The position numbers were made by a program, and so were the translations under genes. From Omnitrophica WOR_2 bacterium RIFOXYA2_FULL_38_17 (GTDB lineage Bacteria > Omnitrophota > Gorgyraeia > Zapsychrales > Zapsychraceae): a stretch of DNA of 64,000 nucleotides. The stretch is taken from the NCBI GenBank assembly GCA_001805965.1, contig MHHG01000006.1, positions 3,741 through 67,740 on the forward strand, in the 5' to 3' direction. Of the stretch, positions 1 through 64,000 are shown in pieces. The notes below the pieces were generated by a model. That model was given only the letters and a program-made list of their open reading frames with translations, had not been told where the DNA came from and ran no database searches. How positions within the stretch are numbered: position 1 is the stretch's first letter; each line of letters starts with the position of its first letter.

Positions 1-76
1 CAAACCGCCTCCTTGGGTATTTTTATGAAGTATTTTATTTGTATGAATGAAGGCTTCTAACACTTTATAGGAAAAA

Positions 77-955
77 ATGTTCGAAATTATTAATAAACAG
101 ATAATTGCGGAAAGCATAAAGAGAATAGATGTTTATGCTCCAGATATTGCAAGCAAGGTTTTGCCGGGACAGTTTGTAAAGATATGCCCTGAGGAAGGTG
201 ATGAAAGTATTCCTTTAACGGTTTCGGACCATGATGCGGCAAGAGGGATCATTACGCTTATTTTCCAGGAGGTTGGAAGCACAACTGGAAAATTAGGATC
301 TTTGCCAATAGGGGAAGCTGTATTTTCTATTCTTGGTCCTTTGGGTAAGGCGGTTCACATTGAAAAAGTGGGCAGGGTTATTTGTATTGCAACTGGAATA
401 GGAGCTGCTCAGATCCTTCCTATTTGTCGTGCCTTGAAAAAAGAGGGAAACAAAATTGTCGGCATAATTGGAGCTAAGACAAAATCAAAATTGATGCTTG
501 AAGCACAGATGAGAATAGCGTGTGATAAAATTCTTATTGCAACGGAAGATGGTTCTTATGTAAGGAGAGGGCTTGCTTCTGATGTTTTAAGAGAGGTCAT
601 TGGAAAAGAATCAATAGACCTTGTATATGCAATTGGTAATTTGGAAATGATGGAAACAGTTTGCTCAATTACAAAAAAAGCAAAGATCAAGACTCTAGTT
701 CAGCTAAAGCCTATCATGGTAGATTGCGTCGGAATGTGTGGGTCTTGCAGGGTAAAGGTCGGTGGCAAGATATTGATGGCGTGTACAGATGGACCGGAGT
801 TTGATGGCCATAAAGTGGATTTTAAAGATTATCAAATCAGGAAAAAATCACATGAGGAAGCAGGCAAATGCTTAAATCAAAAGTCATTACCCAATCAGCA
901 ACAAAGAGAATCGGGAATTTTAACGAAGTTTCTCTCGGGTATTCTAAAAAAATAG
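77..955 (+). CDS. NfnA/SudB/PyrK-family FAD/NAD(P)-binding ferredoxin reductase-like electron-transfer subunit
   Basis: The translation has an FAD/NAD-binding oxidoreductase fold and a C-terminal Cys cluster (CVGMCGSCRV) typical of the [2Fe-2S] PyrK/NfnA subunits. It is immediately followed by, and overlaps, a GltD/NfnB-like gene. Confidence 0.7.
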   Translation: MFEIINKQIIAESIKRIDVYAPDIASKVLPGQFVKICPEEGDESIPLTVSDHDAARGIITLIFQEVGSTTGKLGSLPIGEAVFSILGPLGKAVHIEKVGRVICIATGIGAAQILPICRALKKEGNKIVGIIGAKTKSKLMLEAQMRIACDKILIATEDGSYVRRGLASDVLREVIGKESIDLVYAIGNLEMMETVCSITKKAKIKTLVQLKPIMVDCVGMCGSCRVKVGGKILMACTDGPEFDGHKVDFKDYQIRKKSHEEAGKCLNQKSLPNQQQRESGILTKFLSGILKK

Positions 956-2244
956 CGATAGAGGAGTCGAGGAGGTGTCCGCAGTGCACTGAACCTAAGT
1001 GTGTTGATGCTTGTCCGGCTCGAGTTGATATCCCTAAGTTTATCAGGGCATTAAGAGAAGGGGATATCGCAGGAGCATATTCTAAGATAAAGGAAGAGAA
1101 TTGTTTCCCATCTGTTTGTGGACGTATATGTTTTGCGCCTTGTGAAGATGCGTGTGTATTAGCCAAGGAGAACGCTCCTATCGGAATTCGTGCACTTGAG
1201 AGATATATTGCTGATTTTGGTAAATCACGTTTTACAAAAAAGGAATCTTTTTTAAAAATAGCAAAAAGAGTTGCTATTATCGGGGCAGGTCCCAGCGGTC
1301 TTGCAGCAGCCTGCAGCCTTTCAAATAAAGGTTATTCTGTTGAGGTTTTTGAATCATCCGATAAACCAGGAGGGGTCTTATTCTACGGTGTACCGGGTTT
1401 TAGGATACCAAAAAAAGTTCTGGAATCTGAGATCAATGATATTAAAGCCTTAGGCGTAGAGATAAAGAATAATTTTCTGGCAGGCAAAACAGTGCTAATT
1501 GAGGAATTGTTTGGCTCGGGATTTAATGCTGTCTTGATAGCAACCGGAGCAGGAATCCCAAAGCTAATTGACCTACCTGGGGCAAATTTAGGCGGTGTTT
1601 ATTATGGCGAAGAGTTTCTAATGAGGACTAATCTTATTAAGACGAACATTTTTTCCAGATATGTTCCTTCTTTTCCTTTGGGAGAAAGGATCGCTGTTGT
1701 TGGCTCCGGTAATACTGCTTTAGATTGTGCCAGGTCAGCAGTAAGATTTGGCAGGTCAGTCAGCTTGATCTTTAGGAGGACTGAAGATGAGATGATGGTG
1801 CGTTTTGAAGAAAGACAATATGCAAAGGAAGAGGGGGTCAGTTTTCATTCACTAACTCGTCCTGTAGAAATTATTTCAAATAATAGTGGGTTTGTAGGTG
1901 GTTTAAAATGTGTGCGTATGGATTATGCAGATGAAGATTCTGACGGAAAATGGCAGCTTGCTGAAGTTCCGGATTCTGAATTTATTATTGAAGCTGACAC
2001 CGTAGTGATTGCAGTCGGACATAAACCTAATTCTTTAGCTTGTAAAGACAGTGCCAAGATGTCGCCGTCAATCAGTAAAAGTGGCACTATCAAGGTTAAC
2101 AGCAGTAATCTTATGACAAACATTGAAGGGGTTTTTGCTTGTGGCAATGTGACAACTGATGCACGTCCTCTGGTTGAAGCTATTGCATCAGGGAAACGGG
2201 CTGCAGAGGGTATAGATGTTTATTTGAAGAAGATCGTTAAATGA
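868..2244 (+). CDS. NfnB/GltD/SudA-family NAD(P)H-dependent oxidoreductase (glutamate synthase small-chain-like)
   Basis: N-terminal 2x[4Fe-4S] Cys motifs (CPQCTEPKCVDACP; CGRICFAPCEDAC). Two dinucleotide-binding GxGxxG motifs (IIGAGPSGLAAA; VVGSGNTALDCA). The start overlaps the preceding ORF by 88 nt. Confidence 0.8.
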   Translation: MLKSKVITQSATKRIGNFNEVSLGYSKKIAIEESRRCPQCTEPKCVDACPARVDIPKFIRALREGDIAGAYSKIKEENCFPSVCGRICFAPCEDACVLAKENAPIGIRALERYIADFGKSRFTKKESFLKIAKRVAIIGAGPSGLAAACSLSNKGYSVEVFESSDKPGGVLFYGVPGFRIPKKVLESEINDIKALGVEIKNNFLAGKTVLIEELFGSGFNAVLIATGAGIPKLIDLPGANLGGVYYGEEFLMRTNLIKTNIFSRYVPSFPLGERIAVVGSGNTALDCARSAVRFGRSVSLIFRRTEDEMMVRFEERQYAKEEGVSFHSLTRPVEIISNNSGFVGGLKCVRMDYADEDSDGKWQLAEVPDSEFIIEADTVVIAVGHKPNSLACKDSAKMSPSISKSGTIKVNSSNLMTNIEGVFACGNVTTDARPLVEAIASGKRAAEGIDVYLKKIVK

Positions 2245-2273
2245 TTTATTAAGTTTGAACTGAGGAAGATATA

Positions 2274-3113
2274 ATGAACCAAAGGATAACTGTTCAAGAG
2301 ATAATAGCTAAAAAGAAATCCGGAGAGAAGATAACGGTACTTACTGCTTATGATTATTCTGGTGCGTTGTTAATCGATAAAGCAGGTATTGATATTGTTT
2401 TAGTCGGAGATTCTCTTGCAAATGTTGTCCTGGGCCTGGATTCTACTCTAGAAGTAGGCATGGCAGAAATGATACATCATGCAAAGGCAGTAAACAGGGG
2501 TGTTAAGAGGGCGCTTGTTGTTGGGGATATGCCTTATGAGGCCTATCAAATTGATGTATTTAAAGCAGTTGAAAATGCAAAGAGGTTTGTTGATGAAGCT
2601 GGATGTGATGCCATCAAGCTTGAGTGGTTCGATCAATGTTTAGAAGTTGCAGAAATGGTAGTTGCCCAGGGAATACCTGTAATGGGACATGTTGGTTTAA
2701 CTCCTCAGACTGCTGAAAAGTTGGGGGGGTTTAAAGTTCAGGGTAAAGATGCTGAATCCGCGAAAAAGATCATTGATAATGCAAAGGCCTTAGAGGCAAA
2801 AGGATGCTTTTGTGTGGTATTAGAATGTGTCCCTTTTGCTTTGGCCGAGATCATCACTAAAGAGTTAAGTATCCCTACGATAGGGATCGGGGCCGGCGTC
2901 TATTGCGATGGACAGGTTTTGGTAACAAATGATCTCTTGGGATTGTTTGATAGATATGTCCCAAAATTTGTTAAAAAATATGCGGACCTGAGCGAAGCTA
3001 CATTAAAAGCAATAACTCAATTCCGGGATGAAGTAAAAGCTAGGAAATTTCCTGATGTTGAGCATAGCTATTCAATGTCAATTGATGAAATTAATAGAAT
3101 AAAGGAAGCATAA
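2274..3113 (+). CDS. panB: 3-methyl-2-oxobutanoate hydroxymethyltransferase (ketopantoate hydroxymethyltransferase)
   Basis: Protein-level match to the PanB family ([21 protein letters not shown] motifs). Length of 279 aa is typical. Confidence 0.9.
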
Positions 3114-3115
3114 TA

Positions 3116-3454
3116 ATGAAAAAATGCCCCTTTTGTGCCGAAGAGATACAGGATGAAGCAATAAAGTGTAAGCATTGTTCTGAGTTTTTAAATGGAGCAA
3201 GGCCTGCTCCACAAAAAAAGGACAATTTGTCATTGATGCAAAAAGTTCCCTGGTTCTTGGGATTTTTAATTATCGGCCCTTTTGTTTTACCTCTTGTTTG
3301 GAAGAATGCGAAATATTCAAAAGAATATAAGATAATTATTACGATAGTGATATTAGCGCTCACATTGGTTATTGTGTTCGCGTTGATCGCTGCTGTAAAA
3401 AGCATAGCAGCCTATTACAAGAGCCTGACTAATTTATTTAATGGTATGTATTAA
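3116..3454 (+). CDS. zinc-ribbon (CPFC...CKHC) membrane protein, unknown function
   Basis: N-terminal CxxC-x13-CxxC zinc ribbon followed by two predicted TM helices. Its start is 2 nt after the panB stop. Confidence 0.5.
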
Positions 3455-3602
3455 TAGAATGTAAATTATCTTGAATTTATATCCCCGCATAATTACCGTG
3501 GGGAGTTTAATTTGGTTAGCTTTTACTGGACATCATGGTTAATATTTGTTAGTATGCCCACGTTTTTTTAAGTATAGTTCGCTGGTTTGATCGATAAAAG
3601 CA

Positions 3603-4544
3603 ATGGATAAAAATCACCCAATAAAAAGAATAAATAGGTTTATAGCTCGAAGCGTTTTCTTTGTGTTTCAAGCAGTTATTCGTATCTTCCCTTATCCTGT
3701 TTTCCGTATAATATTCTGGATCTTCATTCCTTTTGGATATTGCTTTATGCTTGTTAAAAGAGGTTTTGTTATGGGGAATCTCAGGACAGCTTTTGGCAAT
3801 GAGAAGACCGAATTTGAATTAAAAAAAATAGCTAATGATTATTTTTATAATTTTGGAAAAGGAATGATAGAGCTAATCTATTTGCTTAACAGGCCAAAGA
3901 AGATCGTAGAGAATGTTTCAATAGAAGGTCTGGAAAATTTAGAAAAAGTTCTTTCGGCGAATAAAGGGGCGATTATCATTAGTGCGCATTTTGGAAGTTT
4001 TATTGCAATGTATCTTAGGATAATTCAGCAAGGGTATAAAACCAATGTCGTTATGCGTAGAATGAGGGACAATGTTTTCGAAGAGTATATTTCAGATCTC
4101 AGAAGGAAGCTGGGAATTCAAACGATATATTCTCTTCCTCAAAGACAATGTATTCAAGAATCAATTAAAGCATTAAGAAGAAATGAGCTATTATTTATGC
4201 TAATGGATCAGAATTTTGGCGGAGAGGGAGGCGTTTTTGTTGATTTTATGGATAAAAAAGCTTCAACAGCCCCAGGAGCGATAGTTTTTGCAAAACGTAC
4301 AAAAGCGCCTGTGGTTCCGATGTTCATAAGGCGTGATGGCAAAGATAGCTATAAAATTATCATTGAGCCTGAAATGACACTGGAAGAGGATGAAGATGAT
4401 AAGAGGTCAATAGAGCTTAATGTTGCAAAAGCAACAAGAATAATCGAGAGGTATGTAAGGCAATATCCGCATGAATGGGGAGGGTGGATGCATAAGAGAT
4501 GGAAGACAGAATACTCTGAGTTTTCTTCGAATGACCCCAAATAG
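3603..4544 (+). CDS. LpxL/HtrB-family (lipid A biosynthesis-type) lysophospholipid/lipid acyltransferase
   Basis: N-terminal membrane anchor and an AHFGSF (HX4-type) acyltransferase motif. Overall similarity to the Lip_A_acyltrans family. Size of 313 aa is typical. Confidence 0.6.
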   Translation: MDKNHPIKRINRFIARSVFFVFQAVIRIFPYPVFRIIFWIFIPFGYCFMLVKRGFVMGNLRTAFGNEKTEFELKKIANDYFYNFGKGMIELIYLLNRPKKIVENVSIEGLENLEKVLSANKGAIIISAHFGSFIAMYLRIIQQGYKTNVVMRRMRDNVFEEYISDLRRKLGIQTIYSLPQRQCIQESIKALRRNELLFMLMDQNFGGEGGVFVDFMDKKASTAPGAIVFAKRTKAPVVPMFIRRDGKDSYKIIIEPEMTLEEDEDDKRSIELNVAKATRIIERYVRQYPHEWGGWMHKRWKTEYSEFSSNDPK

Positions 4545-4595
4545 GTCTTGTCTCAAAAAAACTAATATTTTAATTTTAGACTTTATATTTCTCAT

Positions 4596-5999
4596 ATGTT
4601 ATTTAATTCTGTAGAGTTCTTAATATTTTTTACAATAGTTTATTCCTTGTATTTGATCCTGAATTTTAAGTGGCAGAACCGAATGCTCCTTGTTGCCAGT
4701 TATGTGTTTTACGGTTTTTGGGATTGGCGTTTTCTTTCATTGATCATTTTTTCTACTATTGTTGATTATTGTTGCGGTTTGTATATAGCCGAGACTGATG
4801 ACGTTAAAAAGAAAAAGAAATTATTGTTAATAAGTATTTTTATGAATCTTGCGCTCCTTGGATTTTTTAAATATTTTAATTTTTTTGCAGGAAGTTTAAT
4901 AAAGTTGTTTAGCTTATTTGGTGTTTCATTAAAACTGCAGTATCTGAATGTTATCCTTCCCGTAGGAATCTCATTTTATACTTTTCAAACATTAAGTTAT
5001 ACCTTTGATATTTATAAAGGGCAGCTTAAGCCGACAAAAAAATTCTTTGATTTTGCGTTGTTTGTGGCATTTTTCCCCCAATTGGTCGCCGGTCCGATCG
5101 AAAGGGCTAAATGCCTTTTACCTCAAATTCTTGAGCCTCGATCGGTAACACTTAATAAATTTTATGAAGGATGTTTTCTTGTGTTTTGGGGGCTTTTTGA
5201 GAAAATATTTATTTCAGGAAATCTGGCAAAGATAGTTGACCCTGTCTTTGTTTCCGGAGAACATAAAGGTTCAGAGGTTATGGTCGCTCTTTATGCCTTT
5301 GCATTCCAGATCCTTTGTGATTTTGATGGGTATTCGAATATTGCAAGAGGTTTAGGCAAGGTCATGGGTTTTGAATTGATGATAAATTTCAATTTGCCTT
5401 ATTTTGCAACAAATCCGAGCGATTTCTGGAAAAGGTGGCATATCAGCCTTTCAACATGGCTTAAGGATTATCTTTATATCCCTTTAGGAGGGAACAAGGT
5501 CTCTAATTTGATAACATATAGAAATCTGGCAATAACCATGTTATTGGGCGGGTTATGGCACGGAGCTGCTTGGACCTTTGTTGTGTGGGGCGCGTATCAG
5601 GGGATTTTGCTAATGGCTCACCGCAAAGTTTCTTCAATAAGAATATTTGACTTTTTGAAGAACAGGTTTTTTATTGTTAAGCTTTTTGTTTTTTTTCATT
5701 TGGTGGTCCTTGGCTGGCTGTTTTTCAGGGCGCAGAACATGGCGCAAGTAATGAGGATGCTCCATTCTATTGTTTTTAGTCTTGATCTTGACGGGAACAC
5801 TTTGGTGCTTTTCCAAAGATTCCTGCTTGTTGTTTTACCGTTATTGATAGTACAGATCGGCCAGTATAAGAAAAATGATCTGATGTTCCTTTTTCACGGG
5901 CACTGGTTCATTAAGACTTTTGCATATGCTTTAATGACATATCTTATTTTAGGGTATGGAGTTTTAACGGCTGAAGAATTCATTTATTTTCAATTTTGA
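4596..5999 (+). CDS. MBOAT-family membrane-bound O-acyltransferase (AlgI/DltB/PatA-like)
   Basis: Polytopic membrane protein with the conserved MBOAT block WHISLSTWLKDYLYIPLGGNK (catalytic His) and an AlgI-like N-terminus (MLFNSVEFLIFF). Confidence 0.85.
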   Translation: MLFNSVEFLIFFTIVYSLYLILNFKWQNRMLLVASYVFYGFWDWRFLSLIIFSTIVDYCCGLYIAETDDVKKKKKLLLISIFMNLALLGFFKYFNFFAGSLIKLFSLFGVSLKLQYLNVILPVGISFYTFQTLSYTFDIYKGQLKPTKKFFDFALFVAFFPQLVAGPIERAKCLLPQILEPRSVTLNKFYEGCFLVFWGLFEKIFISGNLAKIVDPVFVSGEHKGSEVMVALYAFAFQILCDFDGYSNIARGLGKVMGFELMINFNLPYFATNPSDFWKRWHISLSTWLKDYLYIPLGGNKVSNLITYRNLAITMLLGGLWHGAAWTFVVWGAYQGILLMAHRKVSSIRIFDFLKNRFFIVKLFVFFHLVVLGWLFFRAQNMAQVMRMLHSIVFSLDLDGNTLVLFQRFLLVVLPLLIVQIGQYKKNDLMFLFHGHWFIKTFAYALMTYLILGYGVLTAEEFIYFQF

Positions 6000-7327
6000 T
6001 GTGTTTAAAATATATGTTCACAAATTATAAAATTTTAACTAGAGTTGCATTTAGAATAGTTTTGTTCCTTCTTTTTATTGAGATATTCCTGCGTTTCGAT
6101 GGATGGATATCTTTAGTTCTTCAGGAGAACAGAAATAAAAGTAATTTAAAAGGACTGAATACTTACAGGATTATATGTATTGGTGATTCAAATACGGCTT
6201 TGGGGGGTGATGAATCTTTTCCTAGTCAACTTGATGTTGTTTTAAACAAATTAGATACAAAAAGAAAATATGAAGTTATCAATAAGGGTTTACCTGCGGC
6301 GGATTCAACGGAAATAGTGGATAATGTTGAAGAGTTGATTAACGAGTATAAGCCTAATATGATAGTTTCAATGATGGGTGCAAATGATAGGAATGATCTA
6401 ACAAAAGAAGATCCGGTTTTTATTCTCATTTCACGATTGAAGGTATTTAAATTAGCCCAGGGAGTTTTTTTGAGACTATTATATTTTAAAAGTGACAAGG
6501 GAATTAATCAGCTGCTTTTAGAAAGAGCGCTTGTTCAGAAAAATAATATTACTGTAAAAAAACAAGAAGTTATTGAGCGTAAGGCAGTAGATCCTCAATA
6601 TGTTAAAATGCTTTTCTTAGGACTTAAAATGCTAGAAGTAAAAGATTATGTGAAAGCGGAAGTAATTTTTAAAAGCCTTGTTTCACAGGATCTTGATATT
6701 ATTTTTCTAGATAGAGCGTACAAAGAGTTGGGGAATAGTTTAAAAGCGCAAGGGAAAATAAACGAGCTTATTAATGTTTTTAAATATCAGTTTGAAAGAG
6801 ATGAATTTAGTGTTTTTGCAACGGATGAAATTAGAGAGTTGTGCAGTAATAAGAAGGCAGTTTATGAGACTGAACAACTGCTTTTGTCATTGCTTGAGAT
6901 AAAACCAGACAGGGAAAATATTAATGGCTTGTTAGGTGCTTGTTATGCAGAGTGGGGAGATGATGTTAAGGCAGAAAAATATCTCAGTAAGGTGCGGGAG
7001 ATAAGAAGAAATGCTGTCAATGTTGCTTCTAAAAAGAATTATTTAAGGTTAGCTGAAATATTGAAGAAAAATAAAATTAAAGGAATTTTTGTGCAATATC
7101 CTATGCTGAGTATGGAAAATCTTGAAATACTGTTTAATGAAATGGATGATTCTTATGATTTCATTTTGGTGGATAATTTGGAAAATTTCAAGGAAGCTCT
7201 TAATCCTGAGAAATACAAAGAGTATTTTAGTGATAGAAGTTTAAATGACCGTGGTCATTGCACTCTAAAAGGAAATTTTATTCTTGCAGAGAACGTAGCT
7301 AAAGTTATTTTAAATAGTTTTAAATAG
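5996..7327 (+). CDS. membrane-anchored SGNH/GDSL hydrolase-like protein with C-terminal TPR-like region; probable partner of the MBOAT
   Basis: N-terminal TM anchor. GDS(N) block I (ICIGDSNT) and block III GxND (MMGANDRND). Overlaps the MBOAT stop by 4 nt, suggesting translational coupling. The arrangement is analogous to AlgI/AlgJ, PatA/PatB and DltB/DltD. Confidence 0.6.
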   Translation: MMCLKYMFTNYKILTRVAFRIVLFLLFIEIFLRFDGWISLVLQENRNKSNLKGLNTYRIICIGDSNTALGGDESFPSQLDVVLNKLDTKRKYEVINKGLPAADSTEIVDNVEELINEYKPNMIVSMMGANDRNDLTKEDPVFILISRLKVFKLAQGVFLRLLYFKSDKGINQLLLERALVQKNNITVKKQEVIERKAVDPQYVKMLFLGLKMLEVKDYVKAEVIFKSLVSQDLDIIFLDRAYKELGNSLKAQGKINELINVFKYQFERDEFSVFATDEIRELCSNKKAVYETEQLLLSLLEIKPDRENINGLLGACYAEWGDDVKAEKYLSKVREIRRNAVNVASKKNYLRLAEILKKNKIKGIFVQYPMLSMENLEILFNEMDDSYDFILVDNLENFKEALNPEKYKEYFSDRSLNDRGHCTLKGNFILAENVAKVILNSFK

Positions 7328-7459
7328 ATGAAGTTATACAAAAATGTTTTTTTCAACAAAGGCCTCTTCAGAGTTTTTTATGATTAAAAGCGGCTTGCTT
7401 TTTAGAGTTCTTTTGATACAATGGTGTTCTTAACGGAGAAAAATTGAGAGAATATATTA

Positions 7460-8767
7460 ATGAAAGATAATGAATTAATGGATAAAATTGTTTCACTTTG
7501 CAAAAGGCGCGGGTTTATTTTTCAGTCTTCCGAGATATATGGCGGCTTGGGCAGCACTTGGGATTATGGCCCTTTGGGTGCGGAGCTGAAAAGGAATGTA
7601 AAGAATGCATGGTGGAAATCGGTTGTCCACGATAGGGAAGATATTGTTGGCTTAGACGCAAGTATCTTGATGCATCCTAAGACCTGGGAAGCATCGGGGC
7701 ACGTTGAAGGCTTTAATGATATTTTGGTTGATTGTAAAAAGTGTAAAGGAAGGTTTCGCCAGGATCATTTAAAGGGTAAATGCCCTAATTGCGGTGCGAA
7801 TGATTTTACGGAAGGGCGTGCTTTTAATTTGATGATGAGCACTAACCTTGGAGCAATGGAAGATTCAAGCTCTAAGGTTTTTTTTCGCCCGGAAACTGCC
7901 CAGGGGATCTTTGTTAATTTTCAAAATGTAATTGATTCAACAAGCCGTAAGCTGCCTTTTGGTATTGCTCAAATGGGCAAGTCTTTTCGTAATGAAGTTA
8001 CTGCAGGTAATTTCACTTTTCGTATGCGTGAATTTGAGCAAATGGAAGTAGAGTATTTTACAACGCCTCAAGAAGCTGAAAAGTGCCATGAACAATGGAT
8101 AGCTGAACGATTTCAGTGGTATGTTGACCTAGGAATTAAGAAGGAAAATCTGCAGCTTCGAGAACATGGCTCAGATGAGTTGGCTCACTATGCAAAAAGG
8201 TGTTGTGATGTTGAGTACAATTTTCCGTTTGGCTGGTCAGAATTAGAAGGAATTGCAAATCGAGCGGATTTTGATCTAAAACAACATTCTGAGTTTTCAG
8301 GAAAAGACCTTCGCTATCAGGATAAGATCAGTAATGAACGGTTTTTCCCTTATGTAATTGAGCCTTCCGGAGGAGTTGACCGTGCAACGCTAGCTTTTTT
8401 AGTGGATGCATACCATGAGGAAGAGGTTGAAGGAAGTACAAGGGTGGTTTTAAGGCTCAATAAAAAACTGGCACCTCGCCATATAGCGATATTACCATTA
8501 TTGAAGAAGAATAATGAAATTGTTAATATGGCTAAAAATATTAAGAGCGACCTGCAAAAAGATTTTGTTTGTGTTTATGACGATACTGCTGCAATCGGTA
8601 AACTTTACAGGAGGCAAGACGAAGTGGGTACTGCATACTGTCTTACCATTGATGTGCAGTCATTAGAGGATAAACAAGTGACTATTAGGGACAGAGATAC
8701 AATGAAACAAGAAAGGATTTCTGTTGAAAATTTAAAAAAATATTTTAAAGAAAATTTAGGAATGTAA
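7460..8767 (+). CDS. glyQS: glycine--tRNA ligase (single-chain alpha2 type)
   Basis: Strong family match. Class II aaRS motifs and a C-terminal anticodon-binding domain. 435 aa. Confidence 0.92.
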   Translation: MKDNELMDKIVSLCKRRGFIFQSSEIYGGLGSTWDYGPLGAELKRNVKNAWWKSVVHDREDIVGLDASILMHPKTWEASGHVEGFNDILVDCKKCKGRFRQDHLKGKCPNCGANDFTEGRAFNLMMSTNLGAMEDSSSKVFFRPETAQGIFVNFQNVIDSTSRKLPFGIAQMGKSFRNEVTAGNFTFRMREFEQMEVEYFTTPQEAEKCHEQWIAERFQWYVDLGIKKENLQLREHGSDELAHYAKRCCDVEYNFPFGWSELEGIANRADFDLKQHSEFSGKDLRYQDKISNERFFPYVIEPSGGVDRATLAFLVDAYHEEEVEGSTRVVLRLNKKLAPRHIAILPLLKKNNEIVNMAKNIKSDLQKDFVCVYDDTAAIGKLYRRQDEVGTAYCLTIDVQSLEDKQVTIRDRDTMKQERISVENLKKYFKENLGM

Positions 8768-8794
8768 TCAGAAAAAGAAAGGGAAGAGTAAAAA

Positions 8795-11491
8795 ATGGAC
8801 AAGAAATATGTTTATTTCTTCGGAGGCGGGCAGTCCGAAGGTAAAGCATCAATGAAAGATCTCTTAGGGGGAAAGGGCGCTAATTTGGCGGAGATGGCTA
8901 GCATTGGCGTTCCGGTACCTCCGGGTTTTACAATCACAACTGAAGTCTGTGAATATTACTACGCAAACGGACTAAAATATCCTGAAGGATTGGATGCTGA
9001 AATTGATCTGAATATCACAAAGCTTGAACAGACAATGGGCGCTCAGCTAGGTGGCAAGGAGAACCCTCTTTTAGTATCTGTTAGAAGCGGCGCGGCAGTC
9101 TCTATGCCGGGTATGATGGATACAGTTCTTAACCTGGGTATCAATGATGAGGCAGTAGTTGCACTTGCTAAGAAGACAAATAATGAAAGAATGGCTTGGG
9201 ATTCATACAGAAGATTCATCAATATGTTCGGGGATGTTTGTATGGGTGTTGACCATCATGATTTTGAAAAAGAATTAACAAGAATTAAGAAAAAATACAA
9301 GAGGAACTTGGATACAGATTTAACTGCCAACGAATTAAAAGAAGTTGTTGACGCTTATAAGGCTGTATATAAGAAACAAATTGGCAAAGGGTTCCCTACC
9401 AATGCACGTGAACAATTAACACATGCTATTAATGCTGTTGTTAAATCTTGGAATATTCCCAGAGCTGTTACTTACAGAAGAATCAATAAAATGGTCGGAT
9501 ACAAAGGAACAGCTGTTAATGTGCAGGCAATGGCTTTTGGCAACATGGGAGATAGTTCCGGAACAGGTGTTGCTTTTACAAGAAATCCCGCAAATGGAGA
9601 TAATGAGTTTTATGGTGAGTATCTGATCAATGCGCAAGGTGAAGATGTTGTTGCAGGGATCAGGACGCCAGACCCTATTTCCACATTGAAGAAGAAAATG
9701 CCTGATATTTACAAGGAGCTTGATGATATTCGCCTTAAGCTAGAACAGCATTACAGAAATATGCAGGATGTTGAGTTTACCATTCAGGAAGGAAAGCTTT
9801 TTATGCTTCAAACAAGAAATGGTAAGCGTACAGGTTTGGCTGCAGTTAAGATCGCAGTTGATATGGTTCAGTCAAAAATGATCACGCCTCAAGAAGGATT
9901 GATGAGAATTGACGGAGACCAGTTAAACCAGCTTCTTTTCCCTATATTTGACCTTAAAGTTAAAGCTGCTGCAATTGCAAAAAAGCAATGTGTTGCTAAA
10001 GGCTTGCCAGCAGGGCCTGGTGCGGCAAGCGGGCAAGTTGTTTTTACAGCTGATGATGCTGTGAAATGGGCTGGAAAAGGTAAGAAAGTTATTTTGGTTA
10101 GGCAAGACACCTCTCCTGAGGATGTTAGCGGTATGTGGGCAGCTGAAGCTATCCTTACATCAACAGGTGGGATGACATCACATGCAGCTGTTGTTGCACG
10201 TGGCTGGGGCAAATGTTGTGTTGCAGGTTGCGGCGCACTCGACATCTCTTGTAGTAGTAAAACTATCAAAGTTGACGGAAGAACGATCAAAGAAGGTGAT
10301 TTTATATCTATTGACGGTACGACAGGCGAAGTTATTTTAGGCAGTATTCAAACTTCAGCATCTCCTGTAGTTTCTGGCATTGTTGACGGCAATAAAACTG
10401 CTCTGAAGCATCCTATTTGTAAAATGTTCTTGGAGGTTATGAAATGGGCTGACGCAGAGCGCAAGATAAATGTAAGAACGAACGCTGATTCTCCTAAAGA
10501 TGCTGCATGTGCACGTGCTTTTGGGGCAGAAGGCATTGGGCTTACGCGTACAGAGCATATGTTCTTTGAAGGAGATAGAATATGGGCTATTCGTGAGATG
10601 ATCCTTGCTAGTGATTTAGCTGGACGTGAAGCAGCTCTAAAGAAATTGCTTCCTTATCAAAGAAAAGACTTTGAAGGCATCTTTAAGGCTATGAATGGAT
10701 TCCCTGTAACTATTCGCTTACTTGATCCACCGTTACATGAGTTCTTGCCACATGATGCAGCAGGTCAAAAAGAGATGGCAAAGCGATTGAATACTACTCC
10801 TGCAAAGGTTAAGGCTAAAGTTGATTCTCTTCATGAATTCAATCCTATGTTAGGCCATAGGGGCTGCCGTCTTTCAATTACATTTCCTGAGATCTGTAAA
10901 ATGCAGACACGGGCGATAATTGAAGCTGCATGTAATGTTGCCAGCAAAGATGTAAAAGTTCTGCCTGAGATCATGATCCCTTTGATCGGAACAAAAGAGG
11001 AATATGATATTCTTGAAGTAATTGTGCGTGAAACAGCAGATGCGATTATCAAAGCCAAGCAATCAAAAATAAAATACATGGTTGGTACTATGATGGAAAT
11101 TCCTCGCGCAACATTAGTAGCTGATAAAGTTGCTGAAAAAGCGGAATTTTTCTCATTTGGTACTAATGACCTTACTCAAATGACATTGGGTTTTAGCCGT
11201 GATGATATCGGGACATTCTTGCCAGATTACATAGAAAAAAAGATCTTCATGGATGATCCTTTTGCGTCTATTGATCAAACAGGTGTCGGCGAGCTTGTCA
11301 AGATCGGTGTTGAGAGAGGAAGAGCAACACGTCCAAATCTTAAAATAGGTGTTTGCGGTGAGCACGGTGGCGATCCTGCATCGGTTAAGTTCTTTGCACG
11401 GGTTGGATTGAACTATGTCAGCTGTTCACCTTTTAGAGTTCCCATTGCAAGATTGGCTGCTGCCCAAGCTGCTTTGGAACAAAAGAAATAA
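8795..11491 (+). CDS. ppdK: pyruvate, phosphate dikinase
   Basis: 898 aa. N-terminal ATP-grasp region, central phospho-His domain (GGMTSHAAVVARGWG) and C-terminal PEP-utilizing TIM barrel (RLSITFPE, GTNDLTQ). Confidence 0.95.
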   Translation: MDKKYVYFFGGGQSEGKASMKDLLGGKGANLAEMASIGVPVPPGFTITTEVCEYYYANGLKYPEGLDAEIDLNITKLEQTMGAQLGGKENPLLVSVRSGAAVSMPGMMDTVLNLGINDEAVVALAKKTNNERMAWDSYRRFINMFGDVCMGVDHHDFEKELTRIKKKYKRNLDTDLTANELKEVVDAYKAVYKKQIGKGFPTNAREQLTHAINAVVKSWNIPRAVTYRRINKMVGYKGTAVNVQAMAFGNMGDSSGTGVAFTRNPANGDNEFYGEYLINAQGEDVVAGIRTPDPISTLKKKMPDIYKELDDIRLKLEQHYRNMQDVEFTIQEGKLFMLQTRNGKRTGLAAVKIAVDMVQSKMITPQEGLMRIDGDQLNQLLFPIFDLKVKAAAIAKKQCVAKGLPAGPGAASGQVVFTADDAVKWAGKGKKVILVRQDTSPEDVSGMWAAEAILTSTGGMTSHAAVVARGWGKCCVAGCGALDISCSSKTIKVDGRTIKEGDFISIDGTTGEVILGSIQTSASPVVSGIVDGNKTALKHPICKMFLEVMKWADAERKINVRTNADSPKDAACARAFGAEGIGLTRTEHMFFEGDRIWAIREMILASDLAGREAALKKLLPYQRKDFEGIFKAMNGFPVTIRLLDPPLHEFLPHDAAGQKEMAKRLNTTPAKVKAKVDSLHEFNPMLGHRGCRLSITFPEICKMQTRAIIEAACNVASKDVKVLPEIMIPLIGTKEEYDILEVIVRETADAIIKAKQSKIKYMVGTMMEIPRATLVADKVAEKAEFFSFGTNDLTQMTLGFSRDDIGTFLPDYIEKKIFMDDPFASIDQTGVGELVKIGVERGRATRPNLKIGVCGEHGGDPASVKFFARVGLNYVSCSPFRVPIARLAAAQAALEQKK

Positions 11492-11544
11492 AATACTAGC
11501 GCTATTAGATGGTTCAGTGCTAGACTACTAATTCGAAAAACAAT

Positions 11545-11610
11545 CCTAGATCCTGATCTTGAAGTTTGAGTACGGGTAAAAGATCTGGATTTTGAGATCA
11601 GGATTTAGGA
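11545..11610. promoter_or_regulatory. operator-like repeat set upstream of the sigma factor gene: 16-bp inverted repeat (1 mismatch) plus a third copy of the half-site agatc[at]ggat
   Basis: Read directly from the sequence. tcctagatcctgatct at 11545-11560 pairs with agatcaggatttagga at 11595-11610. An extra half-site agatctggat lies at 11581-11590. The set is 30 nt upstream of the sigma-factor start. The nearby T-run is weak, so this is not a convincing intrinsic terminator. Confidence 0.4.
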
Positions 11611-11640
11611 TAAATTTTAGATACCACATTACTCTATATT

Positions 11641-12462
11641 ATGGATCCAATAAAGGCATACCTAAAAGATATTAGACCGATTCCGCTTTTAACAGCTGAA
11701 GAGGAAATTGATTTATCGAAGAAAATCCAAAAGGGTGACATGGAAGCACGCGAGAAAATGATACGTTCGAATCTGCGTTTGGTTATCAGTATCGCAAAGA
11801 GGTATGTTAACCTTGGAGTTCCTTTAAGCGATCTCATTGAAGAGGGAAATATTGGCTTGATGCGTAGTGTTGAAAAATTCGATCCCGCGAAAGGCTTTCG
11901 TTTTTCAACATATGCGGCATGGTGGATAAGGCAAGGGATTTCACGCGCAGTTATTGATCAGGGGAAAATGATAAGAGTTCCGGTTTACATGAATGAAGAG
12001 ATCTTTAAGTATAAAAAGGCAATAGAGCATCTGACGCATAAGCTTAATAGAAGGCCGATTGCTAGTGAAATAGCGAAGAAGCTGAAAGTTAATGTTGATA
12101 GGATTAGAGAGCTAGAGAACTCAATAGCAAAAATATCAAGCCTTGATGCACCTATTGGTGAGGATGGCGATGGTATGGTAAAAGATATTATTGAAGATGA
12201 TAATATAATTGGCGCTGATGAGCAGCTAGAAACCTTTTTTGCAAAAGAACGTACAACCGGCTTTCTTGAAATGCTTAATGAGAGAGAAAGAAAGATAATA
12301 GATCTGCGCTATGGTTTAACTAATGGGAATACTCACACGCTTGCTGAGATAGCTGATGTTTTAGGTGTGTCGCGTGAACGAGTTCGTCAGATTGAAGCTG
12401 CAACAATAAAGAAGATAAAAGCTATCATTGAGCAGAAAAATAGCGAAATGAGTGAAGAATAG
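11641..12462 (+). CDS. RNA polymerase sigma factor, sigma-70 (RpoD/RpoS-like) family, short form with regions 2-4 only
   Basis: Region 2 ([19 protein letters not shown]; [17 protein letters not shown]). Region 4 HTH ([27 protein letters not shown]). 273 aa with no region 1.1. Confidence 0.85.
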
Positions 12463-12471
12463 TTTTTCCTG

Positions 12472-12529
12472 GGGCATGCACCTATTTATTAAAAAAATTT
12501 GTTTAATAGGTGTGTGCCCTCTTGATTTT
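12472..12529 (+). terminator. candidate intrinsic terminator after the sigma factor gene
   Basis: Imperfect 15-bp stem (gggcatgcacctatt / aataggtgtgtgccc, 2-nt internal mismatch) with an A/T-rich loop, followed by a T-rich tract. It starts 10 nt after the stop codon. Confidence 0.4.
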
Positions 12530-12558
12530 AAAGCTAATTAATTAAAAGGAGAGATGAT

Positions 12559-13080
12559 ATGGATAAAAATGATTTGAAAAAAATTATAAGAGATATTCCA
12601 GATTTTCCCAAAAAAGGAATTATTTTTAAAGATATCACTACTTTGTTGAAGGACAAAGACGCTCTTAGGGTGGCTATAGATGCTCTAGCTGAAAAATATA
12701 AAGGGCAAGAAATAGACGCTGTTATAGGTATTGAAGCCCGCGGTTTTATTTTTGGCACGGCTTTAGCCTATAAGTTAGGCACTGGATTTATACCTGTTCG
12801 AAAAAAAGGCAAGTTGCCGTATAAGACAAAAAAAGTGACTTATGATCTTGAGTATGGCACAGATACTTTAGAGATTCATGAAGATGCTTTATCTAAAGAT
12901 TCTAAGGTTTTAATAGTTGACGATTTATTGGCTACCGGAGGTACGGTAAGTGCTGTTGCAAAATTAGTTAAAGGTCAGGGAGCTTCTATTGTTGGAGTGG
13001 CATTTTTAGTTGAGCTTGGTTTTTTAAATGGAAGAGAGAAATTAGGAAAACTTCCAGTTCATTCGATCATTACTTATTAG
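12559..13080 (+). CDS. apt: adenine phosphoribosyltransferase
   Basis: 173 aa. PRPP-binding motif ([13 protein letters not shown]). Typical Apt N-terminus. Confidence 0.9.
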
Positions 13081-13118
13081 GCTGATTTAGTAAAAGACTG
13101 GCCAGTTTGAATAAATTT

Positions 13119-13192
13119 GCGCCTGTAACTCAGATGGACAGAGTGCGTCCCTCCTAAGGACGAAGTCGGAGGTTCGAATCCGCCCAGGCGCA
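13119..13192 (+). tRNA. tRNA-Arg (anticodon CCT)
   Basis: Cloverleaf read by hand: acceptor GCGCCTG/CAGGCGC, anticodon stem CGTCC/GGACG with loop CTCCTAA, T-arm GGAGG-TTCGAAT-CCGCC, discriminator A. No encoded CCA. Confidence 0.85.
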
Positions 13193-13197
13193 TTAAA

Positions 13198-13230
13198 AAG
13201 AATTCCCTTTTTAGGGAATTCTTTTTTTTT
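13198..13230 (+). terminator. rho-independent terminator downstream of tRNA-Arg
   Basis: Perfect 10-bp stem (aagaattccc / gggaattctt) with a 6-nt loop, followed by T7+. Confidence 0.8.
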
Positions 13231-13593
13231 GTAAGCGAAGGCAATTTATCAGAAAAAAATCCGCATGTTTAGCAGAAACAATAAGGCTTTTCAATTATCT
13301 TAATATCTTTAATCGTAATAATCTAAAAATTAAATTAAACAAAAGGGAAGAAGACATAAATAAGTTCTAGTTTGTTTAATTAGTTTGTTTTAATTTGTGC
13401 CTGCTGGTAAGAGGGCAACAAGAGATTCGTATGTGCCGACGGTAAACAATGTTTTAAAATATAAAAATAAATGAAATTGTGTTTTGAATAAATCCAATGT
13501 TTGGTATGATTAAATAGCATCCAAAAAAAATACTGATCAACGTTATAGTGTATACAGTTTATTACTCCATTAAAAATTTCATTAAAAAGAACA

Positions 13594-14196
13594 ATGAACA
13601 GAGAAGAAATTTACGACCATCTCGCTCAGGTATATTTGGGCAAAAGAAAAGAAGTTGATGTTAAGAAAAAGCGTCAAAAAAACGCATGGTTGCTTGTGAA
13701 CATTTTCATTTCCGTATTAATATTTACTAGTGCAATTTGGGGGTTTACGGCTTTTTTAACGCAGAGGGGAACATCTCTTCAGAGTAATGTGATTTTTTCA
13801 TTAAATCGCGGACCAATAAGTGTTGATTATAATTTCAAAGATACATTTTCTCCTGAAAAAACATTTTCTTTGGTTGTTCCAGACATGGATGTTTCGAAAT
13901 ATCAGGCTATTGAGTTTTCAATTAGAGGTAAAGAAGAGGGTACTCCTGGAGTAGTTAAAATTGTTATTGCTAATGAAAAGAATGAGACTGCCTCATATTA
14001 TGTTCAAGGCGTGAATCTGAAGTGGCAGGATATTAATATTCCTTTGAGTGAATTTAAGCAGATTACTGATTGGTCAAGCTTGACAGATATTTCTTTTGTT
14101 TTAGAGGTTTGGAATGTTGATGATAAAAAGGGAATTATTCTTATAGAAGATGTTCGTTTTTCAGGTGCTTATGATGCGAGTGCTTCAAAGGTATAG
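13594..14196 (+). CDS. hypothetical single-pass membrane protein with basic cytoplasmic N-tail and extracytoplasmic beta-rich (possibly CBM-like) domain
   Basis: One TM helix at about aa 31-55, preceded by a Lys/Arg-rich tail (KRKEVDVKKKRQKN). The C-terminal 140 aa has an alternating beta pattern. The gene lies 42 nt upstream of the ParA-CBM48 gene. Confidence 0.45.
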   Translation: MNREEIYDHLAQVYLGKRKEVDVKKKRQKNAWLLVNIFISVLIFTSAIWGFTAFLTQRGTSLQSNVIFSLNRGPISVDYNFKDTFSPEKTFSLVVPDMDVSKYQAIEFSIRGKEEGTPGVVKIVIANEKNETASYYVQGVNLKWQDINIPLSEFKQITDWSSLTDISFVLEVWNVDDKKGIILIEDVRFSGAYDASASKV

Positions 14197-14237
14197 AAGA
14201 AAACAAGCTTTTGGGTAGAGAAAGGGGATAAAAAAGC

Positions 14238-15368
14238 ATGAAGATTATTTCAATTGCCAATCAAAAAGGGGGATGTGGGAAAACTACTACAGCTATTAAT
14301 TTAGCTTCTGCGCTCGGAGTGAATGGCAAAAAAGTACTGTTAATTGATCTGGACCCGCAAGCACATGCTACTCTAGGATTGAACGTTGAAAGTCAGGATA
14401 GCATATATAATGTTATATCAAAATTGACCCCCAGAAAATTAAAGATTGAAGATATTATAAAGCCAGTTGAGGATAATTTTGATATAGTTCCTTCAAATAT
14501 TCTAGTTGGGACCCTTGAACAAGAATTATCTGATGAAATTGGTAGAGAGCTTAAGTTATATGAGGTCGTATCTGGTATTAGGAAAAAATATGACTATATT
14601 CTGATCGACTGTCCTCCAAGTTTAGGTATTCTCACTGTAAACTCGATCCGGGTCAGCGATGAAGTAATGGTTCCTGTTGAAACAAGCAGATTCTCTATGC
14701 AGGGCGTGGACCATATTATGGATATTATTAATTTGATCAGAGAGCGTTTATACCATCAAGTCAAATGTAAGATTCTAATTACTATGTTTGATTCAAGATT
14801 AAGGCATTCATTTTCAATGTTAGGCGCTTTTAAAGAGAAATTTGGCACACTGCTTTACGATACTATTATTCATGTGAATGTCAAATTAAAAGAATCAGTC
14901 GTTATTGGTAAGACAGTAGCAGCTTTTGATAAATATTGTCGAGGTTCAAAGGATTATAATTCTTTAAGTAAGGAAATTATTTTCTTGGATAGTCAGAATG
15001 AGGAAGAACAGGAGCTGGCTCAAGAGAGGTCAGTTTTCAGGCCTTTATCTAATAAGATGAAAGAGACAGTAAAAGCTGAAGCTAAGCAGTTCTATGTTAC
15101 CAGGTTTGCTATTGAAGCGCCTGAAGCAAGAACAGTATATGTAACTGGAAGTTTTAATGATTGGTCATTAAATGATACCTGTCGTTTGAATTCAGTGAAT
15201 GGAAATTGGTTTGTAGATATCCCTTTGAAGCCTGGTGTTTATGAATATCAGTTTATTGTTGATGGGGTTTGGAAGGAAGATCCAGCTAATTGCAGAAAAG
15301 AAAGAAACCCATATGGTGATGATAATTCACTAATTGAGGTTACTGCTGATCAGGCTATAAATGTTTAA
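14238..15368 (+). CDS. ParA/MinD-family (deviant Walker A) ATPase fused to a C-terminal CBM48/AMPK-beta-type glycogen-binding domain
   Basis: N-terminal KGGCGKTT deviant Walker A and a full ParA/Soj-like fold (about 250 aa). C-terminal about 85 aa (VYVTGSFNDWSLNDTCRLNSVNGNWFVDIPLKPGVYEYQFIVDGVWKEDP) aligns residue-by-residue with the AMPK beta glycogen-binding domain, including the conserved Trp residues. Confidence 0.8.
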   Translation: MKIISIANQKGGCGKTTTAINLASALGVNGKKVLLIDLDPQAHATLGLNVESQDSIYNVISKLTPRKLKIEDIIKPVEDNFDIVPSNILVGTLEQELSDEIGRELKLYEVVSGIRKKYDYILIDCPPSLGILTVNSIRVSDEVMVPVETSRFSMQGVDHIMDIINLIRERLYHQVKCKILITMFDSRLRHSFSMLGAFKEKFGTLLYDTIIHVNVKLKESVVIGKTVAAFDKYCRGSKDYNSLSKEIIFLDSQNEEEQELAQERSVFRPLSNKMKETVKAEAKQFYVTRFAIEAPEARTVYVTGSFNDWSLNDTCRLNSVNGNWFVDIPLKPGVYEYQFIVDGVWKEDPANCRKERNPYGDDNSLIEVTADQAINV

Positions 15369-15404
15369 CAATTAAATTAGTGAATTGATTATTTCCAATA
15401 TAAT

Positions 15405-15728
15405 ATGAGCAAAAGAATTTCAAATGACGACCCTCAAGTAGTTGATGGTAAAATCTTCGCAGTACTGTCCTACCTTTCTATACTTTGTATAATCCCATTA
15501 ATCCTAAAAAAAGATAATGAATTTGTTCTCAAGCATGGAAAACAAGGGCTTGTCATATTTGTTTCAGAGGTTGCTGTTTTTATTCTCAGCATTGTTTTTC
15601 CATGGATATTTAAATTCGGCATGTTTCTTTTGCTAATAATGTCTTTTATAGGTATTGTTGCTGTTCTAGAAGGGAAATATACAAGGCTTCCTTTTGTTGC
15701 AGATATAGCAGATTCAATTGTTCTATAG
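15405..15728 (+). CDS. DUF4870-family small membrane protein
   Basis: Signature block SYLSILCIIPLILKKDNEFVLKHGKQGL and three TM helices. A paralog lies at 46234..46680. Confidence 0.55.
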   Translation: MSKRISNDDPQVVDGKIFAVLSYLSILCIIPLILKKDNEFVLKHGKQGLVIFVSEVAVFILSIVFPWIFKFGMFLLLIMSFIGIVAVLEGKYTRLPFVADIADSIVL

Positions 15729-15831
15729 TCTTTTACAGTAGAACAGCCCATATAATCTTAATTAATCTTTTGAACAGTTCTAATGGAATAGCTGTGTTTT
15801 CTTGCGGCTTTTTTGAAAGCTAAGGAATTTT

Positions 15832-16419
15832 ATGGTTTTAGACAGTATTCTTGATGCAATAAAAAATTTATTAACAGGGGGTAATTCTAAAAGAAAAAGA
15901 ATTTCTCGCAAAGTAATTAAGAAAAAGCCAAATAGTAATAAACCGTCCTTGCCAAAAAAAAATCCTAAAAAAACACCAAAGAATAAGTCTGCGGTAAAAA
16001 AGAAAACTATTATCAAGAAAAAGAAAGTTGTTGTTAACCGCTCTAAGCCTGAATTGCGAAAGAAGCCTGTTGCAAAGAAAACGTCTCCCGTAAAATTAAG
16101 AAATAAGCCGAAGGTATCTAAGAAGGTAGTAAAAAGTAAAACAGCTATAGAAGAAGCGAAAGGAGAGTTAGTTGGAGAGATCACCCATTTTTTTTCCCGT
16201 ATAAGTGTTATCGTGGTGAAAATAGTTTATGGAAAGCTGTCGGTTGGTGATGAGATAAGGATAAAAGGTAAAGTAACAAACTTTGTGCAAAAGGTTGATT
16301 CACTGCAATTAGAAAGCATTGATGTTAAGGTTGTAAAGAAGGGGCAGATTGTAGGGTTACAAGTCAAAAAAATAGCTAAGGTGGGAGACAGGGTCTTTAG
16401 GTTAAAAAAATTTAGATAG
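15832..16419 (+). CDS. histone H1/Hc1-like lysine-rich protein fused to a translation-factor domain-II-like beta-barrel
   Basis: Residues about 20-115 are a Lys/Pro/Ser-rich basic low-complexity tail (KKKPNSNKPSLPKKNPKKTPKNK...). The C-terminal about 80 aa (KLSVGDEIRIKGKV...VGLQV...KVGDRVF) resembles the EF-Tu/IF2 domain II beta-barrel. Codon usage supports + strand coding. Confidence 0.5.
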   Translation: MVLDSILDAIKNLLTGGNSKRKRISRKVIKKKPNSNKPSLPKKNPKKTPKNKSAVKKKTIIKKKKVVVNRSKPELRKKPVAKKTSPVKLRNKPKVSKKVVKSKTAIEEAKGELVGEITHFFSRISVIVVKIVYGKLSVGDEIRIKGKVTNFVQKVDSLQLESIDVKVVKKGQIVGLQVKKIAKVGDRVFRLKKFR

Positions 16420-16535
16420 CACATTTCTAGGGAAGGGTTGCTGTACAAACATTATTAGTTATGGTATATTTTGATTAGACTTAGCATAGTGCTAAATTTA
16501 TAATAATTTGATATTAATAGAAGCTGGGAAATAGA

Positions 16536-16778
16536 ATGCTAAAAGTAATAAGAACAAGACAAAAAAGAACATGTCGGTCAGGTCAAAATGCTATTGAATA
16601 TATGCTTGTGCTTTGTATCGTAATAATTTCCCTGCTGGCTATAGCAGGTCCTAAAGGGCCTTTTTTTCGTTCGTTGAATTATACTTTGTTTACTACTCAG
16701 AATGTAATAGAGCAGATGGCCCATAATATTTATTATAATGTTTATGCAGAGCCCGGCACTTTAACGGTAGAGCCTTAA
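16536..16778 (+). CDS. Flp/Fap-family type IVb prepilin-like protein (orphan)
   Basis: Class III signal peptide: basic leader, then SG|QNAIEYMLVLCIVIISLLAIA. This matches the Flp consensus G-xxAIEY followed by a hydrophobic helix. No tad/cpa genes are in the window. Confidence 0.5.
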   Translation: MLKVIRTRQKRTCRSGQNAIEYMLVLCIVIISLLAIAGPKGPFFRSLNYTLFTTQNVIEQMAHNIYYNVYAEPGTLTVEP

Positions 16779-16790
16779 TTTAATAAATCA

Positions 16791-17219
16791 ATGGTACAAA
16801 TTAAAAAAAAAGAAAAAGACCTGACGCGTAGGTATTTAATTTGGTGTTATAAAACAACAAAAGAATCATTGGATAGGATTGAAAGATATTATACTCAAAT
16901 TCCTGTGGATCATTATTTGTTGAAACAATTAAAATGTTCAAAGGATTTCAGAGGATCTAAATCCAATGTGAAGTATAAAGGGTTTGTGAATGATTTTGAG
17001 AAATATATAGATACCAAAAAAAAGAATGTTGATGCTAAGAAATTTACTGATTTGCAATGTAAGACTTTAGACCCGGAATATATGTATCTTAAGGAAAGAT
17101 TTGTTGCAATTGAAAAAGCTATTGTTTATTTTCTTGGCAATAAAGAGCTATCAAAGATAAATAATCTTTATGAGACTGAGATGATCGGGCGAATTTTAAA
17201 TGCTAGGGAACATTCTTAG
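16791..17219 (+). CDS. hypothetical protein (142 aa), no recognisable domain
   Basis: Long ORF, 12 nt after the Flp-like gene. Lys-rich. No motif recognised. Confidence 0.35.
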   Translation: MVQIKKKEKDLTRRYLIWCYKTTKESLDRIERYYTQIPVDHYLLKQLKCSKDFRGSKSNVKYKGFVNDFEKYIDTKKKNVDAKKFTDLQCKTLDPEYMYLKERFVAIEKAIVYFLGNKELSKINNLYETEMIGRILNAREHS

Positions 17220-17317
17220 CGGGTGGAATCTTTGGGCTTTACGCTGTTTCTAGAAAACAAAAAGCTGCCTTATATAAGGCAGCTTTTTTATGAGCTTATA
17301 AGCGACTTGTAATGTTG

Positions 17318-17554
17318 TTATCTGCTATTGAAAGCACGCATTCTATCTTCTCGTTCTTCTTTAAGTTTTTTTTCACGTGCTTTTAGATCTAGGATCTTTT
17401 GTTTTTGTGCGCTAATTTTATTGGCATTATCTGTCTTTTCAATTTTAGGCGTAGAGCTGAAAGACTTTTTAATCAGCTTTATGACGCCAAAAGACAGCGC
17501 ACCAAAAACAACAATTCCAAGAACTAAATAAATTATTCCATCATTATCTTTCAT
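17318..17554 (-). CDS. small single-TM protein with charged coiled-coil tail
   Basis: 78 aa. N-terminal TM (IIYLVLGIVVFGALSFGVI) then a K/E-rich tail. It is the only minus-strand ORF in this stretch. Weak support. Confidence 0.3.
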   Translation of the reverse strand: MKDNDGIIYLVLGIVVFGALSFGVIKLIKKSFSSTPKIEKTDNANKISAQKQKILDLKAREKKLKEEREDRMRAFNSR

Positions 17555-17720
17555 AATAATTTAATTATAAATGTTAATTAATGATACAGCAAATAAATTA
17601 TTGAGAAAGATAATGATGGTAGAATAGCTATCGGATTGTTATAATGATTCAAAAATAAACAGCTGATATGAAGTAAAGTTTATTAAAAGAATGAATTCAT
17701 ATTAATGGGAGAAAAGGAAT

Positions 17721-18050
17721 ATGCCAAATTTATCTGATTACAAAACAGAGTGGGAAAAAACAAAGAAGCAGCTTGTCAAGTTTAGCAAAGAGGCTTTAGA
17801 TGTTGCTAAAAAAGGTGAACAGGAGCTTGTCAGGCTTTCAAAGAAAAGTAAGTTGCACATTGATTCAACAGCTATTAGCTTACAGAAAGAAAAGTTGTAT
17901 TATTTTATTGGTAAAGAATATGTAAAAACAAATGGCAAGACAGAAAAAAGTGCAAAATTGAAGAAATTACTGGATGAATTAAAAGCGGCTGATAAAGAGC
18001 AAAAAGCTTTGCAATTAAAAATCAAAAAGACAAATGATAATGAAAAGTAA
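17721..18050 (+). CDS. hypothetical coiled-coil protein (109 aa)
   Basis: Lys/Glu-rich with heptad-like periodicity. No catalytic motifs. Confidence 0.35.
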   Translation: MPNLSDYKTEWEKTKKQLVKFSKEALDVAKKGEQELVRLSKKSKLHIDSTAISLQKEKLYYFIGKEYVKTNGKTEKSAKLKKLLDELKAADKEQKALQLKIKKTNDNEK

Positions 18051-18519
18051 AAGATTATTTTTAATGCCATTATATTGCTCTTTATTTTTAATGTTATGCT
18101 ATTTGGGATTGTCCTTTGCTGAAGATAAAGCAGACTTGACAATATACAGCAATGGTAAGAAAATGGGTTCTCTTCATGAATATAAATTATCAATGTTGAG
18201 GAACAAAGTTCTTGATTCAATTCCACCCGGGCAAGATGATCAGTTGAAGGAGTTTATAAAGAGATTTTCAGAGAATCTTTCTTATGAAAATAGTAAAGAA
18301 TATAGCGAAAACGACCTGAAAATCTTGTTTCAGGGGATCCATAAGAGCCTGGTTAATAAAGAAATACAAAGTCCGAAAAGCGAGGATTTAGATAAAATGC
18401 AGGAAATGCTTGAAGATTATAATAAAGATTACAATAAATCAGGGACTTATGTGATTGATCCAGAAAAGGTTAAAACTCTTATAATTGAGCCATCCTTAAA
18501 TAAAAAGGAAAGAGAATAA
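18034..18519 (+). CDS. hypothetical secreted protein (161 aa)
   Basis: N-terminal signal peptide (LFLMPLYCSLFLMLCYLGLSFA|ED). Overlaps the previous ORF by 17 nt. Confidence 0.4.
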   Translation: MIMKSKRLFLMPLYCSLFLMLCYLGLSFAEDKADLTIYSNGKKMGSLHEYKLSMLRNKVLDSIPPGQDDQLKEFIKRFSENLSYENSKEYSENDLKILFQGIHKSLVNKEIQSPKSEDLDKMQEMLEDYNKDYNKSGTYVIDPEKVKTLIIEPSLNKKERE

Positions 18520-18577
18520 CCCTGACTTTATGAATTTGCAGTTCGTTTGTAATATTATCCATCATGATTCTTAGCGC

Positions 18578-18606
18578 TTGACTTAAAATTACACTAATAG
18601 TATAAT
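18578..18606 (+). promoter_or_regulatory. sigma70-type promoter for rpsO (TTGACT-17-TATAAT)
   Basis: Read directly: TTGACT at 18578-18583, a 17-nt spacer, TATAAT at 18601-18606. This gives a roughly 90-nt leader, with an AGGAGG RBS at 18691-18696 and a TTG start at 18705. Confidence 0.7.
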
Positions 18607-18704
18607 ACCGACCTCGTTGAAGGAAAAGTATTAACAATCACAATCTATATAGTTATTTATCATAAGATATATATAGGAAATAGAATGATAAGGAGGAAGT
18701 AAAA

Positions 18705-18974
18705 TTGGTTTTATTAAAAGAAAAGAAAACAGAGGTAATTGATAATTTTAGAATTCATTCGAAAGATACTGGTTCTCCCGCAGTGCAAATAGCATTGCTT
18801 TCAGAGAAGATAGAATATCTAGATACTCATTTTAAGGAGCATAAGAAGGATTTTCATTCTCGTCGTGGACTTCTAATGATGATTGGTAAAAGAAGGAGAC
18901 TTCTTGCTTATCTAAAAAATAAGGATGAACAAAAATATCAAGAAACAATTACAAAATTGAAATTGCGTAAATAA
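18705..18974 (+). CDS. rpsO: 30S ribosomal protein S15
   Basis: 89 aa. Conserved S15 sequence ([20 protein letters not shown]). TTG start with a strong RBS. Confidence 0.92.
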
Positions 18975-19125
18975 GAATTTATCGATCATGCGTAAAATAC
19001 GTATGATAACGCTCGCATTATTTTGCAAAATTGTTGTATATAGCAAGTCTTTCGTTAGATAACACATTTTGACTAGTAATATAATGATGCTTGATTAGTG
19101 GGCGGTATGCTTTAGGAGGCTAAAA

Positions 19126-21240
19126 ATGAGTAAAGTTAGTGCTGAAATTCCATTTGGTGGAAAAAATATTATTATTGAGACCGGTAAGCTTGCGAAGCAG
19201 GCGAATGCATCTGTTACGGTTACTTTAGGCGGTACAGTTGTGCTGGTTGCTGTTTGTATGTCAAAAAAGTCAAATCCCGATGGCGGATTTTTTCCCTTGG
19301 TAGTTGAATATCAGGAAAAGACTTATTCTGCAGGACGTATTCCAGGAGGTTTCTTCAAAAGAGAAGGACGGCCGACACAAAAAGAGATTCTTACATGCCG
19401 AATAATTGACAGGCCGATCAGGCCATTGTTTCCAGAAGGATTCTTTAATGATGTGGTTGTTACAGCTACGGTCTTAAGCAGTGATGGTGAAAATGATCCT
19501 GATATGCTTGCATTGATAGGAACATCAACTGCGCTTACTATTTCAGATATTCCTTTTTCAGGACCTTTAGGAGCTATGAGGCTTTCTGTTGTAGATGGTG
19601 AATTTATTATTAATCCAACATATGAACAAAGATTAAAAGGAAAGATGGAGCTTGTTGTTGTCGGATTAGAAGATGGTATTGTCATGATCGAAGGTGAGGC
19701 AATTGAAGCTTCCGAGGAAAAAGTTGGCGAAGCTCTTAAATTTGCAACAAAACATATCCAGCCGATTAGAATAGCTCAGATTGAGTTAAGGGAGAAAATA
19801 GGTAAGGAAAAAGCGACAGTGGAGCTTTTTAATCCTCATCCTGGTTTGAAGAATAAAGTTGCTGAAATGGTAAAGGGCCGTGTAGTTGAAATTTACAAAA
19901 TTGCTGATAAGCAAGCAAGAGAAGATGGATTAAGTAAGATACACAATGATATTCTTTCTGATATGGGCGTTTTTGAAGCATTTAAAGTTGGCGATAAAGA
20001 AGTCTCTGTTGGTGACATCATGATGATGTTTGACCAGGTTGAGTATGATGTTGTCAGAAAAGCAATTTTTGAAGAAGGAAAAAGAGCTGACGGCAGAGGT
20101 ATTAAGGATATACGCGAACTTACTTCTGAAATCAATATTTTACCAAGGACACATGGTTCAGGGCTATTTACCAGGGGACAAACACAAAGCTTAGCTGTTG
20201 TGACTCTTGGTTCACGCCGCGATGAACAAATGATCGAATCTCTTGAAGGAGTTGAGTATAATAACTTCATGCTTCATTATAACTTTCCTGGTTTTAGTGT
20301 GGGAGAGGCAAAAGGTAGCAGGGGTCCTGGAAGACGTGAAATAGGACATGGTGCTTTAGCAGCAAAGGCTATCAAAGCGGTTTTACCTTCAAAAGATGAC
20401 TTTCCTTATACGATCAGAGTTGTTTCGGAGATTTTAGAATCAAATGGCTCATCTAGCATGGCTAGTGTTTGTGCTGGATGTTTGAGCCTTATGGCAGCAG
20501 GAGTTCCGATTAAAAATCCTGTTGCGGGTATTTCCATTGGGCTGCTTCTTGGAGAAAATAAAAAAGAATATCGTTTGTTAACCGATATTATGGGATTGGA
20601 AGATCATTTTGGCGACATGGATTACAAAATTGCTGGTTCAAGAGTTGGTGTTACAGCGATTCAGCTTGACATGAAAGTTAAAGGTGTTCCTGTTGAGATA
20701 TTGATAGAGGGTATTACGCAGGCCAAAGAAGCCCGCGCAGCTATTCTAGATAATATGGAATCAGTCATATCAAAGCCTATGGCTGAAATATCAGAATTTG
20801 CACCAAGGATATTAATTACCCAGGTGCCTGTTGATAAAATAGGTGAGATTATTGGTCCCGGCGGGAAAATGATCAAAAAGATAATTGAAATGACAGGGGC
20901 TGAATCTATTGACATAAACGATGAAGGGCAAGTTCATATTGCGGCAGTAGATAGAAATGCTGCGCAAAGGGCGCTTGATTATGTTAATGGCATTGTAGCT
21001 GTTCCTGAAATCGGCAAAATATATGATGCGGTTGTAGTCAAGGTTATGAACTTTGGAGCATTTTGCGAGTTTATGCCGGGTAAACAGGGATTGGTTCATG
21101 TTTCAGAATTCTCTAATGATTTTGTTAAGGACATTGAAAGTGTTGTAAAAGTTGGTGATACTTTTAAGGTTAAGCTGCTTGAAATTGATAAAATGAAGCG
21201 TATGAACTTGAGCAAAAAGCAGGCTGAGGCGGATTCTTAG
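19126..21240 (+). CDS. pnp: polyribonucleotide nucleotidyltransferase (PNPase)
   Basis: 704 aa. Two RNase PH domains plus C-terminal KH and S1 domains. Conserved synteny downstream of rpsO. Confidence 0.95.
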   Translation: MSKVSAEIPFGGKNIIIETGKLAKQANASVTVTLGGTVVLVAVCMSKKSNPDGGFFPLVVEYQEKTYSAGRIPGGFFKREGRPTQKEILTCRIIDRPIRPLFPEGFFNDVVVTATVLSSDGENDPDMLALIGTSTALTISDIPFSGPLGAMRLSVVDGEFIINPTYEQRLKGKMELVVVGLEDGIVMIEGEAIEASEEKVGEALKFATKHIQPIRIAQIELREKIGKEKATVELFNPHPGLKNKVAEMVKGRVVEIYKIADKQAREDGLSKIHNDILSDMGVFEAFKVGDKEVSVGDIMMMFDQVEYDVVRKAIFEEGKRADGRGIKDIRELTSEINILPRTHGSGLFTRGQTQSLAVVTLGSRRDEQMIESLEGVEYNNFMLHYNFPGFSVGEAKGSRGPGRREIGHGALAAKAIKAVLPSKDDFPYTIRVVSEILESNGSSSMASVCAGCLSLMAAGVPIKNPVAGISIGLLLGENKKEYRLLTDIMGLEDHFGDMDYKIAGSRVGVTAIQLDMKVKGVPVEILIEGITQAKEARAAILDNMESVISKPMAEISEFAPRILITQVPVDKIGEIIGPGGKMIKKIIEMTGAESIDINDEGQVHIAAVDRNAAQRALDYVNGIVAVPEIGKIYDAVVVKVMNFGAFCEFMPGKQGLVHVSEFSNDFVKDIESVVKVGDTFKVKLLEIDKMKRMNLSKKQAEADS

Positions 21241-21315
21241 CCTTAAGCTGGTCCATAAGTATAAAAAAGTTCTTCATTATCCTCTAAGTAGTAGTATTTT
21301 GAACACTTAACATTA

Positions 21316-21352
21316 ACTTTTATCCAGCTGGGAAAGGATATCCTATCCCAGT
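21316..21352 (+). other. near-perfect palindromic hairpin between pnp and ftsK, with no U-tract
   Basis: ccagctgggaaaggata / tatcctatcccagttgg forms a stem of about 15 bp with a tiny loop. The sequence after it is not T-rich. Confidence 0.4.
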
Positions 21353-21377
21353 TGGAAATTGTAGGCCCTTCAAATTT

Positions 21378-23609
21378 ATGAAAGAAGAGCACATTAATGA
21401 GATAAAGGCTATTATTGTTTTAGCCATAGGTATGATTATTTTTGCCAGTCTCATTTCTTTTACACCAGAAGACCTTCCGTTTTATACTTCTAGTCCAAAT
21501 ATTCCAACACAAAATTTAATTCGTGTAACGGGTGCTTATTTAGCAAGTTCGTTATTATTTGTTTTTGGATATAGTTCTTATGTTTTGGTGCTGTATCTGT
21601 TCTTTTGGAGTTGGAATAAATTTACATCCAGAGATATAGTTTTCTCAGTCCCCAAATTTATAAGTTTTATTGTACTGTTCTGTGTTGTTAGCGCGTGGTT
21701 GGGAATGACAAGTTCCCAGGATGCTGTTATTCGTTTTGAAAAAGCTGGATTGGTTGGTTCCTTGCTCTCGGAATTTTTAATATCTTATATCGGCAGAATG
21801 GGTGCGCATATTGTTCTATTGACACTGGGCGTGTTATCTCTGATTCTTACTGGTGAATTCCTGGTTACTCCTTTGTTCTTAAGGATTGTTGAGGGGTTTC
21901 AAGGATTTTATGCTGGAATAAAATTGAGAATGTTGTCTAATGAGACAAGGTTGCCGGCAGTCAATATTAAATCGATCTTTGAAAAAAAGTTCAAGAAAAA
22001 GATTGATAAAGAAGCGCCTGCGTATGTTGGGCAAAAGGGTCTTGATGAGGACGAAGGATATGAAGATATTTATGAAGATGAGGAAGATCAAGAAAAGCCT
22101 AAGGGCAAGAAGAACAAAGCTCCAAAAATAAAGATAGCTCCTAATCAGACTAATAAGAGTAATTCTTCAGAAGATGAGATTGAAAAGATTGTTGGAGAAT
22201 ACAGGATACCTTCTATTGATCTTCTTGACGATTCTCCGGTTGTTTCAAGTTCTAAGATAGAAAGTGGATTGAAAAGTGGGGCTAAGCTGTTAGAAGAAAC
22301 ATTAGCACAGTTTGGAGTGGACGCTCGTGTTGCGGATATTGAGAGAGGCCCGGCGATTACAAGATATGAATTAGAGCCTGCACCAGGTGTAAAGGTTAAT
22401 CAGTTTACAACCCTGTCTGATGATATTGCTCTTGCCATGAAAGCTACAGCTGTTCGCATTGTTGCCCCAATACCAGGAAAGAATAGGGTCGGAATTGAAG
22501 TGCCCAACGATTCATCAGCTACGGTTTTTCTTAAAGATGTTATGTGCAGCGATGAATTCAGGTCTTCAAAATCGAAATTGACTTTAGCTCTAGGAAAAGA
22601 TATTGCAGGTAAGCCTATGATAGCTGACCTTGCAGAGATGCCTCATTTGCTTATTGCCGGTACGACAGGCTCCGGTAAGACAGTTTGTGTGAATGGCATA
22701 ATAATGTCTATGATATTGAATGTAACGCCTGATGAAGTAAAATTTGTTATGGTTGACCCTAAAATGGTCGAGATGGCGCAATATAATGATATACCACATT
22801 TGCTGTGTCCTACAGTGACGGATTCAAAGAAAGCTGCAAATGTCCTTAACTGGGTTGTTTTAGAAATGGAAACGCGTTATAAACAGTTATCAAAAGCTGG
22901 TGTAAGAAATATTAAAGGTTTCAATGAACAAGGCAACAAGATGCCATATATTGTTGTTATAATAGATGAGCTTGCTGATCTTATGCAGGTTTCTGCAAAA
23001 ACTGTAGAAAGCTCTATAACACGGATTGCTCAATTGTCACGAGCTGTAGGCATTCATTTGATCTTGGCTACTCAAAGGCCTTCTGTCGATGTTATTACCG
23101 GCGTTATTAAGGCAAATTTTCCTGCAAGGATCTCTTTTAAAGTTGCTTCTAAGATCGATTCAAGAACGGTTTTAGATGCAAACGGAGCTGAATGCTTATT
23201 GGGTAAAGGGGATATGCTTTTTATTCAACCTGGTGATTCAAAGCCTACAAGGGGCCAGGGTAATTATGTTAATGATAAAGAAATTAATAGGGTTATTCAA
23301 TTCATTAAAGATCAGCAGGCGCCAAATTATGATGAAAGTATAATCCATTTACAAAAAACATCCGGTGCCGGTGGAACAGAAAACCAAGATGAGTATTATA
23401 ATGAAGCGGTAAAGCTTGTTATAGAAACAAACCAGGCTTCTGTTTCAATATTGCAAAGAAGGATGCGTCTTGGATATACCCGTGCAGCAAGATTGATCGA
23501 TATGATGGAGCAAAGTGGCATAGTCGGACCTTATTGCGGCAGTAAACCTAGAGATATTCTTGTTGATAGAGAACAATGGTTATTAGAGAATATGAATGAT
23601 GATAAATAA
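21378..23609 (+). CDS. ftsK: DNA translocase FtsK
   Basis: N-terminal 4 TM helices, an acidic/Lys-rich linker, an FtsK/SpoIIIE ATPase core (GTTGSGKT Walker A) and a C-terminal gamma domain. Confidence 0.9.
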   Translation: MKEEHINEIKAIIVLAIGMIIFASLISFTPEDLPFYTSSPNIPTQNLIRVTGAYLASSLLFVFGYSSYVLVLYLFFWSWNKFTSRDIVFSVPKFISFIVLFCVVSAWLGMTSSQDAVIRFEKAGLVGSLLSEFLISYIGRMGAHIVLLTLGVLSLILTGEFLVTPLFLRIVEGFQGFYAGIKLRMLSNETRLPAVNIKSIFEKKFKKKIDKEAPAYVGQKGLDEDEGYEDIYEDEEDQEKPKGKKNKAPKIKIAPNQTNKSNSSEDEIEKIVGEYRIPSIDLLDDSPVVSSSKIESGLKSGAKLLEETLAQFGVDARVADIERGPAITRYELEPAPGVKVNQFTTLSDDIALAMKATAVRIVAPIPGKNRVGIEVPNDSSATVFLKDVMCSDEFRSSKSKLTLALGKDIAGKPMIADLAEMPHLLIAGTTGSGKTVCVNGIIMSMILNVTPDEVKFVMVDPKMVEMAQYNDIPHLLCPTVTDSKKAANVLNWVVLEMETRYKQLSKAGVRNIKGFNEQGNKMPYIVVIIDELADLMQVSAKTVESSITRIAQLSRAVGIHLILATQRPSVDVITGVIKANFPARISFKVASKIDSRTVLDANGAECLLGKGDMLFIQPGDSKPTRGQGNYVNDKEINRVIQFIKDQQAPNYDESIIHLQKTSGAGGTENQDEYYNEAVKLVIETNQASVSILQRRMRLGYTRAARLIDMMEQSGIVGPYCGSKPRDILVDREQWLLENMNDDK

Positions 23610-24975
23610 ACCTGATTTTTTTAAAAAAGATCCTTTGGAAAAAGAGGATAAAATAAAATTAGAAAATATCGATATTGATGAGATTGAATATGTAAATGAT
23701 ATTGAAACAGATACAGAAGAAAACATTGATGATCCGATCGCAGAATATAACGAATTAAACAGTAGTATTTCTGAGGGTGATAGTGATAAAGATCTTTTTG
23801 GCGATAGCCTTTTAAAGAATGTAAAGCCAGAGATAATTGCTGACGGGGAACAAGAAACTACATTTGACAGTGAACTAGATGAGGATATTAAGATAGTTGA
23901 GGATCCTGAAATATCAATAGCGCCAGAACATTGCTCTGAGCCTGAAGAAGAGCCTCAATTGCAGCATGCAATAAAAAAGGCGGATGATTTTAATCCTGAG
24001 AATAAAGGTGAAATTCTCAAAAGAGAAAGGCTGAAGAAGGGATTATCTTTAGAATTTATTCATGAAGTTACTAAAGTGCCTATGGACGTTCTGCGTGCCA
24101 TAGAAGAAGGATATAGCGTTAGGACGCTGTCTCCCTTTTATTTGAAAGGTTTTACAAAGATATATGCAAAATATCTGGAAGTTGATACTGATAGGGTAAT
24201 TGATGATTATAAGAGGGAGAAACTTCCGGAGCATGTTAAATATGAAGCAAATGATTTTGATTTTAATAAATGGTTGTCTAAAATCTTTACTAAAAAAAGA
24301 AAACAGCAGATCGTTATTGGATTAGGCCTTCTTCTGATACTTTTTACGATCTTTAAGATAGCAACTTTTATAGCTAATTTAAAACCAAAACAAAAAGTAA
24401 TAAAGATTGATAAAGTTAACACGGAAACAAAAGTAATTGTTGTGCCAGAAAAGAAAATAACCGTTAGAAAGCCTAAGGAAGAGGTAAAGCAAACAATTAT
24501 ACCGATAAAGGAAGAGAAAAAAGAAGTTAAGGTTGTTGCAGAGAAGAAATCTGAAGAGGTTGTAAAGAAAAAAGAAGCTGAGAAGCAAGCTTTAATAAAG
24601 AACGTAGCTGAAAAGAAAGTAGTTGAAACTGCAAAAACAATTCCTGCTGTAACCCCACCACAAAATGTTGTTCCCAAGGCTGTTAGTGCTGTAAAGACAG
24701 AGGTGCCTGTACAAAAGAATGTCAGTCTTACTGTCCGTGCCAAAAAGAATAGTTGGCTTAGTGTAAAAGTTGATGGAAATGTTGTTTTTCAATCAACACT
24801 GAAACTAGGTTCTGTTGAAACATGGATGGCTGATGAAAGCATTGAGATCTCAGGCAAAAATATCAACCAACTTGATTTTGAGCTAAACGGCAAGATGATC
24901 AGGTCATTAGGAAGAAAAGACAGCAAGGCTAAGAGGCTTATAGTGACAAAAGAAGGCCTGACAGTTACGAACTAA
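23596..24975 (+). CDS. rodZ: RodZ-like cytoskeleton protein (HTH_XRE + TM + C-terminal DUF4115) with long acidic N-terminal extension
   Basis: HTH (LKRERLKKGLSLEFIHEVTKVPMDVLRAIEEG). One TM (IVIGLGLLLILFTIF). K/E/V-rich linker. C-terminal beta domain (VSLTVRAKKNSWLSVKVDGNVVF). Overlaps the ftsK end by 14 nt. Confidence 0.65.
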   Translation: MMINKPDFFKKDPLEKEDKIKLENIDIDEIEYVNDIETDTEENIDDPIAEYNELNSSISEGDSDKDLFGDSLLKNVKPEIIADGEQETTFDSELDEDIKIVEDPEISIAPEHCSEPEEEPQLQHAIKKADDFNPENKGEILKRERLKKGLSLEFIHEVTKVPMDVLRAIEEGYSVRTLSPFYLKGFTKIYAKYLEVDTDRVIDDYKREKLPEHVKYEANDFDFNKWLSKIFTKKRKQQIVIGLGLLLILFTIFKIATFIANLKPKQKVIKIDKVNTETKVIVVPEKKITVRKPKEEVKQTIIPIKEEKKEVKVVAEKKSEEVVKKKEAEKQALIKNVAEKKVVETAKTIPAVTPPQNVVPKAVSAVKTEVPVQKNVSLTVRAKKNSWLSVKVDGNVVFQSTLKLGSVETWMADESIEISGKNINQLDFELNGKMIRSLGRKDSKAKRLIVTKEGLTVTN

Positions 24976-24979
24976 TATA

Positions 24980-26293
24980 ATGGCTAAAGTAGTGAAAAAT
25001 CCGAGCATAAAGATCATATCTGAACAAATAGGGAGCAATAACAAGATAGCTCTTGTTAATTTTGGGTGTGCAAGGAATTTGGTTGACTCCCAGATAATTT
25101 TAGGGGAATTGACAAAGAACAAGAACAAAATTGTTGATATTTCTAAGGCGGAAGTTGCGATTATAAATACTTGTGGCTTCATTGAATCTGCAAAAAAGGA
25201 ATCTTTAGATGCCATTGTTGAGCTGGTTGATTTAAAGAAGGAAGGAAAATTAAAGAAAATTGTTGTCGCTGGTTGTCTGGCGGAAAGATATAAGGCAGTT
25301 ATAGAGAAAGAGTTTAAAGAAGTTGATGTGATTGTTGGAGTTCAGCAACTTCAAAAAGACCAGGCTGTTAAACAGGTCAGGTTAACACCAGGACATTTTG
25401 CATATTTAAAGATCTGTGAAAGTTGTTATAACAAATGCAGCTTTTGCGCTATTCCTGGGATCAAAGGCGAATTTAGGTCGCGGTCTATTGGCTCTATTAT
25501 TGAGGAAGTAAAGACATTAGATAAAGAAAAAGTGAGAGAGCTAAACATGATTGGTCAAGATATCACTGCTTATGGTATTGATATTTATAAGAAGAAGTCA
25601 TTGGCCAGACTTCTAAAAGCAATTTTAAAAGAAACAAAGAATATTAAATGGATCAGGCTTCTTTATATGTTCCCGACGCATATTACGGATGATTTGTTGG
25701 ATATAATTGCTTCTGAAGATAAAATATGCAAATATATGGACATTCCTTTTCAGCACATTAATAATAATATACTAAAACGGATGAACAGGAATATTACAAA
25801 AAAGCAAACAATAGGTCTGATGAATAGGATCAGAGAAAAAATACCGCAGGTCAGGATAAGAACATCCTTTATTGTGGGGTTTCCTCAGGAAACTGATGAT
25901 GAATTTGAAGAGTTAGTTGATTTTGTTAAAGAACAGAGATTTGATAAGGTCGGAGTTTTCAAGTATTCGCATGAAGAAGATACTCCTGCCTATAAATTGT
26001 CTGGCCAAATATCAGAAAAGGTCAAGGATGTTAGATATAATAAGCTTATGGGTGCTCAACTTGAAGTATCAAAGGATATTCAAGAAAGATTCATAGGCCG
26101 AGATTTAATGGTCTTAATTGATGAACCACACTTGGAAGATAAAGGGGTTTATGTAGGAAGGTCAGAATATGATGCGCCTGAAGTTGATGGGGTTGTTTAT
26201 GTGCATTCAACAAAGAAATTAAAAGTGGGGGACCTTGTTAAGGTTAGAATAACAGATGCTTATGACTATGATCTATTAGGAGATTTAGTTTGA
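24980..26293 (+). CDS. rimO: ribosomal protein S12 methylthiotransferase RimO (MiaB-family radical SAM MTTase)
   Basis: N-terminal MTTase Cys triad. Radical SAM CYNKCSFC motif. C-terminal TRAM domain. 437 aa with a RimO-like N-terminus (VNFGCARNLVDSQ). Confidence 0.6.
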   Translation: MAKVVKNPSIKIISEQIGSNNKIALVNFGCARNLVDSQIILGELTKNKNKIVDISKAEVAIINTCGFIESAKKESLDAIVELVDLKKEGKLKKIVVAGCLAERYKAVIEKEFKEVDVIVGVQQLQKDQAVKQVRLTPGHFAYLKICESCYNKCSFCAIPGIKGEFRSRSIGSIIEEVKTLDKEKVRELNMIGQDITAYGIDIYKKKSLARLLKAILKETKNIKWIRLLYMFPTHITDDLLDIIASEDKICKYMDIPFQHINNNILKRMNRNITKKQTIGLMNRIREKIPQVRIRTSFIVGFPQETDDEFEELVDFVKEQRFDKVGVFKYSHEEDTPAYKLSGQISEKVKDVRYNKLMGAQLEVSKDIQERFIGRDLMVLIDEPHLEDKGVYVGRSEYDAPEVDGVVYVHSTKKLKVGDLVKVRITDAYDYDLLGDLV

Positions 26294-26856
26294 ACCTGCC
26301 AAACATGTTAACAATTTTCAGGATGGTCTTGGTTTTTGTTTTTATAAAACTATTTTTAGCAGATTCTTTAGCTTCTATGATAGCGGCTTGTTTTGTCTTT
26401 GCAATAGCATCTATAACGGACTATTTGGACGGATATATCGCAAAAAAATATGATCTTATAACCGATTTTGGAAAGATAATGGACCCTATTGCGGATAAAT
26501 TCTTAATGCTTGCAGCGTTCTATTTATTCGCTGGATTTGGTTTAATATCTATCTGGATGTTTGTTGTGATCGCGATAAGAGAAGCTGGCGTTACGGCTTT
26601 GAGGCTTATTGCATTAAAGAGAAAAGACGTTTTAGCTGCAGAGAATCTGGGAAAAGTGAAAACAGTGTCGCAAATTGTTGCGATTTCTGTTATTTTAATA
26701 TACATTGTCTTAAAAAAGGTTTTTCCGGGATGGACACAATCAGCGCAGGGCAGCAATGGCCTGGTGATTGCATTTATTAATATGTTGATGTATATTGTTG
26801 TGGGTCTTACAGTGATCTCCGGAGTACAATTCTTGAATAATTTAAAGAAAGATTAA
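26290..26856 (+). CDS. pgsA: CDP-diacylglycerol--glycerol-3-phosphate 3-phosphatidyltransferase
   Basis: CDP-alcohol phosphatidyltransferase motif DYLDGYIAKK...DFGKIMDPIADK. 188 aa, 4-5 TM. Confidence 0.8.
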   Translation: MNLPNMLTIFRMVLVFVFIKLFLADSLASMIAACFVFAIASITDYLDGYIAKKYDLITDFGKIMDPIADKFLMLAAFYLFAGFGLISIWMFVVIAIREAGVTALRLIALKRKDVLAAENLGKVKTVSQIVAISVILIYIVLKKVFPGWTQSAQGSNGLVIAFINMLMYIVVGLTVISGVQFLNNLKKD

Positions 26857-26857
26857 G

Positions 26858-27319
26858 GTGCAGAACATGAGTGATAAATTTGCAAGATTAATGGCGACGT
26901 GGTTTTATGTGGGGGATTTCCCGGTTGCGCCAGGGACAATGGCAAGTGCGGTTGGAATGTTAATATGCTTTATTCTCAGCGCGCATCCTATTCTTTATAT
27001 CTTGTTTTTTGTTGTTATCACTTATATCGGATTTAGAGCTAGTGATATTACTGAGGGATTGGTCGGGACTAAAGACCCAAGTTGCGTGGTTATTGATGAG
27101 GTTGCAGGCGTTATGATCGCATTTTTCCTTTTGCCAGTAACACCTCCGGTGTTCTTTACAGCATTTTTTCTTTTCAGGGCTTTTGACATGTTCAAGATCT
27201 ATCCGGTAAATAAATTTGAAGAAATGAAGGGCGGAGTAGGTATCATGATGGATGACCTGTTTGCAGGCCTATATACAAATATTATAATGCATTTAGCAAT
27301 AAGATTTGCAGGTGTTTAG
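26858..27319 (+). CDS. pgpA: phosphatidylglycerophosphatase A
   Basis: PgpA-family sequence (WFYVGDFPVAPGTMASAVG). 153 aa. Directly downstream of pgsA. Confidence 0.7.
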   Translation: MQNMSDKFARLMATWFYVGDFPVAPGTMASAVGMLICFILSAHPILYILFFVVITYIGFRASDITEGLVGTKDPSCVVIDEVAGVMIAFFLLPVTPPVFFTAFFLFRAFDMFKIYPVNKFEEMKGGVGIMMDDLFAGLYTNIIMHLAIRFAGV

Positions 27320-27336
27320 AAAGGGAGGGAATAAAA

Positions 27337-28116
27337 ATGAGAACAAAAAATCCAGCTTTAAATTTGAAGGCATTTGATCAGGTTCGAAGCTATGGCTCGG
27401 GTGAATCGATGACTATTCAAGGAACAGTAAACAAAACATTTGTCATGCTGTTCTTGTTAGTCATGAGCGCGTCATGGGTATGGTCCAAATTAATGCGTCC
27501 GGCCGCACTTGTCGGAGGGTTTGAAGCAGTTGCAGATAAGCCTGTTGTCAATGTGGGGCCTTACTTGATGCTAGGACTGATCGGCGGAATGATCGTAGCA
27601 CTAGTAACTATATTTAAAAAAGAATGGGCCCCAGTTTCTGCTCCGATCTATGCCGTGTTAGAAGGATTATTTATTGGAGGCATTTCTGCTATTTTTGAAA
27701 TGCAGTACCCGGGGATCGTAATTCAGGCAGTTTCGCTGACATTTGCAACAATGTTCTCTTTGTTGGTAGCTTATAAATTCCAGATAATAAGAGTAACTCA
27801 GAAGTTTAGGATGGGCATAATTGCAGCAACGGGGGCAATATGCTTAGTTTATTTTATAAACTTTATAATGAGTTTCTTCGGTGGTTCTATTTCAGTTATT
27901 CATAGCAACGGGACTTTTGGTATAGTTTTCAGTTTGATAGTTGTTGCTATCGCAGCTTTAAACCTGGTTTTAGATTTTGATTTTATAGAGAATGCATCAT
28001 TAATGGGCCTTCCGAAATATATGGAATGGTATGGTGCTTTTGGTCTTATGGTAACTTTGGTATGGCTATACATAGAGATATTAAGACTACTTTCAAAGTT
28101 AAGAAGCAGGGACTAA
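27337..28116 (+). CDS. Bax-inhibitor-1/YccA-like 7-TM membrane protein
   Basis: 259 aa, about 7 TM. N-terminal arrangement similar to the BI-1 family. The assignment is tentative. Confidence 0.45.
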   Translation: MRTKNPALNLKAFDQVRSYGSGESMTIQGTVNKTFVMLFLLVMSASWVWSKLMRPAALVGGFEAVADKPVVNVGPYLMLGLIGGMIVALVTIFKKEWAPVSAPIYAVLEGLFIGGISAIFEMQYPGIVIQAVSLTFATMFSLLVAYKFQIIRVTQKFRMGIIAATGAICLVYFINFIMSFFGGSISVIHSNGTFGIVFSLIVVAIAALNLVLDFDFIENASLMGLPKYMEWYGAFGLMVTLVWLYIEILRLLSKLRSRD

Positions 28117-28137
28117 TAGAAAGAGCATACATCTTTA

Positions 28138-29559
28138 ATGGCATCAGTTACTAGAAAATCCTTAGTAAGGGATCATTTTGATAGCATTGCCAGTGAATAT
28201 GATTATTGGAAGAAAAAGAACAGCTATTACTATGACACAATAATCGAATTTGTATCGAGGATCGTGCCAGAAGGCAGCACTGTTCTTGAGATAGGTTGTG
28301 CGACTGGCTCGATCCTTTCAGCGATAAAGCCTTCTAGAGGCGTCGGAGTGGATCTTAGCTCTGAAATGATCAAGATCGCTTCAGCAAAATATCCTGAATA
28401 TTCTTTCTACAGCCTACCTATAGAAAAACTGCAGCTTGATGAAAAGTTTGATTTCATTTTAATGATCGATGTTGTTGATCATGTTTATGATGTAATGGAT
28501 GTCTTTGAGCAAGTCCACAAGTTCTGCAAGCCCACAACAAGAATAGTTCTTACCACAATAAATCCCTGGTGGGACCCGATCCTTTCAGTAATGGAAAGGC
28601 TTGGTGCTAAGATGCCGGAAGGGCCCCATAATTTTATAGAAAAAGGGAATTTAAAAAGAATGGCTGAGGCGGAAGATATTTCAGTTAGTTATAGTGGGTA
28701 TCTTTTATTGTTCCCTAAAAAAATCCCAATACTGTCATTTCTGGCAAATTCAATTGGCGTCAGAACATGGCTTATAAATAAATTCTCTTGTGTTCAGTAT
28801 ATGATAATGCAGACATTACCAAAGAATACAAATAATCTTGACCTTGGGTGTTCTGTTATTATCCCGTGTCACAATGAACAAGACAATATTCAGGATGCTA
28901 TCAAGAGAGTTCCTCATATGGGAAAGGGCACTGAGATTATTGTCGTTGATGACGGGAGCACTGATTCAACGTCCAAAAAAGTGAAAGAAATGATGGAGTT
29001 CTATTCAAACTTAAATTTAATAAGTTACCCGAAGAACGAAGGAAAAGGCGCTGCGGTCAAGAAGGGATTTGAGGCAGCTACGAAAGAAGTGGTAATGGTA
29101 TTGGATGCAGATCTTTCAGTAAGTCCGGAAGAGCTGCCGAGGTTTTTTGAGCCATTAAATAAAGGTATCTGTCAGTTTGTCAATGGTACGAGAATGGTCT
29201 ACCCGATGGAACATCAGGCAATGAGGATATTGAATCTTTTGGGCAATAAGTTATTCGGATTTATCCTTTCATTTATTATTCAGCAGAATCTCACAGATAC
29301 TTTGTGCGGGACAAAAGCGCTTTATCGTAAAGATGTTGATAGAATTAAATGGGGCACGGATAAGTGGGGGGATTTTGATCTTCTATTCGGAGCAACAAGA
29401 ATAGGCAGTAAGATAATCGAGATACCGGTGCACTATATGTCCAGAAAGACAGGTGAGTCCAAAATGAGATCATTTAAACACGGGCTTCATTTGTTAAGGG
29501 CTTGTTTTTTAGGGTTTATAGAACTAGTATCAAGCCGGTCTGATGAAAAGTTCAAGTGA
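28138..29559 (+). CDS. bifunctional class I SAM-dependent methyltransferase / GT2 polyprenyl-phosphate sugar synthase (ArnC/DPM1/GtrB-like) fusion
   Basis: N-terminal half carries a methyltransferase motif I (VLEIGCATGSIL). C-terminal half is GT2 (CSVIIPCHNEQDNI; VVDDGSTDST; LDAD). It ends in a short hydrophobic segment. Confidence 0.75.
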   Translation: MASVTRKSLVRDHFDSIASEYDYWKKKNSYYYDTIIEFVSRIVPEGSTVLEIGCATGSILSAIKPSRGVGVDLSSEMIKIASAKYPEYSFYSLPIEKLQLDEKFDFILMIDVVDHVYDVMDVFEQVHKFCKPTTRIVLTTINPWWDPILSVMERLGAKMPEGPHNFIEKGNLKRMAEAEDISVSYSGYLLLFPKKIPILSFLANSIGVRTWLINKFSCVQYMIMQTLPKNTNNLDLGCSVIIPCHNEQDNIQDAIKRVPHMGKGTEIIVVDDGSTDSTSKKVKEMMEFYSNLNLISYPKNEGKGAAVKKGFEAATKEVVMVLDADLSVSPEELPRFFEPLNKGICQFVNGTRMVYPMEHQAMRILNLLGNKLFGFILSFIIQQNLTDTLCGTKALYRKDVDRIKWGTDKWGDFDLLFGATRIGSKIIEIPVHYMSRKTGESKMRSFKHGLHLLRACFLGFIELVSSRSDEKFK

Positions 29560-30923
29560 TTTATAAGTATTATTAAAATTGGAGCAAGCGGGTAGAAATG
29601 TAATATCAATCTTGAAAGAGTTGTTACTTTTTTATCGCCTGCTATCCATGGATAATTTGAAGTAAATAAGGCTATTGCCGAGTAAAGACCTATAAAAAGA
29701 AAAATGCTTACAAGAACAAGGAAAGCTTCCCTGTTCTTTTTTTTATAATCCCATAATAAAATACTAACACAAGCTATCATCCATACGATATTCCAGTTTC
29801 CAGATAAAAACATATTAAGATAGAACGCATGAATAACTTTTGGTAGCTTCAATAACTGTCCCAAGCCCAACACGAGGGCAGTCTTATCACAATCTGCAGT
29901 ACCATCAATAAGATTATTGGTAAAAAATTTATAAATATGAAAAGACAGGCAAATTGTAAGCGAGGGTATTAATAACGCCAGGGTATTTTTTATGTTCTCT
30001 TTAAAAGAAGTTTTATTAAAAAAACTGATCATTATAAACAGGATGATATAAATAACAATAAACGATGAGCCTTCAAGCTTAGTGAATGATGCAAATCCTG
30101 CAAAAAATGCTGCTGTTATAAGGAAAGAGGTTTTTTTGCTGGATGACCAAAGTATCAACATCATTATAGTTATGCAGTTGTAATACATTAAAAATAGGTC
30201 TCTATATGAAATGGTGGCATGATAAAAGGCCAGGTTAGATGATATTAAGAGTACACAGCCCAGCAATGACCATGTCGTATCCGTGTAGTTCTTTAGAAAT
30301 TTATATTGAACTATGAGGAAAGAAAGAAAAGTACAAGGGAAAATAATCTTTATGTATTGATCTGACCAGCGACCTATATTAATAGCTGTCCAAGTTTCAG
30401 CCAAAGAAGTGTGAAGCGGGTATGTCGGATGCGGCAGGATCTTAAGAGAGGGAATGCTCTTTTCATAAAAGAAAATCTTTGCTTTGAAAGCGATCGTAGC
30501 AAAAGCGTCCCATGAGTCAATAGGCCAGCTTATCGCCCCCCAGAATATCTGAAGTATATTTACAGTGATAAATATTATAAGAAAGGAGTTAAATGATATT
30601 AGCATTATGCTTGGTTTTGGTGTAGTGACAATATCCTTTGGAGTTTGGATATTTTCAGATAGCGGGGTGCTATGCTTTGCTATAAGTAGGAAAATAAAAG
30701 AAAAACAAACGAGAGGAAATGTAGTATTTGCAAAATTTAATTCTAACCCGGATATGCCAATAATAAACATCCATATTGTAAGTATGCCCATGCCCATTCC
30801 ATATGAGAGGGCCAGATTTAAAACAATATCAAGTTTGTTCTTTGTAAAAATAAAAGATATTAGGCAATAACCACAAAACACGGGTATTAGTACGCTTATT
30901 AATAATAAGATAGAAAGGGCCAT
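29487..30923 (-). CDS. GT-C fold polytopic membrane glycosyltransferase (PMT/ArnT-like, GT39/GT83 family)
   Basis: 478 aa with at least 11 TM helices and an architecture like 4-amino-4-deoxy-L-arabinose or protein mannosyltransferases. Its 3' end overlaps the 3' end of the GT2 fusion gene convergently by 73 nt. Confidence 0.55.
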   Translation of the reverse strand: MALSILLLISVLIPVFCGYCLISFIFTKNKLDIVLNLALSYGMGMGILTIWMFIIGISGLELNFANTTFPLVCFSFIFLLIAKHSTPLSENIQTPKDIVTTPKPSIMLISFNSFLIIFITVNILQIFWGAISWPIDSWDAFATIAFKAKIFFYEKSIPSLKILPHPTYPLHTSLAETWTAINIGRWSDQYIKIIFPCTFLSFLIVQYKFLKNYTDTTWSLLGCVLLISSNLAFYHATISYRDLFLMYYNCITIMMLILWSSSKKTSFLITAAFFAGFASFTKLEGSSFIVIYIILFIMISFFNKTSFKENIKNTLALLIPSLTICLSFHIYKFFTNNLIDGTADCDKTALVLGLGQLLKLPKVIHAFYLNMFLSGNWNIVWMIACVSILLWDYKKKNREAFLVLVSIFLFIGLYSAIALFTSNYPWIAGDKKVTTLSRLILHFYPLAPILIILINHLNFSSDRLDTSSINPKKQALNK

Positions 30924-30925
30924 TT

Positions 30926-31654
30926 TTATTTCCTCAGGGTTAAAATATATTCATTGTTCATGTTTACTAAGATCTCATCCTTATCATTTATATACTTTTG
31001 GGGATCATTAACAAAGTAAAGGACATTAACATCCTTTTTTGTTTTGTTATCAAACCCGATAGTTACTTCTGGATAAAGAAAGTATTTTATTATTCTGGAG
31101 TTGATAATGCACGGATCTTCATCGCATTTTAAGTCGGTTAAAAATTCTGCTTGATGCCGCCCGGACAATTTGTTTTTTGCTCTTATGGCAAATTCGTATT
31201 CTTCCTTAAAAAGCATTGATTTCTTATCGCTTTCAGAACGCTTTTTTGTTACTGCAAAATCCTTTGTAAGAACGTTGTATCTGCTAGATTGTTGTAGGAA
31301 AGTTAATAAGAAGAAACAGAAGAACATGAATAGCAGTATGGTCCTCTTTATTGATCGAGCAGTCGAAAAATTTTTTCCAATATAGTTTATTATTGCAAAA
31401 ATATAAAGGCTAGTTACTATTAAGACCATAAAGAAATATGTAAAGCTGTATATGTGGAAATCCTTGATATTTTTTAGTGTGAAGAGATCAGAATTCGGGG
31501 TGCACAATCTTTCCTTATGTGCCTCTATGACAGCAACATAAGGGATATCCAATATGCTTTTCAATATGAAGATATAAAGTAAGGAATATAATAGGAAACA
31601 GATCAATGTCTTTAAACAGAAAAGCGTGTCTTTTTTTATGGGTAGTTGAATCAT
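30926..31654 (-). CDS. 3-TM membrane protein with conserved C-terminal domain, paralog 1 of a tandem pair
   Basis: Shares GRHQAEF...YFLYPEV...FDNKT.KD...Y...DP and an identical 3-TM layout with the adjacent ORF. It starts 2 nt after the GT-C stop on the same strand, so it is the same operon. Confidence 0.5.
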   Translation of the reverse strand: MIQLPIKKDTLFCLKTLICFLLYSLLYIFILKSILDIPYVAVIEAHKERLCTPNSDLFTLKNIKDFHIYSFTYFFMVLIVTSLYIFAIINYIGKNFSTARSIKRTILLFMFFCFFLLTFLQQSSRYNVLTKDFAVTKKRSESDKKSMLFKEEYEFAIRAKNKLSGRHQAEFLTDLKCDEDPCIINSRIIKYFLYPEVTIGFDNKTKKDVNVLYFVNDPQKYINDKDEILVNMNNEYILTLRK

Positions 31655-31677
31655 TGTTTCTTGTTTGTAAAAAAAAA

Positions 31678-32394
31678 TTATTGTTGATGTTCTGTTAAAA
31701 TGAAATTGTCTTTAATGTTAACTAAGGTCTTGTCATTTTCAGAAATAAAGCTTTTTGGGTCCTCTGAAAAATAAATAACCTTATGGTCTTTAGGCGTTTT
31801 ATTGTCAAATCTCAATGAGACTTCTGGATATAGAAAGTACGAAATCATTCGCAGTTTTTTCATGCCAGGATTAATGTTGCAATCAAGACTGGTAATAAAG
31901 TCCGCTTGATGCCTTCCTTTGACAGCCTTTTTTGACAGAAGTGAAAAATAGTATTCACCTTTGAAAAGAGCCAGATTCCTTTCGACCTCAGTTTTGCCTT
32001 TCATTGTTGAATAGTCCTTTATAGTCTGATTGCACCTGTTTAATTGCTGAAATAAAGCAATAGTAAAGAAATTAAGCATTATGAAGGAATAAATAATTTT
32101 TCGTATTGTTTTTATTAAAGAGTTATCCCCGAAGAACAGCCTTGTGATACTTATGGAGAATATTGTTGACGAAAAAATAAAGATAATCCAATAAAAATAA
32201 CTGTAAATGTTTATTCCTTTGATCTTTATAAGCTTAATGAGATTTTCTCTTCGGTGGATAAGGATCTTTCCTAAAATCTTAATAAGATCAAAGGGTGACA
32301 TTTTTAATAAAAAGGCAAGAAAACATATAGCTAGAACGGGATATATGACAATAGCTGCTATTAAAAGCTTATTGAATTTCGGATTATTGTTCAT
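31678..32394 (-). CDS. 3-TM membrane protein with conserved C-terminal domain, paralog 2 of a tandem pair
   Basis: Paralogous to 30926..31654 across the TM region and the C-terminal about 115 aa (GRHQADF...YFLYPEVSLRFDNKTPKD). It is the first gene of the minus-strand operon. Confidence 0.5.
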   Translation of the reverse strand: MNNNPKFNKLLIAAIVIYPVLAICFLAFLLKMSPFDLIKILGKILIHRRENLIKLIKIKGINIYSYFYWIIFIFSSTIFSISITRLFFGDNSLIKTIRKIIYSFIMLNFFTIALFQQLNRCNQTIKDYSTMKGKTEVERNLALFKGEYYFSLLSKKAVKGRHQADFITSLDCNINPGMKKLRMISYFLYPEVSLRFDNKTPKDHKVIYFSEDPKSFISENDKTLVNIKDNFILTEHQQ

Positions 32395-32530
32395 GAAAGG
32401 TTTTTTTCTGTCGTTTATATGGAATGTCTTCTTTCCTGTATTTTATCGGTTTTGTATTGTTTCGCAAGAAAAGAGTTTTTTACTTTAATATATATATGTT
32501 ATTCAAATTATTAACGTTTATAACAAAAAT

Positions 32531-32559
32531 TTGACAAAGCGGCAGACATCCTACATACT
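32531..32559 (+). promoter_or_regulatory. candidate sigma70 promoter for the multi-receiver gene (TTGACA-17-CATACT), within a divergent intergenic region
   Basis: TTGACA at 32531-32536, 17-nt spacer, CATACT (4/6 to consensus). An AAGGAGA RBS lies at 32614-32620 and an in-frame ATG at 32627. Confidence 0.35.
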
Positions 32560-32602
32560 TTAATACTAATATTTTTTTCAATCCAAAATACAATTTGTTT
32601 TT

Positions 32603-35600
32603 ATGATGATCTCAAGGAGATTGTTTATGTATGTTTATTCAGGGAAAAGACGTTTTTGCGCAATTAATCGTCTTTTTATTGCATTTATATCTTTTTCGCT
32701 GTTATTTAGCTCAATGATCACAGGACCTGCTTTTGCTCAAAGCATTGGAATGCTTAACCTGCCGGTTCCTGGCACTATGGTCGTTCAATCACAGGCATTT
32801 GTCCCGGTGCTGCTTAAAGGTATGACAATTTATCCGGATGACCCGCTGAAATTTGACTTTATTGTCGATAGTGGGAACACGGATTTTGATCAAGACGAGA
32901 TACAGAAAGAATCAGAGAAGCTTGTGAAATATTTTCTGGCTTCAATGACCGTTCCCAAGGATGACCTCTGGGTCAATCTTTCTCCTTATGAAGGGGACCG
33001 CATAATAACGGATGAGCTGGGGAAAACTGAATTGGGGAGAGATCTTTTAGCTCAGGATTATATTTTAAAGCAATTAACAGCATCTTTGATGTATCCGGAA
33101 GATGAATTGGGCAGGGAATTCTGGGAAAGAATATATGAAAAAGTTCAAGATCAGTTTGGAACATCGGATATTCCCGTCAATACTTTCAACAAAGTTTGGA
33201 TCCTCCCGGAAAGTGCTACTGTTTACGAAAACGGGCATACTGTTTTTGTTGTAGAGTCAAAATTAAAGGTAATGTTGGACAGCGATTATCAGGCGATGAT
33301 GCATAGTGCTGATTCCGTAGGGGATTCCCTTGCTGGTGCCCGTGATCAAAATGGGATTAATGTAAACGGACAGGTACAAGACCTGTCCTTACAGAAATAT
33401 TCAAATATAGTCCGAGAGATACTCATTCCCGAGATTGAAAAAGAAGTTAATGAGGGAAAGAATTTTGCTCCTCTTCGTCAGATATATAATTCTTTGATAC
33501 TTGCAAAATGGTACAAAGAAACGATCAAAGATTCTTTATTGTCCTCAATTTATATTGATCAGAACAAGACCGCGGGCGTTGAGCTTGATGATACAGCGTT
33601 TAAAGAAGAGATATACCAAAGGTATCTTAAGGCATATAAAAAAGGCGTTTTTGATTATATAAAGGAAGATTATGATGCTTTAACTGATCAGGTTGTTGAT
33701 AGAAAATATTTTTCAGGCGGCTTTAGGGATACCTCAATGCTGATAGACAAGACAAGCAACAAAGCAATTATCGGAAGGTCAGTTACTGGTAAGACATTCA
33801 GTTTTGAAATGGGCATTAAGCCGGAAATCACCAGGCCGGATGTTGCTATGTTATCTGGCAAGAGGATATTAGTAGTAGACGGTGATGATACGTATTCAGA
33901 TTTGATGGAAGATATTCTTGAAAGGGAAAACGCTGTTGTTGTAACTGCTTCAGATGGGCAGCAGGCCTTGGTTATTTTAAAAGCAGACAGAAAATTTGAT
34001 CTGGTTTTAGCTGACCTGGATATGCCTAATATGAGTGGTGATCAGTTAGCAAGAATGGTAAATGAATTGGCTTTTGGGATACCTGTTGTCCTTCAAACCT
34101 GGAATGGGTCAAAAATACCGCAACTTTCTGAAAGCCTTGCAGGCATTGCTAGAGTTGTGGATAAAGGCTTGTCATTTGACCTCGGCAAATTTTACAAGGA
34201 AATTGAAAGTTCAGTTACTCAAGAAAATGCTTTGAAAAAAGATGCAGCGATGCTCTCGGGGAAAAGGATATTAGTTGTTGATGACAGTGATTTCATGCTA
34301 AAGGTCATGAAGAGCCTTTTAGAAGGACAGAATGCTGAAGTTGTAACGGCAGCTGATGGCAAAGATGCTTTAGATATACTTAAGGACGATTCAAGATTTG
34401 ACTTAATAGTTTCAGATTTTAGGATGCCTATAGTTAAGGGAGATGAACTAGCTCAGGTTGTAAAGGATTCAGGGTATGGCATCCCAGTGCTGATTCAAAC
34501 AACAAATACTGAGGAGGTGGTTTCTGGCTTGTCGAAAAGATTATCGGGAATTGCCACGGTAATTGATAAAGGCGACCTCGGGAATTTGTATAAAGGGATC
34601 AATGGTTTAATCTCACCTGAGAGAAAATCCGGAGCAGATAGGTCCATGCTCTCTGGAAAAAGGATCTTGGTAGTTGATGATTATGATTCAATGAGAGAAG
34701 GTATGGAGATACTTTTTCGAATGAGGGGTGCTGTTGTTGTCACTGCTTCAAATGGACAGGAAGCATTAGATATATTGGCAAAAGACCAGAAATTCGATTT
34801 GATAATGACAGACTATCAAATGCCTGTAATGGATGGGGTAGAATTGGCCCAAAAAGTAAGTGAAACTAAACTTGGGATACCTGTTCTCATGCAAACCGCG
34901 AAAGATGAGGAAATCCCTAGATTAACAGAGGAGCTTTCAGGTGTCGCAAATGTAATAAAAAAAGGTCTAGATAATAAAATTATTGTTGAGGCTGTTGCTA
35001 ATTCAATAGAAGGTACCATTCCAGCAAAGAAAGACAGCTCTATGTTAGCTGGAAAGAGAGTATTGGTTGTTGATGATTATCCCGGTATTGCGAGAATGAT
35101 CCAAAGGGTATTAGGCTTAAAAAATATTGCAGTTGTAACTGCTAATAATGGACAGGAAGCATTGGATATATTGGCAAAAGACCAGAAATTCGATTTGATA
35201 ATGACAGACTATCAAATGCCTGTGATGGATGGGGTAGAATTAGCCAAAAAAGTAAGTGAATCTAAATTTGGGATACCTGTTCTTATGCAAACTGCAAGAG
35301 AGGAGGAAATACCTCGATTAAAAGAAGATCTTTCAGGTGTTGCAACAATAATCAAAAAAGGCTTTGGCGTTGATGCGCTTGTTGAGGCAATCGCTGGATC
35401 AATTAAGAGCGTGGCTTCTTTAAACAAAGAGGGCTCTATGCTTAGTGAAAAGGCAAAAGTTCAGTTATCACAAATGCATGTAACTGAAGATGATGAAGTC
35501 CAGCTTAGAAGATTATCCGAAAGTGACTGGTATGAACTTATTAAACAGATAAATCAATCTAGGGTAGTAAATCCGGTCTCTTATGATGTGACAAGTGATA

Positions 35601-36154
35601 TTTTCGGTATTTATGTTGACGAGGAGCAATCGGGCTCAATGACTCAAGCTGCAATAAGAAAGATCTTGGATGCGTTAGATGATTCGTTCAACAGGCCGAT
35701 AAATCTTGTGGTTTTTACTGATTTTTCTTTAGAGGTTGGATTGGTTTATGAGGGGCTGCATAACGTATTGTTTGTTTCAACGCCTGCATTTTTAGTTGCT
35801 ATGAGCTCTGGGGAAAAATATTCTCCTGTGATCGTGTCAGGAGATATGTTGAGTAATAATAGCGATGAAGATTTGTTGGTTATTAAAGAACAACTTCAAT
35901 CAGCTACTTCTGATAATCCTCAAGCAGGAGATGTCGGTGGTATTGATATGAACAGTATTGACTTTGAAAGGACTGGCGAGGGCGTAAAAATTGAATTTTC
36001 ACCTAGCGCTTTTGACCCGGTGATAATAAATATGGGGATAGAGGGATTTTCTCCGGTGATTATTAATTTAACACCGTTAAATAGTGTGTTTCCACTTCTT
36101 GGTTTTGATTCAAGAGATGAAGATCCCTTAGAAATATCATTGGGGAGGAATTAG
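32603..36154 (+). CDS. large protein with Sec-type signal peptide, about 380-aa N-terminal domain, four tandem receiver (REC) domains and about 250-aa C-terminal domain; no output domain recognised
   Basis: Four repeats of the CheY-like receiver fold, each with an acidic pocket (VVDGDD, VVDDSD, VVDDYD, VVDDYP), a phospho-acceptor Asp (ADLDMP, SDFRMP, TDYQMP x2) and a conserved Lys (VVDKG, VIDKG, VIKKG, IIKKG). N-terminus is LFIAFISFSLLFSSMITGPAFA|QS. The true start is probably the in-frame ATG at 32627, which follows an RBS. Confidence 0.8.
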   Translation: MMISRRLFMYVYSGKRRFCAINRLFIAFISFSLLFSSMITGPAFAQSIGMLNLPVPGTMVVQSQAFVPVLLKGMTIYPDDPLKFDFIVDSGNTDFDQDEIQKESEKLVKYFLASMTVPKDDLWVNLSPYEGDRIITDELGKTELGRDLLAQDYILKQLTASLMYPEDELGREFWERIYEKVQDQFGTSDIPVNTFNKVWILPESATVYENGHTVFVVESKLKVMLDSDYQAMMHSADSVGDSLAGARDQNGINVNGQVQDLSLQKYSNIVREILIPEIEKEVNEGKNFAPLRQIYNSLILAKWYKETIKDSLLSSIYIDQNKTAGVELDDTAFKEEIYQRYLKAYKKGVFDYIKEDYDALTDQVVDRKYFSGGFRDTSMLIDKTSNKAIIGRSVTGKTFSFEMGIKPEITRPDVAMLSGKRILVVDGDDTYSDLMEDILERENAVVVTASDGQQALVILKADRKFDLVLADLDMPNMSGDQLARMVNELAFGIPVVLQTWNGSKIPQLSESLAGIARVVDKGLSFDLGKFYKEIESSVTQENALKKDAAMLSGKRILVVDDSDFMLKVMKSLLEGQNAEVVTAADGKDALDILKDDSRFDLIVSDFRMPIVKGDELAQVVKDSGYGIPVLIQTTNTEEVVSGLSKRLSGIATVIDKGDLGNLYKGINGLISPERKSGADRSMLSGKRILVVDDYDSMREGMEILFRMRGAVVVTASNGQEALDILAKDQKFDLIMTDYQMPVMDGVELAQKVSETKLGIPVLMQTAKDEEIPRLTEELSGVANVIKKGLDNKIIVEAVANSIEGTIPAKKDSSMLAGKRVLVVDDYPGIARMIQRVLGLKNIAVVTANNGQEALDILAKDQKFDLIMTDYQMPVMDGVELAKKVSESKFGIPVLMQTAREEEIPRLKEDLSGVATIIKKGFGVDALVEAIAGSIKSVASLNKEGSMLSEKAKVQLSQMHVTEDDEVQLRRLSESDWYELIKQINQSRVVNPVSYDVTSDIFGIYVDEEQSGSMTQAAIRKILDALDDSFNRPINLVVFTDFSLEVGLVYEGLHNVLFVSTPAFLVAMSSGEKYSPVIVSGDMLSNNSDEDLLVIKEQLQSATSDNPQAGDVGGIDMNSIDFERTGEGVKIEFSPSAFDPVIINMGIEGFSPVIINLTPLNSVFPLLGFDSRDEDPLEISLGRN
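34757..35362 (+). repeat. recent tandem duplication inside the multi-REC gene (REC3 vs REC4, about 90% nt identity, 396-nt period)
   Basis: 34757-34966 and 35153-35362 are near-identical at the nucleotide level. The antisense ORFs at 34816..35019 and 35212..35427 in the six-frame track are also duplicates. Confidence 0.8.
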
Positions 36155-36174
36155 TCCTTTATTGCCAGTGAAGG

Positions 36175-36756
36175 CTACTGTAGTTTGAAGGCCTTTAGAT
36201 CTTCATATATGGGGCCTTTAGGCGTTAATATGCTTTTGATAAGTTTTATTTCTGTTATTTCCTGATAGATGCTTTGCGGGAGCGAATAAATTTTTAATGC
36301 ATTAGCAAGTGCTGAAATATTCTTTAGGCTTCGAATCCTTCCTATCGTTACATGAGGCTTAAAGGAATGCTCTTCTTTTTTAAATCCTTCCTTAGTAAGC
36401 GTGTTGTCAATTGCTTCAACCAGATCAGCTATTTCATTTGAATTATCTTCGAGCCCTATCCAGATAACTTTAGGCTTTTCAATTTTTGGAAAAGCTCCAA
36501 GTTGACTCAACTGTGTTCGAATTGATCTAATGTGTTTTGTGAGAAATTCAAGCTTTTCAACAATCTTTGGAACTCTTTTTTGCTCGATTTCTCCTAAAAA
36601 TTTTAAAGTTAAATGTACATTTGTTGTTTTTACCCATTTAACGTCGCAGTCAATATTTTCTAAATGTTCCTGAGCTTTACCGATCTCATTTAAGATCGTA
36701 TCGTTTATGTTAGCTGCAATAAATGTTCGGATGTTTTCGCTTAAATTAGTAATCAT
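36175..36756 (-). CDS. thpR: RNA 2',3'-cyclic phosphodiesterase / 2'-5' RNA ligase (LigT/ThpR, 2H phosphoesterase)
   Basis: Two HxT/SxG motifs (VHLTLKF; HVTIGR). 193 aa. Confidence 0.8.
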   Translation of the reverse strand: MITNLSENIRTFIAANINDTILNEIGKAQEHLENIDCDVKWVKTTNVHLTLKFLGEIEQKRVPKIVEKLEFLTKHIRSIRTQLSQLGAFPKIEKPKVIWIGLEDNSNEIADLVEAIDNTLTKEGFKKEEHSFKPHVTIGRIRSLKNISALANALKIYSLPQSIYQEITEIKLIKSILTPKGPIYEDLKAFKLQ

Positions 36757-36815
36757 ATTCTTAATATTAATAGTAATTCATGGTGATTAGAAAAATAACT
36801 TTTGGAAAAAACGAA

Positions 36816-37325
36816 TTATAAAAATTCTAGAAGAAGCTTAAGTGCCTGCGTTGATGCTTTTGACCTGATGTTCGACCGAGTGCCTGTAAAGACACATTCT
36901 AAACAGATTGTTTCGTAATTTGAGCAAATTGCAATAAAAACAAGGCCGACAGGCTTTGATTTTGTTCCACCAGTAGGTCCTGCAATACCGCTCAAACCTA
37001 TTGAGAAATCAGTATTTAGGATCTTTTTGCATCCTTTCGCCATTGCAATGGTTGTTTGGAAACTAACTGCGCCGTGTTTTTTAATAGTTTCTTCCGGGAC
37101 TTTAAGTAATTTTATTTTTGAATCATTGCTATAAGTAACGAGCCCTAGCTTTAAGAATGCCGAGCTTCCGGATATGTTGGTTAGACGGTTTGATATGAGG
37201 CCGCCTGTACAGGATTCCGCGATTGATAATGATTTCTTCTCAGAAATAAACAAATCAGCTATTTTTTGTTCTATTTTCATAAAGGCATTATACGGCAGGA
37301 CAAAAGTCTTGACAAGCGATAACAT
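36816..37325 (-). CDS. pncC: CinA C-terminal domain protein (nicotinamide-nucleotide amidohydrolase PncC-like)
   Basis: 169 aa. CinA_C family sequence (SIAESCTGGLIS; GLSGIAGPTGG). Confidence 0.75.
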   Translation of the reverse strand: MLSLVKTFVLPYNAFMKIEQKIADLFISEKKSLSIAESCTGGLISNRLTNISGSSAFLKLGLVTYSNDSKIKLLKVPEETIKKHGAVSFQTTIAMAKGCKKILNTDFSIGLSGIAGPTGGTKSKPVGLVFIAICSNYETICLECVFTGTRSNIRSKASTQALKLLLEFL

Positions 37326-37395
37326 TTAGAATATATTACAACCTCAATTAGTAATATTAATAATATTCCGACTGGTCATTAATAAAGATAGACGT

Positions 37396-38670
37396 TTGGA
37401 AATTTTCTGCCCCAAGAGTTTATCTGGGGTTTTTTTATTGCAAGTCAATCAAACGGAGAAAAAGATAATGTTTAACACAATTAAAGAAGCATTAGAAGAC
37501 CTGAAACAAGGTAAAATGATAGTTGTTATGGATGATGAAGGCCGCGAAAATGAAGGAGATCTGTTGTGTCCTGCACAATTTATTACTACTGAAAAAATTA
37601 ATTTCATGGCAAGGGAGGCAAGAGGCCTTATTTGTATACCGATGGAGGCAAACAGGCTTGATGAGCTAGACCTTCATCCGATGAAAGTCCATGTAAGCCA
37701 TAGACATCAGCCATGTGATACTGGCTGGGCGATCTCAGTAGATGCTGCCAACGGTGTAACAACCGGTATTTCCGCATCAGATAGGGCTAAAACAGTGGAA
37801 GTTCTGATTGACCCGGACTCAAAGCCTTCTGACCTTATCACGCCAGGACATTTATTTCCTCTTCGTGCTGCAAAAGGAGGAGTTCTCGTCCGTGCCGGTC
37901 ATACTGAAGCGTCAGTTGACCTTACTCGCTTGGCTGGACTTTATCCTGCAGGTGTTATTTGTGAGATCATGAATGAAGATGGTACAATGGCACGTACCAG
38001 CGATCTTAAAGAATTTTCAAAAAAGCATGGCTTAAAGATCTGTACTATTGATAGCCTTATTGATTATCTGAGCAAATCAGAGAAGCTCATTGAAAAAGTT
38101 GTCGAAACAAAATTGCCTACGAAATATGGTGATTTTAAATTGTATGCCTATAAGTCAAAGATAGACGGAACAGAGCATTTAGCTATGGTTAAAGGTGATA
38201 TTGATGAAACGACTCCTGTTTTGGTTAGGGTTCAATCTGAATGTTTAACCGGGGATGTTTTTGGGTCCCTAAGATGTGACTGCAATGAACAGCTGCACGT
38301 AGCCCTAAGGACTATATCAGACAATGGCTCGGGTGTTTTGCTTTATATGAGACAAGAAGGAAGAGGCATTGGGCTGATAAATAAACTAAAAGCATATTGT
38401 CTTCAGGATGAAGGAATGGATACAGTAGAGGCAAATGAAGCTTTAGGCTTTTCTCCAGACCTTCGCAATTATGGATTAGGGGCTCAGATCTTGGTTGACT
38501 TAGGTATCAAGCAGATCAGGCTGTTAACGAACAATCCGAGAAAAATTGTAGGACTTGAAGGTTATGGCTTGTCAGTGACAGAAAGAGTTTCGCTAAAAAT
38601 TGCTCATAACCCGAGCAATGAGAGATATTTAAAAACAAAAAAAGATAAAATGGGACATATTCTGGATTAG
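37396..38670 (+). CDS. ribBA: bifunctional 3,4-dihydroxy-2-butanone-4-phosphate synthase / GTP cyclohydrolase II
   Basis: RibB half ([12 protein letters not shown]). RibA half with the Zn Cys motif ([14 protein letters not shown]). The ORF track starts at 37396, but the RBS GGAGAA plus the ATG at 37468 ([12 protein letters not shown]) is the more likely start. Confidence 0.9.
37415..37437 (+). terminator. terminator/attenuator-like hairpin plus T7 immediately upstream of the probable ribBA start
   Basis: ccccaagagtttatctgggg followed by ttttttt, lying 30 nt upstream of the RBS-supported ATG at 37468. No plus-strand gene lies upstream that it could terminate. Confidence 0.35.
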
Positions 38671-38680
38671 TGTTCTTATT

Positions 38681-39157
38681 ATGGTTAAAGAATATTCTGG
38701 AAAGTTAAATGGTAAAGGAAGAAGAATAGGCATTGTAGTGTCTCGGTTTAATGAGAATATTACTAAGCGTCTTCTTGAAGGTTGTTTAGACGAGCTTGCA
38801 AAGGCAGGGGTCAAGAAAAAAAATCTTTCTGTTTGCTGGGTGCCTGGGGCTTTCGAGATATCACTTGCAGCTCAGGAATTAGCCAAGAAAAAAACAATTG
38901 ATGCTGTTATTTGTTTAGGGGCTGTTATCCGAGGTGAAACTTATCATTATGAATTAGTTGCTCAAGGGGCTGCTCAGGGAATAGCAAAGGTAGCTCTAGA
39001 TTGCTCAAAGCCTGTGATCTTTGAGGTGCTTGCAACGGATACAGTTGAGCAGGCGAATAAGCGCAGTCAAGAAAATGGTGATAACAAAGGAAGGGATGCA
39101 GCATTAGCAGCTCTTGAGATGGCTGACCTTCTTGTTAATATAAAAAAGCAATCATAA
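38681..39157 (+). CDS. ribH: 6,7-dimethyl-8-ribityllumazine synthase
   Basis: 158 aa. Lumazine synthase family (RIGIVVSRFN; GAFEI). Confidence 0.9.
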   Translation: MVKEYSGKLNGKGRRIGIVVSRFNENITKRLLEGCLDELAKAGVKKKNLSVCWVPGAFEISLAAQELAKKKTIDAVICLGAVIRGETYHYELVAQGAAQGIAKVALDCSKPVIFEVLATDTVEQANKRSQENGDNKGRDAALAALEMADLLVNIKKQS

Positions 39158-39263
39158 TATCATAGTGATTGTTTTTAGAAGCTAAATCCTTATATTTGTC
39201 TTTTTGCCGGACAGGCGTTCAGGGGAAAGCTTCATTTGAAATATTATTTATTGAGGAATTTAT

Positions 39264-39677
39264 ATGCGTAAAAGGACTCATGCTCGCGAATATGTCTTAA
39301 AGATTCTTTATCAGGCTGAAATAACGCGTCGTGAAATTCATAAAGCCTCCGATTATTACTGGAGTGAAATAGATTCCATAGATAAATATGTAAAAGAATT
39401 CTCTGATATATTGACAGATGGCATTGCAAAGAATATTGAAAAGATTGATAATAAGATTTCCGAATATGCTACGAACTGGCAGTTGAAGAGAATGGCGGTT
39501 ATAGACCGGAATGTCTTAAGGATCGGTGTTTTTGAATTGTTATTCACCGATGATATTCCGCCTAAGGTCACGATAAATGAAGCTGTTGAACTGGCAAAAA
39601 AATATGGCGATATAGAGTCTAGTAAATTTGTTAACGGTATTTTGGATAAAATACATAAAACAGAGGTTCCTTCTTGA
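39264..39677 (+). CDS. nusB: transcription antitermination factor NusB
   Basis: 137 aa. NusB family. Conserved location next to ribH. Confidence 0.85.
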   Translation: MRKRTHAREYVLKILYQAEITRREIHKASDYYWSEIDSIDKYVKEFSDILTDGIAKNIEKIDNKISEYATNWQLKRMAVIDRNVLRIGVFELLFTDDIPPKVTINEAVELAKKYGDIESSKFVNGILDKIHKTEVPS

Positions 39678-39796
39678 GCCAAGCAGCAAAGAGATGGTCG
39701 TTCTACAAAACAATAAAAAATATAAATTCTTCTTTTTTCCTTCTAGCAGTCTATTAACCCAGCACATTTAGGTCAGCTATGGCCAATATATAGATT

Positions 39797-40630
39797 ATGA
39801 CACGATACGCAGATTTGCATATACATACAAATTACTCAGACAGCACGTTAACGCCTTTTGAGGTCGTTGAACAAGCCTATAAAAATGATATCTACTGTAT
39901 ATCTATAACTGATCATGATACTTTTGAAGGAGTTGCTTTGGCTATTGAGGCAGCAAAGAAGTATGGCATTGAAGTGATATCGGGTATAGAATTGTCGTCT
40001 GTTCTCAATGGTAAGGATGTTCATATTTTAGGCTATTTGTTTGATCATGTGAATGAAGAATTTACAAACAGATTAATGTGTATGCAGGATACAAGAGTGG
40101 GCAGAATGCAGAAGATGATCAATAAGCTGAAAGATCTTGGCATTGATAATATTGAGTTAGAAGAGGTTTGCAATCTTGCAGAAACAAGGTCGGTCGGAAG
40201 GCCGCATTTGGCCCTGATGTTGAAGCAAAAGGGGTGGGTTTCAGAAGTAAGAGAGGCTTTTGATAAATATATTGCGGAAGGGGCGCCTGCTTATTTTCCA
40301 AAATATAAACAAACACCTTATGAGGCCATTCAGTTAATAAATGAAATGGGAGGCGTTGCAGTTCTGGCTCATCCAATGATAACCAAGATCGATGAAATGA
40401 TACCTGGATTAGTTAAAGAGGGATTAAAAGGAATTGAAGTATATTATCCGAATGTTTCAAGCACTATCGTTGAGTTTTATGAAGGATTGGCAGCAAAGCA
40501 CGGCCTTGTTGCTACGGGAGGATCGGATTCTCATGGAAATGCTAAGAAAGATATCTTTATTGGCAAGATAAAGGTGGCGTATTCTCAGGTTGATCAGTTG
40601 AAAAATAAATTGGCTACAAATATATATTAA
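39797..40630 (+). CDS. PHP-domain phosphoesterase (TrpH/YciV, RNase AM-like)
   Basis: N-terminal DLHIHTNYSD and ITDHDT metal-binding motifs. 277 aa. Confidence 0.65.
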   Translation: MTRYADLHIHTNYSDSTLTPFEVVEQAYKNDIYCISITDHDTFEGVALAIEAAKKYGIEVISGIELSSVLNGKDVHILGYLFDHVNEEFTNRLMCMQDTRVGRMQKMINKLKDLGIDNIELEEVCNLAETRSVGRPHLALMLKQKGWVSEVREAFDKYIAEGAPAYFPKYKQTPYEAIQLINEMGGVAVLAHPMITKIDEMIPGLVKEGLKGIEVYYPNVSSTIVEFYEGLAAKHGLVATGGSDSHGNAKKDIFIGKIKVAYSQVDQLKNKLATNIY

Positions 40631-40645
40631 TTATAAAGGCTGCCA

Positions 40646-41773
40646 ATGAACACCAAGAATAATGATAAGTTCTTTATGCAGCAGGCGATCGGGCTTGCAT
40701 TAAAGGCTAAAGGTAATACTTCCCCAAATCCTGTAGTTGGTGCAGTGATTGTCAAAAATGGAAAAGTTGTTTCAAGTGGTTATCATCGACGATGTGGCGG
40801 AGATCATGCAGAAGTTATAGCTTTGAAAAAAGCAAATGGCGAAGACATCAAGGGAGCAACCCTTTATGTTACCCTTGAGCCCTGTAACCATTGGGGAAAT
40901 ACCCCTCCTTGCGTTGATAGTGTGATCGAAAGCGGAATTAGTGAAGTTGTTATTGCGATAAAGGACCCTAATCCTTTAACTAACGGTAGATCAATCAATA
41001 AGCTTAGAAGTGCAAAGTTAAAAGTAAGAGTTGGCGTTCTAGCTGAAGCAGCAGCAGCTATCAATGAAGCATTTATAAAACACGTAAAATTCGGTATGCC
41101 TTTTGTCGTTGCAAAATGTGCCCAGACATTGGACGGTAAGATCGCTGCGGCGTCGGGACATTCAAAATGGATAACTTCAAGCAAGACAAGAGATTACACT
41201 CATAAGCTTAGGGATGAATTTGATGCGATCTTGGTTGGAAGCAATACTGTACTAAAAGATGACCCGGGATTAAATGGGTCCAAGAAAAGTAAAAAGATCA
41301 AAAAGATAGTTTTGGATTCAGGGCTAAAGATCTCTAAGAATGCAAGTTTGTTCAAGGGGGTGGATCTTAATGACTGTATCATTGCCACTACAAAGAGAGC
41401 ATCGCCTGATAAGTTAAAACAGTTTGTCAGCAATGGTGTTGATGTAATTGTTTGTCCGGATGTTAAGGGCCGTGTAGATATGAAATGGCTGTTCAAAGAG
41501 CTTGCTAAAAGAAAAATTTTAAGTATTCTAATAGAAGGCGGCGCTAAGGTTATCGGGAGTGCTTTAAAGGCAGATCTTGTCGATAAAATGCAGATAATTA
41601 TTGCGCCGAAGATAATCGGGGATGATAAAGCATTAAGCTCAATAGTTGGGATGAATGTGCTGAACGTGAACAAAGCTATAGAGCTGGAAAAAGTCAATAT
41701 TAAGAAAATTAATAAAGAAATCATGGTGGAAGGTTATGTTCTCAGGAATTGTAGAAGAAACAGGAGTAGTTGA
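40646..41773 (+). CDS. ribD: bifunctional diaminohydroxyphosphoribosylaminopyrimidine deaminase / 5-amino-6-(5-phosphoribosylamino)uracil reductase
   Basis: CMP/dCMP deaminase Zn motif (HAEVIAL...PCNHWGNTPPC) plus a RibG reductase domain. 375 aa. Confidence 0.9.
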   Translation: MNTKNNDKFFMQQAIGLALKAKGNTSPNPVVGAVIVKNGKVVSSGYHRRCGGDHAEVIALKKANGEDIKGATLYVTLEPCNHWGNTPPCVDSVIESGISEVVIAIKDPNPLTNGRSINKLRSAKLKVRVGVLAEAAAAINEAFIKHVKFGMPFVVAKCAQTLDGKIAAASGHSKWITSSKTRDYTHKLRDEFDAILVGSNTVLKDDPGLNGSKKSKKIKKIVLDSGLKISKNASLFKGVDLNDCIIATTKRASPDKLKQFVSNGVDVIVCPDVKGRVDMKWLFKELAKRKILSILIEGGAKVIGSALKADLVDKMQIIIAPKIIGDDKALSSIVGMNVLNVNKAIELEKVNIKKINKEIMVEGYVLRNCRRNRSS

Positions 41774-42350
41774 AAAGATCGTTAAGAAAGAAAACCTTTC
41801 GACCCTTTATATAAGAGGGAAGAAGGTTGTAAGAGGGACAAAAGCGGGAGATAGCATTTCGGTCTCAGGCGTTTGCTTGACGGTAACAGGCGTTAATAAT
41901 GGCTTGTTATGTTTTGACATAATGAAAGAGACCATAATCAGGACTTCTCTGGGCAAGCTATGTGCTAAAAGCAAGGTTAATCTCGAAAGGGCTTTAAAGA
42001 TGAACAGCAGGATCAGCGGGCATTTTGTCAGCGGGCATGTTGATGATATGGAGACGGTAAAGGATGTAATTACCGGGCCGAATTATACAGAGATCCAAGT
42101 TACTGTTTCAAAAGAACTTTCAAAATATATAGTTCCAAAGGGCTCTGTCACTCTTGATGGAGTAAGCCTGACTGTCGGAGATGTTAGAAAGACGTTCTTC
42201 TCGGTCTATTTGATACCTTTCACATTAGAGGTCACAACATTGGGAATAAATAAAAAAGGTGATAAAATAAACATAGAGACAGATATATTAGCAAAGTATG
42301 TGCTCGCAGGATGTAAAGATTCTAAATCGCCTTATGTTTATTCAGAATGA
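41736..42350 (+). CDS. ribE: riboflavin synthase (alpha subunit)
   Basis: MFSGIVEETG N-terminus. Two lumazine-binding repeats. Overlaps ribD by 38 nt. Confidence 0.9.
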   Translation: MFSGIVEETGVVEKIVKKENLSTLYIRGKKVVRGTKAGDSISVSGVCLTVTGVNNGLLCFDIMKETIIRTSLGKLCAKSKVNLERALKMNSRISGHFVSGHVDDMETVKDVITGPNYTEIQVTVSKELSKYIVPKGSVTLDGVSLTVGDVRKTFFSVYLIPFTLEVTTLGINKKGDKINIETDILAKYVLAGCKDSKSPYVYSE

Positions 42351-42385
42351 TATTTTTTTAAAGAACAACTTGAAAGGAAAATGAA

Positions 42386-42820
42386 ATGGAATTAGATATT
42401 ATACAAATTCAAAAGATCATACCTCACAGATTTCCATTTTTGCTTATTGATAAAGTCACTGAATTAGTTCCCAATGAAAAATTGATCGCTATCAAGAACG
42501 TTACAGTTAATGAGCATCATTTTGTGGGACATTTTCCTAATGAAAAGGTCATGCCTGGAGTTTTGATAATTGAAGCAATGGCTCAGGCAGGTTGCATATA
42601 TTTTTATTATAGCAAGAATATGCAGGGTAAAGACCTTGTTTATTATCTTGCAAAAGTCACTTGTAAATTTCGTGCGCCAGTAGTGCCTGGCGATCAGTTG
42701 CGTATTGAGGTAACGACTATTAAAATGCTTCCCACTGCTGGATTTTTAAGAACCCGTGCTTATGTTAAAGATAATCTTGTAGCTGAGGCTGAGATAGGTT
42801 TCGGCATAAAGGAAGTATAA
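42386..42820 (+). CDS. fabZ: 3-hydroxyacyl-[ACP] dehydratase FabZ
   Basis: Hotdog fold with the HHFVGHFP...PGVLIIEAMAQ catalytic motif. 144 aa. Confidence 0.9.
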   Translation: MELDIIQIQKIIPHRFPFLLIDKVTELVPNEKLIAIKNVTVNEHHFVGHFPNEKVMPGVLIIEAMAQAGCIYFYYSKNMQGKDLVYYLAKVTCKFRAPVVPGDQLRIEVTTIKMLPTAGFLRTRAYVKDNLVAEAEIGFGIKEV

Positions 42821-43206
42821 TGTTCTCGAACAAAATGAATAAGAGTGATAATCATATGCATAAAGAGCGCAGGAGCATAGAAAGAGTCCAATACTATAAG
42901 CCGGTTCAGTTAAGCTTTGGTATACAGGTTTCTGTAACTGGCAAAATAAGGGATATTTCAGAGAAGAGCGCATTTATTGATATGAAGAGTTCTCTTTATG
43001 TTGAAAAAGACGATGAGTTTGATTTTAAGATATTTTTATCCAGAGATGATGCTGATTTAACAGTTGAAGGCAAGGCAAAGATATCTCGTGTAGCAACAGA
43101 GGGTATTGCGATCTATTTTACGTATTTAAGCAAGGATTCCCAGGAAAAGCTATTGGATCTTATCGATGAGCTGAGGCCAACGCAAAGAAGGCCGGATTAT
43201 TATTGA
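42820..43206 (+). CDS. PilZ-domain (c-di-GMP-binding-type) protein
   Basis: RxxxR motif (ERRSIER) and a DxSxxG-like motif (RDISEKSAF). 128 aa. Its start overlaps the fabZ stop. Confidence 0.6.
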   Translation: MFSNKMNKSDNHMHKERRSIERVQYYKPVQLSFGIQVSVTGKIRDISEKSAFIDMKSSLYVEKDDEFDFKIFLSRDDADLTVEGKAKISRVATEGIAIYFTYLSKDSQEKLLDLIDELRPTQRRPDYY

Positions 43207-43251
43207 ACTTAAATAAATAGAAATAAATAGTAAATGCAAATAAAGAATAAA

Positions 43252-43305
43252 TGGGGTCAGGCCTCGGGAATTGTAAAAGTTTCTCGGTTTCTGGCCCCAT
43301 TTTTC
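43252..43305 (+). terminator. rho-independent terminator after the PilZ gene
   Basis: Extended hairpin (tggggtcaggcctcgggaa ... ttctcggtttctggcccca, G-U wobbles only) followed by tttttc. Confidence 0.55.
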
Positions 43306-43340
43306 TATTATTTAAATCATTATAACTGAACTTAGAATCT

Positions 43341-45233
43341 ATGGAAAAATTGAATTTTCAGAAAAGTATTTATCTGACGAAAGATGCGTTCATTCTTATC
43401 TTTGCGGCTTACGCGCTGGATGTTATTTATGCGCGATTGACAACCTTTGCCTTGGGCCTGTGGCTTGCCCCTCTTTTTCTGGTTTTAAAGATCTTTCTCT
43501 TCGGAGGTATTTTTGCTACATGTATCGATATGATTTTTAAAGAGAATTACCGCATAACCCTTTTTCGGACATTGAAAAATTGCCAAAAGTATGCATGGAG
43601 CTATTTGCTATTGTTGGCTGCCATGGTCATGGTATATGTTTTTCTTACCACTTTTTTTGAGGCCTTTAACCAATTATCTTTTTTGCAGGCCAAAAATCAT
43701 TTTCAGTTTTTTGTTTATCCTTTGATAGCGTATTTGATAATTATCTCAAAATACGGAAGCACCCTCAAGAAGGGGCATTGTAAGGGGTTCTTTAGCTGTT
43801 TTGTTCTTGGGGTTTTTACAGCTGCCTATTGTCTGGATATTTTTCTTTTTTACTTTTCCGAAATTATCGATGTTGCCAATTTTGAGATCCCAAGGATCAC
43901 TCTTTTTTTGTCGAGAAGCCTGCAGACCTTTATGTTCTTCTATGTTGCTGTTTTGATCGCCGATCCTTATCTTCCAGAGGAAAAGGAGGGAAACGGAAAA
44001 GAGCTCTACTTGATAAGGCCTATCAGTAAGGGGCTTCCTGGGTATTTCAGTAGGTTTGTTGTCAGGAAATACCCTTCTTTTTTTCATGTTTTGAGGGCTT
44101 TGACACCTGCTAATTACAAAGTCAAAGAGTTTGACCAAAAAGTATTTTCAGAACGTGATTATAAGCCAGGGAAACTGGTTGCCATTACCTGTTACACCTC
44201 TAACGCTTTTCAGGCTTACCATATTGCAAGAAAATTCAAGAAAAGGGGGTCAACAGTTGTTATGGGAGGGCCTCATGTTAATTTTCTTCCCCAGGAAGCA
44301 TTGGAATATTGTGATAGCGTTGTTATCGGCGAAGCAGAAGGGGTCTGGCCAAAGCTGATAGAAGATCATGAAAAAGGAGAGCTTCAGAAGATGTATTCTG
44401 GAGAGCCTTTGGAAAACTTTTATGAGAAGACAGATGATTTTATCCTTAAAGATCTTGATAAAAATAAGGACATATTTTTGGAAGTGACAAGGGGTTGCAA
44501 ATACGGGTGCGATTTTTGTACGATTCCCAGTTTAAGTTTTGGCAGGATAAGGCGTCGCCCTATTGAAAATATTGCAAAGATGATCGAAAAGACGAAAAAA
44601 AAGAAAATGTTCTTCTATTTTCTGGATAATAATATTTTTGCCGATCCCGAATATGCTAGAGAGCTCTTTAATGAGTTGAAGCAACATAAAATAAGATGGG
44701 TGGGATCAAGCAGTCTGGATATAGCCAAGAATGATGAGGATCTGGAGCTGCTGAAACAAAGCGGTTGCGTTGAACTGCTTATTGGGTACGAGATATTCTC
44801 ATTGTCCAGTGAAAAAGAAAAGAGAGGTAAATATTCTTTGGCTGATGAATATTTGTCCCTGACGAAAAAGATCAAGAAAAAGGGCATCGCTATAAAGGCA
44901 CAGTTCATTTTGGGCTTTGAATCAGATACAATTAAAAGTTATTGGCATTTGTGGAAATTTGCATTTACGCTTCACCCAACAGAATCCGCGGTTTCTGTGC
45001 TGACCCCTTTGCCCGGATCAAAGCTGTTTCAAAAAATGACACAAGAGGACAGGATTATAAATTTAAATTGGAGCAACTATGCCCTGGACAGAGTGGTCTT
45101 TAAACATCCGTTTTTAAATGAATGGGTTTTGTCGTCCGGGTATTATGCTTATTTTCTATTCTTTCACTTAACAACATCTATTACCGGGCATTTGTTTCTT
45201 TTTATTCTGGTCGTTGCAGATTATTTGTTTTAA
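43341..45233 (+). CDS. polytopic-membrane-anchored B12-binding radical SAM enzyme (class B rSAM, probable membrane-substrate methylase or modifier)
   Basis: Residues 1-280 form about 6 TM helices. A cobalamin-binding Rossmann segment follows (VAITCYTSNAFQAYHIARKFKKRGSTVVMGGPHV). Then the CxxxCxxC radical SAM motif (GCKYGCDFC) and about 200 aa of C-terminal region. Confidence 0.7.
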   Translation: MEKLNFQKSIYLTKDAFILIFAAYALDVIYARLTTFALGLWLAPLFLVLKIFLFGGIFATCIDMIFKENYRITLFRTLKNCQKYAWSYLLLLAAMVMVYVFLTTFFEAFNQLSFLQAKNHFQFFVYPLIAYLIIISKYGSTLKKGHCKGFFSCFVLGVFTAAYCLDIFLFYFSEIIDVANFEIPRITLFLSRSLQTFMFFYVAVLIADPYLPEEKEGNGKELYLIRPISKGLPGYFSRFVVRKYPSFFHVLRALTPANYKVKEFDQKVFSERDYKPGKLVAITCYTSNAFQAYHIARKFKKRGSTVVMGGPHVNFLPQEALEYCDSVVIGEAEGVWPKLIEDHEKGELQKMYSGEPLENFYEKTDDFILKDLDKNKDIFLEVTRGCKYGCDFCTIPSLSFGRIRRRPIENIAKMIEKTKKKKMFFYFLDNNIFADPEYARELFNELKQHKIRWVGSSSLDIAKNDEDLELLKQSGCVELLIGYEIFSLSSEKEKRGKYSLADEYLSLTKKIKKKGIAIKAQFILGFESDTIKSYWHLWKFAFTLHPTESAVSVLTPLPGSKLFQKMTQEDRIINLNWSNYALDRVVFKHPFLNEWVLSSGYYAYFLFFHLTTSITGHLFLFILVVADYLF

Positions 45234-45966
45234 ACTGCAAAACCCAAATATGAATGATCGTAAAATAAATATCCAATATAAAAAGTGCTGCCGCCATGAT
45301 CAGGACTGTTGTTATAAAATTTATCGGATGAATGAATGTGGCGAAGAAAAAGGCAATGAAAAGAACTGTAGCCTGAAGAGAAAGCCTTTTGTTCAGGAAC
45401 TCAACAAGGGATATCGTTTTGTATTCTGACGCAAAAAATTCACCAATTTGATATAGGGAGAGGTTTTCAAAAGAACGCTCTTTGTAGGCGGTATCAATGA
45501 ATTCGTTCACTATTGTTAATAGGGCCACCCTGATCTGCTTTTTGAAAAAGAAATAAAGGGATAGAAGCAGGCAAAGGAATATCCATGTTCGCAGGGATTC
45601 ATGAAAAATGTATAGACGAGCGCAGGAAAACAGTGAAGGAATAGAAATTAAAAAAAGAATGTTTATGTAGGTGAAAAGTTTTTTGTATTTCCTTTTTATG
45701 CCCTGGCTGCTTTCGAGCTTTTCTCTGACCCGGTCATTTAAAATTAAAACAAGAAACCAGAAAAAAACATCGCTGTCATTTTTAATGGTTTCTTTCAATG
45801 CTTTAGGGCTTGAGAGATCAATATTTAGAAAGTTCTTGTTTATAATATTATTCATATGCATCATATTATTATAAATAGTGTTGTCAACGCAACAGTTTTG
45901 AGGCTTTTTAATAGTTACATATTTATTGATCTGGCGCACCCGGCACTTTTGTTGACTGGGGAACAA
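45202..45966 (-). CDS. hypothetical polytopic membrane protein
   Basis: 4-5 TM helices. The N-terminal about 35 aa may be an over-extension, since there is an internal Met cluster (MMHM). Converges on the rSAM gene with a 32-nt overlap. Confidence 0.4.
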   Translation of the reverse strand: MFPSQQKCRVRQINKYVTIKKPQNCCVDNTIYNNMMHMNNIINKNFLNIDLSSPKALKETIKNDSDVFFWFLVLILNDRVREKLESSQGIKRKYKKLFTYINILFLISIPSLFSCARLYIFHESLRTWIFLCLLLSLYFFFKKQIRVALLTIVNEFIDTAYKERSFENLSLYQIGEFFASEYKTISLVEFLNKRLSLQATVLFIAFFFATFIHPINFITTVLIMAAALFILDIYFTIIHIWVLQFKTNNLQRPE

Positions 45967-46084
45967 TTTCCCAAACTGCGATAAACTCAGAGAGTTATCG
46001 CGTTAATATCGCTTTTTTGATGTTGCAAAAAATAAATTAAACTGATAGACTAGAGCACAAACATTTATTGTTAACTACGATCAA

Positions 46085-46158
46085 CGGGAAGTAGCGCAGC
46101 TGGCTAGCGCGCAACGTTCGGGACGTTGAAGTCGCGGGTTCGAATCCCGCCTTCCCGA
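46085..46158 (+). tRNA. tRNA-Pro (anticodon CGG)
   Basis: Acceptor CGGGAAG/CTTCCCG, D-arm GCGC-AGCTGGCTA-GCGC, anticodon stem CAACG/CGTTG with loop TTCGGGA (G37), T-arm GCGGG-TTCGAAT-CCCGC, discriminator A. Confidence 0.85.
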
Positions 46159-46233
46159 TGATATGTAGTTAATGTAGGGATAAGCCAAAAGGATTCACTA
46201 TTATTTTTAATATTATTTTAAAGGGAGATTTAA

Positions 46234-46680
46234 ATGAGCGAAAATAACAATGATTTCCAAGAAAAAGTAGAGAACGACCAGGATAGTGCTAAGAATCCCA
46301 AAGAGCAGGGAGGACCGAAAAAGGTTAAAATTATTTGTGATGCTAAAACAGAGCGCAATTGGGCGATGTTCTGCCATTTAAGTGCCTTGAGTTGTTTTTT
46401 AGGTGTGCCTTTTGGGAATGTCCTTGGGCCTTTGATTCTTTGGCTAGTAAAGAAAGATGAGCTTCCGGTTGTTGATGTTGAAGGAAAAGAGGCATTGAAC
46501 TTCCAGTTATCTATGACTATCTATACGATGGTCGCATTTATGTTATGTTTCTTTTTAATAGGATTTCTTTTGGTATTCCCGATAATTATAGCTAATCTTG
46601 TTCTTGTTATTGTGGCGGCGATTAAGGCAAGTAACGGAGAACATTATGAATACCCTTTTACAATTAGATTTATAAAATAG
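46234..46680 (+). CDS. DUF4870-family membrane protein with acidic N-terminal extension (paralog of 15405..15728)
   Basis: Block NWAMFCHLSALSCFLGVPFGNVLGPLILWLVKKDELPVVDVEGKEALNFQLSM, then TM helices. Confidence 0.55.
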   Translation: MSENNNDFQEKVENDQDSAKNPKEQGGPKKVKIICDAKTERNWAMFCHLSALSCFLGVPFGNVLGPLILWLVKKDELPVVDVEGKEALNFQLSMTIYTMVAFMLCFFLIGFLLVFPIIIANLVLVIVAAIKASNGEHYEYPFTIRFIK

Positions 46681-46780
46681 CCCATTTTATCTTAAAACTT
46701 TGGCTGGTAAAAGGAGACAAATAGCTCAAAGTTATTGTTTTTTAACATCTTATTAGAAACTAAAAAATATTCCTTAATAA

Positions 46781-47047
46781 ATGATAGCTCATATTTTATA
46801 TTCAGGAAGGGTCCAGGGAGTCGGCTTTCGGTATACTGTGCATAGGTACGCTCTTGATCTTGGGCTTAAAGGCACAGTAAGGAATTCGGCTGCGGGTGAT
46901 GTCGAGATATATGTTCAAGGGGCGCAGGATGATATTGACAAAATGTGTTCTTTGATCGAAAGGCATTTTGATGGGTACATTAGTAACAAGGAGATCAGCT
47001 ATTCAAAAGAAGATAAGGTCTACCATGACTTTAGGATAACTTTTTAA
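46781..47047 (+). CDS. acyP: acylphosphatase
   Basis: 88 aa. VQGVGFRY and GxVRN motifs. Confidence 0.85.
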   Translation: MIAHILYSGRVQGVGFRYTVHRYALDLGLKGTVRNSAAGDVEIYVQGAQDDIDKMCSLIERHFDGYISNKEISYSKEDKVYHDFRITF

Positions 47048-47055
47048 TTAATGAT

Positions 47056-47781
47056 ATGAAATACGGGATAATTTCAGATATTCATAGCAACCTTGAGGCT
47101 CTTAAGGAAGTATTAGCCGCATGTCAGAAGGAGAGGGTCGATAAATATCTATGTGTTGGTGATATTGTAGGCTACGGACCTAATCCTAAAGAATGTATTG
47201 ATATAGTGCAGTCTTTAGGGGCTGTTTGTGTTGCAGGCAATCATGACTGGGCTTCAATAGCGAAACTGGATGCTTCATATTTTACGCCTGATGGCAAGGA
47301 AGCTATTGCCTGGACTAGAGAACATTTGACCATGGAAAGCTTCACTTTTCTTAATAGCTTTCCGCTAATTGAAAAAGTGGAGGATCTTATCCTTGTTCAT
47401 GGGACCCTTTTTGAGCCGGAAAAGTTCAACTATCAGAATAATATTGCAGAGGTGCCAGACAGTTTTAATTTAATGGATAAGAACCTGTGCTTTGTTGGGC
47501 ATACCCATTCCCCTAAGGTCTTTGTTCAATTTAAAGATAAAGTCTATGTATCAAGTGAGCGTGTTGTGGAAATTGAGCAGGGGGTAAAATATATTGTCAA
47601 TGTTGGAAGTGTCGGTCAGCCTCGGGACGGGAATCCTTTAGCCTCATTTTGCATATATGATACTGACGCTGAGATTATTGAGATCAAAAGGGTCCGGTAT
47701 GATATTGAAGCGGTCCAAAAAAAGATAATAGACGCAGGCCTGCCCGGTATGCTGGCCTACAGGATTTCGATAGGTATGTAA
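47056..47781 (+). CDS. calcineurin-like metallophosphoesterase (YfcE/MJ0936 family)
   Basis: Metal-binding motifs DIHSN, GDIVGYG and GNHD. 241 aa. Confidence 0.75.
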   Translation: MKYGIISDIHSNLEALKEVLAACQKERVDKYLCVGDIVGYGPNPKECIDIVQSLGAVCVAGNHDWASIAKLDASYFTPDGKEAIAWTREHLTMESFTFLNSFPLIEKVEDLILVHGTLFEPEKFNYQNNIAEVPDSFNLMDKNLCFVGHTHSPKVFVQFKDKVYVSSERVVEIEQGVKYIVNVGSVGQPRDGNPLASFCIYDTDAEIIEIKRVRYDIEAVQKKIIDAGLPGMLAYRISIGM

Positions 47782-50326
<2,545 letters not shown>

Positions 50327-50340
50327 TTTGCAAGGCGTAC

Positions 50341-51228
50341 ATGAAGAATAAAATCGATGAATTTATAAACTACTTGTCTGTCGAAAGAGGATTGGCCAAC
50401 AATACATTGCTGGCCTATAGAAGAGATCTTACCAAATATGCAGAGTTCTCTGAAAAAAAAGGAGTGGATGACGCTCAAAGAGTTAATAGAGGGCATATCA
50501 CCGATTATATGTTTTCTCAGAAACAAAAGGGGCTTTGCGCAAGTTCCATCAGCAGGAATCTGGCTGCTATTAAAACATTTCACAGGTTCCTGGTCCGTGA
50601 AAGGCTGGCGACAGAAGACCCTTCTGACCTGATCGATACCCCAAGGCTTTGGAAAAAAGTTCCTGAGGTCTTAAGTGCCGTTGAGGTGGAAGCCATGATA
50701 AATGCTTCAAAGGGCCGTGGATGGCAGGCTATAAGGGATAATGCAATTCTAGAGCTGTTCTATGCAAGCGGCATGAGGGTTTCAGAACTGGTAAACCTTA
50801 AGGTTGATAATGTGAATATTGAAGTAGGGTATGTGAGATGTATAGGCAAAGGACAGAAGGAAAGGATAATCCCTATAGGGAAAAAGGCGCGTGCGGCTGT
50901 TGAAAAATATTGTCTTTCAGCCCGGCCGAAATTAGCAAAAAAGAATATGACGCTGGTGCTTTTTCTCAGCCGTTTAGGCAAGCAGATAAGCCGGCAGAGC
51001 ATCTGGAAAATAATAAAGCAGTATGCGAAAAAAGCCAAGATAAAGAGAGAGATCAAACCCCACACTTTAAGGCATTCATTTGCGACGCATTTGCTTGAGC
51101 ATGGTGCGGACCTTCGCTCTGTCCAGGAGATGCTGGGCCATTCGGACATTTCTACAACACAAATTTATACTCATGTCGATAAAGAGAGGCTTAAAACCAT
51201 TCACTCACAATTTCATCCAAGGGGCTGA
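50341..51228 (+). CDS. xerD: site-specific tyrosine recombinase XerD/XerC family
   Basis: 295 aa. Catalytic R...HxxR...Y set (RHSFATHLLEHGADLRSVQEMLGHSDISTTQIYTHV). N-terminal SAM-like domain. Housekeeping neighbourhood. Confidence 0.8.
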   Translation: MKNKIDEFINYLSVERGLANNTLLAYRRDLTKYAEFSEKKGVDDAQRVNRGHITDYMFSQKQKGLCASSISRNLAAIKTFHRFLVRERLATEDPSDLIDTPRLWKKVPEVLSAVEVEAMINASKGRGWQAIRDNAILELFYASGMRVSELVNLKVDNVNIEVGYVRCIGKGQKERIIPIGKKARAAVEKYCLSARPKLAKKNMTLVLFLSRLGKQISRQSIWKIIKQYAKKAKIKREIKPHTLRHSFATHLLEHGADLRSVQEMLGHSDISTTQIYTHVDKERLKTIHSQFHPRG

Positions 51229-51235
51229 TATATAG

Positions 51236-52492
51236 ATGACAGATTATTTTAGAAAATGCGATAAAGATGTTTTGAGGATAATAAAAAAGGTGGGAAAGGT
51301 CGCAGATAGGACCGGGATCGATTGTTATATTGTCGGGGGGATAGTTCGTGATCTGGTCTTGGGAAAGAAGAACCTTGACCTGGATATTGTTCTTGAGGGT
51401 GACGCAATTTCTTTTGCAAAAAATGTCAACGAGGATTTCGGGGGGAAGCTAAACACATATGACGGATTCGGCACGGCAAGCGTTATTCTGAAAAATGGTT
51501 TTGTTGTGGATTTTGCCACCGCAAGGAAAGAAAGGTATGCTAAGCCGGGGGCCCTTCCAACAGTTAGAAGGGGTAGTTTAAAAGACGATCTTTACAGGCG
51601 GGATTTTACTATAAATGCCTTGGCAATATCCATAAGAAAAGATAGTTTTGGTGAGCTTGTAGATGAGTTCGGGGGATTGAGGGATATAAAGAGCAAAAAA
51701 ATACGGGTTCTTCATGATAAAAGCTTTATTGATGATCCAACCAGGATCTTAAGAGGTGTCAGGTTTGAACAGAGGTTTGATTTTAAGTTTGAACAAAGGA
51801 CCAGTGAGTTGCTGATAAGGGCCTTAGAAAAAAGGCGGGAAAGGAATGTCAAGGCGCCAAGATATTTTGTTGAGTTCAAGAAATTATTGGCTGAAAATGA
51901 CCCTGTTAAGGGCTTGAAGAGGCTTAAGGTTTTAGGCGGTTTGGATTTTCTGACCGGTAAGAACAAAATAAGCTTTGTTCTTATGTCAAATGTACACAAG
52001 AACATTATAGAGATCAAAAAGAAGGATATTTTCGATAATAAGAACTGGTGGCTGATATATTTTATGTCGATAATTAAAGTGCTGGATGATTTTACGTTTA
52101 ATAATATCCTTGGGAAATTTCATTTTAAAAAAGAGGAAAAAGTTAGTATTTTATACTCAAGGGAAGTTGAGCTCATCATTAAAAGGCTTTCGGAGAAAGA
52201 GATTCTGCCAAGCCAGGTCTACGAAATATTGAACAGGTTAAATGGGGATGTTGTTGTTTTTACAAGGGCTTGTTCGAAGAGCAGCCTGGTTTCATCGAGA
52301 ATAGATAGATACTTAACAAAAGATAGAAATGTTAAATTGAGCATAACGGGCAAAGACCTTAAGGCATTTGGAGTGGAATCAGGCAAAAGGATTGGCGAGA
52401 TCCTTGAAACGGTCCTTTACTGGAAAATCGATAATAATATTAACCTTAAAAGAGAAGAAATAAGTTTAGCTAAACAGCTTGCTTTGCTGTGA
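51236..52492 (+). CDS. cca: tRNA nucleotidyltransferase (CCA-adding) / poly(A) polymerase-family enzyme
   Basis: Pol-beta-like head with GGIVRD and DLDIV motifs. 418 aa. Confidence 0.6.
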   Translation: MTDYFRKCDKDVLRIIKKVGKVADRTGIDCYIVGGIVRDLVLGKKNLDLDIVLEGDAISFAKNVNEDFGGKLNTYDGFGTASVILKNGFVVDFATARKERYAKPGALPTVRRGSLKDDLYRRDFTINALAISIRKDSFGELVDEFGGLRDIKSKKIRVLHDKSFIDDPTRILRGVRFEQRFDFKFEQRTSELLIRALEKRRERNVKAPRYFVEFKKLLAENDPVKGLKRLKVLGGLDFLTGKNKISFVLMSNVHKNIIEIKKKDIFDNKNWWLIYFMSIIKVLDDFTFNNILGKFHFKKEEKVSILYSREVELIIKRLSEKEILPSQVYEILNRLNGDVVVFTRACSKSSLVSSRIDRYLTKDRNVKLSITGKDLKAFGVESGKRIGEILETVLYWKIDNNINLKREEISLAKQLALL

Positions 52493-52507
52493 GATAGGAG
52501 TTTATAT

Positions 52508-52861
52508 ATGAGCAGAATAGAGAGAGTGAACCAGCAGGTAAAAAGAGAGATCAGCCGGATAATACAGCTTGAATTGTCCGATCCCAGGCTTGAATTTGTA
52601 TCTATTACAGGTGTGGAGGTGAGCAAGGACCTTAGAAATGCCCGGGTATATTTTAGCGTTCTTGGCGATGAAAGCAGGGTGGAAGCTGCTGCTACAGGAC
52701 TTAACGGCGCCGGAGGAACAATTAGGGGGTTGCTAAGTAAAAAACTCAATATGCGCAATACGCCGGAACTAAGATTTTACCACGATAAATCGATAGAGTA
52801 TTCCAGCTTCGTCGAGGAAACGTTAAAGGAGATAAATGATGAACATAACAGCGATCAATGA
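52508..52861 (+). CDS. rbfA: ribosome-binding factor A
   Basis: 117 aa. RbfA family (RVNQQVKREIS; VSKDLRNARVYFSV). Confidence 0.85.
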   Translation: MSRIERVNQQVKREISRIIQLELSDPRLEFVSITGVEVSKDLRNARVYFSVLGDESRVEAAATGLNGAGGTIRGLLSKKLNMRNTPELRFYHDKSIEYSSFVEETLKEINDEHNSDQ

Positions 52862-53798
52862 ACTTATAAGGAAGAACAAAAGCTTTCTGGTCACTACGCA
52901 TGTTAATCCTGACCCTGACGGGATCTGTTCTCAGCTTACATTTGCCCAGTATCTAAAGAGCAAAGGGAAAAAGGTCTTTGTTATAAATAATGAGAAGATG
53001 CTGGCAAGATTTCATTTTCTCCCGGGAGTAAAGCAGATAAAGCATTATCAGGAAGGCATGATAAAGAAGTTCGATGTTGCGGTCGTTCTGGATTGTGGTG
53101 AACCAAATAGGGTTGGTAAGGTTAGCAGGCTGATAAAAGATGGAGTGAAGGTCATTAATATTGATCACCATATTACAAACAGTTATTTTGGAGATGCAAA
53201 CCTGGTTGATCTAAAAGCTTCCTCAACTTCCGAGATCGTGTTTGAGTATCTGAAAAAAGTTAAGTTCAAGCTTAATAAGAATATTGCGATCTGGCTGTAC
53301 TCCGGAATCATGACCGACACAGGTTCTTTCCGTTATGAAAATACAACTCAACGCACACATGCTATTACCGCAGAGCTTATGCATTTCAAGTTCTCAGTAA
53401 CCGATATATACCGTCATTTATATGAAATGGTCCCTATCGGGGACCTTCAGGCTTTCACTCAGGTCGTTACGCGCTTTGACGCGCTTTTTGGAGGGAAAGT
53501 CGTTTGTGTGGAGCTGCATAAAAAAGTTTTATCAAAGTTTTCAGATAGCTTTGATCTTCGTGATACAATATTTAAATTTTTAAGGGCCATTAAAGGTGTA
53601 GAGGTATATGTAATATTAACTGAGATAGGTCGCAATAAGACCAGGGTTAACCTGAGGTCTTCAAGGAAATTTGATGTTGCAAGGCTTGCGAATGTTTTTG
53701 ACGGCGGCGGTCATAAAAGGGCGAGCGGGTGCGCGATAGATAAAAATATAAAAGATGCAAGGACCAAGATAATTAATCAAATAAAAAAGAGCTTATAA
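52836..53798 (+). CDS. nrnA: DHH/DHHA1 phosphoesterase, NrnA-like bifunctional oligoribonuclease / pAp phosphatase
   Basis: DHH motif (NIDHHITN). DHHA1 GGGH motif (FDGGGHKRASG). 320 aa. Confidence 0.75.
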   Translation: MMNITAINELIRKNKSFLVTTHVNPDPDGICSQLTFAQYLKSKGKKVFVINNEKMLARFHFLPGVKQIKHYQEGMIKKFDVAVVLDCGEPNRVGKVSRLIKDGVKVINIDHHITNSYFGDANLVDLKASSTSEIVFEYLKKVKFKLNKNIAIWLYSGIMTDTGSFRYENTTQRTHAITAELMHFKFSVTDIYRHLYEMVPIGDLQAFTQVVTRFDALFGGKVVCVELHKKVLSKFSDSFDLRDTIFKFLRAIKGVEVYVILTEIGRNKTRVNLRSSRKFDVARLANVFDGGGHKRASGCAIDKNIKDARTKIINQIKKSL

Positions 53799-54460
53799 TG
53801 AATGGTATAGTAGTCATAAACAAACCGAACGGGATAACATCTCATGATGTTGTCGACAGGATAAGAAGGAAGTTCCGCATGAAGCGCGTCGGACATGCCG
53901 GGACGCTGGACCCTTTAGCAACCGGGGTTTTGGTCTTGCTGCTTGGAAAATCCACAAAGTTATTTGATAGATTTGTGGATTTTGACAAAGCTTATAGGGC
54001 AACAATGATATTGGGGACAAAGACTATTTCAGCTGATACAGAAGGTGAAATAATTGAAACGAAGGCCTTTAGCCATATTACAGAAGGGCAAATAAAAGAA
54101 GTTTTTGAGAGATTTCAAGGAGATATAGAGCAATTGCCGCCGATGGTCTCAGCGGTAAAAATAGGTGGCAAGAAACTTTATGAGATGGCAAGAAAAGGGG
54201 TGAACATTGAGAGAAAGCCCAGGAATGTAAGGATCGACCGCCTTGATATCGAAGAGATTGATTTTCCGGATGTAAGGTTCTATATGGAATGTTCAAAAGG
54301 CACTTATGTCAGGCAGCTGGCTGATGATGTCGGCGATGCTTTAGGCTGCGGTGCCTGTATATCACAAATTCAGAGAACGAAAGTCGGCCCATTTAATATT
54401 GAAGAAGCGGTAACTATTGAGGATCTAAATGAGGATCATATACGGGATTGGACAGATTAA
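53798..54460 (+). CDS. truB: tRNA pseudouridine(55) synthase
   Basis: Catalytic motif GHAGTLDPLATGVL. 220 aa. Confidence 0.9.
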   Translation: MNGIVVINKPNGITSHDVVDRIRRKFRMKRVGHAGTLDPLATGVLVLLLGKSTKLFDRFVDFDKAYRATMILGTKTISADTEGEIIETKAFSHITEGQIKEVFERFQGDIEQLPPMVSAVKIGGKKLYEMARKGVNIERKPRNVRIDRLDIEEIDFPDVRFYMECSKGTYVRQLADDVGDALGCGACISQIQRTKVGPFNIEEAVTIEDLNEDHIRDWTD

Positions 54461-55370
54461 AAAGCCTTTAAATAGCTCTGTTATGGCTATTGGGGTTTTT
54501 GACGGGGTCCATAAAGGGCACCAGGCGCTTATTAAAAAAGCTGTTTCAAAGGCTAAGCGGCTGGGCACAAAATCAGTTGTAATGACATTTTCACCGCACC
54601 CGGTTTCTGTTCTTCATCCCAAATTCGAATTATCCCTTATCACTTCCCTTGACCATAAGATAAAGCTTATTGAGGCTTTGGATGTTGATATTTTAATTGT
54701 TATTAAGTTTACGAAGCTCTTCGCAGTCCAGTCACCTGACACATTTATTAAAAAATATATTGCTAATAAGCTTAACTCAAAAGAGGTATATGTTGGTGAT
54801 GATTTTCGCTTTGGGAGCGGAAGGACCGGGGAAATTGATTCATTTAAAGCCTTGGCCAGGTCTTATGGATTTAATGTTAATGTTATAAAACTGATCAAAA
54901 ATGATAATGAAAAAGTAAGCAGCTCGGTTATTCGAAATTTGATCAAGAGCGGAGATCTAAATAAGGCTAAAAGGCTTCTTGGCCGTTATGTTGCAATAGA
55001 AGGCAAGGTCGTCAAGGGTGATGCTAGAGGCAGAAAGCTCGGGTTCCCGACAGCAAATATAATTCCGGATAAAGAGATAATACCTCCTCTTGGGGTTTAC
55101 GCGGCTATTATAAGTATTGATGGCAAGCGTTACAGGGGGGTGACAAATGTGGGGTTTTGTCCTGTCTTTAGAAGGAATGCAGAGAATGTAACAGTGGAGA
55201 CCTTTATTTTTGATTTTAATAAGAATATCTATGGAAAAGTCATAGTGATCGCTTTTGTTAAAAGAATACGTGATGAATTGAATTTCAAAACACAGGATAA
55301 ACTTATTGAGCAAATGAAGAAAGATGAATTTAAGGCAAGAAGGATTCTATCAGGGGAGGCATCAATATGA
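54429..55370 (+). CDS. ribF: bifunctional riboflavin kinase / FMN adenylyltransferase
   Basis: N-terminal FAD synthetase domain (GVFDGVHKGHQ) plus a C-terminal riboflavin kinase domain. 313 aa. Confidence 0.85.
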   Translation: MRIIYGIGQIKKPLNSSVMAIGVFDGVHKGHQALIKKAVSKAKRLGTKSVVMTFSPHPVSVLHPKFELSLITSLDHKIKLIEALDVDILIVIKFTKLFAVQSPDTFIKKYIANKLNSKEVYVGDDFRFGSGRTGEIDSFKALARSYGFNVNVIKLIKNDNEKVSSSVIRNLIKSGDLNKAKRLLGRYVAIEGKVVKGDARGRKLGFPTANIIPDKEIIPPLGVYAAIISIDGKRYRGVTNVGFCPVFRRNAENVTVETFIFDFNKNIYGKVIVIAFVKRIRDELNFKTQDKLIEQMKKDEFKARRILSGEASI

Positions 55371-58054
55371 GGCTTAAAACAAGGAATATTGGGATCAGTA
55401 TTTTAGTGTTATTCTTGCTGGATCTAATAAGCTGCAATCTCTCTTTTGCAAAAAACAATGTTCCAAGTACTTATAATGTGCTTGTCATGCAGTCCTATCA
55501 CAGTACCTTGACATGGTCTAAGTCAATAGAACAAGGAATAGAAACATATTTTGAGCATTCAGGTCAGGGCGTTAACTTGCAAATTGAATATATGGATTCG
55601 AAGAGAGTTTGGGATGAGACCTACAAAAAGGTGCTTTATGATATTTATAAATATAAGTATAAGCCAAATGAGTTTAATCTTATCATAAGCGTCGATAACA
55701 ATGCATTTGATTTTCTGGTTGAATATAGGGATAAGCTTTTTGGGAGCATTCCTGTTGTTTTCTGCGGAGTAAATGATTTTCAGGATTCAATGTTAAATAA
55801 TGTGGGGCTTTTTACAGGTATTGTTGAAGATATTAGCTTTAAAGAGACAATTGATGCTGCGCTTTCTCTTCATCCTGAAACAAACAATATAGTTATTTAT
55901 GGGATTGATTCAATAACATATATGGCAAATAAAGCTGCTATCAGGAGAATTGAAGGCGATTATAAGGATAGTGTGAAGTTCACTTATGTAGAAAATGCAA
56001 ATATGGAAATGATAGAAAAACATGCGCATGCCCTAAAGAACGGTAATCTTATCTTGATCATATCCTCCATGAAAAATGCTGCTGGAGTGATTCTTTCTTT
56101 TGAGGACTATTGTTACAGGACAAGCCATGCGGCAAAGGTCCCTGTTTATAGCTTTTGGGATTTTCATGTCGGGCATGGCATAGTCGGAGGAAAAGTTATT
56201 AGCGGAAGGTCGCAGGGAGAAACAGCTGCAAAAATGGCTTTAACTATTCTTAAAGGCGCAGATCCCAGGATGATCCCAGTTATTAAGACCAGTCCTAATG
56301 AATATTATTTTGATCTTCAACAGTTAGAGAGATTTCATATAGATGTTTCCAGCCTGCCTAAGGGAAGTAATGTTGTTAACAAGAAAGTCGGGGTCTATGA
56401 AAAATATTATAATCTGATATTTAAGGTTCTAGGCGTTTTTGTTTTTCTTTTTATTTTGATCTTGCTGTTGATCGTGGATATTGAAGGAAGAAAAAGAACA
56501 GAAATTGCTTTAAGGGCAAGTGAGAAAAAGTTCAGGTCGATCATAGAATCATCAAGCGACTGGATCTGGGAAGTAGATGGCGATGGTGTATATACTTATG
56601 TAAGCCCGATGGTCAAGGATATTCTTGGATATGAGGTTGACGAAGTTCTGGGAAAAACCGTTTTTGATTTTATGAACGATGAAGAGGCGGAAAGGGTGTT
56701 CGAGGTTTTTGATCATATTATTGATAAAAAAGCCAATATGGAATCTGTTGAGAGCACTTGTATCCATAAAAAGGGTCACGAAGTGGTTCTCGAGACGAAC
56801 GGGGTACCGATCCTTGATAACGAAGGACAACTGCGAGGGTATAGAGGTGTTGACCGGGATATTACTAAGCGAAAAAAAGCGGAAAATGAGCTTAAGGATA
56901 GTGAGGAGAAGTTCCATAAGATATTTTATACGGGATCTGCGGCAATGATCATCAGTGATTTTAACTCCGGAGAAATAATCGATGTTAATAATATGTTCCT
57001 TGATAGTATGGGGTATAAAAAGGAAGAGGTCATTGGTAGAACTTCAAAGGCATTGGGGCTTTTTTCGGATTATTCTGACAGGGAAAAAATGAGGAATATG
57101 ATGATCGATAACGGCAGTGTCAGGAATTTTGAGATCAAGGTTAGAACAAAGGGAAATGAAGAACGTTTAGGCCTGTTTTCTGCGGATTTTATTAACATAC
57201 AGGACAAGAAAGCATTATTGTCGATAGTCACTGATATTACTGAATTAAAGAGGTCACAGGAACTTATGATCCAGTCTGAAAAAATGTTGTCTGTGGGCGG
57301 CCTTGCCGCAGGCATAGCACACGAGATCAACAATCCCCTGGCGGGGATCCTGCAGAACATGCAGCTGATAAGGAATCGTTTGAAAAAAGAAAAAGCGGCT
57401 AATGTGAACATTGCCAACGAATTTGGCTTGAACCTCCATGCCCTTGATGAGTATATGCAGCGAAGAGATATTGAAATGATGATGGATCTTATAGTTGACT
57501 CTGGGAAGCGCGCTGCAAAAATTGTTAACAATATATTAAGTTTTAGCCGTAAGTCGGAAGAGGACTTTGCATATAACAATATTGCAAAGCTTTTAGATGA
57601 ATCTGTTGAGCTTGCAAGCAGCGATTATGATCTTAAGAAAAAATATGATTTTAAAAATATAAAGATCATTCGTGAGTGCAAAGATGAGGGTTGCATGATC
57701 CCTTGTGAATTCAGTCAGATACAGCAGGTATTCTTTAATATCTTAAGAAATGGCGCAGAGGCGATGAAATCTACAAAGGACCCTAAATTCATCATTCGGA
57801 TGTATCATAAAAACAATATGTTTGTTATAGAGTTTGAGGATAATGGCCCTGGACTGGAAGAAAGTGTTGCAAAAAGAGTGTTTGAGCCTTTTTTTACAAC
57901 AAAGGCTGTCGGTGAAGGGACCGGCTTAGGCTTGTCTGTCTCATATTTTATTATAGTGGAGAAACATGGCGGGAAGTTGGAGGTTGAATCTGTTTTAGGG
58001 AGAGGAGCTAAATTTATCGTTTCTCTGCCTAAGAATCACGAGAAAATTTCGTAA
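55367..58054 (+). CDS. sensor histidine kinase with periplasmic substrate-binding-protein-like sensor domain, TM, tandem PAS, HisKA and HATPase_c
   Basis: Signal/TM at the N-terminus. About 320-aa periplasmic domain. TM around aa 355-375. Two PAS domains. H-box AHEINNPL. N/G1/G2 boxes (ILRNGAEAM; DNGPG; GTGLGLS). Overlaps the ribF stop by 4 nt. Confidence 0.85.
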   Translation: MRLKTRNIGISILVLFLLDLISCNLSFAKNNVPSTYNVLVMQSYHSTLTWSKSIEQGIETYFEHSGQGVNLQIEYMDSKRVWDETYKKVLYDIYKYKYKPNEFNLIISVDNNAFDFLVEYRDKLFGSIPVVFCGVNDFQDSMLNNVGLFTGIVEDISFKETIDAALSLHPETNNIVIYGIDSITYMANKAAIRRIEGDYKDSVKFTYVENANMEMIEKHAHALKNGNLILIISSMKNAAGVILSFEDYCYRTSHAAKVPVYSFWDFHVGHGIVGGKVISGRSQGETAAKMALTILKGADPRMIPVIKTSPNEYYFDLQQLERFHIDVSSLPKGSNVVNKKVGVYEKYYNLIFKVLGVFVFLFILILLLIVDIEGRKRTEIALRASEKKFRSIIESSSDWIWEVDGDGVYTYVSPMVKDILGYEVDEVLGKTVFDFMNDEEAERVFEVFDHIIDKKANMESVESTCIHKKGHEVVLETNGVPILDNEGQLRGYRGVDRDITKRKKAENELKDSEEKFHKIFYTGSAAMIISDFNSGEIIDVNNMFLDSMGYKKEEVIGRTSKALGLFSDYSDREKMRNMMIDNGSVRNFEIKVRTKGNEERLGLFSADFINIQDKKALLSIVTDITELKRSQELMIQSEKMLSVGGLAAGIAHEINNPLAGILQNMQLIRNRLKKEKAANVNIANEFGLNLHALDEYMQRRDIEMMMDLIVDSGKRAAKIVNNILSFSRKSEEDFAYNNIAKLLDESVELASSDYDLKKKYDFKNIKIIRECKDEGCMIPCEFSQIQQVFFNILRNGAEAMKSTKDPKFIIRMYHKNNMFVIEFEDNGPGLEESVAKRVFEPFFTTKAVGEGTGLGLSVSYFIIVEKHGGKLEVESVLGRGAKFIVSLPKNHEKIS

Positions 58055-58076
58055 ATATCTGTAATTTATAATATTT

Positions 58077-58127
58077 AAGGCGATTGTCACTGATTTGATC
58101 ATGAAAGGTGGCAATCGCCTTTTTTTG
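58077..58127 (+). terminator. rho-independent terminator after the histidine kinase gene
   Basis: 14-bp stem (aaggcgattgtcac / gtggcaatcgcctt, 1 mismatch) with a 17-nt loop, then T6. Starts 23 nt after the stop. Confidence 0.75.
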
Positions 58128-58138
58128 TCCTTATTTTA

Positions 58139-58167
58139 TTGACTTTCTTATTTGTTATATGTATACT
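58139..58167 (+). promoter_or_regulatory. sigma70-type promoter of the dcw cluster / mraZ (TTGACT-17-TATACT)
   Basis: TTGACT at 58139-58144, 17-nt spacer, TATACT at 58162-58167. About 88 nt upstream of the mraZ ATG. Confidence 0.65.
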
Positions 58168-58201
58168 GTGAATTGTAATGGTGTAAAGTGGAGTGAAGTG
58201 G
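58168..58201 (+). promoter_or_regulatory. MraZ-box-like direct repeats (GTGG/GTG at about 5- and 10-nt phasing) just downstream of the mraZ -10
   Basis: gtgaattgtaatGGTGtaaaGTGGagtgaaGTGGtt. The GTGG motifs recur with 10-nt periodicity, resembling the GTGGG-N5 repeats bound by MraZ in E. coli and other bacteria. Confidence 0.45.
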
Positions 58202-58254
58202 TTAACAGGGCAAAAATATTTTGCTTATCTGCTTTTATTATCTGATTCGGAGAA

Positions 58255-58698
58255 TTGATAATGTTTTATGGTGAATTCAAACATAGCATTGATGAAAAAG
58301 GGCGGGTGATACTTCCATCAAAGTTCCGGGATGTCTCCAAGGAATTCTCTATTGAAAAATTCTTTCTTACCCGTGGCTTAGATAAATGTATTTTCATGTT
58401 CAGCGAAAATGAATGGACTATACAGGAAGAGAAGTTCAAGCAGGCCCCTTTCACAAAAAAAGAAACAAGAAGTTTTAACAGGATGTTTTTTGCCGGTGCT
58501 GTAGATGTTTTTCCTGACAAGCAGGGCAGATTCATAATTCCTCAGTATTTAAAAGATTACGCCAGTATAACAAAAGATATTGTCGTGATCGGTGTTTCAA
58601 ACAGGATCGAGATCTGGGATAGGAAGAAGTGGAGTGAATTTTATTCCAATTCCAGTGATTCGTTTGAGCAGGTAGCAGAAAATATTTTAGATCTTTAG
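58255..58698 (+). CDS. mraZ: transcriptional regulator MraZ
   Basis: 147 aa. Duplicated SpoVT-AbrB-like MraZ halves with DxxxR motifs (DEKGRV; DKQGRF). Confidence 0.9.
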   Translation: MIMFYGEFKHSIDEKGRVILPSKFRDVSKEFSIEKFFLTRGLDKCIFMFSENEWTIQEEKFKQAPFTKKETRSFNRMFFAGAVDVFPDKQGRFIIPQYLKDYASITKDIVVIGVSNRIEIWDRKKWSEFYSNSSDSFEQVAENILDL

Positions 58699-58790
58699 TC
58701 CTTATTAATATATCTCTTACAGCATAGGGAATTTATAAATTTTCCTACTCGTTAGTAAAAATATACGAGGCAATAGCCGGATTTTTAATT

Positions 58791-59735
58791 ATGTCTCAAC
58801 TAACTTTAGAACAAGCAAAGGATGAGATGACGGAATCTTACGGAGTGAAATCTATACATGTTCCGGTGATGCTCCAGGAGGTTATGGAATACCTGAGGCC
58901 TCGGGAGGGCAATATTTTTCTCGACGGGACGATAGGCTTGGGTGGGCACGCTGAAAGCATCCTCGAGGCTATCGGTGAAAAAGGCCGTTTAATTGGCATT
59001 GACCGTGACCAGAATGCGCTTAGCCTTGCCGAGAAAAGATTGGAGAAGTACGCAAAGCAGTGTAATTTTATTTACGGGAATTTTAGGGATTTTGACAATA
59101 TCTCTAAAGATCTCGGTATAAGGAACCTCGATGGTATTTTGTTGGACGTAGGCGTTTCAAGCCTGCAGCTAGATAATCCTGACCGCGGATTTAACATAAG
59201 GTCCGAGGGCCCGCTTGATATGCGAATGGACCAGAACGGGCAAATATCCGCATATGATCTTGTTAATTCATTATCCGAGAACGAGATTGCTACTATATTA
59301 AAGGATTTTGGTGAAGAGCGGTTCGCTTTCCGTATTGCCAGGGTTATAGTGGAAAACAGGCATAAAAAGCCAATAGAATCTACCAGAGAGCTGCGGCATC
59401 TGATAATGCGCGCAATGCCTTACAGGAAAAAAAGGGAAAAGATACACCCTGCTACAAGGAGTTTTCAGGCTTTCAGGATCGCGGTTAACAGGGAACTTGA
59501 AGCGCTTGATAAAGCCCTGGATAAGTGTGTGGATATGTTAAAGCCTTCAGGCAGGATCGGAGTGATATGTTTTCATTCTCTGGAAGACAGGATAGTTAAG
59601 GTTAAATTCAGGGATTTTGCAAAAGAAGGAAAATTAAGATTAATTGTGAAAAAACCATTACGGCCTTCAGAAAAAGAGATGGATTTGAACCCTCGTTGCC
59701 GAAGCGCGCGTTTAAGGATCGCCGAAAGGATATAA
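58791..59735 (+). CDS. rsmH: 16S rRNA (cytosine1402-N4)-methyltransferase
   Basis: 314 aa. RsmH/MraW family (DGTIGLGGHA; SAM-binding motifs). Confidence 0.95.
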   Translation: MSQLTLEQAKDEMTESYGVKSIHVPVMLQEVMEYLRPREGNIFLDGTIGLGGHAESILEAIGEKGRLIGIDRDQNALSLAEKRLEKYAKQCNFIYGNFRDFDNISKDLGIRNLDGILLDVGVSSLQLDNPDRGFNIRSEGPLDMRMDQNGQISAYDLVNSLSENEIATILKDFGEERFAFRIARVIVENRHKKPIESTRELRHLIMRAMPYRKKREKIHPATRSFQAFRIAVNRELEALDKALDKCVDMLKPSGRIGVICFHSLEDRIVKVKFRDFAKEGKLRLIVKKPLRPSEKEMDLNPRCRSARLRIAERI

Positions 59736-60116
59736 ATGAGACTCGCAAAGCTTATAAAATTCATGTGTCTTATGACAGTACTGGCATTGATATACATTCA
59801 TATACAAATGCAGATCACAGACTTTGCTTATCAGGGAATAAAAAAGGATGGGCGCATCAAAGAATTAATAGAAGAGAACGGAAATATTACTTACGCAGTA
59901 TCTACCTTAAAGTCGGCAAATTATTTAGGATTGAAAATGTTTAATGAAAATTCTGATATGCAGTATATAGATCAGGATAATATTGAGCAGATCTCGACAT
60001 CTGAAGAACTTGATGACGTGAAAATTGCAGTTAAGAAAGCTGGCTTTAATAAAGTCCCCGATCAATTATTAAGCCTTTTGTCTTTCGGTTCCCAGGCTGA
60101 GGCAAAACAGCGATAA
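59736..60116 (+). CDS. ftsL: FtsL-like cell division membrane protein
   Basis: 126 aa. Single N-terminal TM (LIKFMCLMTVLALIYIHI). Located between rsmH and ftsI. Its start abuts the rsmH stop. Confidence 0.45.
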   Translation: MRLAKLIKFMCLMTVLALIYIHIQMQITDFAYQGIKKDGRIKELIEENGNITYAVSTLKSANYLGLKMFNENSDMQYIDQDNIEQISTSEELDDVKIAVKKAGFNKVPDQLLSLLSFGSQAEAKQR

Positions 60117-60196
60117 CCTATGAGCCAAAACAGATTTGGAAGCAACCTCCAGTACGATTTTAATCAAGCAGATAAAATATTTAGAGTTTAAGAAAA

Positions 60197-61873
60197 GTGC
60201 AAATTAGAAAACACGTCCTACGATTCAGTATCACTTATTTGATCCTTATCGTCTGTCTTTTCACATTTTTGATCAAGCTTATATTTATACAGGTATTTAA
60301 TTCGTCACATTTGACAGGGCTCGCTGAAAAGCAGCAAAAACACCTTGTTGAAATTGAAGCAGTTCGGGGAAGTATTTTTGACAGGAATATGCGCCCTTTG
60401 GCTTTTAACGTCGCTGTTCATTCCCTTTTTGTGAACCCAAAAGCTATGACAAAAGAGAATAAGTTGCGGGTAGAACAAGAGCTTTCGGCGCTGCTTAATG
60501 TGGAGCCTTCCTATATAAGCGATCGGTTAAGCAAGAATAAATATTTTGTCTGGCTAAAAAGGAAGATGCCTGCAGAAATGGTCGAGAAGGTCAAAGCGCT
60601 GAAAATAAAAGGGCTTAATTTCAGGAAGGAAAGCAAGAGATATTATCCTAACGGAAGATTGGGCGCTCATATCATAGGGTTTGCCGGAGTTGACAACGAG
60701 GGGCTTGAGGGTCTCGAGCTTTATTATAATAAAGAGCTAAAAGGTAAACCGGGCGAAGTGCGGATCTTGAGGGATGCAAAACAAAGAGAGCTCATGATAG
60801 AAAGCAGTTTTGTCCCGCCTTTGGACGGTTTTAATTTAGTCCTGACCATTGATGAAACGATTCAGTATATTTCAGAGAAGGCACTTGAAAGTATGTTCCT
60901 GAAATATAAGGCGAGATCCGGCAGCGTTATCGTTATGGATATCAGGACGGGGGAGATCCTTGCGCTTGCAAATCTGCCTACATATGATCTTGGAAAAGTC
61001 GCCGATAGCAGCTCTGAAAGCAGGACTAACAGGGCAATAAGTTACCTTTATGAGCCGGGCTCTGTATTTAAGATAGTCACTGCAGCCGCAGCCCTTGAAG
61101 AGGAAAAGTACGACGAAAAAAATGTTATATTCTGTGAGAACGGCAAATACAGGGTTTCCAGGAACATACTGACCGACCACACCCCTCACGGAAAACTTAC
61201 TTTCTCGGAAGTCTTTGAAGTGTCCAGCAACATCGGGGTCGTTAAGATAGCCCAGAAGCTTGGTGCTGCAACTATTTATAAATATGCAAACAAGTTCCGC
61301 TTCGGCAAGATGACGGGCATTAACCTTAAAGGGGAAGTTGGAGGATGGCTGAAAAAACCTTCGATCTGGTCGAAGACCTCTATAGGCGCGATACCGATAG
61401 GATATGAGGTCACGGTCACTCCTTTGCAGCTGATTTGTGCCCTTTCAAGTATTGCGAATGATGGCGTGTATATGAAGCCTTTTGTGGTAAAATATATAAA
61501 AGATAATCAGGATCAGGTCATTCAGTCATTCAGCCCTCAAGTTGTGGACCGTATCATTAGTATAGACACGGCAAGAAGGATAAAAAAGATACTTGTTCAG
61601 GTCGTTGAAAAGGGTACTGCAAAAAAAGCAAAAATAAAGGGAATGGAAGTTGCTGGAAAAACAGGGACTGCAAGAAAAGTGATTGATGGTAGGTATGCTC
61701 AGGGTAAGTATTATGCTACTTTTATGGGGTTTGCCCCGGCAGACGAGCCAAGGATCGCTGCGATAGCTGTTATTGATGAGCCTCATCAAAGTTATTTTGG
61801 CGGTACTGTTGCAGCTCCGGTCGTAAAAGAGATCTTAGAGAATTCATTAAAATATTTAGCAAGTTCGGAGTAA
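60197..61873 (+). CDS. ftsI: peptidoglycan D,D-transpeptidase FtsI (class B PBP)
   Basis: GTG start. N-terminal TM, PBP dimerisation domain, transpeptidase motifs SVFK, SSN, KTGT. 558 aa. Confidence 0.88.
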   Translation: MQIRKHVLRFSITYLILIVCLFTFLIKLIFIQVFNSSHLTGLAEKQQKHLVEIEAVRGSIFDRNMRPLAFNVAVHSLFVNPKAMTKENKLRVEQELSALLNVEPSYISDRLSKNKYFVWLKRKMPAEMVEKVKALKIKGLNFRKESKRYYPNGRLGAHIIGFAGVDNEGLEGLELYYNKELKGKPGEVRILRDAKQRELMIESSFVPPLDGFNLVLTIDETIQYISEKALESMFLKYKARSGSVIVMDIRTGEILALANLPTYDLGKVADSSSESRTNRAISYLYEPGSVFKIVTAAAALEEEKYDEKNVIFCENGKYRVSRNILTDHTPHGKLTFSEVFEVSSNIGVVKIAQKLGAATIYKYANKFRFGKMTGINLKGEVGGWLKKPSIWSKTSIGAIPIGYEVTVTPLQLICALSSIANDGVYMKPFVVKYIKDNQDQVIQSFSPQVVDRIISIDTARRIKKILVQVVEKGTAKKAKIKGMEVAGKTGTARKVIDGRYAQGKYYATFMGFAPADEPRIAAIAVIDEPHQSYFGGTVAAPVVKEILENSLKYLASSE

Positions 61874-61880
61874 ACAAAAA

Positions 61881-63347
61881 ATGCTTTTAAAAGACCTACT
61901 AAAAGACATAGTTGATATTGATGTATTAAACAAATACCAGGATATCGAGATAAGATCTGTTTGCTGCGATACCAGGAACATTGAAGAAGATTCGATGTTC
62001 ATTGCACTTAAGGGCAGCAAGTATGATGGAGCGGATTATTCTCTTGAGGCTGTTGCTAAAGGGGCCAGCGTTGTTGTAATGAACAAAAGCACGATGCCTT
62101 CTAAGACATTTGACAGTGGGTGTTATGTTTATGTTGACGATACCAATAAGATATTAAAGATAGTAGCTGAAAGATTTTATGATAACCCTTCCAAGAGGAT
62201 CAAAACAATTGGAATTACCGGGACAAACGGAAAAACGACTATTTCATATTTAATAGAGTCTATATTAACGGCTTCCGGGAAAAAATGCGGGGTTATCGGG
62301 ACAATAAATTACAGGTTCGCTGGCAAAGAAATGCCTGCGGTCAATACGACTCCAGGCATATTAGATAACCAGAAGCTGTTATCTGAAATGGTCGAGGAAA
62401 AGCTTGATTATTGCATAATGGAGGTTTCCTCGCACGCTCTGTCACAGGGAAGGGTCGACCTGATAAATTTCCATGCCGCGGTCTTTACAAATCTGACGAA
62501 CGAACATCTTGATTATCACATAACTAAAGAGAATTATTTTGAGGCTAAAGCGAAACTGTTTCAGGGCCTTTTGTCGGACAAGACTTCTGCCGTGAATATT
62601 GACGATGAATTTGGGGAAAAGCTTGTTTTGATGACGCAATCCAGGGTATTGACCTATGGCATCGAGCATAACGCGGACCTTAGGGCTATTGATATCAAGC
62701 TTGGACAGGATAAGACCAGATTCAAGATAAAATATGAACTAATGGACATACCTATAAGAACAAGCCTGATAGGAATGCATAATGTGCAAAATATTCTAGC
62801 TGCTGCTGCAATTTGCCTGAGCGAGGGCGTTAGCTCGGCCGCGGTTAAGCAAGGGATAGAGAATTTAAAAGTGGTCCCCGGAAGATTGGAGAAAATAGAT
62901 TATGGGCAGGGTTTTGATGTTTTCATTGATTATGCCCATACACAAGACGCTTTGGAAAGAGTGCTTGATTCTTTAAAGATTATTAACGGTTCACGCTTGA
63001 TAGTTGTCTTTGGATGCGGCGGCGACAGGGACAGGCAAAAGAGATCGGAGATGGGAGAGGTTGCCTCCCGCTGCGCGGATTTTTCAATAATCACGACAGA
63101 TAATCCAAGGGGGGAAGACCCCAAGGCGATCGTGCACCAGATACTTAACGGGTTTAAGGGCGACAATTATATAGTCGAGATAGACAGGAAAGAAGCGATA
63201 AAGAAAGCCCTTAAGATGGCAGAGCCGGGGGATATTGTGCTTCTTGCAGGAAAGGGCCACGAGCTGTACCAGATAGTCAAAAATCAGAAAATTGAGTTTG
63301 ATGAACATAAAATAATTTCCGAGCTTCTATATGATAACAATAAATGA
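61881..63347 (+). CDS. murE: UDP-N-acetylmuramoyl-L-alanyl-D-glutamate--2,6-diaminopimelate (or L-lysine) ligase
   Basis: Mur ligase P-loop GITGTNGKTT. 488 aa. dcw synteny. Confidence 0.9.
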   Translation: MLLKDLLKDIVDIDVLNKYQDIEIRSVCCDTRNIEEDSMFIALKGSKYDGADYSLEAVAKGASVVVMNKSTMPSKTFDSGCYVYVDDTNKILKIVAERFYDNPSKRIKTIGITGTNGKTTISYLIESILTASGKKCGVIGTINYRFAGKEMPAVNTTPGILDNQKLLSEMVEEKLDYCIMEVSSHALSQGRVDLINFHAAVFTNLTNEHLDYHITKENYFEAKAKLFQGLLSDKTSAVNIDDEFGEKLVLMTQSRVLTYGIEHNADLRAIDIKLGQDKTRFKIKYELMDIPIRTSLIGMHNVQNILAAAAICLSEGVSSAAVKQGIENLKVVPGRLEKIDYGQGFDVFIDYAHTQDALERVLDSLKIINGSRLIVVFGCGGDRDRQKRSEMGEVASRCADFSIITTDNPRGEDPKAIVHQILNGFKGDNYIVEIDRKEAIKKALKMAEPGDIVLLAGKGHELYQIVKNQKIEFDEHKIISELLYDNNK

Positions 63348-64000
63348 GATAGTCAAGGCCACTTCAGGCAAATTGGTTAGGGGTGTCGCCGGCAAAAAAA
63401 CCTTTAGGATATCTATTGATTCAAGGACCATTGAGCCGGGCGAAGTTTTTGTCGCGGTCAGGGGTAAGAACTTTGACGGCCATAAATTCGTTTATGACGC
63501 TATCATAAAAGGTGCCGCCGCTATTGTCTCCTCAAAGAAGATAATGTGGATCCCTTCGAACTTTAAGGGGAAAACCCCTCCGGAAACCCCTGTCATAAAA
63601 GTCAATGATACCAACAAGGCCCTGGCTGATATTGCGGGCTTCTACCGCCGGAAATTTGATATTCCGGTCATTGCGATAACCGGAAGTGTCGGCAAGACAA
63701 GCACAAAAGAGATAGCGGCAAATGTCCTTATGACAAAGTATCCTGTTCTTAAGAATACAAGGACAGAGAATAATCTGTTCGGGGTCTCTCTGACCTTGCT
63801 GAACCTTAATAAGAGCCATAAAGCCGCAGTTATTGAACTGGGCACCAATCATTTTGGTGAAATTGCCGTCCTGTCAAAGATAGCAAGGCCTACTATTGCG
63901 GTATTTACTAACATTGGTGAATCTCATCTGCAGCATTTTAAGACTCCTGCAGGGGTCTTTAGGGAAAAGTTCAATATAGTTAAGTATATGGACAAGAACG
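63331..64000 (+). CDS. murF: UDP-N-acetylmuramoyl-tripeptide--D-alanyl-D-alanine ligase, 5' partial (continues beyond window)
   Basis: ATG at 63331 overlaps the murE end in another frame. It reads MITINEIVKATSGKLVRGV...ITGSVGKTSTKE (Mur ligase P-loop). Not in the ORF track because the window ends before any stop. Confidence 0.8.
   Translation, partial: MITINEIVKATSGKLVRGVAGKKTFRISIDSRTIEPGEVFVAVRGKNFDGHKFVYDAIIKGAAAIVSSKKIMWIPSNFKGKTPPETPVIKVNDTNKALADIAGFYRRKFDIPVIAITGSVGKTSTKEIAANVLMTKYPVLKNTRTENNLFGVSLTLLNLNKSHKAAVIELGTNHFGEIAVLSKIARPTIAVFTNIGESHLQHFKTPAGVFREKFNIVKYMDKN

Follow-up and report, generated by a model that had tools for sequence, protein, structure and literature searches.

A gene in the window (the whole 64,000-nucleotide stretch of Omnitrophota DNA analysed here) encodes a polytopic radical SAM protein, and next to it lies the gene for a four-TM membrane protein of an unnamed family that recurs beside its homologues. 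The architecture appears to be undescribed, and the probable substrate of the enzyme is a lipid-like molecule within the membrane. Our preferred reading, held tentatively, is that the two proteins would make up a two-subunit integral-membrane radical SAM enzyme of class B type acting on a membrane-resident hydrophobic substrate. Lipid methylation, to which the preliminary description of this locus pointed through analogies without assigning a reaction, is a plausible candidate.

Architecture of the radical SAM protein

The polytopic TM region and the B12-type radical SAM enzyme that follows it belong to one gene, as the preliminary description had proposed (Table 1). The full-length protein is modelled with confidence by AF2 (pLDDT 88.9, pTM 0.84), and more than 100 homologue clusters are likewise ∼630-650 residues long with query coverages of 90-100%. 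A frameshift, or a separate gene for the TM block, is excluded by the single ORF and these full-length homologues, together with the conserved hydropathy pattern and the confident model of the membrane domain described below.

Table 1. Features of the locus, in window coordinates
Feature	Position	Strand	Remarks
fabZ	42386..42820	+	164 bits vs cut-off 113
PilZ-domain gene	42820..43206	+	Pfam PF07238, 33.4 vs cut-off 22.5 bits; adjacent, outside the conserved unit
Terminator-like hairpin and U-run	43244..43312	+	Inverted repeat between the PilZ and radical SAM genes; upstream boundary of the conserved unit
Polytopic B12-domain radical SAM gene	43341..45233	+	630 aa, stop codon included; single uninterrupted ORF
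N-terminal membrane domain	43341..43970	+	Residues 1-210; short N-terminal helix and six TM helices
Rossmann-type B12-binding-like domain	43998..44390	+	Residues ∼220-350; PF02310 match, AF2
Radical SAM core	44472..45065	+	Residues ∼378-575; PF04055
C-terminal hydrophobic helix pair	45120..45230	+	Residues 594-630; hydropathy, AF2
Partner gene, four-TM protein of an unnamed family	45202..45855	-	∼217 aa; overlaps the 3' end of the radical SAM gene by 32 nt

Both Pfam domains that the preliminary description had named for a search score above their gathering thresholds within this ORF: B12-binding (PF02310) at residues 279-336 (40.4 bits vs cut-off 32.1) and Radical_SAM (PF04055) at residues 381-537 (56.9 bits vs cut-off 29.5). 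The PF02310 match covers only the second half of the Rossmann domain, which already begins at residue 221 (221-350) and is modelled as a five-strand β/α domain (strands 221-226, 260-265, 279-283, 305-309 and 326-330). The NCBIfam alignments of TIGR04013, HpnR, QCMT and the ladderane-associated family reach into this domain, and its invariant residues (G309-G310-x-H312, E319, G330, E333 and W336) are common to all three tiers of relatives defined below. Nucleotides 44496..44519 encode the [4Fe-4S] motif of the core, C386-x3-C390-x2-C393, whose cysteines are invariant in 47 homologues. These cysteines and the Rossmann invariants are also kept in the soluble relatives, and the catalytic machinery appears to be intact. 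Membership of the radical SAM superfamily is given by the CxxxCxxC motif, the PF04055 score and a Foldseek fold corresponding to the radical SAM barrel, and the position of the PF02310 Rossmann domain N-terminal to the core is the domain arrangement of class B.

Hydropathy analysis places the hydrophobic segments within the first ∼210 residues (TM helices ∼15-210), and AF2 likewise gives six TM helices (17-35, 39-66, 74-105, 114-138, 153-175 and 183-210); modelled alone, the membrane domain reaches a pLDDT of 89.1 and a pTM of 0.85. The six-segment pattern recurs in nearly all of the 47 homologues compared (33-50% identical), with segments starting near residues 15, 45, 90, 118, 157 and 190. 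The preliminary count of about six helices is therefore upheld; the length of ∼280 residues given for them is not, as the TM block spans ∼210. Loops rich in K and R are found at the N-terminus, between TM2 and TM3, between TM4 and TM5, and after TM6. By the positive-inside rule, this suggests that the protein is oriented N-in, with its catalytic domain in the cytoplasm. Since just four residues of the TM domain are near-invariant (G56, N80, K137 and Y138), the domain may be a mere anchor rather than a substrate channel. A Foldseek search of the PDB with the TM domain alone returned no structural relative (best E 0.25, TM-score ≤0.37), no Pfam or NCBIfam family matches the N-terminal TM region, and a local search of all related loci collected found no such six-helix module outside radical SAM genes.

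A second membrane element, which the preliminary description did not mention, is the hydrophobic helix pair at the C-terminus (AF2 helices 594-612 and 614-629). Its hydrophobicity is conserved across the family, and its TTSxxG turn motif is specific to the tier 1 proteins.

The four-TM partner, gene neighborhood and relatives

The partner gene on the opposite strand is likewise absent from the preliminary description. Its ORF extends mechanically to a TTG at 45966, and alignments with homologues start at the ATG of position 45855. An exhaustive profile search recovered a small family of 240 representatives, nearly all of ∼200 residues and almost never in other architectures; Pfam and NCBIfam hold no family for it, giving just scattered single-member noise matches. 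The positive-inside rule predicts an N-in/C-in topology with the conserved motifs, I-x-x-D-x5-W-F and T-L-Y-Q-I-x-E...Y...S-L-V-D, on the cytoplasmic side. D27 is found in 97% of sequences and W33 in 99%, and some members have E, H or Y in place of Q136 in the central motif.

Genomic neighborhood analysis identifies this partner, not fabZ or the PilZ gene, as the conserved context of the radical SAM gene. Of the 38 non-redundant loci that are informative, 33 have the two genes adjacent and convergent (tail-to-tail), with gaps of -46 to +260 nt, and one more has them fused; no partner is seen in three loci whose sequence continues for 0.8-5.9 kb downstream, and a fourth has it 2.3 kb away. The fusion joins the partner in frame to the N-terminus of the radical SAM protein and is represented by two paralogues of 845 and 865 residues (32% identical), present in two independent assemblies; their reading as two independent lineages was dismissed, as they are paralogues within one lineage. 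Such a fusion is topologically possible because the catalytic domain and the partner motifs are predicted on the same cytoplasmic side. Two to three tandem radical SAM paralogues can have a single partner in common; in the NJ tree, the partner is not bound to one radical SAM orthologue group.

The only other recurrent neighbors are genes with REC domains (11 of 40 loci). A single-domain REC gene lies directly upstream on the same strand in four loci and a REC-AraC gene in one more, and a loose tie to small signalling proteins is conceivable; a REC-AraC regulator stands upstream of the 74%-identical relative. PtsP-like, CpaF-like and other neighbors occur in at most four of the 40 loci. The 40 tier 1 loci have no lipid, quinone or isoprenoid gene as a recurrent neighbor. 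The fusion lineage has MenG/UbiE-like, MenA and YegS-type lipid kinase genes as neighbors (the last two above cut-off); the MenA/UbiE context, the only one to suggest a function, is absent from all other loci searched and serves as a single-lineage hint. Within the window, neither a cobalamin riboswitch nor a B12 gene context was found, the only RNA element near the genes being a tRNA-Pro, and scans for sigma-70 promoter and terminator consensus sequences showed no enrichment over shuffles.

The relatives fall into three tiers: 6TM forms (tier 1), Omnitrophota short forms (tier 2) and soluble relatives from other phyla (tier 3). In an NJ tree of the catalytic domain, the 6TM forms make up one clade, nearly all in Omnitrophota-labelled genomes, with between one and at least four copies per genome. 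The soluble relatives form the outgroup (Nitrospirota, Thermodesulfovibrionia, Desulfomonile and Anaerolineae), followed by the short forms, which have the hydrophobic C-tail only and no 6TM domain, and then by the 6TM clade. This order suggests a stepwise commitment to the membrane. Tiers 2 and 3, the nearest tree neighbors, share the catalytic invariants and are 33-41% identical over residues ∼220-600, and neither has the 6TM domain or the partner gene; in tier 3, the C-tail is missing as well. These soluble and tail-anchored relatives, likewise uncharacterised, score below every NCBIfam cut-off. Of 19 short-form loci, 7 have a Tad-like pilus operon next to the gene. At present, the family is annotated as ‘radical SAM protein’ or, wrongly, as ‘YgiQ family’, and the partner as ‘hypothetical protein’.

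Candidate reaction and substrate

In the preferred reading, the six N-terminal TM helices and the C-terminal helix pair would hold the catalytic subunit in the inner membrane, with the Rossmann domain and the [4Fe-4S]/SAM barrel at its cytoplasmic face, and the four-TM partner would associate with it in the membrane as a dedicated second subunit. The complex would take its hydrophobic substrate laterally from the bilayer, candidates being prenylquinones, polyprenyl compounds and the acyl or isoprenoid tails of lipids. SAM cleavage by the reduced cluster would give a 5'-deoxyadenosyl radical that abstracts a hydrogen from an unactivated C-H position, and the substrate radical would most likely be quenched by methyl transfer from methylcobalamin, as in class B chemistry. 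Tandem paralogues could modify different positions or work one after another. We infer here that the two proteins form a complex, that cobalamin is used and that a hydrophobic substrate ends up methylated, and a membrane-resident substrate would be the most economical choice. The convergent orientation counts against this reading, as the partner is not co-transcribed with the radical SAM gene, and so do the loci with no adjacent partner and the lack of recurrent lipid, quinone or isoprenoid genes. More doubtful is an extended version, in which this would be the first intramembrane two-subunit B12-radical SAM holoenzyme, with a polytopic catalytic and a dedicated four-TM subunit using radical chemistry to alkylate C-H positions of a lipid, polyprenyl or quinone, or to cross-link such substrates, within the bilayer, and with paralogue sets generating a family of multiply modified, Omnitrophota-specific membrane molecules.

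The cobalamin step faces an objection of its own: the closest solved structure by both sequence profile (E 5.7e-11) and fold (E 7e-15, TM-score 0.64 on the target) is AprD4 (6fd2), whose Rossmann-like domain is cobalamin-free. The substrate could then still be a membrane lipid, modified without cobalamin-dependent methylation, either because the Rossmann domain is a relic as in AprD4 or because the outcome is a cyclisation or C-C cross-linking as for GrsA/B, or a dehydration or rearrangement. A 2026 review places AprD4 and ArsL within the B12-radical SAM similarity network although neither binds cobalamin, cobalamin biosynthesis is not universal in Omnitrophota and is absent from many of them (PMC10066038), and the window has no B12 riboswitch. 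We nevertheless regard this alternative as unlikely. The AprD4 family model (NF033070) scores 31.2 bits against a cut-off of 500 and aligns over the radical SAM core only, whereas the alignments of B12-dependent families enter the Rossmann domain and the Pfam B12-binding model passes its gathering score. Moreover, the GGxH motif, E319, G330, E333 and W336 are strictly kept across the three tiers, which argues for a ligand-binding domain rather than a relic.

It is also possible, and in our view quite unlikely, that the enzyme modifies a membrane protein instead: the partner, in one of its cytoplasmic loops, or a different small protein of the membrane, a Flp/Tad pilin for example. Protein C-methylation has precedents in this superfamily in Mmp10 and QCMT, whose target residues lie in methyl-coenzyme M reductase, and the protein methylase MgmA/QCMT is among the closest solved structures. 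The radical SAM gene is strictly accompanied by a single kind of membrane protein, whose most conserved residues (D27, W33 and TLYQIxE...SLVD) would face the cytoplasm near the catalytic domain. However, subunits are commonly fused to each other, whereas it would be unusual to find an enzyme covalently joined to a stoichiometric substrate. Two to three diverged paralogues per partner, a partner tied to no single orthologue group, its absence from the neighborhood at some loci and the replacement of Q136 all fit a substrate poorly, and the link to the Tad-like pilus operon belongs to the partner-less short forms rather than to the 6TM clade.

The fabZ and PilZ genes lie upstream on the same strand in the window, as the preliminary description stated, and it had used them to propose a link to fatty-acid synthesis with possible control by a c-di-GMP-binding PilZ protein. 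This context argument does not survive comparison: neither gene stands beside the radical SAM gene in any of 40 non-redundant related loci, the 74%-identical relative included. The start codon of the PilZ gene overlaps the fabZ stop codon (TAATG), and a hairpin followed by a U-run separates it from the radical SAM gene (-29.4 kcal/mol, z = -4.88, with 0 of 200 shuffles as stable); the PilZ gene is thus translationally coupled to fabZ and part of an upstream rib-fabZ unit. The PilZ protein has the R18-x3-R22 motif, but its second motif (D45-I-S-E-K-S50) lacks the glycine of (D/N)xSxxG. Even with the same-strand REC-domain genes upstream in five other loci, such coupling and control are very improbable. 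Finally, it is hardly credible that the six helices capture cobalamin in the manner of an ECF S-component or BtuM, a proposal prompted only by the size and helix number of the module (∼200 residues, six TM helices) on a B12-type enzyme and weakly refuted by the fold search, which has no S-component or BtuM in its top 50, while the TM domain lacks a conserved Cys or His and a Pfam or NCBIfam match, and the cytoplasmic cofactor site would make a transport step between module and enzyme unnecessary.

Relation to known radical SAM enzymes

Lipid-tailoring radical SAM enzymes are a fast-growing topic, in which the extraction of the substrate from the bilayer is an open problem. To our knowledge, those described to date (Tes, Mss, GrsA/B, Hgm and HpnP/R) are all soluble or peripheral. 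A polytopic class-B-type enzyme with a membrane subunit would, if confirmed, represent a different solution. No transmembrane B12-radical SAM enzyme was found described in the literature searched, and the word ‘transmembrane’ is never used in a 2026 review of lipid-modifying radical SAM enzymes. The radical SAM-partner pair and its natural fusion offer a concrete two-gene construct for heterologous expression. The Omnitrophota, ultra-small and possibly predatory bacteria, form a widespread uncultured phylum, and we know of no analysis of their lipids. The preferred reading would point to new membrane chemistry in this phylum, and in the extended version the modified membrane molecules could be unrecognised biomarkers of it.

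The enzyme lies outside the characterised soluble clades, an outcome that the preliminary description had left open, as no NCBIfam model comes anywhere near its cut-off: HpnJ (73.4 vs 577.6), ladderane-associated TIGR04072 (66.2 vs 360), BchE (TIGR02026, 64.6 vs 481.35), QCMT/MgmA (TIGR04014, 44 vs 360) and HpnR (43.9 vs 650). The PhpK family is likewise excluded on its curated cut-off, and no HpnP model is among the NCBIfam matches at E ≤ 0.1. BchE is the anaerobic Mg-protoporphyrin cyclase, HpnP and HpnR are the hopanoid methylases (HpnR at C-3), GrsA/GrsB the GDGT ring synthases and Hgm the H-GDGT methylase. Hopanoids, GDGTs and chlorophylls are tailored by B12-domain radical SAM enzymes. 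HpnP/HpnR, HpnJ, GrsA/GrsB, Hgm and TIGR04072 offer a functional analogy, the radical C-H functionalisation of membrane lipids. The sequence similarity of HpnJ, TIGR04072 and HpnR is weak, with scores five- to fifteen-fold under the cut-offs, and GrsA/GrsB, Hgm, Tes and Mss were considered through published descriptions.

Structurally, the catalytic part is best matched in Foldseek by AprD4, MgmA, TsrM and CysS. AprD4, a radical SAM 1,2-diol dehydratase, differs in being soluble, in its aminoglycoside substrate and in binding no cobalamin. Like QCMT/MgmA (9ccb), TsrM (6wte), CysS (9n1d) and TokK (7kdx), the Omnitrophota enzyme carries its Rossmann domain N-terminal to a partial TIM barrel with the CxxxCxxC motif. 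These class B structures align over ∼390-440 columns at 13-16% identity (E 2.5e-13 to 8.5e-11), and MgmA and TokK are also matched in profile and single-sequence searches. Unlike the Omnitrophota enzyme, however, MgmA, TsrM, CysS and TokK are soluble proteins acting on peptides, amino acids or small soluble molecules, and have neither the polytopic TM domain nor the C-terminal helix pair nor a dedicated membrane partner.

Membrane-embedded radical SAM protein

The window protein is a radical SAM (rSAM) protein that combines, as the preliminary description had read from the sequence, a B12-binding domain with a CxxxCxxC core, both detected by Pfam above cut-off (see table); the cluster motif C386-x3-C390-x2-C393 is invariant across the family. 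Strong hydrophobicity (Kyte-Doolittle) marks the first ~210 residues and residues 605-630. The six TM helices previously proposed for the N-terminal block are retained, whereas its length had been overestimated at ~280 residues, because the first half of the Rossmann domain escapes Pfam. Six N-terminal segments, starting near residues 15, 45, 90, 118, 157 and 190, recur together with the C-terminal one in 47 homologues, whose identity to the window protein is just 33-50%. The sequence of the block is weakly conserved (only G56, N80, K137 and Y138 are nearly invariant), and retention of the hydropathy pattern over such poorly conserved sequence argues for real TM helices. More than 100 homologue clusters of 620-666 residues cover 90-100% of the query, which excludes an artefact of frameshift or gene fusion. 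An AlphaFold2 model built from the homologue alignment is confident, with a pLDDT of 88.9 and a pTM of 0.84. Family-wide, K+R counts are 2.5 at the N-terminus, 2.1 in loop 2-3, 5.1 in loop 4-5 and 1.6 after TM6, against only 0.1-0.5 in the remaining loops; this distribution obeys the positive-inside rule and predicts an N-in topology with a cytoplasmic catalytic domain.

The protein falls in no characterised clade as judged by NCBIfam cut-offs, none of which is reached by it or by its shorter and soluble relatives. The JGI label 'radical SAM superfamily enzyme YgiQ (UPF0313 family)', carried by several family members, looks like a propagated misannotation, as the YgiQ model gives the window protein just 13 bits where its cut-off is 462.

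Features of the window and of related loci (L-numbers, loci in other genomes)
Feature	Location	Strand	Evidence or remark
fabZ	42386..42820		upstream of rSAM gene; NCBIfam, 164 bits, cut-off 113
PilZ-domain gene	42820..43206		upstream of rSAM gene
rSAM gene	43341..45233	+	one uninterrupted frame, 630 codons
Six N-terminal helices	residues 17-35, 39-66, 74-105, 114-138, 153-175, 183-210		AlphaFold2
Rossmann-like domain, five-stranded	residues 221-350		AlphaFold2
B12-binding domain	residues 279-336		Pfam, 40.4 bits, cut-off 32.1
Radical_SAM domain	residues 381-537		Pfam, 56.9 bits, cut-off 29.5
rSAM barrel	between Rossmann-like domain and C-terminal helices		AlphaFold2
C-terminal helices	residues 594-612, 614-629		AlphaFold2
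Partner ORF	45202..45966	-	overlaps rSAM 3' end by 32 nt
Inverted repeat, 10 nt, AT-rich	45214-45240		TTGCAGATTA / TAAACTGCAA, 7-nt spacer
Sigma-70-like promoter	45860-45887	-	TTGACA, 16 nt, TATGAT; 11/12 matches, near-consensus
tRNA-Pro (anticodon CGG)	46085..46158	+	directly beyond partner gene start
DUF4870-family membrane protein	46234-46680	+	146.5 bits; just past tRNA-Pro
REC genes upstream of rSAM	L004 5550-5924; L028 5412-5789; L029 5404-5784; L045 4888-5253	same as rSAM	single-domain, directly adjoining rSAM gene
REC-AraC regulator upstream of rSAM	L085 494-1201	same as rSAM	locus of the 74%-identical relative
Tandem paralogue arrays	L005 6030-12481; L039 1790-7727; L003, L008, L022, L028, L034, L038
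Fusion-lineage gene order	L086 2813-9790; L051 1-8854
Tier-2 loci by Tad-like operon	L054, L055, L056, L063, L065, L066, L070		members ~440-470 aa

Partner protein and its fusion to the enzyme

Homologues of the partner, encoded tail-to-tail with the rSAM gene, align from the ATG at 45855, giving a product of 217 aa. Downstream sequence of 650 nt or more was available at 38 loci; in 33 of them a ~200-aa partner homologue follows the last rSAM gene in tail-to-tail orientation, the gap ranging from -46 to +260 nt with a median of about 1. The partner is fused to the rSAM protein in one further locus and co-directional in another (L041); L033 holds a partner fragment 2.3 kb away, at the locus end, and in L007, L023 and L074 none was found within 0.8-5.9 kb. 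Neither Pfam nor NCBIfam has a model for the family. An exhaustive profile search over 1.84 billion representatives recovered 240 members (199 at E <= 1e-10), nearly all of 170-230 aa, with a median pairwise identity of 24%. D27, W33 and F34 are conserved in 97%, 99% and 91% of sequences, followed by a block comprising T/S133-L-Y-Q-I-x-E139, Y145, S149-L-V-D152, D158 and R162. Family-averaged hydropathy and K+R counts predict a protein of four TM helices whose two termini and central loop lie in the cytoplasm, which, taken with the rSAM topology, would place the conserved motifs on the same side as the catalytic domain.

The fused locus (L051) encodes an 865-aa protein that begins with the partner (residues 5-199, matching the entire profile at E 6e-29) and continues in the same reading frame into an intact six-TM B12-rSAM protein (residues 232-863). 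The exhaustive search yielded a second fused protein (P0217, 845 aa), 32% identical to the first over the whole length. Independent origin of the two fusions in separate lineages was rejected, because the first rSAM gene of L051, truncated at the locus edge, shares 99% identity with P0217. This indicates one lineage with two fused paralogues, ~3 kb apart and present in two independent assemblies. The fusion is thus real and long-maintained, and is known from one lineage only. The topology agrees, since the partner C-terminus and the rSAM N-terminus both lie inside, and we read the fusion as a Rosetta-stone indication that both proteins probably function as one membrane complex.

The fusion lineage also provides the only functional context found at any locus. 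Its gene order is a MenG/UbiE-like methyltransferase, MenA (TIGR00751, 115 bits, cut-off 102), the 845-aa fusion, a 163-aa orphan, a 586-aa protein combining a nucleotidyltransferase with a YegS-type lipid kinase (TIGR00147, 190 bits, cut-off 119), the 865-aa fusion, a TPR protein and a SIMPL protein; none of the MenG/UbiE-like, MenA or lipid kinase genes recurs at other loci. The nucleotidyltransferase-kinase fusion is an unusual architecture in its own right.

In the window, the pair is flanked by a terminator-like hairpin and a tRNA gene, amid housekeeping genes (rib operon, fabZ, ligA), and composition at 2-kb resolution is not anomalous around it. Apart from tRNA-Pro, neither a cobalamin riboswitch nor any other Rfam element was found near the genes, and the DUF4870 gene is not conserved beside related loci. 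The inverted repeat lies within the rSAM/partner 3' overlap and reaches just beyond the rSAM stop. In many related loci, too, the two genes overlap tail-to-tail by up to 46 nt, and together these features hint at a shared bidirectional terminator or at antisense interplay of both transcripts. The promoter-like sequence ends 5 nt upstream of the likely partner ATG and might yield a leaderless or very short-leader mRNA; such matches are not enriched over shuffles in this region, which makes it weak evidence.

Family tiers and phylogeny

Related loci were drawn from five homologue-bearing contigs and 79 loci of species-representative genomes, with all ORFs profile-searched. Tier 1 (630-667 aa) has six TM helices and a hydrophobic C-tail and comes almost entirely from Omnitrophota-labelled genomes, apart from a few MAGs that were automatically labelled as other groups. 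Tier 2 (430-470 aa, Omnitrophota) has the C-tail and lacks the N-terminal block, and tier 3 (440-600 aa) comprises soluble relatives from Nitrospirota, Thermodesulfovibrionia, Desulfomonile, Anaerolineae and WOR-3. In a midpoint-rooted neighbour-joining tree of the catalytic domains, computed without support values, tier 1 is a single clade, tier 2 its sister and tier 3 the outgroup; seemingly short members within the tier-1 clade are ORFs cut at contig ends. This order suggests a stepwise commitment to the membrane, in which the C-tail would have come first and the six-TM domain later. All tiers share the rSAM invariants and the Rossmann positions Y293, G303, G309-G310-x-H312, E319, G330, E333, W336, D342 and Y352, while K497 and the C-tail motif TTSxxG are specific to tier 1. 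Genomes encode one to at least four tier-1 copies, and several MAGs hold three or four on different contigs. In tandem arrays, two or three diverged paralogues precede one partner gene; in L008, both rSAM copies have a partner of their own.

Substrate, alternatives and known relatives

The architecture and the rSAM-partner partnership are well supported. Our preferred reading of their function is tentative: a two-subunit integral-membrane class-B-type rSAM enzyme that would act on a membrane-resident hydrophobic molecule, most likely methylating an unactivated carbon, with paralogues perhaps differing in target site or working in consecutive rounds. The substrate class is suggested by membrane embedding, the stepwise commitment of the clade, paralogue expansion, the single MenA/lipid-kinase context and the precedent of rSAM tailoring of hopanoids, GDGT and chlorophyll. 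Cobalamin use by the window protein is inferred from its Pfam score, Rossmann-reaching alignments to B12-dependent families and the strict conservation of the domain. That the substrate is a lipid and the chemistry non-methylating or cobalamin-free is a fairly unlikely alternative. According to a 2026 review of B12-dependent rSAM enzymes, AprD4 and ArsL have Rossmann-like domains without cobalamin; cobalamin biosynthesis is present, not universal, in Omnitrophota (PMC10066038).

A protein substrate, either the cytoplasmic motifs of the partner or a pilin, is unlikely. A Tad-like operon (SurA/PpiC-like, CpaB, CpaC secretin, ParA-CpaF ATPase) adjoins 7 of 19 tier-2 loci, where the rSAM gene is either co-directional upstream or convergent with the operon end; the adjacency may reflect either inherited synteny or a functional connection with pilus biogenesis. 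The partner was never found beside tier-2 loci.

Coupling of the enzyme to fabZ and PilZ, which the preliminary description had invoked as supporting context, is very unlikely. Both genes do lie upstream, but when all ORFs flanking 40 non-redundant tier-1 loci were clustered, no FabZ, PilZ or lipid gene recurred. The fabZ stop and PilZ ATG overlap (TAATG), and the 134-nt spacer between PilZ and the rSAM gene holds a 63-nt hairpin followed by a U-run (-29.4 kcal/mol, z = -4.9; 0 of 200 shuffles equally stable), so that PilZ reads as closing the rib-fabZ unit, from which the rSAM gene stands apart. Besides the partner, only REC-domain genes recur (11 of 40 loci, in four directly upstream on the same strand), and the PilZ gene occupies the position that they hold there; L004 and L005 additionally have a GAF-PtsP-like gene in the vicinity. 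The PilZ protein has the RxxxR motif, its second motif reading D-I-S-E-K-S. The earlier observation is confirmed and its interpretation partly supported: membrane embedding holds and a lipid substrate is plausible, while the fabZ/PilZ context fails.

Vitamin capture by the TM domain, as an ECF S-component- or BtuM-like cobalamin binder, would suit a module of ~200 aa and six helices attached to a B12 enzyme but is extremely unlikely, given that the domain modelled alone (pLDDT 89.1, pTM 0.85) found no S-component and no relative in the PDB (best E 0.25, TM-score <= 0.37, GPCRs dominating the list). As modelled, the six-helix bundle has no recognisable structural relative, and at all loci examined the module occurs only within rSAM genes.

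The word 'transmembrane' is absent from 2026 reviews on lipid-modifying rSAM and on B12-dependent rSAM enzymes, and targeted searches returned no description of a transmembrane B12-rSAM enzyme. Polytopic embedding, the C-terminal membrane hairpin and a dedicated, occasionally fused four-TM subunit are undescribed in the sources searched, and together mark a phylum-restricted clade with one to at least four copies per genome. The catalytic domains themselves belong to a known kind. Foldseek matches of the full model to the PDB are confined to the catalytic part, in accord with sequence searches: AprD4 (6fd2, E 7e-15), MgmA/QCMT (9ccb, E 2.5e-13), TsrM (6wte, E ~5e-12), CysS (9n1d, E 2e-11) and MiaB (7mjx, E ~1e-9). 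All five are soluble, whereas the window protein is polytopic.
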